Origin: Syncephalis fuscata S228 | Lineage: Eukaryota; Fungi; Zoopagomycota | Assembly (NCBI GenBank): GCA_025786725.1 | Contig: JAHLTZ010000009.1 | Span: forward strand, 434,001 to 498,000 | Reading direction: 5' to 3' | Length of the DNA stretch: 64,000 nt | Shown: in pieces, positions 1 to 64,000 of the stretch | Numbering within the stretch: the first letter of the stretch is position 1 | Layout: the number at the start of each line of letters is the position of its first letter | Translations under genes and position numbers: made by a program | Notes under the pieces: generated by a model | Database searches by the model: none | Told to the model about the DNA's origin: nothing | The model's input: only the letters and a program-made list of their open reading frames with translations

Positions 1-7
1 ACGTGCT

Positions 8-1610
8 ATGGCCACACTATCTATGTTGCAGGCCGTGCTTGGTTTTGGCGTAATGCTATGGATTGTAGCCGGATTTTTCCGTTTAACACGAAATCGCATT
101 GCGGATGGATTTATTGTTATACTTGGACAACAAATCTCGACGTCTATTATCAGCACTATGCTTCTTATCAAAGCATATCATGTTAATAACCAAAGTCGGC
201 TTATTGTCGGTATTGGCACTGTTTTAATTATTATCAATTTTGTCTTGACCTGTGTAAAGTGCTCAACTATCCCTTTGCCCACCATGCGATGGGGCTATTA
301 CGCGGTCGAGTTGGCTAAATATCTCAGTAGCGGCCTTGCTATTATTAATGAGCTGGTGCTCAATTTATTTGTTAGCATGTGCTTCCTAGTGGTTGTTTAT
401 CGTCATCGACGCAAAGTTAAACTTCCATTATATACAATACTATTGCGCGATGGCATCATATTCGCGCTTGTTTGTACCATCACCAATGTTTTGGTCGCGA
501 CTCTTTTTCTGACCCACGCTATACATAGTAACATTCTATGCATATTATACCAAATTAGTTGTAAGTAATTCTAAATTGATAATATTAATTTATAAGCTTT
601 GTATAACTCAACTATGGCATTTTAATAGGGGCATTTCAGTCATGGCTTGTGATACAGCAGCTAGAATCGGCACGTCGTAATAAAAGCACGGCAACATCAA
701 TCCATCCAGTTACAGGAGCTTCACGCTCGACAGCTTCTTCCCACTATACTGGCGCTACTGTTATTCAGTATCCACGAAAAAAGACCAACCGCTATTCGCG
801 AAATGCAATAAATAAAGAGTTCCCTGGTGTGCTCGCGCCAGCCAATGGCATTATTAGCAGAGATACACGTACGCGACAAACATCTGCGACAAATACCAAT
901 AGTAATAGTACTTATACAGCCGTTAGTCAAAACTCGCAACTAGATAGCAATTATAATCAAACGTGTCAAAGTCCTATCGGTACTTATTTGCCTCCTGGCG
1001 TGCATGGAATGGCAACGCCCCAACATCATGCGAAAGCACCCGCTCGACCATCTCTTCGTTCGCCATTATTTGCAAACGAGGGGGCACGTCGAGATCGAAC
1101 AGTCTCGTTTGCCGGCGACGATGATCCCGCTAATGCATCGCTGCGTTACTCGCATGGCACGGCAGAAAGCATAATTCAAACAGAACCATCGGCCATAGTT
1201 TTGGACACTGATGAGATGCAACCAAATATTTATGACAGAAAATCTCAATGGATGTCGATCGTACACAAACGAACGAATCCATAGAGTCTATACAAGTGAA
1301 TACGTCGGAAAAAAATCGCTCGCTTACTCCTTCACTAATTATTTGTGACATGTCCGAAATGGACAACGCAAAGCATACCACAGACGGCATGGTGATAAGA
1401 CAGCCATTAGGCTTTAGTGGGCAGACAATTAGCGGCAGTAGCACGACAGTGGTTAGCTCTAATCCAAATTACCATAGCAATAATAATACTATGGACTCGA
1501 CCGTTAGTCAACAGTCATCAAATACATCGCACCTGACAAGCATGATTGTCGATGAGATTGCCGATTGCTATCAAACGATACCATCTACCTCAAAATCCCA
1601 CTTATTTTAG
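8..1610 (+). CDS. Multi-TM GPCR-like membrane protein with long Ser/Thr-rich C-terminal tail (5' end probably outside the window)
   Basis: Hydrophobic helices and an LLRDGII motif. Intron 561-628 (GTAAGT..TAG) joins YQIS-W-AFQSWLVIQQLE. Tail ORF 649-1284 may continue by frameshift into 1248-1610. Confidence 0.6.
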
Positions 1611-3131
1611 CATAGCATTCCATAAATAAGCAGCAAATACTATGCGGCCGGACCGTAATTCAGTTGATACCAGCATTCTCTTTAGTTTCAGTAAAATAAA
1701 ACGCTAGCATTTATTCTTTTATTATATTCATTACTTTACTAACTGCATGTTCTATTCTTGTATTATTTATTTTTGTAAATGACTCATGTCAGTAAGCATT
1801 GTTTTGGCACATAATTACAACAATCAAAAGCTAATATATTTATCTATAAAAGTTTTGTACACAATCAAATTGATGATTTAAAAGTGTAATTATGACATGG
1901 ATGATAATACATATTCATCAATAATTTAAAGAAAAAAATTATATATTCCAGAAACGCCTTTCTTAGCTATCAAGGTTCACTATAGTATGTTTGGATCAAT
2001 TGCTTATACAATAGACTTGTTATGCATCACAGAAATCTTGTAAAATAAAAGATAGTTAACTGAATAGCAACTTGTATATCATATTGTTCGCAGTCACGTA
2101 GCAGCAAGATAACAATATAGGTATTAATAGAAATAAAGACCTGAAAAACGAAAAAGTTTAAAACATTGTCGTGAATCACATCAAAATTAATATTCTTGTA
2201 TATTCACGACTTAATTCTTTGTAACCAATATAAATAATTTATATAACTGTCTAATAAGATACAGTGTTTTTATTTTATTTTAGTTTTTAAAAACTATTGA
2301 AACACATTTAGATAGAATTACAGTTTGGTCAAGAAATTTAACAGTGTAAAACTATTAGTATTGCTTAAACTAAATCGCAACCATATATTTAACTAATCAG
2401 TACGTACTGTATGTTTGCTGATTGTGTATCGACTATAAGTATTACAAGAAAGACCACGCACAATAAATCACATAATCAACTTTTAAGGCATAAAAGTGCA
2501 TTGATAGAAAAAAATTAAATGTAGTACAATATTCATAATATGGTTATTTTTGGCAAAATATTGATTTTATTTAATTTAAATTATTCAAATAAAGCAATGG
2601 GACTACAGTTATTTTAATCACATTGATTATAGATACATGGGCGTTTAATCACAAAAATTGTTTATTGTTAATCAAAAATCTATGCAAACCATTCCAGCTG
2701 TCAACTTGAAATGACCAAAGTGGAATAATACATAACATACCCGAGCTGCATGAGCTGGCCAGAATGTTGTTGCTGCGTAGTTATTGAATATAGAAAGCTT
2801 ATAATAATTTAATAATTTCTTTTTTTCATATATCATTAATCGACATAAGTGTTTTGTTTTTGTAACAGTATTATCTTCAAGTTCAGTGATTCACCAATTA
2901 TTATTCAACTTGTGTTTATTGCCAGCTTAGATGATGCAAAATCTGCAGCTGACGTCGTGTACATGCTTGACTAAATACCCGTGTACCCACGGCAATTGCC
3001 ATGCATGAGGCACAAAAACCGGTAGTGACCCTTGTTTAATATCACATTGCAAAACACTCAGATTTATGCTTCTACACGTCTATTATTTTATCATTTACAC
3101 ACTACTGTTTTCGCAATATACAAAACCAAAA

Positions 3132-4101
3132 ATGCCGTTTATTAATTATACCGATCCAACGCAAACTGAATGGAGGCATAATTCTACAAAGCAATGGGGT
3201 ATTCCTCTCCATCCATTTGGTGAAATAAGCGTGCCTGATTTTTTAATGGATGCTTCAGGTCATATCGACGAGCAGCGTCTTCGTTTAATAGGCGTGCAAC
3301 TTCAAATGATATTTTCTGTTACAATGCTTTGTATTTTTGTACACAATATTGTTATAACTACCAAAATGACCATATCGCGACCGCGTAGTATGTTTTCATG
3401 GTGCTGTTTACGCTTGCTGTTATTGGTACTTTGTATAACATAATGCATATAGTCATGTTGATGGGCTATGGCCTTAATTGTAGAATGCTGGTATGGTCAG
3501 CCGGGTTTTTTACTTCACTAGGAATGATCTTTAATAGCTTAATTCTTCTTTTGAAAGTCCACTTGGTTCTCTATCAAAAAAAGTGGATTATCTATGTTGG
3601 CATTCTCCTTATATTGCCGCAAATAGGTTATACTTTTATTTTGATATACTACTCTTTCTTTACTTTGAAAGCGAAACTCGGCTGCGCATCTACTATCCAC
3701 CTATTTTTCTTTGGTACTGGATTGGCGTAAATACACCCATCAATATTTTTTTCAGCCATCTTCTGCCGTATTGCTTTAAGCAGTATCGTTTGTTTGGATC
3801 TGATGCGTGGAGGCGACTAGCACGGGATGGGATACAGACATATGTCTGGCATTATTAACCAATATTATTTGTTGCACCCTTATAATTAGTCGTTTCGACG
3901 ATGCTAATAGCGATATGCTTTTTCCCATCGACTGGTAAGCATTGATAATTATTGCATGTATATATCTAATATATTTATAGGATGATTGTTGCAACCATAT
4001 TGATTAGACATTGTGAGAAGATGGGAAATAACAATCAATCTGCGTATCGTCCCAAGACTTATAATATACTGCATCTATCTCAAATTGTCACTGCAAGATA
4101 A
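3132..4101 (+). CDS. GPCR-like multi-TM family, type A copy 1 (MPFINYTDP...), apparent frameshifts
   Basis: ORF pieces 3066-3443, 3398-3730, 3583-3858. Family motifs WGIPLHP, NCR, WYW, KQYRLFGSDAWRRLARDGIQT. Intron 3935-3980, last exon ends SQIVTAR*. Confidence 0.75.
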
Positions 4102-4947
4102 ATAGCTAATGCGTTAATATTCATCTATCTAACTTATTATAAATGCAGATTGTATATAGGCAATAAATATTAAAGTAATTTTAAATTCTTTTATAAAAAC
4201 TACAATTGTTATTTAAAATTGCATTTAAGAGTATGTCACTAATTAACACTAGATAAATGGACAATGTATATAACTAGTAGTACAAATATTTACATAGAAA
4301 TGGTAGGTTTGATAAGCAAGCACTGTTTTATTTTTATTAAACTGGTGGTTGTTGATTTATATTCTAGAGTATGCTACTGTGCTTTCTATTATTTAACAAG
4401 TTTAACTGTTATGTCTTTGTGCAAATCGATCTATGGAGAAAGACGAAGGTATCAATTTTACATAATACCTATTCAATGTACCATTTTATCAATAACTTAT
4501 TGTTTACTAGTGATATAGTATATAGAAACACCTTTGGTGTAGAATAGCCTTTATTGTATCCATACTGATGAACATGTTCTATAATATACCAACTTGTTGG
4601 ATAAATAGCTGTTCTTACACTTTGTTTAGTACTTTGTGTTTTTATTGACAGCTACTCAACAGTAGAATAGATAGCTAACAATATGTTATTATTATATATA
4701 ACTGTACTGACAAATAATAAACCTTTTTTCTTTGCTTAAATGATCTGTTTTTACTTAGCTGCATCTCTATAGTCGATCTGGTATAATGATTTAAAGATAA
4801 CATATTGCTTTGTTGTTTTATCTATATTGCTATAGTTTAATTTAAATAGCCAATTTTAAAAGAATAATGATTGATAAAGCTATATGCAAAATTATGTAAT
4901 TTATTTTAAATTAACAGATTTATTTGTAATACAATCACGGTCGTGTA

Positions 4948-7023
4948 TTAATCAACCACTACTAATTTCTCGTACTTCTTTATATCGATTGCGGCACGCA
5001 ATGTATTCCATGGTGACATATTTTCAATACGGTTTTCAAGGAATAGTTTAAGCATTTGACCGCTGAATCCAGATAACATACCAACGCCTTTTTGATTTAC
5101 GGTTACCGGCTTAGAGCCGCCATCTGCATCACGCCCCGAACCGCGTAGATTCCAGAATATCATCTCTGGCACTTCGTAACCAGCTTCTGTAAACTTGCGA
5201 ACAATAACTGCATAATCAGTATTGAACGCACTTAAACCACCTGTACAAGCTTGGTTAAATTCCATATCAGAGAAAACAAACAAACGTTTGACCATGTGTT
5301 CCGGCTCAAGATTCGATGCTTTAGCTTGTTGAAGAATAAGATCGAATACTGCTTGGAAATTAGTGCTAAATCCAAATCCCATAGTCGATACGTTCTTTAC
5401 TCGATCAACTAGTGTTTCACCAACAACATGGTGTATTTCTGGTTGTTCGCTGAACGTGATTAGCAGCTGGTTGAACGGTGGCTTAGTAAGCTCAGTGAGA
5501 AGTAGCGATAAGGCAATGGCGGCATTCATCGGAGTGCCGTTCATCGAACCAGATACGTCGCACACGGACATGGTCGCGTCAAATCCACCGACTTTGGCCA
5601 ACTTGTCAACGTAAGAACGCCATTGCGTTTCCAATACATCTATAGACTGATTGTCATCGGCCATCCACCGATGATTTCATTCATATAATGTTTATATGCT
5701 TCCTCTACAAGTTCATGCGGCATTAAAGCTCCGCTGGCAATCTTCTTTTCTCCTGTCTTCACTTGTCCCAAATAAGTACGAATCGTTCTTTGTCATGCTT
5801 AGTAAACTGGCCTTTTGCTTCTTCATGCACACCGATGGAACTCGCTCATAATTAATACTCGACCAATTATTTTGTGACATTAAAGTCTCAACTACAGGAA
5901 TTTTAGCACGTAGTGGCGTGAGATAGTCGCGTTGATACTGAATACGTATACGCATGACATAAGCAGTAAGTTCTTCGCCTTGCTTTCGGTGTTCAGCCTC
6001 TGGATAGAGCATTTGAGCAATAGTTGTTGCTAATAGCGTATAACTATCGTGGTGGGCACGTGGTGTGGGCGCCCATTTTGCAGCCAATGAGGTAGATTTG
6101 TTTTTCTTCAATAGCTCTAAATCATTGTATAATGCTGCGGCAAAATGTCGAGCTGTTTCCACATGAAGTTTTTGATAAGAAACGTCATTTTCAAATAAAT
6201 TTCGTACACGATCACGTTTTTCCTTTGTTCGTTCATTACGTTCTTTACGTGCAGTCTTGCTAAGATTAAGCATTTCTGCTTGATTATGTTCTGCGCGTTC
6301 TTTGCGATAACGTGCAATATTTTCTTCACTTGTGTCGGACGCCGCTTTACGGAATTCTTCTCGGCGATTCTTGCGAACCAAATTTCTAGTAGTCCATACT
6401 TCTTTAGTGTAGCGTCGACCACGAGCAGCCTCACGCTTTCTATACTCTTCCTCCAGTTTATTGACACCTTCTACATCGATTGTCTCCCAAAGAAGAAACT
6501 CTGCCAAATCTTTCCAGTAGCCCACTGCTGGAAGCGTAGGTAAATTGGCAAAAAACGTTTCAGGATGAAACTGCCGTAACCACTGTAGTGCATAATAAAA
6601 CTCTTTACGATCGCCCTTGCCATCACGTATATCACGTAGCTGGAATATTAGCTTAAGTGTATCGAGCGGATCTTCTTTCCAGGCCTTTTCCAAGCCAGTG
6701 CGAATATATTCACGACTAGTACCAGACATGGCATCAAAGAAGAAGTCAACTCGGGCAGAAGTTGTAGTGGCATAAGTTACACTGCTATTTTCGGTAAGTT
6801 TTAAGTTGCCTGTAGATGCAGCCAGCATAGCATCAACAAATGGGGAACTGGTGCTGGCAGTCTTGTCCGAGTCGGCAGTATCATTATTTTTTGGTTGATT
6901 CGGCTCGGCCGATATAAATTCAAATCCTTCTTCTACTTTGCCGACGCTCTTGGCTACATCCGCTGCTTGAGGCAATGGATTGGCAAAAGAAAGAGTATAA
7001 TCGCCAGAGATATAGTCAGCCAT
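4948..7023 (-). CDS. DUF2828-family protein with C-terminal vWA-like domain, apparently intronless, frameshifted near 5670-5800
   Basis: Motifs LTEN, DPLDTLKLIFQLRDIRDGKGDR, GYWKDL, SLAAKWAP, INYERVPS, VCDVSGSM, STNFQAVFDLIL, FVFSDMEF, IFWNLR, SGFS are typical of DUF2828 proteins. Confidence 0.85.
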
Positions 7024-7621
7024 GGATAAGTCTCAGTTTCAATAGACAATAAACCAAATGACAAGCAAGAATAAAAGCAGGTAAAGAAGAGGTGGCGGTA
7101 CAGTTCAATGGCCCTTCCTGTTAGCGCTCTTTTATGACGATCTTGTGACTCAGTGTTATATTGTGCGTCATCATTCATTGAATACTATTTACGGCAATCC
7201 TTTGGAAAACTGGTCACAACACTTGGGCACAACACGTTTTACATTTTTATCGTAATAATATTGATATGCATGAGTAGATTAATCATGTAATAAAGTAATG
7301 TAGTTATTGTAGTGATGTTAAGCATATCAGCCATCTAGATCGACCAGATTTTAGTATTATATTGGCATAATTTAAAATAAAAGTCTGATGGTTACAACTT
7401 GAAAGGCATACGATATTACATTTTAGACTACGTAGATAGCATACGTTTAATAAAGCACTGGTCTTTCCGCTAGTTGTATTTTATTGGATTTAATCAAAAC
7501 ATATTAAATGGCTAATAAACTATTTGTATAAATAATTGTAGTATGTTAATACTTTTAAAAGAAAAAGTCATTTTCAGCTAATAAAATAGTTATAATAGCG
7601 ACATTTATTTAACATAATGAC

Positions 7622-8649
7622 TCATACCAACAAATGTTGATTCGAAAAATCAGAATGCATATGATGATCTATAGACTTTACAGTAGCAATTTGAGATAAA
7701 TGAAGCATATGCTCGGTTTTTGGTTGGTGTGCAGAACCAACACTTTTGCCTATATTTTGACAATGATGGACTAATATTGTTGTGACAACTACCCTGTGTG
7801 CCTATTAGTTTTATGTAAACAGTTATTTACCATTACTTACCAATCTAAGATAAAGAATTGATCAGAATAGGCTTTGCCTATAAACATGATTACGATAACT
7901 AAGCAAATGATGTTGCATAGTGTGGCCAAAAACATTGTTTGTATTCCATCGCGCGCAAGTTTCTTCCATGCATCCGATCCAAATAAACGATACTGTTTTA
8001 GAGCAACGTAGCAAAAGATGGATGAGAATAGCACATTGATCGGTGCATTGGCTAAAAACCAGTACCAGATAGTAGGCTGATGATAGTAATTTACGCAGCC
8101 CTCTTTTTCTTCTATAATAATATATCCACAATTAATTACAATGGGAGCATAGACGAGCTGTGGCAGTATAAATGGAATACTGATATAAAGTACCCATTTT
8201 TGCCGACAAAGCACCAGATAGGCCTTTTGAAGCAGTATTAAACTGTTGCCAATCATCGTAAATGACATACTGAATAGAATAATCCATATCATAATCCGGC
8301 AATTACCAAGGAGATTCATGAATATAAATATACTCGTCAAACTAGTTGTCATATTTAGAACAGAAGGGATTAGACAGCACCATGAGATTATCCTATAAGG
8401 TCGTGCTATGACCATTTTACTGGCAACAGCAAGATTGCGTCCAAATATAAAAGACGCTATAACAATCATTACAATTTGAGCTTGTGCACCAAGTAGTCGA
8501 AGGCGCTGTTTATAAATGTCGCCAGAAGCCTCCATAAAGAAATCAAATACGTGTATTTCGCCAAGTGGATGAAGCGGAATTCCCAATTGCTTCATGTTGC
8601 TGTTAATCCATTCAGCGTATTGGTGGCTATTATAATCAATGGCTGGCAT
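7622..8649 (-). CDS. GPCR-like multi-TM family, type B copy (MPAIDYNS...), intact
   Basis: Uninterrupted 270-aa exon with multiple TM segments and the LARDGIQT motif. Intron after ILDW (about 7794-7840), second exon WVVVTTILVHHC...QHLLV*. Confidence 0.8.
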
Positions 8650-9735
8650 GATGTATGAATAGTATAGATATTAAGAATACAATATACAATAATAAATCTG
8701 TTAGTATGTGTCGATAAAAACTGGTTAAATAATTGAAAGAGTGAATACAACTAAGAAGCACGTCTCGCTGCTATCAAGTTTTGGCTATAAGATGAACGGA
8801 CCAATGGCTTATGGTCATAACCTGTTATGCATCTCGAAATCGTGGCATATGCCATGATAATACCGAAGTAAATAGCTGTATGTATATACCATCTGTTCAC
8901 GCGCAGCATGACAGCAAAATAATCAACCACATGGTAATAAAAGCAAAGGCCTCAACTGATCACTGGATTTATACTAGATTGTACTGGCATCTCTAATCAT
9001 TGAGATTAATCAAATAAAACAATTAATTTTGATTAAACTAAAATTCAATTATGTATTTAAATAGCTATTGTGTGCTGTATGATTGCTGGTTGTATATTTA
9101 CTATAAAGACTACAAAAGGCTGCACACCTAATAGTATAATTCTTATTTTGTAATGTTCATTTTGTGTGATCCATCCGAAGCAAATAAAGAAATATATTGC
9201 AATAACAATACATGGCGTTTTTTGTAGTATTTCTAGTCACATTAGCACGAGACATATATGAGTGTTTAAGTATAGAAGTTGCCTATCGTTGATCAAGAAC
9301 TCAGGCGAGTATTCCAGTTGTCAGCCTAAAGTGGCTAAAATAGAATAACGCACGATATGTCTTGAACTGCATAGTCTAACCGGATATCCGCTGCTGCGTT
9401 GCTGTTGAATATAAAATATGCAAGAACTTGATGAATTCTTTTTACACATATTATATGTCAGCATCAATATTGTAGTGTTACTGCGGCACACGATCATCTT
9501 CAAGTTCAGTGATTTGCCAACCAGCTTTTTATTCAGCTTGTGACCATTGCATGCTCTGGATGATGTATGGTGCAGCAGCTGACACTGAGCATTCGCAAAA
9601 ATTATCATGCATGCAATACAGAAAACTGGTAATTGCCCTTGTTTAAATACTTCATTGCAAACTGTTTAAATTTATGCGCTTTACCTCTATTATCTAGCCA
9701 TTTATACACTATTACCGTTATTTTTATAGGTTAAA

Positions 9736-10710
9736 ATGCCATTTATTAACTATACAGACCCAAAGCAAACTGAGTGGATACATAATGCTACAAAGCAGTG
9801 GAGCATACCGCTCAATCCACTTGGTGAAATGAGTGTGCCTGATTTTTTGATGGAAGCTTCAGGTCATATTGATGAACAACACCTTCGTTTAGCGGCCATA
9901 CAAGTTCAGCTTGTATTTTCCGTTATAATGCTTTATATCTTTGCACACAATAGCATTATAGCTACCAAAATGATTATATCAAGGCCACATAGCAAGTTTT
10001 CATGGTGCTGTTTAACACTTGCTGCTGCTGGTGCCATATCCAGTATAATGCACATATTTATGTTGACGAGCCATGTCATTAACTGTAGAATGCTGGTATG
10101 GTCGTCTGGATTTTTTATTTCATTAGGAATGATCTTCAATAGCGCGATTCTTCTTTTAAAGTTCATTTGGTTCTTTATCAAAAAAAGTGGATCACTTATA
10201 TTGGCATTCTTTTTATACTGCCGCAAGTAGGCTATGGTTTTATTTTAATATACTACTCTTTTTTACTTTGGAGATCAAACTCGGCTGCGCAATCTACTAT
10301 CCATCCATTCTGCTTTGGTACTGGATTGGCGTAAATACACCCATCAATATATTCTTTTCAGCCATCTTCTGCCGTATTGCTTTTAAGCAGTATCGCCTAT
10401 TTGGATCTGATGCATGGAAACGACTAGCACGAGATGGAATACAAACGATATGCCTGGCCTTATTAACCAATTTTGTTTGCTGCATAGCCATAGCTAGTCA
10501 TTACGGTGATACTAACCTTGATATACTTTTTCTTGCCGATTGGTAAGTACTGGTGCTTAATTGTATGTATATAGCTAATATATTTATAGGATGGTTGTTG
10601 GAACCATATTGATTAGACATTGTGAGAAGATGGGAAATAGAAATCACACTGGATATAGTCCTAAAACTAATCATATGGTCCACATGTCACAAATTGTTAC
10701 TGCAAGATAA
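9736..10710 (+). CDS. GPCR-like multi-TM family, type A copy 2
   Basis: ORFs 9736-10230 and 10187-10546 with the same motifs. Intron after ADW, last exon ends SQIVTAR*. Confidence 0.75.
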
Positions 10711-11658
10711 ATAGGCTAATGCATCAATATCTTGCATCTAACTTATTATAAATGCGGATTGTATATAGGCAATACAATATTAAAGTAATTTAAATTCTTT
10801 TATAAAAACATTACAATTGTTATTTACAAATTGCATTTAAGAGTATGTCACTAATTAACACTAAATAAATCGACAATGATATATAACTAGTAGTACAAAT
10901 AATTTGGATAGAAATGGTAGGTTTGATAAGCAAAGCACTTGTTTTATTTTTATTAAACTGGTGGTTTGTTGGTTTATATTCTAGAGTATGCTACTGTGCT
11001 TTCTATTATTTAACAAGTTTAACTGTTATGTCTTTACGCAAATCGATCTATGGACGAAAGACGAAGGTATCAATTTTACATAATACCTATTCAATGTACC
11101 ATTTTATTAATAAATTATTTTTTTATTGGTAATGTGTTATAAGAATTAAACTTTCATACTCATTTAAGCAATATTACAAATCAATAAAATCATAAATTTT
11201 AATGATTTAGCAATAATCTGTGATAAGGGCAGAATTGTTGTATAATTCATGTTTATCAATTATCCAATATTACAACTTATCAACTATTAATGTCAATACA
11301 AAAAGATACTATAAAAACATTGTAAGATTATATAGCTAGCCCATAAATCTACTTAATTGATACACAATACAATTGTATACTAATGCCACTCAATAAGTAT
11401 TTAATCTATTCAATAAATAAATAATTTGGTTTAGTATTATAACTACAGATATACAATATTAACGTCTTTATTAAAGTGTTAGCTAGCAATATAATACTAA
11501 TATTCACAAAAAACAAAAAATGAGTTTATAACCTATTACACCAGGTAAAGAGTTATAAAAGACTGGATCATAAAACAAAGTTACAAGCCACATTGGAAAA
11601 AATTAAAATATATGCACAGTAAACGACGCGTGTGTGTGAGAGAGAGAGCAAGTAATGG

Positions 11659-14600
11659 TTATGCGGATAGCATAAACAAATCATTGGCATCAAGTTGAAG
11701 ATCAGCACTGGGCAGTTCTTGATCAAACATCGATGCAGATGTGGCAGATGTAGATGATATGTCGGCCATTGATGCTGTTGATTGATCGGCATTAAGAGTA
11801 TTTGAATCAATCATATGGTTGTCCATAGATGTAGGCAATGCATTCGTAGCTGCCATAACTGAAGAAAAGTCAAATATACTATCAGCTGACATAGTCGCCG
11901 AACTGAATAGCATATCATGATTGCCTTCACCGGAATTGGCCGTCGTTGTAGTTGTTGTTGGTACATCAAAGTGACCTTTGTAAAATGCCGTATTGCTATT
12001 ACTATACACAGCACCAGTAGTAGTAATAGATGATGAATCCATTAATTCAAGCCCAAGACCAGTTGTATTATTGGCCAATGGTATATCTACTGGGGAGGAA
12101 ATGGCACCATGTGATGTACTCGTTTCAGCTATTCCAGCTGATTGTGGGGGTGTGGGATCACGAATAAACGCCATTGTAGCTTCATCAAGTTCAGCCGCCG
12201 ACATACCATTCGTACTGGCTAATGATGATGGTAACATCGATGATGCACCGCCACCAATACCAAATGCATAATCAAATGTATTAATAGAACTACCTTGTTC
12301 TAGTATCGGTGCCGATTGTGGCGCATTTAATTGCAAGTTTAACATATTGGATAGTCCAGCATTTGGCATTGTCGGTGCATTCATATTAGAATTTACCTGA
12401 GGTGTAGATTGTAAAGAAAGTTGACCAGTCGGTAGACTATTAAGGGGTAATGTCGTATTAGTATCCGATAATGGCTTTGATTCTTGCCATAATTGAGATG
12501 AATTAGGTGCAGATGATGCTAGATTATGATTCATTTGAGCGGCCCATATCGTAGCTAGTGGTATATTAGGAGCAAAAGATGATAAAGAAGGTTGTTGTTG
12601 TTGTTGTTGTTGTTGTTGTTGCATCATAGCCGTTGCAAGCCATAAATTTTGCTGTTGTTCTGCAGTAATCCCTCCTGGGGATGCCACTACTGGGTGATGT
12701 TGCAAATTGCTTAATGGGTTACTTGGCTGTTCAGTAAATGAGCTGGATCCAGAGAGCTGTGATTTCATCTGTGACTGTAGTCGCTTTCCTCGTTTGTTAT
12801 TATTCATCGTATTAATAGATTGTGAAATACGACGTGGTGATGGTGGAATGGCCGCACTTAATGAACGAGAACGACCAGCCATTGATGCAGCCATCTTGTG
12901 ATTTTGAACACGATTTGTACCATCATCGTCATTAACCGTTTCAAGTGTTTCATTGGCACTGGCAATAGATAATGCAGGCGAGTTGGGCTCATTCTGCTCA
13001 TTGGATGTTGATACAGGTGATCCACCTACTAAAGACATATCATATTGAGTAGGCATCCAATTGCGTCGCATGGCCATGGCTCGTTGATTATTTAACATCG
13101 AGTTGGTGTCACAATGTAGACGTGCTCTAGCATTCTTGTCATTAACTGTAAATGTTGCTGGTCGTTTAGGTGATGAAAATGTATGCAATCCCACTGGCTC
13201 AATAGGATCATCAACTCTGAATTGATGTTGAAAGTGTGATACAGGCGGTAATGATCTGCTAGGCTGGGCCATAGCAACAGGTACTAGACAGCCAGCAGGC
13301 GCTGTACCATTAGTTGTAAATCGGTATGACTTTGCATTAATAGCTCCAAAGGATGATATTCTATTCATATTAGCGGTATTTATTGCAGCTGGTGTTGTTG
13401 CAGTTGTTGCAGCTGCCATATTGGTACCTGACATTTGGCCTGTTATATTATTTCTATTCAATGCAGATGACTGTGGCGCTAATGTCATTAAAGATTCAAC
13501 CTTGGCTTGAATAAAACTATCGTGATTAATGCCGTTATTTGACTCATTGTGCCTATCAGTCGATTTGTTCATCGCTTCATGGTTAATAGTTGTTAATAGA
13601 CGCAGTCCTGGATCGACGGTCATTATCTTTTGTATACTTTCTTGCAATGCATGACCTGGTGCTGTGGTGGTGTATTTAAATATTTGACTGGCTTGGTGTT
13701 TTTCTGTAAAATCTCTACATGGCATCCATGGTCGTTGTTGTTGTTGTTGTTGCTGTGCTGGTGCTATAGATGGTGGTGTCAACAATGCTAATGGAGAAGA
13801 TGGTCGTTGCACTGCTTTTCCTTTATTATTTGTTGCATTGTCGGTGGACTGGGTGGTAGCTTGCTTTGGTTTACTTGTCGATAATGACTTGTTATCTTTC
13901 GACGGAGTTGTCAAGGAAGCCATTTCCATCGCAAACATTGGTGGACCAGATACAGTGACTTGCATACTGCCTAGATTTGAATTGGTATTAATCTCTACGG
14001 CCATTTGAAGAATAATATTGGCCGAGTAATCTAGTAGAAATCGGACTCCTTGTTCCTGTATAACATAACGCAACGTTCTTACAGCCGGTAGATAGACACA
14101 TACTAGATCGCCATTAGACACGGATATACGGCGCCATGTACCAATAGTAAGCATATTGCATGGAATAGGAATAGGAGCTATTGCTGCAGACAGTATAGGC
14201 TGTGCTCTATGAATAATAGGCACAGCGCTGATATTATTTACCACAGCACTGTTTGATAATGGTCTAGCTGGAGCAATGGATTTAAGGTTTGAAGTAGAGC
14301 GTGGAATACTGCCAGTATCAGAAAGGGAGCGAATGAGTGGAATAGTAGGAGCGGTTCGTAGAGCAGTAATCCGTTCCATAGAAAGGTTGGCATTGGGTGT
14401 GGATACAGATGAGAGTAAATTCGGCGTATTTGATATCATATTTAAAGCAGAGTTGGTTGGAAATGTTGATAAAGAAGTGTTGTTGTTGTTGTTGTTGTTT
14501 TAACAACATCATTAGAGACTAAATTGATATTTCTTGTATTAGATAGTAAATAAGATTGATCCATCGGTATGTTAGGTGGCATAATGTTTGAAAGTCCATT

Positions 14601-15886
14601 TACCAATTTTGTCTGTTGTTGTTGTTGTTGTTGTTGATTTTGTTGATTAGTAGTAGCAGTAGCTGTCATGATAGGAAATATAATTTGTGAATAATTGGAT
14701 TGTGATGTTGTAATATTAGAAGGTTGCTTAGAGTTGTGGCTGTTATTGTTACCATGAATGTTAATGCTGTTATTATGGCTATTATGGCTACTGCTAACAT
14801 TAGATTGACTTTGATCACTATCATTACTACTACTATTATTGTTGTTGTTATTATTAATAGTATTAGTAGTAGGCGCATTTACAATAGTGGTAGATCCTTG
14901 TTGTCCCGTCTTATTAACTAAATCAGATTTGGTTTTTAATGCGGCAAAATTAAGGGCAGCACCTGGCATGACCAGCGGAACAGCGCCTGAAAACATCGAG
15001 GCTGAGGTGTGTAGAGCAGTGGCGGCCGTACTGCCAGGCGATTCCGATTTACGTTGTGCATTGCGTGCTTTGGCCCGCCTATTTTGAAACCATATCTGTA
15101 CACTTCGTTCTGTCATATGACATTGACCAGCGATCGAGGTACGCATTTTTGAACTTGGAGAAGGTGAGTCAGTAAATGCTTTTTCCAAAACCATAAGCTG
15201 CCCAGCATTAATGCGGTTCCGCTTTTTAGACCCAACATTAGGTGAAGTGCAATCGTTTGTAAAGGTAGCCGTGTCGCCTATTCTCTCGTCGTACGAAAGG
15301 TTGGTCTCTTCTGGAGATAGTAGTGTAGTAGTGTCGATGAGGTCGGCTGTTAACGGCGCCGATGCCTTCTCTTCTTCTGTCGTGGCCAATAACAACGACG
15401 ACGACAATGACGAGCGCGAAGAATCTACACCAGTACAAGCTGCACCGGCCGCTACATTCGCTACAGCGTTTGAAAGGGCTAACGAGGAGATGGGCAATGC
15501 GGTGGTCTACTATCGTCTGTGACTGTATCCTCTGTAATGTTTGTATCGGTTGAAGCAGAGGCAGAGATGGGAACACTGCCTTCGGTCATGCCACCGATGG
15601 ATGAGGCTGAAAAGAAGTCAAATCCAAATGGATTTGTTGAAAAGTTATTCAAACTGACCGGTAAATTTGAATAAGTACTTGATAGCGAATCTGTTAATGA
15701 AAGGCCAGCAAATAGATTGTCATTGAGCGTGTTGCCGTCAATGCCAACACCAGCAAGCTTACTAAAATCTACACCATCAAGTAGCATACCATCAATGCCA
15801 AGGCCTTCCGCTGCCTTGTCGTCGCTGTGGTTGTTAAACGGTAGCATCGAATACTCCTGATGAGGGCCGACCGGCGGCGTTGCCAT
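11659..15886 (-). CDS. Homeodomain transcription factor, Hoy1/Phx1-like, with polyQ/N low-complexity regions (three ORFs joined by probable indel errors near 15490 and 14500)
   Basis: Homeodomain KKRNRIN...LEKAF...ERSVQIWFQNRRAKAR. Downstream IPCNMLTIGTWRR...DLVCVY...CRDFTEKHQAS block resembles the conserved domain of Hoy1/Phx1-type fungal proteins. Confidence 0.8.
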
Positions 15887-17977
15887 AGTTAGAAAATCGA
15901 CGACGGAACAAGCGAGTAAGTGTTTACTAGAACATAAGCATCAACATCAGTTACTTGTTACATGTTATAATATAAAATGTAAAATTATTTACCTGTAGTG
16001 TATTAATTACAACACAGATATGAAACGCTTGAATAATTCAATAAATGAACACAAACGTAGACACACGGCTGTTTTGTTTTGTAATTGTAATTGTTGTAGC
16101 TGTTGAAACAATAGCTATGGTTGCTATAACTGCTACTGGTACTGTTATCGCTATTGCTATTTTGCTCGATTATTAAAGAAAAAACCAAGAATGCTAACAA
16201 CTATTAAGCAATATGTAAGCACACTCAGTTGTATATCCCCCGGGAGACTGTCTGAAAAGTTGAGCCAAGCACTTATGACGACAAATAGCAATAAAAGGTT
16301 GTAGTCGAGAGCAGCACTTAAGCGCAGTAATAAACAAGTCAATAATAAAGACAATAAACGACGGTGTCACTGATAAAAGCGCGCGCCGCGCTATGTATAC
16401 ACACCAAGGCAGTCTTACGTGTAGATATGCCCGTCCAAACGTGGCGGGTTGACGACCGCCGATAGCAGTTGTAATAATAGTACAATGCTAGTTGATTACA
16501 ACCGCAAACGGCTCGGCGTTGGAGATTAGGCGTGGCACGTAGCAGTTGGTCCGAGTAACAGAATAAAAAACAGTGATAGGCGTGCTAAACCGCAATAGAA
16601 TAAAAGTCGCTATGAATATAAGTTATAGTGAACGAGGACGTAGAAAGACTGGAAGTAGAAGAAAGAGCAAGCAGTGCCTGTCGTAGGTGTATACCGGGAT
16701 CGTCGAAGTGGTTGAGATGAGTAAATCGAATGCAAAGAATGGGAAAAAGCGTAGGACCAACCAAGGAAAGTCCGACAAGTAAGGCAGTATTCTCGGTGAT
16801 AGAATATGACTGAGATTAAGTAGTTGATAATAGTGGAAATAGTAATAGAACTATTAATAAAAAGTCGATGGCAAAGTTTTTAAGTAATGGCCTATAATGA
16901 ATTAATGGTGGCAAAGATAAAGTTTACGCAGGGGAAAGTAAAATAGTGCGGTTGTTGTTGTTACTACTCGTAGTATATAGATACACACACACACACATTT
17001 AATCCTTCCATTCACTTTCTGTACGAGATACAAGTAGGTGAGTGTATGAATGGATGAATGGATGGAAGGGCGTACAGAGAAGCGGGGTAAAGAAAGGATA
17101 TCGATAGTTTGTCTACCATCGCTTGGGAATATCTCTGTCACGTTTCACGAGTGTTACGTAGGCCTAGATGGAGAGATGGAGAGATGAAGAAAGTGTGCGT
17201 GTAATGCATGCGTCTCTATCTACATCGTGGTAAGTACCATTGGTAATAGATAGAGATGCCAAGCTACTATCCATGTACACGTGCACACACCGCATGCATG
17301 TGATGGGTTGATGGGTTGACCATACCTATGTACACTACCGCCATCATTGATACTTACTGTATATAGTGTAACATATACCAAAGGTTCAAGGAAATAAGTC
17401 ACAATAGCCTATGCTGTGATGGTTATTTATGGTTTACCAAGTTAATAGGCTATATTAATCGTGTAATATGTTATGGGTTATTTAACATTGTTAGATGATT
17501 TGTTAGTCTTTAGTGCAATTTGGTGTTAAATGGCTACAATTAATAACACTCAATTTATTGAACATGATGACGGGTGGTGAGTGACATTAATTATCAAATA
17601 CTCATCATTATAGATTCATTATCCAGTATGTATATATTATTCCCATTCTATTCCATACTATCATATATCGTTGTATGTTATAGTGGAGGCATTTTATTTG
17701 CCATAGTTTTTAATATACTTTACTCATTCCACTCATTGAGTTATACGCACTATAACTTCACTGCCATTATTCATGCCGTTTCTTTTGTCTATTCATTTTG
17801 CTATATATCGCTCTGTCATCTTCTTAGTCTTTTATAATACCGCAGACTTAAATAGTCTACAAATTATGCACATAAAACTAGAGGCATCATTATCATACTC
17901 TACTTTCTGCCACCTACTTTATACTAATAACTTTCTATTGTTTATTTTACCTTCTCCCTTAACAAATCAATACCATC

Positions 17978-18569
17978 ATGAAGCTTTTTATTGCCGTCAT
18001 TTGCATCATTGGAACAACTTTTGTAGTCAGTACATCCATAGTGAATATTAAGCCCAATCGAGCCCGCGTAGTATATTGCGATTACAATAAACATTTAAAT
18101 TAGTATATTTACTAGCATTATATTTAATGAATAATGAAGTTATGGCTATGGATTGTTGTTCCAGCACTTAATGTATATTGTCATGCATACACGACTAGTT
18201 GGTAAATCTAATAAATTTATTGATGCATTAATTTCTGATTACGTGTTAAGGTGTAGTGCGTAAACCAGCGCCATTGACTAAAGTAGTTACATAAATAGTA
18301 AATCAAACACTTTATTAAGTAGATTAATATACTATATTTACATTGATAGGACATAAATAATATTGTATGTTAACCGAAAACTTAATTGTTACTTTTATTT
18401 AACATCAATAGTTGGTAAGTGGCATTCTATATTAACAAATTATTGAATAACATATATTATGCATCGTGTGTCTAATAATTCAACATCAATAGCCGGTAAG
18501 TAATATTTTATTGTGTTAATTTATACATTAATCATATGGTATGTAATATATAAATCTATAGGCAGCTAA
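17978..18569 (+). pseudogene. Degenerate paralogue of the micro-exon secreted peptide gene
   Basis: Leader MKLFIAVICIIGTTFVVSTSIVNIKPNRAR. Candidate 3-nt exons TTG 18199-18201, TGC 18257-18259, GAC 18350-18352 (donor reads ATAAAT), TTG 18412-18414, CCG 18493-18495. Terminal exon GCAGCTAA at 18562. Confidence 0.65.
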
Positions 18570-18843
18570 TAGCCAATATCTTCAAGACATTAGCATTGGT
18601 AATGTAGTTGGAATGTTAGTCCAATACACTTTAGGTATATATCCGGTAACAATCAAGACCATTTGACAATTACATCGTTCAATCTACTCACCTATCAATT
18701 TCTAACCAATGCTCCGATCTATTATACATTTAATTAATAACGCCATTATACTATTAATAAGACTGCACTTAGCTGTATCTATTTAGCTATGCAAACTTCT
18801 AATAATAAATATATGGTTTTATTCTAATTAGATTTCATCAAAC
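18398..18843 (+). repeat. About 445-bp near-identical direct duplicate of about 29642-30080 (last two micro-exons, terminal exon and 3' flank)
   Basis: Direct comparison from TTTAACATCAATAGTTGGTAAGTGGCATT to TTTCATCAAAC in both places. Confidence 0.9.
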
Positions 18844-18924
18844 CATAACTATCCTATTTAATCACATAAACACTACTATCGAATCATCTAATTAATATAA
18901 TACTATTTATTTCAATGCAATCAT

Positions 18925-20175
18925 TTATAGATTAATGACTACCATTAACAAAACTAAAATATTGACAAGTGCATCAGACAATACTTCAGGCAATAATTCA
19001 ACGCGACGTAGAACAACATAATACTCGAAGGGGAAAGTATCAAGATAGCGCGTCATTTTCAATGTCATTTTACCATCGACCATTTCATAGGCTACCTTGT
19101 TAGTGGCCATAATCGATTGATCCACCGGTTTATCATCAAGTACAATAAAGATCGTCATGACGCGTCGTTCGCTCGCTGCTCTAACCAGTTCGGCCAATCT
19201 TGCATGATCATCACAAATACCATCCGATATAATGAGCTGTAATTGCCATAGATCCGCTGACCCACTACTACTATCATATCGGGCTGATTGCAGTAACTCG
19301 CTTGTCGTATGCATTAATTGGCGCACATCGGTACGCGTTTGCTTAAACGTAAGCGATCTCAATACTTGTGGACCCATATCGGCCCACCAAGTCGACGTGA
19401 ATGATTGCAGCAATCGTACTTGTTCACCAAAACCAACAACCGCCATCTCACCAACTTCCAATTGACCAAGGGCCCGTGAAATAAGCGCGAGGGATTCATA
19501 GGCCAGTTCAATCGAGTGAGACTCGGCCATCGAGTGCGAGTCATCAATCGCCAACAATACTTGATATTGTCGTTTACTAGGCCGTGTACGTCTTAACCAA
19601 ATCTTGTCTTTCTTAAACTGACTCGCAATATACGGAATAATCTTTTCATATTCAACCGTTTACCCGTTCTATAATCACCCTTTAATCGGGTGGCCAATGT
19701 CGGTTCTAGAATCAATCGAAGCTGTTCACATAATCCCAAAGCCAAATCATGAGTGACTGTTCATATCCACGCCACAATGCTCGCGTCTCTTCATCTCGTT
19801 CACGTCCATTCAACATCCAATCATCTAATTGTTGTTGTAATTCATCGCGCATTACATTTACATCCACCATCGTATACATATCCACTTTTCTTTTTTACGT
19901 TCTACCAGTTTTGTTAACATTGATAAGTATTTTCACCAATGCTTCATCGCTTCTGCCAATTGTCGATGTGGGTTGATTGCATCTGGTTGACGTGTCAATG
20001 ATGACCTCATCTGTCAATTTATTGTTGACTCACATTCAGTCGATATTTCACCTTCAAAGGCATTTACAAGTTGAGTCAACTTACTAGGACCCGACATATT
20101 TTTAGTAAATGATTTATCTAATTGTTCATCAACTGGTGCATCCATAGTAGATGACTATCTATCGCCTTGTCCCAT
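18925..20175 (-). pseudogene. MDN1: C-terminal fragment of midasin (MIDAS/vWA domain only)
   Basis: LCEQLRLILEPTLATRLKGDYRTGKRLNM...IIPYIASQFKKDKIWLRRTRPSKRQYQVLLAIDDSHSM...QLQLIISDG...YLDTFPFEYY is the midasin C-terminus. No room upstream for the AAA ring and linker. Confidence 0.75.
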
Positions 20176-20297
20176 TTGTCGTCCAGAGTTTTATTCATTT
20201 ATTTAAAAACACAAACAAAAAAGAGCTACTTGGTTACATTTGCATATTTGTCTTTTATTTATAGGTTTCTTCTTAAAGACACATTATTATAGTTGCA

Positions 20298-25886
<5,589 letters not shown>

Positions 25887-26313
25887 TCTATATTTCCCCC
25901 ATTTTTCATTTACATACTGCAACTTTGATACAACAGTATTAATTATATAAATCAATTTTCAGATCAATAGTGCCTAATGTGATTGATTAGTAAATATAAA
26001 ACTGAAATAACTTGAGAATAACAATCAAATTACTAATTATAAAGATAATAAGAATTAATGCGTTAAAGAGCTATTGCGTTGCAATGCCTTTATTGCATCA
26101 TAATAACTGCACTAGCCGATCATTAGTACAGCACACAATAAAGCATCTATTCAAGTGTAAAGATAAGTTAAAATAATCACTCTAACACTGATGATGATGT
26201 CAAACTAGAAAGTAAAGATAATAAATGTAACAATTTTATGATTTATTTTATTGACTAAATCAATTGGATGCTACAGTATTCAAAGTACGTTGAGGAATAT
26301 TTGGTAGCTTAAT

Positions 26314-26742
26314 CTAGTGCTTGTTGTTGTACCTGTTGTTGTCGTCAATTTGTTTCTTAGTCCACTTGTTTGCTCCTTTTGCAGCCATATTGCCAAGACC
26401 AAACGCCGGTACTACTGCTAATGGACCCATTACTGGAGTCAATACTGTTGTAGCACCTATTAGAACGGCAGCACCAGCAACAGTACCAGCTACTTTTGGT
26501 GCCATCTCCTCGGCGCCTTTCTTGGCAGCTTGGGGTACTCTGTCGGCTATTATTCTAGCATCAGTCTTAGAATCAGGCGTACTTTGTGTAGTTGCTACAT
26601 TTTTGCTGACTGCAACTGTGGGTACTCCACGGGTAGGTTGCAGCGATTGAATATTGCCGAAAGGTAGAGCAGCAGCTTATCAATCAATGAAGCTGTGCGA
26701 TTGCGCAATAGCAATTACTTGGATAATGTTCTTAAGCATCAT
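26314..26742 (-). CDS. Small putatively secreted protein with Gly/Ala-rich hydrophobic hairpin (N-terminus frameshifted)
   Basis: MMLKNIIQVIAIA...AAALPFGNIQ signal-like start. The frame is open from about 26670 to VAGTVAGAAVLIGATTVLTPVMGPLAVVPAFGLG...NNKH*. Confidence 0.5.
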
Positions 26743-28612
26743 AGCGGAGTATACGATTGTATTTGAATGTTTTCGTTAAGCCACTGGCGTAAAATTTGCG
26801 TCGTGCAATTGGAATTTATGTGTGGTGGGATGACTCGATGAATATGTTGGATGGTACTAATACTAAATATTGTGCTTAAGCAACCACTATTTATATTTGG
26901 ATGCATCATTCGCTAGCCTTAACCTGTTTATAATTGTTACAATAAGCCGGTCATTGGGACATCAAACTGCCAACAAGGCATTATATTTTCCACACGATGT
27001 AACACGGTACAAAACTAAACCGGTTATTTTATTTAGACTGCGGTATAATAGCTTGAAGCGTGTTGTTTCGGTAAAATAAACACGCCTTATTCAACATAAA
27101 ATCCACTTGACTATTAAAACACCAAGCCTGTTTTTTATTAGACTATTCGAAAACTAAAACAAAGATATTGATAACGATATTGTAATACAAATGCTCAAAT
27201 GGTGTATTATAGTCATATTTTTTAAATAGAGATATTATTACAAAATATATTAAACTTATAATCAGTAAATTATATTTCAATTTAGCTGTATAATAATATT
27301 GCTTTATAACACGCTCAAATAGTTTGTGGTACCTGTTGTGCATAACTGCAATAAAGCTGAAACAACATTCGCTTAGAAATATCTAACATTGTTTTTGTTT
27401 TCTCCTTTCCCCTTCCTTTCAACAGTCTCACAACTATGCAGAATAAATTGTTATATTGCTAATCTCATAACTGTGTAATATCACATGCCACTTTTACGTT
27501 GTCTACGTACATTATTAGCGCTTTTATGCAGTATGGTAAATAGCAGCAACCGTTAAATAACAACAGTTTGTACCATCAAAGCAACAGTGTTAAACGTGAT
27601 TTAACCAACATATTCAAGTACAGACTTTATTTGTCGCAAAACTCAACTAAATAATGTAAACACAAAAGCAAACAAATGCTAAAAGTGCTTATTAAATAGT
27701 ATAACCAATTGCCATATGATACTGAAACGCATTATGTAACATGTTGAAATACCGCCGCAATATCATGTAGTTTTCAGTCAGCTGTATATCTTTTTATAAA
27801 CCCATATATCAAACAGTACAAAATGTATTGTGTCAATACAGCTGTTAACTAAAGTATATACACTAGCAATGGTGATGAAATCAGAGAGTGGCTGGAATAC
27901 TTTATTAAATATATACTCGACATTCAATGGCTAATATGGCAATTTGTTTTTACAATGGCGTATATATAAAAATCTAACGATATTTTTTAAAATAAATTGT
28001 TCATTTGTTGCCAATAGATATAGTGCTGGATTAAACGGAAGCTTGAACTAATCAGTATATTGTTATGTTTAGAAAACTATAACTAATTTACACGCACAAT
28101 GATAGATACCTGTAAAAATACAAGCTCAATGTATTGATGCTATCAATGAAAACGATCGTCAAAGGCACAGTGATGTGCCACTACTGTTTCCGTAGAACCA
28201 ATAGATTTAATTTGCATGCATGGTCGAATTGTGTGTAACGGTATTTTACCCACTAATAGGTGTATTTCTATTATATATGTATGTACTAGATGCTTATATT
28301 GCCAAACAGATTATAGCGAAGGATTGGTTGTACAATACAACACCATCAACATATTAGTATACGTATGCATCAAGCCACCATGTGGACGTGCTGTTATTGG
28401 TTCGCATTGCACATCAATGGTACATGCCATACAGTGCATTATTTTATTCCTCAGAATAAGCATAGATTTAAATAGCTCACTAGAAATATACAACTAACCA
28501 GCAATACCATTATCACACTCTACTTTCTGCCAAATACTCACTACCATCTACTTTATACTAACCGCACTTTGTTTTCCAGCCTTCTTGCTTGTCTTAACAA
28601 TTCAATATCAAC

Positions 28613-29813
28613 ATGAAGTTTTCTATTGCCATCGTTTGCACTTTCATCGTAGCCTTTATGGCCAGTACAGCCATGGTGGATGCTATGCCAACTCTAGTTC
28701 GTCGTGGTATGTTACGGTTAAATAATTGTTTTTTAACTAAGCACTGCTTTTACTTGCCAAAATAATGTTAATAGAACGTAAGTTGCATTGTATATTAATC
28801 AATTATATACTAATCAAATACCATGTGCTGTGTGTTTAATGGTTTGGCATCAATAGCTGGTAAGTTACATCGTATATTAATTAGCTACAAATTAACATAT
28901 ACTATGCGCTGTGTATTTAATGATTTAACAGCAATAGATGGTAAGTTACATCGTATAGCAATTAACTATGCATTGACATGTGCCATGCACTGTGTTTAAT
29001 GGTTTGACATCAATAGTTAGTAAGTGACATTATAGGCTAGTTATTTATACGCTAACACATGTTATGTATTTTGTACTTAATAATCTGGCATCAATAGCTG
29101 GTAAGTTACATTGTATAGCAATTACTACGCACTAACATATGATATTCACTGCATGCTTAATGATTGGCATCAATAGCTGGTAAGTACATCGTATATCAAT
29201 CAGCTACGCACTAACCTATACCATGTACTGTTGTTCAATAATTTGACATTGATAGATGGTAAGTTACATTGTATATTAATTACTACGCATTAACATATCC
29301 TATGCAATGTGTATCTAATAATTTGACATAATAGCCGGTAAGCTACACTGTACAGCAATTAACTAATGTTAACATATGATATGCAATGCTTGTTTAATAA
29401 TTGGACATCAATAGAAGGTAGGTGACATGTATATTAATTAGCCATGTATTAACATATATTATGTAATGTGCGTTTAATGGTTTGACATTAATAGTTAGTA
29501 AGTGACATTGTATATCAATTACTACGCACTAACATATGATATGTACTGTCTGTTTAATGACTTGACATTAATAGGTCGTAAGTGATATTGTATCTCAACT
29601 AACTATGAATTAACTTATGCAATACAATGTGTATTTAATGATTTAACATCAATAGTTGGTAAGTGGCATTATATATTAACAAATTATTGAATAACATATA
29701 TTATGCATTGTGTGTCTAATAATTCAACATCAATAGCGGGTAAGTAATATTTTATCGCGTTAATTTATACATTAATCATATGGTATGTAATGTATGTATT
29801 TATAGGCAGCTAA
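28613..29813 (+). CDS. Secreted prepro-peptide encoded by exon 1, thirteen 3-nt micro-exons and a terminal exon: MKFSIAIVCTFIVAFMASTAMVDAMPTLVRREPDVTADAEVSLAGS*
   Basis: Exon 1 28613-28706, donor GTATGT. Micro-exons, each preceded by ATAG and followed by GTAAG or GTAGG: AAC 28775, CTG 28857, ATG 28938, TTA 29017, CTG 29098, CTG 29177, ATG 29256, CCG 29335, AAG 29415, TTA 29495, GTC 29575, TTG 29656, CGG 29737. Terminal exon 29806-29813 (GCAGCTAA). Confidence 0.8.
28771..29805 (+). repeat. Diverged tandem repeat of about 80 bp, about 13 units, each one intron plus one 3-nt exon
   Basis: Approximate consensus GTAAGTtacattgtatattaattaactacgcaCTAACatatgatatgcactgtgtgtTTAATgatttgacatcaaTAG-NNN, period 79-82 nt. 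Confidence 0.95.
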
Positions 29814-30399
29814 CACCAATATCTTCAAGACATTAGCATTGGCAATGTAGTTGGAATGTTAGTCCAATACACTTAGGTATATATCCGGTAACAATCAAGA
29901 CCATTTGACAATTACATCGTTATCTACTCACCTATCAATTTCTAACCAATGCTCCGATCTATTCTACATTTAATTAATAACGCCATTATACTATTAATAA
30001 GCCTGCACTTAGTTGTATCTATTTAGCCATGCAAACTTTAATAATAAATACATGGTTTTATTCTAATTAGTTTCATCAAACTCTTGCCACTATGTTTGTG
30101 TTTTATTTCCATCCCATGAGCATCGAACAATAACCAAATGTATTATCAATATATTTTTATGAGTATGCTGCATTAGCAAATAATATAGACTGACACAACA
30201 ATGATAACAACATTATTTAAATAGAATCATAAATAAAACTATCCACATATATCATAACTTCAACACAGTTATCCATACACTACTTATTGTATATTCAGTT
30301 TACTACATGTAATTTTATAATCACAAGTTACTATTAACAAGTAAATTTACTAGTATACCTTTACATTTTTCAAAGTCGCAATGTAAAATATTTATTGTA

Positions 30400-32373
30400 A
30401 TAATAGTGCCGTTAAACATGCGTTCAACTAGATGATGCTGTATCAGCTTTGCAGACATTTCGGTAACTGTATGTGTAGAAGCTGTCTCAACAACTTGTAC
30501 ACCAAAGACAGGTCCAGTAAACCAATGGCGAGCTCGAATGACCCACCATCCACCAACACGATCAGTACAGCGGCTACGGCAGCTGATGCGTAATTCATAT
30601 TCTCAGCGGTTACAGGACTGGCCGATGGAAGAATAAATAGCACGGTGATAAATGCAGTCCATGCACATGCAACAATGCCGATTGGACGACTTGCACGACC
30701 CAAATGGAATGGACCTGGCTCAAAGGCGGATGGCCGCCAAACTCGGCAAAGAATTGGCAAACCATAGGAAATGTAAAGTCCGATGGTTGTCAATGAAGTA
30801 TGGCCGTAAAGGCGGTTGAATTACCAAGGTACTATAGATGACATTATAAGCAATGATTAAACAACTAACAATAACAAATTTACCAGTAGGCCAAGGAGTG
30901 CCGCAATGATACAGACACCATACAGCATTAACGGGCGAGTGCCATTGTGGATGGATCTGATGCCAGAACCTGGATCCAGGCAATGCTTTGTCACGTGAAA
31001 ATGCGTACATAGTACGTGAATTGCTGGTAAGTGAAGCATTGCCTGAAAAGAACATAGCGCCCATGACAATTACCAATAAAAGCACGGCACCTGTACGACC
31101 CATAGTGTCCTAAAATGAGTATTTCATAGATGGATAGTTAGTCCTACATGGCAACTAAATTGAATCGTTGTATTACCAGAAATAGATGAGCAATTGGCAT
31201 ACCCGTCTTGCTATTAATGATACTATCATAGTCCTGAATTGAGAATGTAAGTCCGATAAGATAGAAAAGACCAGCAACAAACGATACGACAATAGCCATA
31301 ATAATACCGATAGGACCGGCAATATCCGCCCGTTTCGTTTCTTCCGACTAGAGCAAGCAGAATGAGTCAATTAAATAGTGTTATTTATTACACGTACCAT
31401 ATTGGCTGAGGCATCATAGCCAGTCATCGTAAATTGGGCCATTAAAAGACTGATTAACGCAGCATAGCCGGAATTATCCCAACCAGTATGGTTTTCAAAA
31501 TGACCAAATACCCAACTGGCTGGCTGATATTGTTTTGCGCCCACAAGTACACAAACAACAATAATAATTACTCCAATAATATGCCACCAAACTATAAATA
31601 GATAGCAAGTGGGTTAGTATAAGCAAGCATCGTTATATCTACATACCAGAAATGATGTTAAGTAGAGCAATGCCACGAACGGCAAATGTATTGAATACAC
31701 CGTGAATAAATAGAATACCAATGTACATAGCCACAACTACGCCAGGTTCAGCGATATAAGCAAAATCAGTAGCAATTGAAATAGTTGCCGATAAAGTAAG
31801 TGCAAGGCCAAAATCAATACCAGCCGTACAAGCAATCTAATTAAAACATATAATAATAGCATTGTTGTTATTGTTATTAATAAAAGTACTAGTGTTACTA
31901 ATATTAATATTTACCTGACCAAGTAGATTAAACCAGCCAGTCATCCAACTAACAAATGGACCCCAACGTGGGCCGGCCAGACGAGCCGACCAAAAGTAAA
32001 GACCACCGCTTGTTGGATAGGCAGAGCAAATCTCGGCCATTGAAAGAGCAACTGTGGAGGTCATCAGTACAACGATACACCAGCCCCAAATGACCATAGC
32101 CGGACCACCAGCTGCTAGACCAAATCCATAAAGAGATGATAAGCCCGTTAATATAGAAACAATGGAAAATGAGACCGAAAAGTTGTTAAATGATGTAAGT
32201 TCACGTTTTAATTCCTTATTATTATTATTATTATTATTATTATTCGTTAGACTTTGTACTATTTATACGAGCAAATAAAATGCACTTACCTGTCGATAGC
32301 CAAGCTCACGTAGACGGCGTTCGCTCTCATCGATAATACTCTCAGCCTTCTCGACATCTTTAACCGCCGTCAT
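30400..32373 (-). CDS. APC-family amino acid/GABA/polyamine permease, multi-exon, 3' end approximate
   Basis: LRELGYRQELKREL, NFSVSFSI, GGPAMVIWGW, SMAEICSAYPTSGGLYFW, MTGYDASA, SNSRTMYAFSRD, PGPFHLG, NMNYAS. Confidence 0.9.
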
Positions 32374-33306
32374 AGTAGTGTTATTACAAAATAGTAATTT
32401 TAGTAATACGATAAAATAGCACTTTTTATAGATATGCCTAAGGTTACAAGGTCAAACTGTAACACGTATTTGTCTATCCAGACGAATACACAAAACCCAA
32501 GGGGATAAAAATGAAAAACAAGGCTAACAATAATGCAACAATGCTACTAGCAATAGATACAGCAGCGATTAGTATCAATCCAATGTAGCTTATTGACGTG
32601 TAGAATTGCCTACAATATGTTATAATGAAATCGTGTTAAAATAATGATTGTAGAAAGAAAAATCGACCAATGGTCTACTCGTTATGAATGGATTTAGTAA
32701 TTCAAAAGTTGAATAAATAGAATGAATAGTCCGCCAGTGCTTAATAATAATGCATACTCAGACGGTTTATTCAGCACTAGAGACAACTTGAGTTACAAAG
32801 ATGGCGTGGCAACAATGGTACGTCGTACGGCTAGCCTATACTAATCAATTTCTTAAAAAAAGTCAAAAAGCAACAATAGAAAAAGAGTTGATAATTAAAA
32901 GATAGCCGGTGTCAAGTGGATAAGTAGAAAGAAAGAAGTACTAGATGCAAGCATGGTCGTCAAACAATGTTGATTACATGACCGGTTTTGTTGCGACAAG
33001 TATGAGAATAGCGACGATTGGTTGATAAGCTGTACTGCAGCATGTGTATTGTCTTCTTTCCATGATCATTAATCTATATAAAATGTGGTAGCACGGTGCA
33101 CATTACTGCCTTTTTATCCATGCGGGACATAGGCCTATTCTCGTTGGTTAGTTGGTTAGTTAGTTTTATTTAATAGAATTCGGGATACAGCCATATTTGT
33201 GTGGGGAGTGAGTGAGTATTTTATTTTATTTTTATTTTACAGATTCAGAGTTAACATAACGTGTGTGTGTGTCTGTATCTGTACATGTTGATCTTTATAC
33301 ATTGCA

Positions 33307-33993
33307 ATGGTTCGCTTTAAACATCGTTATCTTTTATTTGAAGTGTTATATGGATCGACACAGAATGCTGCAGAGCCATTATCGGCACTGCAACCGACCG
33401 TTGAATCGCTAAGTATGCGTGATTGGTTTAACCTTTTACGACAAGCATTGGAGGAGAATTTCGGCGATTATGGCACTGCTTCTGTGCTTAATGGGCTGCA
33501 AGGTATGTATTCTATAGATTGTATTTAGTTATCTAGTTATGAAGAGTATTTACTAACTAACAAAAATGAACTATTAATAATACTGACTATATTGCAATAG
33601 TTAAATATTTTAATCCGCGTACGGGTCTTGGTATTATACGCGCACCTCGTAATCATTTTCAACTAGCATGGGCTGCTTTAACCTTTATGCAAAAAATACG
33701 TGGTAAACCTTGTTCAATTCGAGTAATCCATGTAGGCGGTAAGTATTTATGTAATAAACTATGCACACTGTATTATCTAATAGGTCAAATGACTAGGCAC
33801 TATTCGATCAGTACAGAAACATGCTATTCAATATGATCGTGATCAATTGTTAAAAGTAGCTGAGCGTGAATCCATCGATCAAGGTAAGATTAATAAAATG
33901 CATTCATAGGCATTATTCTAACATTATCGATTAGACAATCTTATTCAATTGACAACAGCATCAGAGACGGCCATTGCATCTATTGAGTATTAA
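33307..33993 (+). CDS. POP5: RNase P/MRP protein subunit Pop5
   Basis: MVRFKHRYLLFEV, FGDYG, VKYFNPRTGLGIIR, VIHVGGTIR, with three GT-AG introns. Confidence 0.9.
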
Positions 33994-34084
33994 AAAGCAT
34001 CACTATTTATTGTGTATATATCAAGATTGCAATAAACTATTATTTTATTTGAACAAAGAGTTGAATTTTTGTTTACGCGCTTTA

Positions 34085-37000
34085 CTATTTTGCCAATATT
34101 CGAATGGCTTCATTAATACGACCACATATACGTCCGACCGTGCCATCCATTTGTATAACTGCTGGACGGAATTTAACACCATACATAAGACGGATACCAT
34201 GAACGATATAGCCGGCACGTCGATCAGTTAACATGGGTAATTCATCCTCCATACTGGTGGGCATCAATTCAGGATCACGGTAATAACAGCGCTGAACGTA
34301 GTCAAGCAGTGTTGACTGTATTAATTGTGGATCATTTGGAATTGGCAATACTAGATAAATAGAGATTAGTAGTCATGTTATTGTAATTAATAAATTAATT
34401 AATATTTACCGGTGATTTCCATGGCTTTTGATCGGGCTAGTACTGTATACTTGCCATGATGATGGTAACGGAATTCATACGTGCCAGCAAAGAATGGCAT
34501 ATGATCTCGTTCAAATACAAGTTCACCTTCAGTAGTATCATTCTTAGGTACCCATCGCCATAATGCATGCGATGATGCAGTGGTGGCTTGTTTGGACGGA
34601 TTAGCATCAACTGGATAGACACCAATCCAGTCTTTATCGGTACGGGTTGTGGTGCCTTCCATTGAACGGTCATTGGTTCACCCAATAGTACGCTAACACC
34701 TTTATCGGTAGTGATATGTCTATTTGAGCTTGTACCGATTACTTCAATGCCATAAGCCTTTTGATTAGCAATTGTTTTTAATTCTTCTTTAGCACTATAG
34801 ATTGGTGTGGATTAGCAATACAATGATGAAATACTATAGCTATCTTACTTTGTTTCGGCTATTGAAACGCGTGGTGTTGTTATAGCTAGTTGCACATCTT
34901 TAATTGTTGTTTGCCAATATTGTCGGACTAGATATTATAGATTAGTAAATTAAACTATGTACATAATAAATATAACCTACCTTGTTGATATAGCTTTTGG
35001 ACAATATCACTTATTTGTTGTGTTTTAGCCTGGCTATATTCTGATAATGCTTGTTGTTGTGCTTCAATTACATTAATGGCATGGCTGATACTAGGTATTG
35101 TATTGAGATAGTTGCGTAGTACGGTGAATAGACGGCGTACATTTTTGGTTAATCCTGCTTCTTCTCGAATACGGTCCCCATACAATAGCTTCATATGTGG
35201 ACTATTAAAATGTAAAAATGAATTAGTATTTGACATGTTATTTATAAATAGTATACTATAGCACGCTTATTTACCTTTCAACATAGTGTAAGAATAAAAA
35301 GTTGGATACTTGTGAGAAAAGTACTAGTGTGTAGATAGACCAGTGATTTGCCACTAGAGCAAGTCCCCAGAAGGCAGCATGGCCCATAATTTTCTCCGGA
35401 TTATTCAAAAAGCTAAATAACAATATTTAATAACAATCATTTAAAAGTAAATCAACTTACCGATAAATACCCGTGTAATAAAGTGTTGATGGATATTCTT
35501 TAATGAAAAAGTCACCATAAAACCTATTATTATCGTTGTTGTTATTAATATTAAAAGTTAATTATTTGTTTTGTAATACTAATTTATACTTACCAGCCAA
35601 AATCACCCAATACTTCAAATACTGAAACAGCTGTCCAGATGTGTAAGGCAATAAGCACCTAATAGTTATAATAAAGAGTTACTATTGTTAATACTATTAT
35701 TATAGCTTAGTAGTAAATATATCTTACCACACCAAGTACATGTCGTAGTATAACGCTGCCATAAGTCCAGTCATAAGGTAAAGTATACATGACCCATCCA
35801 GCTAATCCCGAAGAGATATACGTCATACATAGAGTAAGATTATAGACACTATCATTGGTAATTAGCATGCAATTCCTTATATTCATGATTGGTTGATTTA
35901 CCGTTTCCAACTAGTGAATGCTTCGCGGGCACTGCCTCCCTCCATGATACGTCGTCGTACCCACCACTTGTCGGTATTTTGTCGCCAAAGTACCCATCCC
36001 AAGCCATAAGTATGAAGAAAGCGCCATACTAAAGCTGAATAACGGTGGCCCAACCTGGCGCAAATGCCGCAAATACAATGGAATAGAAGATAATGGCCAC
36101 GGTTAACAAGTCGGACGAGCGAGTAACATCAAAGTTTCTAAATACAATAAGATCGCGTCGGAAATAAGCACGATGCAAATCATGCACATTTGGCTGTGGT
36201 GGCACATAAAGCATATTATCCCATAGAATGGGTGCTACATCCGATGCGGCACGTTTTCTTGTTTGTAGCGGCTTAGTCGGTTGATTATATATCTTGTCGA
36301 TATCTAAAAAAGAATGCATTGTCTGTCAATCACATGTATTAGATAATGTGAACTACTTACGTGGATTTTCAACGATGGCCAAAAACAAGAATTGAAGTGT
36401 ATGTGCAGCCAGTGACACAAATAATACAGCATAGCTATTTGAGATAAGTGAAATACCGTAATAGCCAGCATAGCCAACTGAATACATCGGATGTGGTGCC
36501 ATTTCAAATACACCATCAAAGGTCAACGATTGGTCGATGATAAAGAAGAAGTCGCCCCAATCTAAAATATGAAGCAATTTAAATTATATCTCACCAATGT
36601 GATATGTATAACTTACACCAAGCAAAATCTTTTACCACACGATGTGCATCTGATTTGACCCAAATATTGAATCCAAGTAGAACAATACCTACAAGCCAGC
36701 GTAACATATCCGCCCAAAAGTAGCCGGTAGATGTTACGCCATCCATACAGGCCAAGGCGAAACAGATATAGGAGACAAAATCGTTACATAGTACGAGATC
36801 GACAAGTTGTCGAAATAGTAGCCACGCATTAAACTCGACAGGCACTGCCTAAATCATTTTAATTATTCATGTTTTGATTATTAATGATTGGATATTTATT
36901 ATTACTAATCAATCTATTTTTGACAGTTTTACTTACTAAGAAATTGTAGTCGGATCCCATTTTACATTCAAGTTCTGCGCGTACCCATGGTGCCCATTTA

Positions 37001-37720
37001 CCAATGGTTTGTCATGGCGCTCCTCACTAGCCAGTAGTCCACTATCGACGAGCCATTCAACAATATAGTTTTGTTCACTCTGGCCTTTAAGTAATACGCC
37101 AAGTCCAATGTTATACGCAGAACGGAATAGTGCAAATAGGAAAAAGAAACAACACGACGTAGTGTACCACCCAGTGAAAAGAATAGTAAAAGCTGAATTC
37201 CAATAGTAGCCAGTGTAAATAGATCAAACTTTGACTTGGCTAGTGTTGGATCCAGAATAGTTTTAAGCATATCATTTGTTTTAGGTACCAAGAAATCTAT
37301 TCATAAAAAGTAGGATTGTATTATAAGTATTATTAATAATTATTACAAATAAAGATTCGTATACATAATAGTGTTGATATGTCAACTTACTTGTGCCATT
37401 ATGAGTTCGACCCTGTTGCATGGGTGTATCATCTTCTGGCTGATTATCCGTATTATCATCCACTTTCTTGTCACTTTTAGAAACAACATAATCATCTTTT
37501 AATGGCTTATCGTCATTTTCATTAGATAATATTCTGTTATCAATATTAGACTCTAATGGTGTATTAGCATTTTTGCCGTAGTGTCATCATCATGGTATTG
37601 TTCGCTTGTTTCTTTAAAAGTAGGCGGTGGTGACGGTGGCAGTGGCACTGCTGATTCATCAACCAAAGACTGCTGCTGATGGTTGTCGTGGTCGGTAAGA
37701 TCGTGATCCAGCGCACTCAT
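34085..37720 (-). CDS. CHO2: Phosphatidylethanolamine N-methyltransferase
   Basis: [66 protein letters not shown]-terminal DWIGVY and [11 protein letters not shown]. Confidence 0.93.
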
Positions 37721-38144
37721 AATAGCCAACAATAAAGCTTAGCAAATAATGTTTGTGTAATGTGCGTATATATCGCCGTTTAAGCTGCCGTAATTGAAAG
37801 TTGCCACGTATCCAACAAAGAAAAAGGGCGAATAAAATTGCAGGGAAGAGACAAGATCAATGGAACAGACAAAGCTTGGGAACTGATGTTTTATTGCTAA
37901 GACAGGCTATCGGCTCCGGGCTTTAGGCAACGGCAACAGTCGCAACAGAGTGACGGGCAGTGGGACGTGCTACTATTGCGTATCTGTGTCGACTGTGTCG
38001 ACTGACGTGAATGGCACGTGTGTCGCTCAAATCGGCACATCCCCAACGAAATTACACCCGAACACTATTATCACATGTAAACGTTTGAATGTTATCATTA
38101 ATTCGGTAAATGGTGTAATATAGATATGTATTTTATTGTTATTA

Positions 38145-38547
38145 TTTTTATTTTTATTTTGAAGAGCTTGTGAGCCCCCGCTGCGCATAATTAAAGAATT
38201 TGCGCTGCTTCCCACTATATTTGGACTTTTCCAAACTTTTAACGGGTGGACTGCCACGTTTTTGCGCAAAATCTGGTCCATATAGATTTTACACGGGGGC
38301 CATCTTCCTTTAAATGGTGCTACACAGCACTATTCTCTTGAAGTTGGTCCCAATTGGGTTTTCCTCGGCTATTCTGGCCAAGGTCTTGTTTCCGGACCTA
38401 CTTATTGGGTTCTGGTTTGCAATTTGTTAACTAGAGAAAACTGGAGGGGGGGGTTTTCCACTTAAGGATTGATTCAAACTGAGGTTTGAACCCGGAGCCT
38501 TCAGCTCGGGAGACGCTGCCTTACCAACTGGGCTAGCAACGTCCCCC
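38145..38547 (-). mobile_element. tRNA-derived SINE-like element (about 403 bp) with 17-bp target-site duplication and A-rich tail
   Basis: Minus strand starts GGGGGACGTTGC-TAGCCCAGTTGG (A box)...GGTTCAAACC (B box) and ends CAAAATAAAAATAAAAA. Flanked by identical GTATTTTATTGTTATTA at 38128-38144 and 38548-38564. Confidence 0.85.
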
Positions 38548-38947
38548 GTATTTTATTGTTATTAATAAGAATTAGTCTAATCATTGTTACTGCTATGTTC
38601 GCCGTTGTTCTTATCGCTGTTGGGGATTTGTTTATAGGAAAGGCGAAGCAGTTACACCAGGTCTTGCCATGTCTAAAACATTCTGATGTGCTGGATCATG
38701 ATTAATAATGACATTGTGGTTGATTTATTTGCACTATTAGATTAAAAAAGCTAGAAATTAGCTATATTTTTATTTATAATAAATTAATTGATAGGTCATT
38801 AGTACACTGTAATATATAAATAAATAAACGATAAGAATAGATACAATAGTTTATTATTCCCGTATAATAGAAAGTAGGGGAAATTTGCTGGTTACACTAG
38901 CTACTAGGTCTTTCTCTATTGTTTCTTTGAATTATTTGTCTATCCAA

Positions 38948-39986
38948 ATGGAACAGTCAGCAGTTGTTCTTGAGAAAAGAATTGAAGAATGCGAGGCTGT
39001 CACCTTTGAATGGCAAGAGCGCCTTTCGGAACCGTGCACAGAAGAGGAATTGGTGGCAGCTGCCAAGTATTTACAGCCGCGGCATTACCAAGAGATTCTT
39101 GAAGAGCGCGATGCCAATAGCTATTGCGGCTACCCGTTATGTGATCAGTCACCTAAAGTAAGTGCCATAATAAAGTATTGCATTGGTCAACTATTGACGG
39201 GTGTGCCTAGGCCGTTGGCAGCAAGTATAAAATCGACTTTGGACGACAAATTGTCTACGACCAAAGCTCACTAAGTGCTTTTTGCAGTAAACGATGCCAG
39301 GCCGCTTCTCGATTCTATGCGCTACAATTAGATACACAGCCTGTGCATTTACGTGACTTTGACCGGTAAGTCATCATTTATTTCAAGTACTAGATGTTTA
39401 ATCGTTGTTTGTCGATAGACTGGCGCCTATTCGATTAGTGCCTATGCAAGGTGATATTCATATCAATGATCTTGTTGCTGCAACCATTGGCAAAGTAACC
39501 GATCCGCCTGTTGTATGCAATTTATCGGCAAATCGCGCTCTAGTATTGGATCCAAATGAAGTAGACACTACTATAAGTACGACGCAGGATGTAAAGACCA
39601 ATATGACTGTCGAGGAACAAAGTCTTAGTGCATCCAAATTAATAGCGGAACGGATCACAGCAGCTTCACAGCAAGGGAAATTGCCGATGCAATTGGTGGT
39701 CCATGAACGATTTGATGAAGGTAACGATGCATCCTCCGCTTTAAAAGTACGGCCTCCATCTCCATCGCGTGCCTATACATGGAATGCAGTAGAAGGTGTT
39801 CGATTACGTATGCTTCATAGCAAACGAACAAGAAAGTTGAATAAAGGTGGTGATAGAGATGACGAAGAAGACGATGATGATGATGATAATGATGATGATG
39901 ATAATAGCGAAGAGGAGCAAAGCGAAGATGAAGACGAGATAGACTTAGATTTGAGTACGCTTCAGATAACGAAGCGTCATCGCTAA
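38948..39986 (+). CDS. RTR1: Rtr1/RPAP2 RNA polymerase II CTD phosphatase
   Basis: LQPRHYQEILEER...CGYPLC...FCSKRC zinc motif, two introns, acidic tail. Confidence 0.85.
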
Positions 39987-40138
39987 ATTAGTACTCAATT
40001 TGTATGCAAATATTGAAAATAAAAAGCATTAGTTGTTTTAATATTGTACTTTTATTAGTGCTAATCCAAAGTGCCTTAACAATTGGCAGCAATAATAAGT
40101 AGTAAGAATATTCCATAGCTATGATGTGAGTACGTCGT

Positions 40139-41487
40139 TTAAGCAATAAATGGAATCAGTGCTTTACGATTGCGTGGATAATCAGGAAATTCACGACGAT
40201 ACGCTTTGTGCTTTTTGATGGCCCACAAGTAAATCTGGCCGAAAGAAACAGCAAAGAAAAACCAAGCTAATGAGATAAAAAAATAAGGTTAATAGTAAAC
40301 AAATATAAGCTTTAAATATCACTTACCAGCCCAGCTAGAAGTGAAAAGAGCATAAGCGGCCCATGCTAGCAATTCAAAAGTGTAGTTTGGACAAGATACA
40401 AGTCCAAATCCAAAGCCGTAGGGAATACGACGTACACGTGTACCAGGTGGACGAAGGTTGCGCAAAGTGATATGGGTGGAAAGATTACCAAGTTCAGCAA
40501 ACTAGCAATAACATCAACGCAAAATATGGACCAGTTAATTAATATCAATGGATTAATAAAATACTTACCACAAATACACCAATCAAGGCCCAGTACCAAG
40601 TGGGCGATAGTTTAGCGCTCTCGGTGCCAGCAGCTAGTCCAGGCCCGTAGATGCTATAGGCAATGAGCAATCCACCTAGAATGTGATAATGGAACGAATT
40701 TTTGAAAATGTTACGGAAAGGCATGGTGCCGTTGGAGAATCGATGAACCAATACCGATTCTAATTCACGTTTGATAAAATGGCCCATAGCCATATAGTAG
40801 GCAGCACTGAACTGACCGTTAGTATGAATAGATACAAGCAACTATCGTCGACTTACATCTGTACATCACTATGCACTACCTCCTGTCTGTAGAATAGTGT
40901 CGGTAGGTAAAAGAATAGCGAGTGCCATACTAAAGGCCCAAAATATTCTACAATAAACACTAGACGCCAGCTGATTTGTGGGCCTGTGAATAATGTTAGT
41001 ATATAAATAAATATTGATTAAAAATACTTGCCAAGATCTTTAAACGTAATTGTGTCTGTATAGTTATAATAAGCAGCAGAATTATAATTAGACAAATTCT
41101 AGTTAGTAATGAATTTGGCCTACCTCCATCTTTAACGTCGTATTTTGACAACGATTGGCCAACTTCAAGCACCTTCGTTTCTGTATCAATATTGAATTAA
41201 ACATCAATTAGCTATTTTAACGTAAACAGCGCTTACCAATGGTCAAACGTTGGCGAGCAGGATAGTATTTGGGCACTGATAATAAATCGAGCAAATAGGT
41301 TAGAACAAAAATACTGTAGCAGTAGTATAACTATTAAGAGCTTACATTGTTTGTGGATAGCTTGACGTAAGTCATCAACCGTGATTGTTTCGGCATTACC
41401 GCCCAGCTCGAGTGTGAGTGGAAAACGCGACGAACGCTTAGCAGGAGCGTCCGCCTGATATCCACGCGGTACAATAGTAAGTTTCAT
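40139..41487 (-). CDS. TSC13: Very-long-chain enoyl-CoA reductase
   Basis: [77 protein letters not shown]. Confidence 0.92.
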
Positions 41488-42105
41488 GCTGCTAAAAATA
41501 TTAATGAACTGCAAAGAACGAGACTCTAAATTATTTACCTACACTTTATAAACGACGCCACAGCCCCAGTGAGTAAGTGAAAACTAGACGTAGAGACGGA
41601 TAAAACGCATGGCGATGACTCGGGATCAAATGGATCCGTTTTTACGTGTCTCGTTGGGGTAGTTTCAGATTTTCATGTACACGTCACCTAAACTCAGTAA
41701 TGGCGCTTGTTGCCATTTTTGTCGATCATTGTAGGACGTGCCATTACGGTCAATAAGAATGAATTCATTGGTTATGGTAATGTACTGGCTATTTATATAT
41801 ATATATATTATGTAAACTAATGTTATTCAAATATATGAAGTAATTTATACTTTTTTTAAGATGGAACTACGAATTTATTACTATAAGGTTGCACAGTTGA
41901 ATAAAAACAACTAATTGTAAACTTGTTGGTAAATGATGATTTATCGATTGAAGAGTAAGTAAACTGGAGCATTGGCCAAAACTTGATATATAGATAGACT
42001 GAACGGCGTAGCTGTCAAATGGTCTTGCTTTTCACCGAATATATATCTAAAGTGTATTGGAATAGTGGTTTAATTACACTACCAATGCTAATGTTTTAAA
42101 ACCAT

Positions 42106-42300
42106 TTATGCAGGGCATTTCTTTTGGTTAGTGCATTGATTGAGACAAACAACAGCATTTTTCTTAGTAGCAGTGCATGCATCAATGCAGTCAGTGCATC
42201 TATCACCACGACGAACTAAAGCTGGATTAGCATCCACCATAGCTGTAGCGGCTATCAAAGCCACAACGACGGTGCAAACGACGGCAATGGAAAGCTTCAT
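42106..42300 (-). CDS. Small secreted Cys-rich prepro-peptide (64 aa), intronless paralogue of the micro-exon gene
   Basis: MKLSIAVVCTVVVALIAATAMVDANPALVRR|GDRCTDCIDACTATKKNAVVCLNQCTNQKKCPA: signal peptide, dibasic RR site, 6 Cys. Confidence 0.85.
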   Translation of the reverse strand: MKLSIAVVCTVVVALIAATAMVDANPALVRRGDRCTDCIDACTATKKNAVVCLNQCTNQKKCPA

Positions 42301-45300
42301 GGTGATATTGATTTGTTGATACAAACAACTAAAAGTGATAGTAGAATGTGGTTGGTATAAAGTGTATAGCAGTGTTTGTTTAGCAAGAAGTAATGATGAT
42401 GGTATTGCAGTTGGTTGTGTATATTTTGCGGGCTATTTAAACTTACGGCTATGTTGAGATACTAGTATGCTGTAATATATGAGGTACACTACTGATGTGT
42501 AGTATGAGCCAATAAAGCAATCCAAATAATGACCTGGGGCACGCGTATACCAATGGATTCATGGTGTGATAGCATACTTCCTAGGCTTAATTTCGACCTG
42601 CTCAGTCTTGGTTTCAACTTGCCCGGTCTTTACTACAATCTGCTAGCCATTTGCACGAATGATGTAACAATGTTCATAACCCAGTACATGTGTGGTAGAT
42701 ATAGACATATTCGCCTGTATTTTCTGTTACCCGGTCTAACTATCTAGTAAAAATAAGTATATTGTTTGGCTTTGTAAAAACAATAATGACATCTTTATTG
42801 CCATTTCTACTGATTTGGTTCTCAATATCTGTTGCATACAGAATAGCACACAACATTGATGCAAAAACAAGCTTAATATATCAAACTGGTATTTTTATAC
42901 AGGTTTTTGCTGCCATGCATAAATCAGTTGTAACTCCTTGAATTATAAAGTGTACTGATTGATACATGTATGCATTTCATTCGACGCCACACCCATTGTT
43001 ACAGGGGTAATCATTGTTTCAAGTTGACAAATGCATCATATCCAGGTATATCATGCCGCATGTTGTGCAGCTTCCATTATTCAGATGGCAGCTAATTCAA
43101 ATCCTTTGGAACCGCCTATACAATAAGTACTGTTTGTAGCATGATGCATCACAGCATTTTGAGCAATGAAACATTCCAGCAAGCTATTTTATCAGTTTTT
43201 CAGCTGTAAACTAAATTGTATTATTTAAATTACACGCAATACAATATGCAAACACTAGACTAGACACAATAGAAAGTCCTAACCAAATATTAGCAATTCC
43301 GAGTGCATAGTGGCTGTGGATTGCATATAAACAAATAATCATTTAAGGCCTAACTGCTGCTTACATTCCTGAAACCAGTTGTGGCAAGTTAAGCAAGATA
43401 GAACATAGAAGAACAAGCCGAATCAGAAACCAATGGAAAAACACTTGACAGCTCAAATGTTTATTGTTTTGACCTATAGCAAATCATTATTGGCATACCA
43501 TGTTAGACTGCGTTTATCAAAAGCTGGCTGTTGATGACACAGCTAGAACAGCAGCAACGTTAAACCGAAATAACCCACAAAAAAACAGAGAGATGTAAAT
43601 AAAATTCAATCAATAAGTTTTAGTAATTAAATAACTTATTATTGTCACTATACTTTATAATTCCGGTTGTTTGTATGGACAAATACTTACAATTACATTG
43701 TGACTTCTTATATACTCACATTTATACGACCACCAACTAAGCCAACTACTATAAGACTTAATCTAATTATCTATCAAAGTAAGCAGCTAATATTACACAT
43801 TATTGCAATAATAGAAAAACAGATTTATTTATTGGCCATTAATAAAATATTATAGCTATATATTAAAATAAAACAAAACATTGGATTGAGCGCGTAATAT
43901 TTACACGATCAAATCATTTTTACTTTGAATTTCACATTTTAAATTCTCAAAGCAAAATTGGTTTTAATTGAAGTCATACTGGTATGTACAGGAAACATAG
44001 TTATAATGTTTTCATTTAACTGATTTAAAACATTTGAGGCCAATCATTGCTGCTGTTGGCCATGTGTAGAAAGATTGATTGAATATTAATAAAAGTCATT
44101 GATTGCGATTCCATATTGTTCCGCAGTTGTTATTGTTGTTACTACGTATAGTGTGGTTTCCTTGCGTCTAAATGGTTTCTTCTATTTTCCAATATTCTAC
44201 TGTTGCATTTTGGGCATATTTGCAATGTAAGATACTCGTTTATGGTGACAAAAAAGGTAGGACGACTAGCATTTCTGATGTTCACCATTGTCTTGAACAT
44301 CCTTAATATCAATTTGGTAGGCGCAGTTTATTTGCCGACCATTGATGAAGCAAATGGCCTCCACCATATGCAATAATGATAGGTTAAGCTTATTCATCAA
44401 GAAGATCTTGTGGCGACAGGTGTAACCAAAATACGCGGCATGCCGTTGGGATTACTTGAATGGGTGTTGATGAAATAATAGAAATAAAGACTAGGTATTA
44501 AATAGTGTTTTTTATTAATGTTCAGATACACATGCTATTTATATTGTTATATTCGGCATTATCGTATAATATATTGCTGAATAGAGCAATAAGATAGCGA
44601 TAAGAAAAAGATGGTGAAATAAGTAAATAAAAAAAGCGGGAGTCAAAATACAATAGCTTTGGCCTAATAATTGTAATAGTAATTATCATAAAAGCAAAGC
44701 CGTTTTGATTATCACAGAGATTAAAATGTTTTATAATTCTTTAAACAGTTATATTTACTAAATAATATTTACATTGGCGTTTAGTTTGGTGATGAATATA
44801 AAAAATGGTGTTGGTAATGTAACAACATCTAAAACGTTGTTTTAACTAAAGTCCTCATTATAGTAATACAGTTTAATTTACAATTGTTAAATAAGAATAA
44901 GTATAATGTAATTATACAATATATAAACATGCATATGCAACCTGTTATTTATTAAAATAAATAAAATGCTTTATTAATAAGCTTATAATCATATTAATAG
45001 ACATTGCGCGCTCATAAACAAGCAAATACAATTGTAAATAAAGAAAAATCATAATGTAATGTTGAATTGGAATCGATATAAGATATTGCAGTAACAGCGA
45101 TTAGTCATTTTCATATTATAAAGCAACAACAATTATAATGACCAATAACATTAATAATTCTACTATTATTATAATTAAAGTACTTTAAATATTACGCAAT
45201 CCTTTTACGATAAACAATATAATAAATATTTAGCTTCAATATACATATTATAAAATATAATTATCTGGCACGCAGTATAATAAATAACTAGCATTGTTAA

Positions 45301-45997
45301 TATATTTATTACCAAGTTTTAGCATTGCTTTATATTAATACTGTAGAATAGAAATTAGAATATGCACAATAGTATAGTACTTGTTTACAACAGTATTTAT
45401 TTAATTTAATTCTGATAATCTACCTAAGCAACTGTACTGCAATAGCAATACGTAATTCTGTCTGTAGGTTTTCAAGACAAGTCAATTCCAGACATACATG
45501 GTGTCAACATAAAAATCACCTATCACTGACCAAGAGCTCAGGCGAGCTATGCTAGTTACCCACCTAAAATTACTAAAAACGGCACAATGCATGACATGGC
45601 ATGAGCTGCATAATCTGAACGGATATTCGCTGCTGTACTGTTGTTGAATAAAAGATTTTACAAGAACTTAATGAGTTTATTTTTTATCTATTATTCGTCA
45701 GCATTAATGTCATAATGTTGCTGTGGCACAGTATTATCCCAAGTTTAATATTTTACTTATTATTTGGTTCAACTTGTAATTGTTGTTAGCTTGGATGTTG
45801 TGTAGTGCAGCAGTTGATGTTGCGTACATAATTGACTGAATATTCATGTACCGCATCAGTTAATATGCATGAGGAACAAAAACTGGTAATGCCCTTTGCT
45901 CCAAATATTTTATTGTGATACACTCAAATTTATGCTATTGTACTTTTATTATTTTATCATTTACGCACTACTATTTTCACAATATACAAAACCAAAA

Positions 45998-46973
45998 ATG
46001 CCGTTTATTAATTATACCGACCCAAAGCAAACCGAATGGAAACATGGTGCTACAAAGCAATGGGGCATACTGCTCAATCCACTTGGCGAAATGAGTGTAT
46101 CTGATTTTTTGATGGAGGCTTCAGGTCATATCTACGAGCAGCGTCTTCGTTTATCGGGCGTGCAACTTCAAATTGTAGTTTCTATTATAACATTTTGTAT
46201 TTTTACACACAATATTCTTGTAACTACCAAAATGACCATATTACGCTCAAATAGCATGTTTTCATGGTGCTGTTTACTACTCGCTATTAATGGCAGTACA
46301 TATAGTATAATGTTTACATCCATGCTAATGGGCTATGGCCTTAATTGTAGAATGCTGGTATGGTCAGCCGGGTTTTTTACTTCATTAGGAATGTTTTTCA
46401 ATAGCCTAACTCTTCTTTAAAAGTCCGTTTGGTTCTCTATCAAAAAAAGTGGATCACTTATGTTGGCATTCTTTTTATATTACCACACCTAGGCTATGCT
46501 TTTATCATGATATACAACTCTTTTTTTACTTTAGAGCCTCTACTCGGCTGCGCCATCTACTATCCACCTATTTTTCTTTGGTACTGGATTGGTGTAAATA
46601 CACCTATCAATGTGTTCTTTTCAACCATATTCTGCCGTATTGCTTTAAAGCAGTATCGTTTGTTTGGATCTGATGCGTGGAGGCGACTAGCACGGGATGG
46701 GATACAGACAGTATGTCTGGCATTATTAACCAATATTATTTGTTGCACCCTTATAATTAGTCGTTTCGACGATGCTAATAGCGATATGCTTTTTTCCATC
46801 GACTGGTAAGCATTGATAATTAATTGCATGTATATATCTAATATATTTTTAGGATGATTGTTGCAACCATATTGATTAGACATTGTGAGAAGATGGGAAA
46901 TAACAATCAATCTGCGTATCGTCCCAAGACTTATAATATACTGCATCTATCTCAAATTGTCACTGCAACCTAA
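45998..46973 (+). CDS. GPCR-like multi-TM family, type A copy 3
   Basis: ORFs 45896-46420 and 46429-46809 with one indel near 46417. Intron after SIDW, last exon ends SQIVTAT*. Confidence 0.75.
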
Positions 46974-47735
46974 ATAAGCTAATGCGTCAATATGTTACAT
47001 CTATCTAACTTATTATAAATGCGGATTGTATATAGGCAATACAATATTAAAGTAACTTCAAATTCTTTTATAAAAACATTACAATTGTTATTTACAAATT
47101 GCATTTAAGAGTATGTCACTAATTAACACTAGATAAATCGACAATGGTATATAACTAGCGGTACAAATAATTTGGATAGAAATGGTAGGTTTGATAAGCG
47201 AAGCACTTGTTTTATTTTTATTAAACTGGTGGTTTGTTGGTTTATATTCTAGACTATGCTACTGTGATTTCTATTATTTAACAAGTTTAACTGTTATGTC
47301 TTTGCGCAAATCGATCTATGGATGAAAGACAAGGTATCAATTTTACATAATACCTATTCAATGTACCATTTTATCAATAAGCTTATTGTTTACTAGTGAT
47401 ATAGTATATAGAAACACCTTTAGTGTAGAATAGCCTTTATTGTATCCATACTGATGAACATGTTCTATAATATACCAACTTGTTGGATAAATAGCTGTTC
47501 TTACACTTTGTTTAGTACTTTGTGTTTTTATTGACAGCTACTCAACAGTAGAATAGATAGCTAACAATATGCTATTATTATATATAACTGATACTGACAA
47601 ATAATAAACCTTTTCTCTTTGCTTCAAATGATCTGTTTTTACTTAGCTGCATCTCTATAGTCGATCTGGTATAATGATTTAAAGATAACGTATTGCTTTG
47701 TTGTTTATATCTATATTGCTATATTTTAATTTAAA
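46650..47735 (+). repeat. About 1.1-kb near-identical duplicate of about 3780-4850, part also at about 10720-11110
   Basis: Direct comparison of the 3' coding part and the long 3' non-coding flank. Confidence 0.85.
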
Positions 47736-47917
47736 TCTTTGTTGGAACAAAAATTTATAATTACATATTAAAACTTTTAACACTAATTAGGTCAAATATA
47801 ATATTCAATGTCTCATGCTTATAGATCAATTGGCGTTTATAACATGAGTTTTATAAATTGTTCATAATAAGATCATTTTTGTAGGCATTATTTAATGCTT
47901 TTAACAAAAAGATTCAT

Positions 47918-48475
47918 TTAACTCTCTGTCATGAATGGATTGGCGATCTCTTCTGAACCATCCAACGGAGACAATAATGTTACGGCTGTACCACGACACA
48001 CTACTAAACCCAGTGAACGTGTCTTATCAAGCAAACGAAAATGATTTTCCGGATCTATATTCATTAATCTATCAATAATAGAATCAAAATACAAGCCAGC
48101 TATTACTTACCACGCAAATGCTCCTCAGCCTCATCCAGCACAAGATTTAATAGAGGATCATGTCCCTTTAACACACCAGTTACTATTTATATCCATTAGC
48201 TATATTGTTCCATACTTTTATTTAATGACAAGCTATTACCTTCACGTCCACCAGTAAATTTAATGCGCACTTGTGTGTCCATATACTTGGTCAGATCCAG
48301 AATGGCCTCTTTCTTTGGTCGGTTGTCACTACCGGCACCGCCATGGCCACCGCCGCGACCACCACCACGACCGCCACCACCACCGCGTCCACGACGTCCC
48401 TATAAGTTGGCATGTAAGCTAAGCTATACATATATCTATTTATCATAGCAGTGCACCACTTACCCGATCAGCCAT
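47918..48475 (-). CDS. LSM7: U6 snRNA-associated Sm-like protein Lsm7 with RGG-rich N-terminus
   Basis: KKEAILDLTKYMD...KFTGGREVTGVLKGHDPLLNLVLDE...RSLGLVVCRGTAV...DGSEEIANPF, three introns. Confidence 0.93.
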
Positions 48476-48913
48476 GATCACTAGTAATAAACAAAAACTA
48501 GACTATTTAGAACGTGGAATCACCCAAAGACAGTCAAATATGCCGTTCAAAACTGTCAATAGGAAAGAAAAGTAAAAGATAAAAGCACTATTGTGTGTGT
48601 GTGTGTTTGTGTGTGCTATGAAAATAAACAACTAAGTAGCCAGGAGAGTGAACGAGTGTAAACAGTGAAAAGAACAACAACTGACGTGTCACCACCACAC
48701 GTCTTGATTGTCTATGGAGAAAGTTAGCCACGACGTATTTCCCCTTGCTTGTCCAGCTTCTTCTTTCTTTCTTTCTTTCTTTCTCTTCGTTAATCATCGA
48801 TCGTTAGCGCGTTGTGATTGAAAGAAACGCGCCTATCGTCACTTTTACTTTTTACTATTAGTTCGTGTATTGCTGCTGGCACCTGTCTAATCTGTAACGG
48901 ACGAGCAACTACT

Positions 48914-51900
48914 ATGCAAACGCAAGTTGATAGGGCGCGGTCCAATTAAATAGACTATATGCTAACGTGTGGTACCCATTACAGACTAGTGGCCTCAAAG
49001 TCTATTGTGGCTGCGTCCACCTATATAAAGCAGCCATTTACTGCTTGGTGGTATGTCTCGCCCTTCTTCGTACTATATCCATCGTGGGTAGCTGTCTACC
49101 AGCATGCCTATGAGCAATATCTTGGTTCGGAAGAATGGACATTTCTTACACTTGGTGGACTCATAACCGTGCATATACTTATGTATTTGGCTTCACAATG
49201 GAGTGTGACTGTCCGTGTACAAATGACGTGTGCTAAGGTAGATACACCTTACTGTCTATCTATTATAGAGATTAAACAATATTGTGGTATTTAGGAATTG
49301 AATATTAATAGGGCCGATATAATTTGTATTATACCAGCTGCTCATAAAGGCAAAGGCGTATTATGTGATATTAAACGTACACCGGTAATTTACATATTTA
49401 TTAAGTGTATACATTGCTTAAATAGTATTATTGCTATATGTATATAGAATGAAATTTACTTTTTACTTCACCAAAAAAAGTATATTTACCAAGAAGAGAA
49501 AAAACGATTTGAAAAGTTAACCTATCCCACCGATCATGATGTTACTATGGGCGAGTTACAACAATCCACTGGATTAACCTCTGTTGATCAAATTAATGAA
49601 ACGACAGAAAAGTATGGTTATAATCGGTAGGCATTAGATAATTAATATGATTAATAGTAAATTAATATGTATATAATATGTATAAATACAATAACAGATT
49701 TGAAATTCCATTACCTTCATTTCAAGAATTGTTTAAAGAGCACGCCATTGCCCCATTCTTTGTATTTCAAGTATTCTGTGTGGGTCTATGGTGTCTAGAT
49801 GAATATTGGTATTATTCCATGTTTACATTAGTAATGCTTGTGGGATTTGAATCAACGGTAGTCAGTCAGGTAAGTATATATATATAGCGGGTATATGTTT
49901 TACTAACATTATTTATTAATATAGCGACTAAGAACATTAAAAGAATTTCGATCATTTTCATTAAAACCATTTAAAATTAACGTATTTCGCCAACATCGAT
50001 GGACCCAAATCAATTCAGATGAATTACTTCCACAAGACATTTGTTCTATAGGTAATAGTTGACGGCAATACCATTATTAAGTAGATGATTAACCTTTTAT
50101 GAGTATAGTTCGTTCTGAAGGTGAAATGGGTATTCCGTGTGATATGATCTTATTAGAAGGTGATTGTATTGTCAATGAGGCCATGTTATCAGGCGAATCG
50201 ACACCACAAGGCAAAGAATCGATTGCACTTCGATCAGTCGAGGATAGTCTAGATGTGACAGGAGGTGATAGACTTCACTTACTATTTGGTGGCACTAAAG
50301 TGTTACAAGTTAATTCACCACCCAATACAAGTATGAGAGCCACTCCTGATGGTGGATGTGTAGCGCGTGTTTTAAAGACTGGATTTGGTACATCACAAGG
50401 CAAACTTATTCGTACTATGGTATTCAATACGGAACACGTATCGGCCAATAACGTTGAAGCATTCTTGTTTATTGGATTTTTATTAATCTTTGCTATTATC
50501 GCTGCAGCTTATGTCTGGATAGAAGGTAAACATAGAGTGCAATGATAGATGATGAATGATAACTAATTTATAATTGATTAGGATCACAAAATGTTGATAG
50601 AAAACGATCTAAATTGATTCTGGATTGCATTATGATTATTACTTCAGTTGTACCACCTGAATTGCCTATGGAATTATCATTGGCTGTTAATACATCTTTA
50701 GTAGCTTTATCAAGATTTGGTGAGTGTTTAATATAAATTGATTGTTATTTAGCTATTAACTATTGATATCATTTAGCCATTTATTGTACTGAGCCATTTA
50801 GAATTCCATTTGCTGGCAAGATTGATATTTGTTGTTTTGATAAGACGGGCACATTAACTGGAGAGAATTTGGTTGTTGAGGGTATTAGCGGTATTCGGTA
50901 AGATAGAATAGAATATATACACTGTAGATATTAAACGGATAGCACCCTTTTAATTATAATTATTTTGAATATATTAGAGATGATTCTACTGAATTAGTTG
51001 ATCCACAATCAATTCCCCATGAAACAACCATGGTATTGGCAGCAGCACATGCTCTTGTTCAACTAGATAAAGATATTATTGGTGATCCAATGGAGAAGAC
51101 AACTTTAGAAGCAATTCAATGGCAACTTGAAAAAGGTTTGCATTAATACTGTTATACTATTACAATAGCTAATATAATTTATGATTATTATTAACAGATA
51201 CTATGACACCAAAAGAGAATAAGGGAACACGATCATTAAAGATTCGTCGTCGATTCCAGTTTAGTTCAGCACTTAAACGTATGTCTACTTTATCTGTTGT
51301 ATCAGATCGTAAGAATGAATGGCTAGTTGCCGTTAAAGGCGCACCAGAGACATTACAGCATATGTACGACCATGTACCATCCTTTTATGAAGAGACTTTT
51401 AAATATTTTACCCGTCGTGGCTCACGTGTATTAGCACTTGGATATAAAGTAATGCCAGCAAGTAAAGATGTAAGTTATGATAACTATGTTAATAATATTA
51501 TATTATATATTATATATTATATATTATTATTATTATTAACGATTGGTATATTAGATCAATACAATTGATCGTGAATCAGTGGAATGCAATTTGATATTTG
51601 CCGGTTTTCTAGTCTTCCACTGTCCACTAAAGGAAGACACCAAGAAGGCCATCGATATGTTGAATCAATCAGCACATCGTGTAAGTATCTAATATATTTG
51701 ATTTACCACTTATTCACCTATATCTATAATGACAGGTCATTATGATTACAGGAGATAATCCATTGACTGCATGTCATGTGGCACGTACATTGGATATTGT
51801 AGAACGACCTGTATTGATCCTTGATACAGAGGAGGGAGATGAGACTGGAGAAAGTATGTCATTAGTATATAGTGTACAATTAGATAATTAACAGTATAAT

Positions 51901-53755
51901 CAGCATTGGCATGGCAGAGTGTTGATGAATCGATTAAATTACCAGTGGATGTAAAATGTTCAAAATTAGACATGGCATCCATTGAGAATTACGATTTATG
52001 TTTAACAGGTGGGGCCATACGTATTATTCAAGATACACCCCTTCTATTGGACTTGCTATCTCATGTTTGGGTATATGCCCGTGTATCACCAGCACATAAG
52101 GTAGATAATATATAGTAATGATATAGGCATAGCATCTAATTAGAACTATAGGAAATGATACTGACTAGTATGAAACGACTGGGCTACACGACACTTATGT
52201 GTGGTGATGGTACAAATGATGTGGGTGCTTTGAAACAAGCTCATGTTGGTGTTGCTTTGTTGGATGGCAAACCCGAGGATTTGGAACGAATTGCTGCCAA
52301 ACAACGTATTGAGCGATTGAAGAATATGTATGAACAGCAATGCTCTATGGCGGAACGATTTAACATGGCTAAACCACAACCACCAGCACCTATTGCTCAT
52401 TTATATCCAAATGCTACACAGCCACAACAACAGCACAGCAACAACAAGTAGGTCGATCTAATCGAGGTAATCGAGGACAAGTGACAGCACAGCAACAACA
52501 ACAACAACAACAACAACAACGCATGGTAAATAATAGATGCATATAGTATATTTATTATTAACAATTAGTAGACGGCAGCTTCACAAATGGCTGAACAGTT
52601 AATGGGCGATTTAGATGATGATGTTCCAACGATTAAATTAGGTGATGCTTCAGTAGCTGCTCCATTTACATCAAAACTATCCACTGTTATGTCAAGTAAG
52701 TTTATTAACATCGATATATATATTAATCAACTAATCAACCCTATAATAAATGGCACTGAATAGTCTGCAATATTATTCGACAAGGCAGATGTACTTTGGT
52801 GGCCACATTACAAATGTACAAGATACTCGCCTTAAACTGTCTTATTTCGGCCTTTAGTCTTAGTGTTCTCTATCTTGATGGCATTAAATACGGTGATTGG
52901 TAAGTATTCGCTAATAGTCATTATAATACTAATGACCATTTAACTAGGCAAGTAACCATATCTGGTATGATGATGGCGGTATGCTTTTTGTGTATTTCCC
53001 GAGCCAAGGTATTTAGTATACTATTGGATTAAATTATAATTAAAAATGAAACAATAGCCACTTGAAGGATTGTCTGAGAAACGTCCTCAAACCAAGATAT
53101 TTAGTTGGTATTTAATGACGTCACTATTAGGACAGTTTGCCGTGCATATTGCTTCATTGGTCTATATAATGCAGCTTTCTAAAGAACTTGAAGAGTAAGT
53201 AGTAAACAAGTAGTAGTATTGGTAATGGATATCGATGCTTATGGCTATTATAGACAAAACCAGTAGATTTAGATGGAGAGTTCGAACCGACACTACTAAA
53301 CTCTGCCGTCTATTTAATCTCTCTATCTATGCAAGTATCCACATTTGCTATCAACTACCAAGTAAGATCGATTGAATTATTATAATACTTATACTAATAA
53401 CATTTATAAAAGGGATATCCATTCCGTGAAAATCTCAAAGATAACTCGACTTTGTATAACGGATTATTAATTGTCGGTGGTATTGCTTTCTGCGGTGCTA
53501 CAGAGATTATTCCTGATCTTAATAATGGACTCCAATTGGTGCCATTCCCTGCTGGTGTAAGTAATCTACGTAAATAGTAATAGATATGCAATATATTAAC
53601 ACTAATGATAGTTCTCTCAACGATTGACTGTGGTTATGTTACTTGATTTCGGTATTGCATTTGCCATTGAGCGTACATCAAACTTTTTGTTTTATGATAC
53701 ACGTCCTAAACCCATTGCTCGTCGTCCGACTAAGGTTAACCAACCAATCAGCTAA
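48914..53755 (+). CDS. SPF1: P5A-type ATPase (ER transmembrane helix dislocase)
   Basis: [77 protein letters not shown]. Many short introns, start approximate. Confidence 0.95.
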
Positions 53756-54032
53756 CTAACTAACTAACTAATTAGCCAATAATTGCTAATAGTATAGCTA
53801 TTTCAATTAATAAAGTGGTACAAAACACAAATAAAAATGATATAATCATGTAACAGTATTGAATAAAAACTATGATATTAATGTTAGTAATTAACTAATT
53901 AATAAGAGTAACATAAATACGCTTAATTATTTCAGTTATAAATATCAATCCAATTGATGAATGACATTTGATTATCTTTTGAGTTACGTACACTCCTCAC
54001 CGGCCATTATCACACTTCTTTATTTCTTTACT

Positions 54033-55670
54033 ATGCGTCCCGAAAACACACTTGAACAACAATCGTTGACAATCTTAGAGGATGTCGGTCTTTATTTACA
54101 GGATTTTGTAGCCGGTAAGTAGCTTAACATAGATTGTAATGCATACCTGGTCTAAATAGAAGGCTTCAGGTCTGGATAATCTTCCCTCTGAGGTAATTCA
54201 TTTACTTGCCGAGTTACGTAAAAAAGAAGAGCAATTTCAAGGTATTTACTTGTGGATTGCATATAATAAAATAAACGATCAGCCTAACTATAGGTCTTTA
54301 TAGATGTAAGACGTAGAATCAAGAAGAGAGATCAGGATCTCAGTCGACACTATAAAGTCTATGGATATGCATTAAAATCACCATGTAGTATTGGTCTAAA
54401 GTTAACGCCAGAAGAACAGGCACTACTAGATACTAGTAATGCAACAAGCAATGATAAAGATAATAGCAATAGCACAACAGATACACCAAGTACTGTACTA
54501 GTAAAGAATGAAACTACAGATAAAGAAAGTACATCTGAGATAGATCAAAAGACTGTAAATACCAAGGATACACCTCAAACCACCAGTGTTAAAGAAAGTG
54601 ATGCATCTGAAAAGTCTAATCAGACCTCGGATCAACAATTAGAGAAACGACGACAATTGGAGAAAGATATGATTACGCATATTAGAGCAGATTTTGATCG
54701 GGCTCACATTTTGGCTAGTGAAAAGATTGAAATTACTAAACGAACTATTGAGTTGGTAGGCATTTATTGAATGATTATAGACACGCATCTCTAATTGATT
54801 GACCATATATTAGATTAATAGGCATATTAAACATTTAGATGCAGATATAGCACTTATTCTACCAGAGGATGAAATCAATTCATCGGCATCGGGCTTATTG
54901 AATCTTCGACGACAACATCGGAACAGACATAGTGGTAATGCATCTAATACCAATACAATAATATCCAGTATGACTAATCGATTAGGGGGACATATAGCAA
55001 TGACCTCAGGTAATACAATGAATGGACGATCTATGGCCGACTCTAATGGTGGTGATGTATTTGCAGATGGCACTAATGACAATCCAGGTAAGAATGATAG
55101 AGTAAGGTGTATTGTATAGGTAATTTATAACTATACTAGGCTCATCGCATACACCACTAAGTCCAGCAAGTAAGTAGTTGGTCATGAACTGGACTAAATA
55201 CTTATATTTTAATTAAGGAAATCGAATACTTAATGGACCGCGTGGACGACCAAATACTAATGGTTCGTTTGGTGTTCCCAAGAAGCGTATGTCATCAAGT
55301 AGCACGCCTATGGTGATTCAAACATCGATAACCAATGATAATCAAATTATCGAGGAGGTAGTCGATGCCAATGGAGAAGAGCCATTGTATTGCATGTGTC
55401 GACAGGTAAATAGTTGTATGAATTTAATACAATATTTTAATATATAAATAATAGGTATCTTATGGCGATATGGTGGCATGTGATAACGACGATGTAAGTA
55501 TTGAATACGGTAGATGCAGTTAAACTGTATTACTAATGGCAATGTATAGTGTGAGTTTGAATGGTTTCATTATGAATGTGTAGGCCTTACAGAACCACCA
55601 AAAGGTGCTTGGTATTGTGTCTCATGTCTGACCAAGAACAAACGACAGCGCATGTTAGAAATGTCTTTGA
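54033..55670 (+). CDS. ING-family PHD-finger chromatin protein (Yng2/Pho23-like)
   Basis: N-terminal [11 protein letters not shown] domain. PHD finger [48 protein letters not shown]. Confidence 0.9.
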
Positions 55671-55735
55671 CATAAACTATGTTTTTATGTAAATTAAAAT
55701 AAACGTGTTATTATAACAAAATATAAGAGACTATA

Positions 55736-56593
55736 TTAATGATGATGATGATGACCAGAATGATCATGACCGGCGTGGTTATGGCCGGCATGGCTGTCAT
55801 GAGATGCGAGCGAACTGGAACTGCTAGTTCTTGAAAGGGTAGGGCGAGTTGGTCGTTGACTAGCGCCTAATGCTACGGCACAAGTACATCCGGGACAGCA
55901 TCCAATGGTTGAGGCTGTGGCACTCACTGCGGCAGCGGCGGTCTCTTGTTCATCGTGATCGTGGTCGTGGTCGTGGCCATCGTGGTCCTTTGACTTGGGC
56001 TTACTACGAAACTTTTTAATTACAGAGGTGCCCAAATGATTAAGAATATCAATAACTAGTACAGAAGTGCCTATATTGACGTCTAATTAGAACTAAACAA
56101 TAAAAAGTATTAGCTGCCTACCTGTAGCGATACCAACTACAGTTAACGCGGGCAATGCAACGGCGGGCGATGTAAGGAACGTGCTTAGCATTACTGAGCC
56201 CATACTTGTAGCGGCCACGGCACCGACCAATGGAACGTGTTCGGCAAGATAATCCTTAAATTTGGCACTAGTAGCGTGCTTGTTCAACCATTTGGTAACC
56301 TTTTCACGGGTAGTTGGATCGGTACTATTGGTAATGGCCACAATATTGGTGTCATTAAGCTTGAAGTTCATTATTTCCGTAACATTCTTGATGGCGTTCA
56401 CTTGAGTTGTATTTGGCTTTAGTTCCATTACAATATTCGTGGCATCGGATGGAGAGAAGAAGATATCTGACTCGACGGGTCTTTCTCGACGGAATAGCTT
56501 ATGGCTATCGGATGGACTGGCACTGGCTAGCAAGGCAACGCTAGAAATGGTAGAAATACCAGCAAAGATGGATAATAAAATAGAAGTGCGCAT
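55736..56593 (-). CDS. Secreted or membrane protein with hydrophobic hairpin and His/Asp- and Cys-rich C-terminus
   Basis: Signal peptide, FRR dibasic site, one intron near 56060-56120, DHDGHDHDHDHD, CCPGCTC, terminal HHHHH*. Confidence 0.7.
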
Positions 56594-56864
56594 TTTAAAT
56601 AACTATCGTTAATAATTCGTAAACAAGGGAATTAACCAACAATGTAGATACTAATGTCCCTTTCTCCGCAATAATAGCGACTGATTTATAGTAAAATCAA
56701 TTGTTAAAGCAAAAAAACACGCTTGGTTAAACTAATGACTACATTGTGTGTATACCCTTTAGGGTACTCTTTTATTGTACTTAAACTACTATAAAACCTA
56801 TAGGGTACTTGATGTGCAAGTGTAAATGAAAGTGTTATTAGGAATGTTGACGTATATTTGGCAA

Positions 56865-57887
56865 TCACGCCATAACAGATGTTTCTCCATTTGGATTAGC
56901 ATCATCATTATCATGTTTTTTATAGCTGGTGCGGTTCTTATTGCTTGTATCGCGTTTTTTACGACTTTGCTTTACGGATAATTCTGTAGAGCGGTGTGAG
57001 CTGGATCGACGGGGTCGACGCACCTTTACCACACCATCGATATCGATAAACCAAGGCCGAGGTCGTCCATGTAATCGCTGACTAGATGTAACATTAGCAA
57101 TTATAGACAATTGGTTTATGATAGCCGTATCGCTTACTAGAGACCGCATGCGTTACAAAGAACCCCTGTGCCCGATTCGTTTCTACGCCAACTTGGTGTG
57201 TGTACACATTGACAATTGGCGCATTGTCGGTCATTTACGGTAGCTACATCATCGTGTTTAACCACTAGATTCGGTAGCCATATGGATGGATACAAATTAG
57301 TAGCTAAGTTGCCTTGTATACTGTGCGGTGGCGTTTCCATTGATGATGGCAAGCTCAATGATAGATGCTGATTGGGTAAAAGTAAATGGAGTGCACTATT
57401 TAGCGCATTCCAAGTCGTGGTTTGTGTGCTTATTGTATTTGCTTCTTCACCGAATAAACTCAAAGAAGCAGCAGTTGTATTTGCTAGTGCATTACTAGCG
57501 CTTAATGCTAACAGTAAATCAGTCGCTATCTTGTTTTCAATACCATGATTTTCATCTATCGGCTCCAATAATGTAGCAGTATTAGCAGGATAGGTTGTAT
57601 CGATAGTGCAATGGACTATATACATTAGAACTACTAGGTGTAGCTTGGGTCGATATTGATGTATCGGTTAATAATGGATAACACGCCGCTTGAGATTGAA
57701 TTGCTAGCGATTCGGACCACGGCCATACGGATGAACTGGAATGGTCGACAGCATTGCTTGAAGTAGGGGCCATTGTTGCATCACTAATTGAACTGGCTGG
57801 CTGTGACCAAAATTCATGATTAGAGCTGAAATCGTAGTCGCCATCTTGCAATAAGTCAAGAATTGTTTTAAATCCTTCGTTCGACAT
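56865..57887 (-). CDS. GATA zinc-finger transcription factor
   Basis: CANCQCVHTPSWRR...VLCNACGL, intron about 57080-57137, then basic region RLHGRPRP. One probable frameshift near 57620. Confidence 0.85.
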
Positions 57888-58552
57888 TCAGAATAAATGA
57901 AAAAATGATATTTTAAATACAAGTCATATGCATAGCTATTAGGTGTATTTATACAACTTGTAAAATCAACACTAGAAAAGAATAAAGCACTAACCAGGAT
58001 ACTTACCGAGCAATCGACGGGCGTTTAAATTGAATAAATTTGTTTGTTGACAGCGTTGTGCATATTTATAACCTGCAGTATTTCTACATTGTACAACAGT
58101 AAATACTTGCGTCCTACCAATGGTATAGCGTGCGAACCGTATTTTAGCTGGTAATTTATCAGCACCATGCATATTTGACAATAAATATCAAGCTTATGCT
58201 TGATTCTTTAAATGATGTTAGATATTACCGAAATCTGAAAAAACAGGCGCTAATGACATCACAGCTTCACTAAGCGTAGACTATCAGTTTAGTTATATTG
58301 GCCAACACAAAACTTTTATTATATATAAATAGATTTTTCTTCATAGCAAGATAAAGAAACTTATGTAGTACAACATTAATATACTAATTGCAGCAACGTT
58401 ATTAGCAGCCCTTTGCGTGTTTCTTGCTTGTCTTTCCACCTTTTCTATTGCATTTCTTCCCAGCATTGGCATAATCTACACCAGCATTTTTGTGTATATA
58501 CTATCATTTCTGCAAATAAGCATTCTTTTTTGTTCTATCTGAGTGATCAACA

Positions 58553-59251
58553 ATGGCACTATCATTATGTTACCTGCAAATTACTTTATTTGCTTGGCTG
58601 TTTTATATAAATGTAAGTGGTATTAAGCGTGACATATATATACTTGATCAATAACAATGACATTGCATAGTCTACGTGGGGAGCCATGGAATTCATGACT
58701 ATTCCGCGAAAACAATATCGTACTATTTGCGCTACTCAACACACCCGCTATGTTTCGTATAATGCAACTGTACTTGGCGATAAAAAGGTGCCTGGCATTT
58801 ATATTATGCCTTTAACCGACTGGACGCAGATAGAAGAGTGTCAGCGTAAAAATGTATCAACAGATATTGTAAGAAAACGGTTCGATATACGCAACTCGTG
58901 CTTGCCTAGCACTACTGCCCCAAGTACTTCATCGTGTATTAAAGGAAGCAGTATGGCAGTTCTTTAGCAAAAGGCGAAATGCCATTTTGCATTGTATCGT
59001 ATAACGAATACTACAATGAGTCGATCAAATTACAGATCAACTACACTTTCACTAACAATAAGTTTTTATTGTATAGCAATGAATCAGAGGGTACTTATGT
59101 GCATGCTGCCGGTTTTAAACCTATAAATGGCACAGCTAACTCAAATGGCGTCGATAGTTTGCATTCGTTTACATTTGGTAGCTCACTTTGGATGTCGTCG
59201 GCTATTTTGTCATTTGTACTGGCAATTGTTATATTCACGATTAATTCATAA
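58553..59251 (+). CDS. Small signal-peptide protein with possible PA-like domain and hydrophobic C-terminus
   Basis: MALSLCYLQITLFAWLFYIN, intron 58613-58670, ...MAVLLAKGE... across a frameshift, C-terminal TM or GPI-like segment. Confidence 0.45.
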
Positions 59252-59426
59252 TAAATAAAGCTGCACAATGATTTGTTAAGTTAAAGTATGATTGCATCAG
59301 TTTATTTCGCCAATAAGCCTTAATTTATATATAAAATCCAAAACTAATTTAATATTATTTGCCTATTATACAATTTGCATTCAAAAATAAGCTATATATA
59401 TATACATATGTCAACGCATCAGCTTA

Positions 59427-60392
59427 TTATTTTGCAGTGGCAATTTGCGACAAATGAAGCATATGGTTAGTTTTAGGACGATATCCGGAGTTATCATTAT
59501 TTCTCATTTTTGGCAATGTTAATCAATATGGTTGCAACAATCATCCTATAAATATATTAGGTATATGTATACAATTAATTGCTAATGCTTACCAGTCGAT
59601 GGGAAAAAGTATATCGCGATTAGCATTGTCGAAACGACTAATTATAAGGGTGCAACAAATAAGATTTGTTAATAATGCCAGACATACTGTCTGTATCCCA
59701 TCCCGTGCTAGTCGTTTCCATGCATCAGATCCAAATAAGCGGTATTGATTGAAAGTAACACGGCAGAATATGATTGAAAAAAAACGTTGATGGGTGCATT
59801 CACTCCAATCCAGTACCAAAAAAAATAGTGGATAGTAGACTTCACAGCCAAGTTTCGCTTTCAGAGTAAAGAAAGAGTAGTATATCAAAATAAAAGTATA
59901 ACCATTTGCGGCAATATAAGGAGAATGCCAACATAGATAATCCACTTTTTTTGATAGAGAACCAAGTGAACTTTAAAAGAAGAAGCAAACTATTAAAGAT
60001 CATTCCTAGTGAAGTAAAAAACCCGGCTGACCATATAAGCATTCTACAATTAAGGCCATAGCCCATCAACATGACTATATGCATTATGTTATACAAAGTA
60101 CCAATACAGCAGCGTTAAACAGCACCATGAAAACATACTACGCGGTCGCGATATGGTCATTTTGGTAGTTATAACAATATTGTGTACAAAAATACAAAGC
60201 ATTGTAACAGAAAATATCATTTGAAGTTGCACGCCTATTAAACGAAGACGCTGTCATCGATATGACCTGAAGCATCCATTAAAAAATCAGGCACGCTTAT
60301 TTCACCAAATGGATGAGAGGAATACCCCATTGCTTTGTAGCATTATGCCTCCATTCAGTTTGCGTTGGATCGGTATAATTAATAAACGGCAT
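59427..60392 (-). CDS. GPCR-like multi-TM family, type A copy 4 (several indels)
   Basis: MPFINYTDPTQTEW...LARDGIQT...PIDW, intron, last exon ends SQIATAK*. The 5' part is nearly identical to copy 1. Confidence 0.7.
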
Positions 60393-61688
60393 TTGCGTTT
60401 TGTATATTGTGTAAATAGTAGTGTGTAAATGATAAAATAATAGATGTGTAGAAGCATAAGTCTGAGTGTTTTGCAATGTGATATTAAACAAGGGTCACTA
60501 CCGTTTTTGTGCCTCATGCATGGCAATTGCCGTGGGTACACGGGTATTTAGTCAAGCATGTACACGACGTCAGCTGCAGATTTTGCATCATCTAAGCTGG
60601 CAATAACACAAGTTGAATAATAGTAGTAATATATAGGCTGTTAAGTTTGAAGATAATGCTATGCCACAGCAACACAGCAACGTCAATATGACAAAGGATT
60701 TATAAAATATTAAATGCTTGTAGGATTTACATCTAGCAGAAATACAACAGCAGCATGTATAACCATGGCATGCATTGTGCCGTTTTTAGTAATTTTAGGT
60801 GGGTAACTGGCATAGCTTACCTGAGTGCTTGGTCAGTGATAGGTGATTTTTATGCTTAGATACCATGTATGTCTGAATTGACTTGTCTTAAAAACCTAAA
60901 GACAGAATCACGTATTGCTATGCAGTACAGTTGCTTAGGTAGATTATCAGAATTAAATTAAATAATACTGTTGTAAACAAGTACTATACTATTGTGCGTA
61001 TTCTAATTTTATTCTACAGTTTAATATAAAGCAAAAATAAAGCTCAATGCCTGCTATGCTAAAGACGTTGTCTATTGACTAGAATGTGTGCTAATTGTAC
61101 TATTTCCAACAGCATCAGTTACTCAATACGATTGTCATAATTGATATGCTTTGTTAGCCTTTCATACTAGTCACACTGGCTTTTTATCTTAAAAACTGGC
61201 CATTCACTTTAGTGGAATGACCTTTTTGTGGTATTTATAGCCATCCGATAACCAACATCCATATAGCACAGAATGACTAATTAACTGCGTAGCTATATTA
61301 TGATTTAATCAAAAACTAATGGTTTTACATGGTCAGTTTTAGTAGCCACAAATGCCATTGCGATTAGTATAATTCAGTGATCCATTGAGGCCTTTACTTT
61401 TAGTGGTGCGCAGCTAGCTATTCTTCTGCCATATGGCTCGTGAACGGATATCATATACATACAGCTATTCACTTCAGTATTATCGTGGCACATGCAACAA
61501 TTTCAAGATGCATGACAGATTTATGACAATAGATAATTGGTCCGTTCATATTATAGCCAGCACTTGATGGCTACAAGGCGTACTTCCTAGTTGTATCCAC
61601 ACTCTTTCAACTATTTGACCAAAGTTTTTATTAACACACACTAACACATTTATTATTGTATATTGTATTATTGCTATATATATATATA

Positions 61689-62655
61689 ATGCCAGTCATT
61701 AATTATAACAGCCATGAATATACTGAATGGATTAACAGCGACATAAAACAATGGGGAATCCGCCTTCATCCACTTGGTGAAATGCGTATATATGATTTTT
61801 TTATGGAAGCTTCTGGCGACATTGATAAACAGCGCCTTCGACTACTTAGTGTACAAGTCCAAATTGCAATGTTGTTATAGCGTCTTTTATATCTGGCGCA
61901 ATCTTGTTGTTGCCAGCAAAATGGTCATATCACGACCTCATAGCATGATATCCTGGTGCTGTTTTATTCCTTCTGTTTTAATATTATAGCTAGTTTGATG
62001 AACATATTTATATTCATAAATTTTTTGGTAATTGCCGAATTATTATATGGATTATTCTATTCAGTATGTCATTTACAATGATTGGCAACAGTTTGATACT
62101 GCTTCAAAAGACCTATCTGGTGCTTTGTCGACAAAATGGATACTTTATATTAGTATTCCATTTATAATGGCACAGCTCGCCTTTGTCCCATTACAATTTG
62201 TTATAGTTTTTTACTTTAGAAGAAAAAGTTGGTTGTATGGATTACTCCCTCAGGCTTTCTATGGTATTGGTTTCTAGTTAATGTGCCAATCAATGTGCTA
62301 TTCTCTGTTATCTTTTGCCACATTGCTTTAAAGCAGTATCGTTTATTTGGATCAGATGCATGGAAGAAATTGGCACGCGATGGAATACAAGTAATGGCTT
62401 TGGCCACGTTATGCAATACTCTTGTTCAATAACTCCTATTATGCCTATAAGCAAAGCCTATTCTGACGAATTTTTCATCATAGATTGGTAAGTAATGATA
62501 AATAGTTGTTTATATAAAACTAACATAAAAATAGGATGTTTGTTACAACAATACTAATCAATCATTGCAAAAATGCATCCAGAAATATTGGCTTTGCACA
62601 CCAACCAAAAACCGATTACATACTTAATTTATCTCAAATTGCTACTACAAAATAA
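61689..62655 (+). CDS. GPCR-like multi-TM family, type B copy 2 (many indels, possibly a pseudogene)
   Basis: MPVINYNSHEYTEW...WKKLARDGIQ...IIDW, intron, last exon ends SQIATTK*. Upstream region is homologous to 8650-9060. Confidence 0.65.
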
Positions 62656-63116
62656 TTTGTTAATAAATATGCGTATTAGCATTCGTGTTATAAGCAAACC
62701 TTTAAATTAGCAACTTAATTATGTGTAAAGCTTTATAAATAGAATATACTTGTTTTTATTTGTTGTAATTATGTGTTGAAATAGTGCTTGCTAGCATAGA
62801 TTATTTATCACGGAAACAGGTGTAATAATAAACATGTGATTAATAAAATAATGAATACAACAAAAGCATATATATTATTTAGCATCGAATTTCAGTACAC
62901 TATAGAGCATATCACCAGTAAATTAATAATTTTATTAATAAAACGACACTTTAATCAAATTACTATTTAAAATTGCTATATTTATTTTCTTTATAAATTA
63001 GCTGATGTAAATAGGTGATGGGCAAACTTTTTAAATAAATGAAAAACAATATCAATATATTCTAAAAATAAGCTATATGTCTTAATATATTATTTATTAT
63101 AATTATTGTTGATAGA

Positions 63117-64000
63117 ATGCTTATCGCGTGAGCTATTTGAACGATGGTGCCCAGATACAAAAATGGTGTTATTATTACTGGTTATTCGATCGATGGTACA
63201 TTGGCCAAGGTAATTGTATTTAATCACCATCTAATAGCTTATTAACATTGCTATTAGCATATCCTTAGTGAACCGTCTGAAATACAATCAATGGCCGGTG
63301 CTAAGCTGCCACTACGCATGTCGGTCGACTACATTTCCTTTTCAGCTCACGTTGATTTTACGCAAAACAGCAGTTTATTGAAGAGGTTGATGCACCAAAT
63401 CTAGTAGTCACATATAGCAAGTTGGCATTAGATATAGCTAATTACGACTAGGTATTGGTCCACGGTGATGCAAATGCTATGCATCGACTACGCAATGCAT
63501 GGAAAGCCGCTACAAAGAACGCAACAAGCCGGTCAACATCTACACGCCGCGTAACTGCGAGACAGTACAGCTTCATTTTCGAGGCGAAAAGCGTGCCAAG
63601 GTACTACTGATATTGGAGCACACTGAATCAAACACTAATACGGCAATTTAATGGTTTATTGCCATGCTAGACGGTAGGGAAATTGGCCGAAAAAATGCCT
63701 ATTGAAGACCAATTGATATCGGGTGTCATGGTGGCAAAAGACTACCAGTACAGCATTATGGCATCGATGGATCTGGAAGATTTAGTGGTCTATCGACAAG
63801 TAGAATCCGCCAACGCATGAGCATTCCATGTCGTGCAACTCTATCATTGGTGCGCTATCAACTGCAGCAAATGTACGGCGCCATTGATGAATCTAGACTG
63901 AATCTCGAATCAGCCAATAATGATTGGTCAAAGCCGGCTACCGTCAAATATACCGTAAGTAGGACGATGATCTTTCTATTGCTTATTGACCATTTATATC
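63117..64000 (+). CDS. YSH1: CPSF73/Ysh1 endonuclease, C-terminal part only, runs off the window end
   Basis: [66 protein letters not shown]-terminal MBL exons not found upstream. Confidence 0.75.

Follow-up and report, generated by a model that had tools for sequence, protein, structure and literature searches.

Consecutive 3-nt exons as the probable source of a secreted-peptide family in the mycoparasitic fungus Syncephalis fuscata

Does a tandem array that directly follows a short signal-peptide frame represent a plain repeat, or is it a coding sequence cut into exons of codon size, and if so, how are such exons joined? This question is raised by the locus at 28613-29813 of the window, by which we mean the whole 64,000-nt stretch of Syncephalis fuscata DNA analyzed here. 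S. fuscata (Zoopagomycota) is a mycoparasite whose hosts are Mucorales, and it is not pathogenic to humans, animals or crop plants. A preliminary description of this DNA had proposed a secreted-peptide gene with 14 canonical introns of listed lengths and 13 exons of 3 nt, and this arrangement was confirmed on the sequence. The gene, called gene A here, is very probably a member of a family in which exon 1 is constant and the mature peptide comes almost wholly from phase-1 3-nt exons joined in order.

Gene A lies on the plus strand; behind its signal-peptide exon, 14 canonical introns alternate with 13 exons of exactly 3 nt. Its parts are as follows.

28340-28612, plus strand: 5' flank and 5' UTR, common to other family members
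28613-28706, plus strand: exon 1, with ATG at 28613, 31 codons and one G (phase 1), ending L-V-R-R
28707-28774, plus strand: intron 1, 68 nt, GTATGT...TAG, of a first-intron type of its own that recurs at the corresponding place in the array paralogs
28775-29739, plus strand: micro-exon array of 13 phase-1 3-nt exons and 12 mutually homologous introns of 76-79 nt
28775, 28857, 28938, 29017, 29098, 29177, 29256, 29335, 29415, 29495, 29575, 29656 and 29737, plus strand: starts of the 3-nt exons
29740-29805, plus strand: last intron, 66 nt
29806-29813, plus strand: coding part of the terminal exon, the stop ending at 29813, 8 nt into the exon
29814-30081, plus strand: family-conserved 3' UTR, with AATAAA at 30043-30048

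The successive introns measure 68, 79, 78, 76, 78, 76, 76, 76, 77, 77, 77, 78, 78 and 66 nt, and Tandem Repeats Finder reports the array with a period of 81, 12.1 copies and 73% matches. All 13 of the 3-nt exons are preceded by ATAG, and GTAAG follows in 12 cases and GTAGG in one. Among spacings of 0-30 nt between YAG and a GT[AG][AG]G donor, spacing 3 is the only one enriched in the array (13 occurrences versus 1 for all others). TAG-NNN-GTRAG occurs 19 times in the window, which is six times commoner than in shuffles (3.1±1.8).

Two other points of the preliminary description agree with the sequence, namely that the array begins one base after LVRR, as exon 1 ends with these residues and a G, and that the phase-1 joined reading gives a 15-residue peptide. 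Its phrase "one codon per exon" describes the size of the exons correctly and not their register. Because exon 1 ends in phase 1, each 3-nt exon straddles two codons, providing positions 2-3 of one and position 1 of the next. Similarly, its statement that intron interiors had diverged strongly between conserved splice sites holds for the splice sites, which are intact, whereas the divergence is moderate (pairwise interior identity 74%, range 61-87%). The phase 0 and phase 2 readings of gene A were considered and rejected (codon usage -1.11; three stops).

The family of gene A can be recognized in the genome as eight array genes (gene A and seven others with 17-40 internal exons) and six intronless paralogs. 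Exon 1 is 65-77% identical to the N-termini of eight annotated S. fuscata proteins, and a profile built from these eight retrieved 16 proteins, all from S. fuscata, in a search covering proteins of 35-110 aa and a few longer ones listed. These matches suggest a prepro-peptide family that, to date, is known from S. fuscata alone. A database search with the unspliced 50-aa ORF of gene A gave no match. The members and relatives used below, taken from the window and ten further loci, are the following.

L002, L004, L005, L006, L009, L010, and L007 on the minus strand: array genes of the gene A intron unit
Paralog C, L003, L007, L008 and L017 (two): intronless genes
L017, 10001-10210: intronless gene P0016
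Window 42106-42300, minus strand: paralog C, intronless, 64 aa, with the same leader, a six-cysteine mature part and the same 5' and 3' flanks
Window 17978-18569, plus strand: paralog B, with a diverged exon 1 carrying a 1-nt gap near its end, a decayed middle and a terminal exon
L003, 3955-2960, minus strand: family pseudogene that has lost its start codon and about half of its splice sites, which served as a negative control

In the eight array genes, whose exon lists were curated by hand with a few 5' units ambiguous, 213 of 221 internal exons are 3 nt long and seven are 6, 9, 15 or 21 nt, so that 220 are multiples of three; the exception is a 2-nt exon in a G run (L004 13806). The number of 3-nt exons ranges from 13 in gene A up to 38 in the paralogs, and the mean intron length is about 78 nt. 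In L002 and L006, the exons of 15 and 21 nt produce an L-x-K-R site, as in the intronless P0004 and P0018. The 6-nt exons (L009 10491, L010 10487 and 12785, L004 11076) appear to stem from a 3-nt acceptor shift; their extra triplet is also present in the intronless P0016, which hints at descent of P0016 from an intron-bearing gene. Every intact paralog with a recognizable terminal acceptor has an in-frame stop within 8 nt of it. At L004 14859-14944 a stop is formed across the last two micro-exons, and no clear terminal acceptor is seen in L005 near 12480. Assembly errors or early decay are possible causes of the 2-nt exon of L004 and of the missing L005 acceptor.

Homology also extends beyond the coding parts. 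The segment 28340-28708 aligns to 42567-42205 at paralog C with 71% identity, and the 3' UTR of gene A is 68-75% identical to those of the paralogs, with 95% for paralog B. The latter retains two intact 3-nt exons (18412, 18493) and is probably a pseudogene. The last two units, terminal exon and UTR of gene A are 95% identical to its 3' part, implying a recent exchange of this end by conversion or duplication. At L017, extra exon-1 fragments (10780-10838 and 12050-12108) lie beside two tandem intronless genes, the 3' UTRs of which are 99% identical and the mature peptides widely different. Each of the seven array genes whose model was fetched had been mis-called or missed by the annotation, and annotated models of array genes run into introns and stop early.

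Apart from this family, the window contains at least six dispersed copies of a hydrophobic multi-pass membrane-protein family (3066-3730, 7837-8649, 9736-10546, 45896-46809, 59500-60400 and 61680-62650), which are 70-99% alike in parts and several of which are frameshifted. Two regions (20481-25886 and 11659-15886), with an ABC transporter gene and a homeodomain gene, are fragmented into several ORFs, and some of these breaks are suggestive of single-base indels in a long-read assembly that has not been polished.

Several lines of evidence indicate that the micro-exons code and are joined in order. First, the intronless paralogs can be used as natural cDNA records, with which the exons were compared triplet by triplet. 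The exons of L009 match P0016 over 35 triplets in order (68% at the nucleotide level, one 3-nt gap), with a score of 34 versus 12.4±2.1 in shuffled order (maximum 25 of 300, z=10), and 14 triplets in a row match between L005 and P0003 (83%, z=7); a weaker match was obtained for L010 and P0016 (z=4.7). The L009 and L005 matches exist in the phase-1 register only, with the other two registers at background. A tree made from exon 1 and flanks only gives the same pairings, with L005 and P0003 joined at 100% and a clade of L004, L009, L010, P0016 and paralog C at 99%. Second, codon-level signals appear when neighboring exons are joined. Stops arise at 1 of 229 adjacent junctions (the last junction of L004), versus 11.6 in shuffled order, and 0 of 20000 shuffles were as low, with the reservation that pooled P-values overstate independence because the paralogs share ancestry. 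The middle base of the exons resembles a third codon position (T 0.39 and G 0.11 versus T 0.47 and G 0.10), and codon usage is best in phase 1 for all eight array genes and fits the family in seven of them, including gene A (P=0.002).

Third, the splice sites are maintained. With an HMM built from intron interiors only, splice sites were intact in essentially all units of the intact genes; exceptions were seen where an insertion had cut an intron into halves, at the edge of a locus and in two short units. The paralog lacking its ATG, for comparison, keeps two of five donors and three of five acceptors. Near-identical units differ at 8% of flank positions and 50% of exon positions, where the flank value is biased low by the choice of nearest neighbors on flanks. 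The triplets CAG and TAG, which could act as rival acceptors, are absent among the exons (3.7 expected, P=0.03). The best branch-like motif is located near -45 in 94 of 202 array introns and mostly at -10 to -25 in the ordinary introns of the window, so the array motif lies further upstream, a point that counts against this reading. The earlier proposal of a micro-exon gene for a secreted peptide that annotation had missed is thus supported by paralogous arrays, matching intronless genes, stop avoidance, codon bias and a decayed pseudogene, and the gene appears to be real and coding, as part of a family not described before.

It could be argued that the exons are real and that variable skipping yields many peptides per gene, in the style of schistosome micro-exon genes (MEGs) or of the Tuber nank genes. 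The preliminary description had pointed to schistosome-style diversity, and as the main mode this is not borne out: skip junctions in the paralogs create stops in 176 of 3379 cases, whereas the adjacent junctions avoid them. Cysteine codons are enriched in genomic order only (P≤0.008 in four genes), long uninterrupted exon runs are preserved in the intronless copies, and Cys-spaced helical hairpins, as in the P0016 model, would be expected not to tolerate random residue loss. This explanation is unlikely, even though all exons are symmetric (phase 1-1) and the frame is kept with any subset of them, a shifted acceptor could lead to the skipping of exons that end in AG (12 AAG or GAG), and PMC4986451 and PMC9815663 report the Tuber 3-bp exons as alternatively spliced. 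Exon skipping may occur as a minor by-product. In gene A no skip creates a stop (0 of 66) and any exon order is stop-free, and its best match to the intronless paralogs (z=3.2 among 48 comparisons) is not convincing. Since gene A lacks both a close intronless sister and an exon order able to form a stop, in-order inclusion for gene A is extrapolated from the paralogs.

With the exons read in order, the likely product can be described. The exon 1 leader contains a basic residue, a hydrophobic core (hydropathy peak 3.1) and a V-D-A motif, and we infer a signal peptide cleaved after V-D-A (residue 24). The putative cleavage site is followed by a 7-residue propeptide ending R-R, and this R-R (residues 30-31) is invariant in family alignment A1. 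Kex2-type cleavage at dibasic sites is established for fungal precursors (PMC6339444, PMC9769878). Gene A is predicted to produce a 46-aa precursor, from which signal peptidase and a Kex2-type protease would release a 15-residue acidic peptide; both secretion and Kex2 processing are deduced from the sequence. A reading of this peptide as X-A/X-P dipeptide spacers was considered and is too weak to claim.

The paralogs encode either Cys-rich peptides or, behind a second K-R site, short peptides free of cysteine, and one Cys-rich subfamily was modeled as a helical hairpin (P0016 model, pLDDT 89). A Pfam search with exon 1 and the paralogs gave no significant match, and PDB sequence and Foldseek searches with the paralogs gave no significant sequence or fold match. 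From the lifestyle of the fungus, the expansion of the family and the hypervariable Cys-rich products, we consider action of the secreted peptides on the fungal host or on competitors the most likely role, with a confidence that is evenly balanced.

A different possibility is that the family is functional and that gene A itself, as a relic or a chimera of recent origin, has ceased to be expressed. Its predicted mature peptide has no resemblance to that of any paralog, its 3' units and UTR are shared at 95% with the degenerate paralog B, and no protein from the locus was among the proteins searched. However, its ATG, leader, 28 of 28 splice sites, frame and stop are all intact, its codon usage is in line with the family, and every other array gene fetched was also mis-called by the annotation. 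We therefore regard a dead gene A as quite unlikely, and a functional member of the family is preferred.

How such a gene could be spliced and evolve can be proposed as follows. Each intron of about 78 nt would be recognized by intron definition and then removed, and a 3-nt exon, never recognized alone, would join the growing upstream or downstream exon, so that the main mRNA would contain all exons in genomic order. Unequal crossing-over would duplicate or delete a unit of intron plus exon, giving exactly one residue more or fewer with no frameshift. The introns would be homogenized within a gene, and the exons would diverge under selection as protein. Now and then, a reverse-transcribed mRNA would recombine with the locus and leave an intronless copy. 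The intronless genes are not one clade (AU p=1e-9), and their polyphyly together with the retained upstream flanks fits repeated cDNA-mediated intron loss at the locus. The direction, loss rather than gain, is inferred by parsimony on an unrooted tree.

In the reverse polarity, intronless genes would be ancestral and an intron-generating element would have invaded them once per codon, and the scatter of intronless members across a tree without an outgroup can be read in this way. This is improbable, because the gene A introns are mostly closest to one another, the arrays contain runs of near-identical neighboring units as expected of tandem duplication, and the first and last introns occupy the same positions in all array genes. 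Moreover, insertion at exact 3-nt steps, always in phase 1 and in several lineages, would need a mechanism not known to us. Intron multiplication followed by loss is therefore favored.

A SINE-like element, about 400 nt in length, carries an A-rich tail, has a head that is tRNA-like by eye and is flanked by target duplications of 11-17 nt; it was observed in the following copies.

Window 38144-38547: SINE-like copy
L006, 10745-11149: SINE-like copy
L002, 11252-11569: SINE-like copy
L004, 11505-11869 and 13100-13488: two SINE-like copies
L010, 10762-11240: SINE-like copy

ARAGORN was negative on this element, and an Rfam search gave no match. The copies in the window and L006 are 99.5% identical and have target duplications of 16-17 nt, which indicates recent retrotransposition and implies that reverse transcriptase is available. 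In several array introns, related inserts are located about 19 nt downstream of the donor, with the splice sites intact.

Finally, it is highly improbable that the array is a non-coding minisatellite, grown from a duplicated splice junction inside one long intron and skipped by the transcript. In favor of this, the units are tandem repeats of 73-74% identity, and the pattern scan also picked up non-exonic repeats (CRISPR arrays, coding repeats). A neutral repeat, however, would neither conserve its splice sites as its interiors change nor be depleted of stops in a single register, and it would show neither a bias at the wobble position nor an ordered agreement with intronless coding paralogs. 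Uniform divergence along the unit and the lack of a coding signal, which such a repeat should display, are likewise not what was observed.

The preliminary description knew of no fungal equivalent, and here a precedent exists. In the nank genes (NACHT-ankyrin) of Tuber melanosporum, 3-bp exons number in the tens and are alternatively spliced (PMID 22289772, cited by PMC4986451, PMC10197012, PMC3689799 and PMC9815663), and a 2026 paper calls this arrangement a lineage-specific strategy (PMC13449251). So far as these sources describe them, the two systems share fungal origin, tens of 3-bp exons, an expanded family and a probable involvement in interactions with other organisms. They differ in that the S. 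fuscata gene belongs to the phylum Zoopagomycota and encodes a short secreted prepro-peptide, not an intracellular NLR, with no NACHT or ankyrin part; the exons encode nearly the whole mature product, the evidence favors in-order inclusion, and intronless sister copies exist. Schistosome MEGs, a family specific to Schistosomatidae, have exons mostly of 15 bp (3 or 6 to 81), introns of 0.1-5 kb and variants made by alternative splicing (10.1101/2023.06.21.545858). They resemble the S. fuscata genes in belonging to a parasite, in the signal peptide, multigene family and escape from automatic annotation, and in a coding sequence mostly made of short exons in multiples of 3 (in S. fuscata, 220 of 221). 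In contrast, the S. fuscata exons are almost all 3 nt and the introns are tandem duplicates of about 78 nt. Homology to MEGs is not expected, and all relatives found for gene A are S. fuscata proteins. Gene A is thus a member of neither family, and its architecture works like both.

As in KEX2-processed repeat proteins (KEPs; PMC6339444, PMC9769878), a predicted signal peptide and dibasic sites would allow the release of small secreted peptides. Unlike KEPs, in which the peptide core is repeated, gene A and its paralogs have a single core (some with a second K-R site), and the repetition sits in the introns and not in the protein. A looser parallel can be drawn with conotoxin-type prepro-peptide superfamilies. 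In these, the signal and pro region are conserved and the mature peptide is hypervariable and often Cys-rich, and to our knowledge they have no micro-exon array; the constant leader and variable mature part are a likeness by analogy only. Literature searches on exons of Syncephalis, microexons in Glomeromycota and intron gain through the duplication of units, in a corpus poor in subscription journals, gave nothing relevant. New against the searchable literature is a secreted-peptide family wholly encoded by phase-1 3-nt exons, with intronless sisters and evidence for in-order joining.

Codon-sized exons were also sought outside Syncephalis. At least 120 metagenome contigs match a pattern of three successive 3-nt exons, many of these loci being counted by motif only. 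Many of the listed matches consist of up to 48 intron-like units in series, in which branch motifs and variable triplets can be seen, and some are CRISPR or plain repeats. For example, L018, L055 and L106 were rejected as exon arrays and look like CRISPR (L018 was read directly). CRISPR repeats mimic the acceptor-3nt-donor motif and thus give false positives in such scans. A viral scan for the motif gave six matches, all chance or plain repeats. Two types of array among the listed matches have recognizable neighbors.

L050, 5417-6878; L032, 4917-6347; L036, 680-2248; L033, 4113-4611; and L038, L129, L021: phase-0 arrays of the NLR/HET type
L027, 1-1690, with a kinase at 1688-2997; and L062, L070, L117, L131, L133, L057 and related contigs: low-GC kinase arrays
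L035, 14-3370; and L112, L049, L019, L076, L100: long arrays of 21-48 units, observed in addition

Among the listed matches, PNP-NACHT-ankyrin and NACHT genes carry arrays at their 3' end, other arrays precede HET domains, and some follow an unassigned domain. Such a distribution suggests that the Tuber arrangement is widespread in Dikarya. The arrays of the NLR/HET type are in phase 0, unlike the phase-1 exons of S. fuscata, and contain stops in 1 of 699 exons versus 34 expected. The low-GC arrays lie upstream of tyrosine-kinase-like genes whose named relatives are Funneliformis and Rhizophagus proteins (Glomeromycota type); they join in phase 1, with stops at 0 of 117 junctions versus 4.8 expected (P=0.002), and no report of such kinase-linked arrays in Glomeromycota was found in the searched literature. 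Among the listed metagenome loci there is no homology to the Syncephalis intron unit or exon 1, so several independent origins are likely. Codon-sized exon architecture, described in the searchable literature for truffle NLRs only, seems to occur widely among fungi and to be missing from protein databases.

In conclusion, we lean slightly towards a broader view in which mature sequences are built residue by residue from up to 40 exons spliced in order, products are fixed by reverse transcription, and codon-sized arrays are a recurrent fungal device for interaction proteins. The architecture of gene A is extreme: introns account for about 96% of the gene and interrupt each codon of the mature peptide. 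It offers a natural substrate for studying the order in which the spliceosome removes adjacent short introns around minimal exons, and, in one young family, a tractable example of how introns multiply through tandem duplication and are lost wholesale. It also exposes a hidden class of candidate mycoparasite peptides. If the broader view is true, codon-sized exon arrays would be a recurrent device of fungi and not a peculiarity of Tuber, largely unseen by annotation.

Follow-up and report, generated by a model that had tools for sequence, protein, structure and literature searches.

Among the genes known to be built of very short exons, the micro-exon genes (MEGs) of flatworms (Schistosoma and others) are close in layout to the locus described here. 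MEGs likewise begin with an exon for a signal peptide, most of the mature secreted protein lying in short symmetric exons of a length divisible by three, and they form hypervariable families, found in parasites, on which automatic annotation fails (PMC10526429). The exons of Schistosoma MEGs are 6-81 nt long (mostly 15 nt), number 10-20 per gene and are separated by unrelated introns of 100-5000 nt (PMC10526429). In the fungus Syncephalis fuscata, by contrast, the exons measure 3 nt and a gene can have as many as about 30 of them, and conservation is higher in the introns, which are short tandem repeats, than in the exons. Sequence homology to MEGs, for which alternative splicing is documented, is lacking. 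The spliceosome can include an exon of 3 nt, as seen in long reads of Coprinopsis cinerea, where single exons of 1-3 nt occur, 27 of them of 3 nt in 26 genes (PMC12230235); in S. fuscata, however, an entire peptide is encoded by 13 to about 30 such exons in succession. Introner-like elements are described as many near-identical short introns per genome that carry their own splice signals (PMC4457414, PMC4974935). The S. fuscata units share with them the near-identity of short introns within one genome and the splice signals in each unit, but introners are dispersed in unrelated genes with normal exons, whereas the S. fuscata copies lie head-to-tail, with strict 3-nt spacing, in one family. Since the exon lengths of that family are always multiples of three, duplication of a unit is a better fit than insertion into a coding sequence that was already there. 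Fungal KEPs and alpha-factor-type precursors resemble the family in having a conserved signal/pro leader, a dibasic site and a hypervariable mature peptide, but those are encoded on ordinary exons, and Kex2 processing of the present peptides would follow from the Arg-Arg motif only; conotoxin superfamilies, with the same layout of leader plus variable mature part, are alike by analogy only. Our literature search, incomplete in coverage and leaving priority uncertain, returned no description of tandem arrays of 3-nt exons.

S. fuscata (Zoopagomycota, Zoopagales, Piptocephalidaceae) is a haustorial parasite of other fungi and is not known as a pathogen of humans, animals or crop plants. The window, i.e. 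the whole stretch of DNA that was analysed, is 64,000 nt long (assembly GCA_025786725.1, contig JAHLTZ010000009.1, positions 434001-498000). The product of a neighbouring DUF2828/DUF7788 gene shows 100% identity to an S. fuscata protein, and the rest of the window carries ordinary eukaryotic genes (homeodomain/HOY1-like, ABC transporter, amino-acid permease, Pop5, RPAP2). The locus occupies positions 28613-29813 of the forward strand and is referred to below as the array gene. We put at roughly 70% the probability that it is a real, unannotated protein-coding gene and a member of a family of small secreted prepropeptides.

The array gene (all features on the + strand) is preceded by a promoter and 5'UTR block at 28467-28612 that is alignable with the sequence upstream of nine further loci of the family. 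Within this block a TATA-like TTTAAATAG is located at 28467-28475, and positions 28508-28532 are 96% identical to 17888-17912 of a paralogue. Exon 1 (28613-28706) starts with the ATG at 28613 and consists of a 31-codon hydrophobic leader plus one G, 94 nt in all, which sets phase 1; to judge from its hydrophobic core, its product is a predicted signal peptide with a short pro-region, and Arg-Arg is found at residues 30-31. The exon 1 donor, GTATGT at 28707, is kept in all array-bearing members and opens an intron of 68 nt (28707-28774) that resembles the repeated introns in its 3' part only. The array proper (28775-29739) contains 13 exons of exactly 3 nt each, starting at 28775, 28857, 28938, 29017, 29098, 29177, 29256, 29335, 29415, 29495, 29575, 29656 and 29737, with 12 related introns of 76-79 nt between them. 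Each of the 13 lies between (A/G)ATAG and GTAAGT (the latter being GTAAGC in one case and GTAGGT in another). The last intron (29740-29805, 66 nt) is like the repeated introns in its 5' part, unique in its 3' part and 95% identical to the last intron of the paralogue, and the introns of the gene overall measure 66-79 nt. The coding start of the terminal exon (29806-29813) supplies a GC that closes a Gly codon, the Ser codon AGC and the TAA stop at 29811-29813. The stop adjoins, on the upstream side, a family-conserved 3'UTR (29814-30081; BLAST and alignment to L127, L128, L130-L134 and the paralogue) and falls at the same site as the stops of the intronless members. Tandem Repeats Finder gave a period of 81 for the array, with 12.1 copies and 73% matches, and in the window 25 instances of the motif AG-NNN-GTAAG were counted where 6 were expected, 12 of them in the array and two near 18.4 kb. 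As in MEGs, a first exon with a predicted signal peptide is followed by symmetric internal exons (13/13 of 3 nt, phase 1-1) and by a terminal exon holding the stop and the 3'UTR. No public protein model for the array gene was matched by its unspliced 50-aa ORF (28613-28762) or in the search with exon 1.

When the exon 1 product (31 aa) was used as a phmmer query against 1.84 billion representatives, eight proteins were found, all of them from S. fuscata and all encoded on other contigs, and no flatworm MEG was among the matches. On these sequence grounds the S. fuscata architecture is analogous to that of MEGs and independently evolved. The eight proteins are 65-77% identical to exon 1 over residues 1-31 and wholly different beyond, and Arg-Arg at residues 30-31 is invariant in the array gene and all eight database members. 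The order of predicted N-terminal signal peptide, dibasic site and putative mature peptide is that of a Kex2-processed prepropeptide. The family has at least ten loci, and in a ten-locus alignment the TATA-like box, 5'UTR, leader and 3'UTR are common to all and the middle is hypervariable. Four members are intronless (P0031, P0032, P0034 and P0037) and six are of the array type, i.e. the array gene, its degenerate neighbour at 17978-18569, and L127-L130. In the array members the donor is situated directly after Arg-Arg plus one G. The arrays of L127-L130 have a period of 81-83 nt and 14 to more than 27 exons of 3 nt each, and these sister genes also carry a few exons of 6, 9, 15 and 33 nt, lengths that are always multiples of three. 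The public models at the sister loci are cut off early or extend into introns, so the annotation pipeline produced no usable model for them. A Pfam search of the family gave no match, and in the corresponding region of S. plumigaleata (L002) neither synteny nor an array was found. Among the intronless members, P0032 (L134:3001-3336), P0034 and P0037 are Cys-rich or have several internal Lys-Arg sites with repeated amphipathic segments, again with no match in Pfam; P0032 has internal Lys-Arg sites, and the L127 product has one. The products of these members are candidates for toxins or signals that the mycoparasite makes as processed peptides.

Repeated DNA was also seen at and around the family loci. 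Introns of L127, L129 and L130 contain a dispersed repeat of some 325 nt (identity 80-88%), always shortly past the donor (L127:7245-7570; L130:4744-5067; L129 at about 4188-4258, 5505-5758 and 7095-7395), and one further copy lies outside the arrays at 38139-38465 of the window. A repeat of about 1.7 kb has four copies in the window (3128-4818, 9732-11112, 45994-47706 and 61685-62658), contains an annotated 164-aa single-exon ORF without Pfam match, and may be a mobile element. An annotated ORF of equal length, alike by length alone, is located at L130:1739-2233, 1.8 kb upstream of the L130 family member.

The reading phase of the micro-exons needed independent evidence, because over the 13 triplets of the array phase 0 is open as well as phase 1, phase 2 having three stops. 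In the intronless members Arg-Arg lies inside the protein, which fixes the end of exon 1 at 28706 and its donor at 28707. Measured against the long ORFs of the window, codon usage over the micro-exons scores +6.7 bits in phase 1 and -3.2 bits in phase 0, and the phase-1 codon usage equals that of exon 1 per codon. Reaching phase 0 through an upstream donor (GTTCGT at 28697) was rejected on the Arg-Arg of the intronless relatives, codon usage and the stop position. The L127 chain, read in phase 1, is open for 21 codons and stops at the terminal exon, where the L130 chain stops likewise. Codon usage in the sister arrays is poor in every phase. Counting the fewest stops over three phases against base shuffles proved an insensitive test, and the depletion of stop triplets and the comparison of adjacent with skip junctions were used instead; the constancy of the 3-nt length against intron indels, available for one array only, was set aside as too weak.

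The coding nature of the sister arrays is established by a pair of Cys-rich peptides, one encoded by the array of L128 (L128:6001-8416) and the other by the continuous exon of P0031 (L133:3001-3256). L128 consists of the leader, exons of 9, 33, 3, 3 and 6 nt, and then a series of 3-nt exons, including one with a GC donor (GC-AG intron); the exon coordinates of the L127 and L128 chains were taken from direct reading of the sequence. When the L128 exons are joined in genomic order in phase 1, the resulting peptide is collinear with the mature part of P0031, and in the 13-residue CKC...CTSC core 10 residues are identical with no gap. The local score of the pair is 76, compared with 25.7 +/- 5.4 (maximum 60) for 10000 residue shuffles. 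At the nucleotide level 33 of the 39 core positions are identical, though those of L128 are spread over about 1.1 kb, and phases 0 and 2 of L128 and shuffled exon orders yielded no match to P0031. The 3-nt segments of the family are therefore true exons, joined in their genomic order without omission. Two histories are conceivable: the introns of P0031 were lost by way of a fully spliced mRNA that was reverse-transcribed, or every codon of L128 acquired an intron behind it. Lengths strictly in multiples of three speak for growth by duplication of units, with the introns lost at a later time. The predicted peptide of the array gene is short, of low complexity and free of Cys, and it has no counterpart among the intronless genes found.

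It is unlikely, in our estimate, that the array gene is a non-functional relic, i.e. a pseudogene, or a leader gene in which the array is an intronic satellite removed whole, with exon 1 joined to the terminal exon. The family decays readily, as seen in the degenerate paralogue, the ~325-nt insertions into arrays elsewhere, the mutated last acceptor of L128 and the poor codon usage of the sister arrays, and the array gene could accordingly be a young pseudogene; it is also absent from public protein models, and an open frame over 13 codons is not improbable by chance. The decay is plain in the paralogue, located 10.6 kb upstream on the same strand (17978-18569), where a leader about 85% identical has suffered a 1-nt deletion, the donor is weakened to GTATAT, and decayed units precede intact micro-exons at 18412-18414 and 18493-18495 and the start of the terminal exon at 18562-18569. 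Its 3' part (18397-18843) is 95% identical to 29641-30081. From these features the paralogue is probably a pseudogene, and its 3' half looks recently converted. In the array gene, on the other hand, no damage is seen in any of the 14 donors and 14 acceptors, in the start codon, in the leader or in the stop, the phase-1 codon usage of the micro-exons is as fitting as that of exon 1, and the sister arrays are demonstrably coding. Removal of the array as a whole would leave a leader plus two residues, with no mature part.

A functional gene might still use its micro-exons in a different way, and the sequence-only reading of this locus had proposed that alternative splicing of a stop-proof array could yield a library of short acidic secreted peptides. 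In full, this would be a cassette system in which regulated or stochastic skipping of micro-exons produces the library from one gene. The arithmetic of the proposal holds. All introns are in phase 1 (exon 1 of 94 nt, 13 exons of 3 nt) and every product ends in Gly-Ser, Arg-Ser or Ser-Ser before the stop; by the coordinates the micro-exons end in G (nine), A (two) or C (two), never T; and when all 8192 inclusion patterns were enumerated none caused a frameshift or a premature stop. The patterns are, as had been expected, more numerous than the peptides, 4268 of which are distinct, with lengths of 2-15 residues, and skipping recodes neighbouring residues, e.g. omission of the exon at 29017 changes DVTA to DAA. 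Schistosome micro-exon genes do diversify their secreted proteins by skipping symmetric exons (PMC10526429), and very short exons are hard to define, which makes some skipping plausible. Preservation of the frame upon skipping is, however, a trivial result of the 3-nt exon length, and the reading of the T-free ends as design did not stand, since in the sister arrays 20 of 92 micro-exons (22%) end in T. A caveat had already been attached to it, that the lack of T partly reflects the usual preference for G before a donor. T precedes 19% of the GTAAGT motifs elsewhere in the window, and with T at 19-22% the probability of finding none in 13-14 ends is about 0.04-0.05. For stop-proofing it is enough that T is missing from the ends before the last exon starting with AA, AG or GA, which are the first eight micro-exon ends, and for these P is about 0.14; under family composition the absence of T has a P of about 0.04-0.14 and is no more than chance. 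The excess of G at exon ends corresponds to codon position 1 of a peptide rich in Asp, Glu, Ala, Val and Gly.

The junctions of the sister arrays bear more directly on the cassette proposal. None of 78 adjacent junctions forms a stop, where shuffling of the exon order gives 3.3 expected (P=0.014), but 12 of 263 skip junctions do so, which is the chance rate (4 of 64 for single skips), and exon pairs that would form a stop are present in every sister array. Selection has thus kept open only the fully included frame, and it is to the fully included product of L128 that the intronless P0031 corresponds. The splice sites of all 13 exons of the array gene are uniformly strong and near consensus, unlike those of regulated cassette exons. 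Fungal splicing works by intron definition, and of its alternative forms exon skipping is the rarest, which also counts against a cassette system. We regard cassette splicing of this kind as quite unlikely, and stop-proof combinatorial splicing as the main mode is probably wrong. What survives of the proposal is the gene model, with its phase-1 introns, 3-nt exons and immediate stop, and the short acidic secreted peptide, favoured by the conserved leader with its dibasic site; the stop-proof generator as a design finds no support in the sister arrays. From the evidence in the sequences, splicing is most likely constitutive, takes the introns in sequence and has a single acidic secreted peptide of 15 residues as its product, and minor skipped isoforms may exist beside full inclusion.

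The introns of the array gene are more alike than its exons. Pairwise identity averages 0.75 over the intron columns and is 0.23, 0.56 and 0.45 in the three exon columns; in the sister arrays the introns are at 0.82-0.88 and the exons at 0.33-0.37. In every variable array examined the exon columns were the least conserved (0.21-0.51, compared with 0.64-0.93 for introns), the reverse of the usual pattern. The conserved intron blocks are the donor, a branch-like (C/T)TAAC motif and the 3' end. An intron conserved above its exons is the signature of snoRNA host genes, but no conserved base pairs were present in the intron consensus structure, folding was weaker than that of shuffles (z +0.2 to +1.3), an Rfam search of the introns returned no family at E<=1, and no C/D or H/ACA boxes were seen in them, so that the introns contain neither a conserved structured RNA nor the known boxes of a small-RNA host. 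That the tandem introns themselves are the product, releasing snoRNA-, mirtron- or siRNA-like RNAs in the manner of SNORD115/116 with the exons as spacers, would agree with introns far better conserved than exons in every array, but it is very unlikely given unstructured introns without an Rfam match and exons under coding constraints. Origin by unit duplication alone does not account for introns 75-90% alike beside saturated exons; constraint from splicing, concerted evolution limited by selection, and positive selection on the triplets are candidate causes.

We propose that the array gene is expressed by constitutive, sequential splicing, as follows. The introns of about 77 nt, unstructured and provided with consensus signals, would be recognised singly by intron definition and removed in sequence, probably from 5' to 3' along with transcription, so that every splice makes the upstream exon longer by the time the next donor comes into use. 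All micro-exons would be present in the main product, and removal of the signal peptide and Kex2-type cleavage would release the acidic peptide of 15 residues. The array itself has probably grown as tandem copies were made of a unit consisting of one intron plus 3 nt. As about 96% of such a unit is intron, unequal recombination would almost always remain in frame, with a residue added, removed or recoded, and diversity would therefore be mainly genomic, between paralogues and strains, rather than the outcome of splicing. Of the two ideas, that of diversification in the DNA has the better support.

Arrays of similar design were sought in JGI metagenomes by scanning for three consecutive ATAG-NNN-GTAAG units, which gave at least 120 stretches. 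At least 41 arrays with variable triplets, in at least 31 loci, were recognised in environmental and partly fungal contigs. Among the matches listed they reach 30-40 units, and their introns are 64-93% alike and unrelated to those of S. fuscata. Stop triplets in the environmental variable arrays number 7 against 27.6 expected (P=3e-6), variable intron positions of the same arrays giving 6-14% stop triplets, both again among the matches listed. Phase 0 is open in 31 of 33 environmental arrays of at least 8 units among the matches listed, so most of these arrays read one exon as one codon. Two of the arrays (L077 and L056) lie downstream of a signal-peptide exon with a Kex2-like site at its end, and a PTH11-type fungal domain adjoins the L077-type gene; a search with the L077 leader found no match beyond its own unspliced ORF. 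The leaders of L077 and L123-L126 are 98-100% identical and end in Leu-Glu-Lys-Arg, yet are followed by different series of 3-nt exons, and all five contigs break inside the array, i.e. assemblies fragment at these loci. In four other contigs an ankyrin-repeat ORF is continued by a variable array, three of them with a NACHT-type domain (L052, L090 and L109, of the fungal NLR type) and one with ankyrin repeats only (L011). The arrays take up the ORF in phase 0 at a GTAAGT donor, most clearly in L052 and L090, and add charged tails.

The same pattern, searched in 596 Gb of bacterial and archaeal genomes, gave no variable array and only invariant-triplet CRISPR arrays, mostly from Nostocales, which points to an architecture that is eukaryotic and recurrent. 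A CRISPR repeat of heterocystous cyanobacteria contains ATAGGGAGTAAG, which matches the splice-like pattern, and the metagenome arrays with an invariant 'GGA' were excluded as cyanobacterial CRISPR arrays. These false positives (L006, L018, L019, L039, L059, L119 and L135-L214) are recognisable by the invariant triplet. The array gene is not of this kind, as its variable part is 3 nt and its conserved part about 77 nt, the reverse of a CRISPR array. As a tentative extension, single-codon exon arrays could be a widespread fungal diversification device, zoopagalean and environmental, that also serves the C-termini of NACHT-ankyrin proteins. Recombination, slippage or conversion between units would reshuffle, add or delete single codons with the frame unbroken, a reverse-transcribed, fully spliced mRNA would occasionally fix a successful peptide as an intronless gene, and regulated exon skipping may be an additional layer.

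If confirmed at the RNA level, the array gene and its sisters would contain the longest run of 3-nt exons that we have found reported, a whole peptide being encoded with one codon per exon. They would bear on the mechanics of splicing, i.e. how the spliceosome handles a donor located 3 nt from the previous acceptor, and in which order the introns are removed. For annotation, the array gene is without a public model and the models at the sister loci are faulty, and fungal secretomes and effector catalogues may for this reason systematically lack such genes. For the evolution of introns and peptides, conserved introns beside saturated exons, together with homologous paralogues that have no introns, provide a natural experiment in which loss of introns can be weighed against gain. 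For mycoparasitism, the family would represent a lineage-specific set of peptides with a common leader and a variable mature part, possibly with a mycoparasitic or competitive role, in a haustorial parasite that lives on other fungi.
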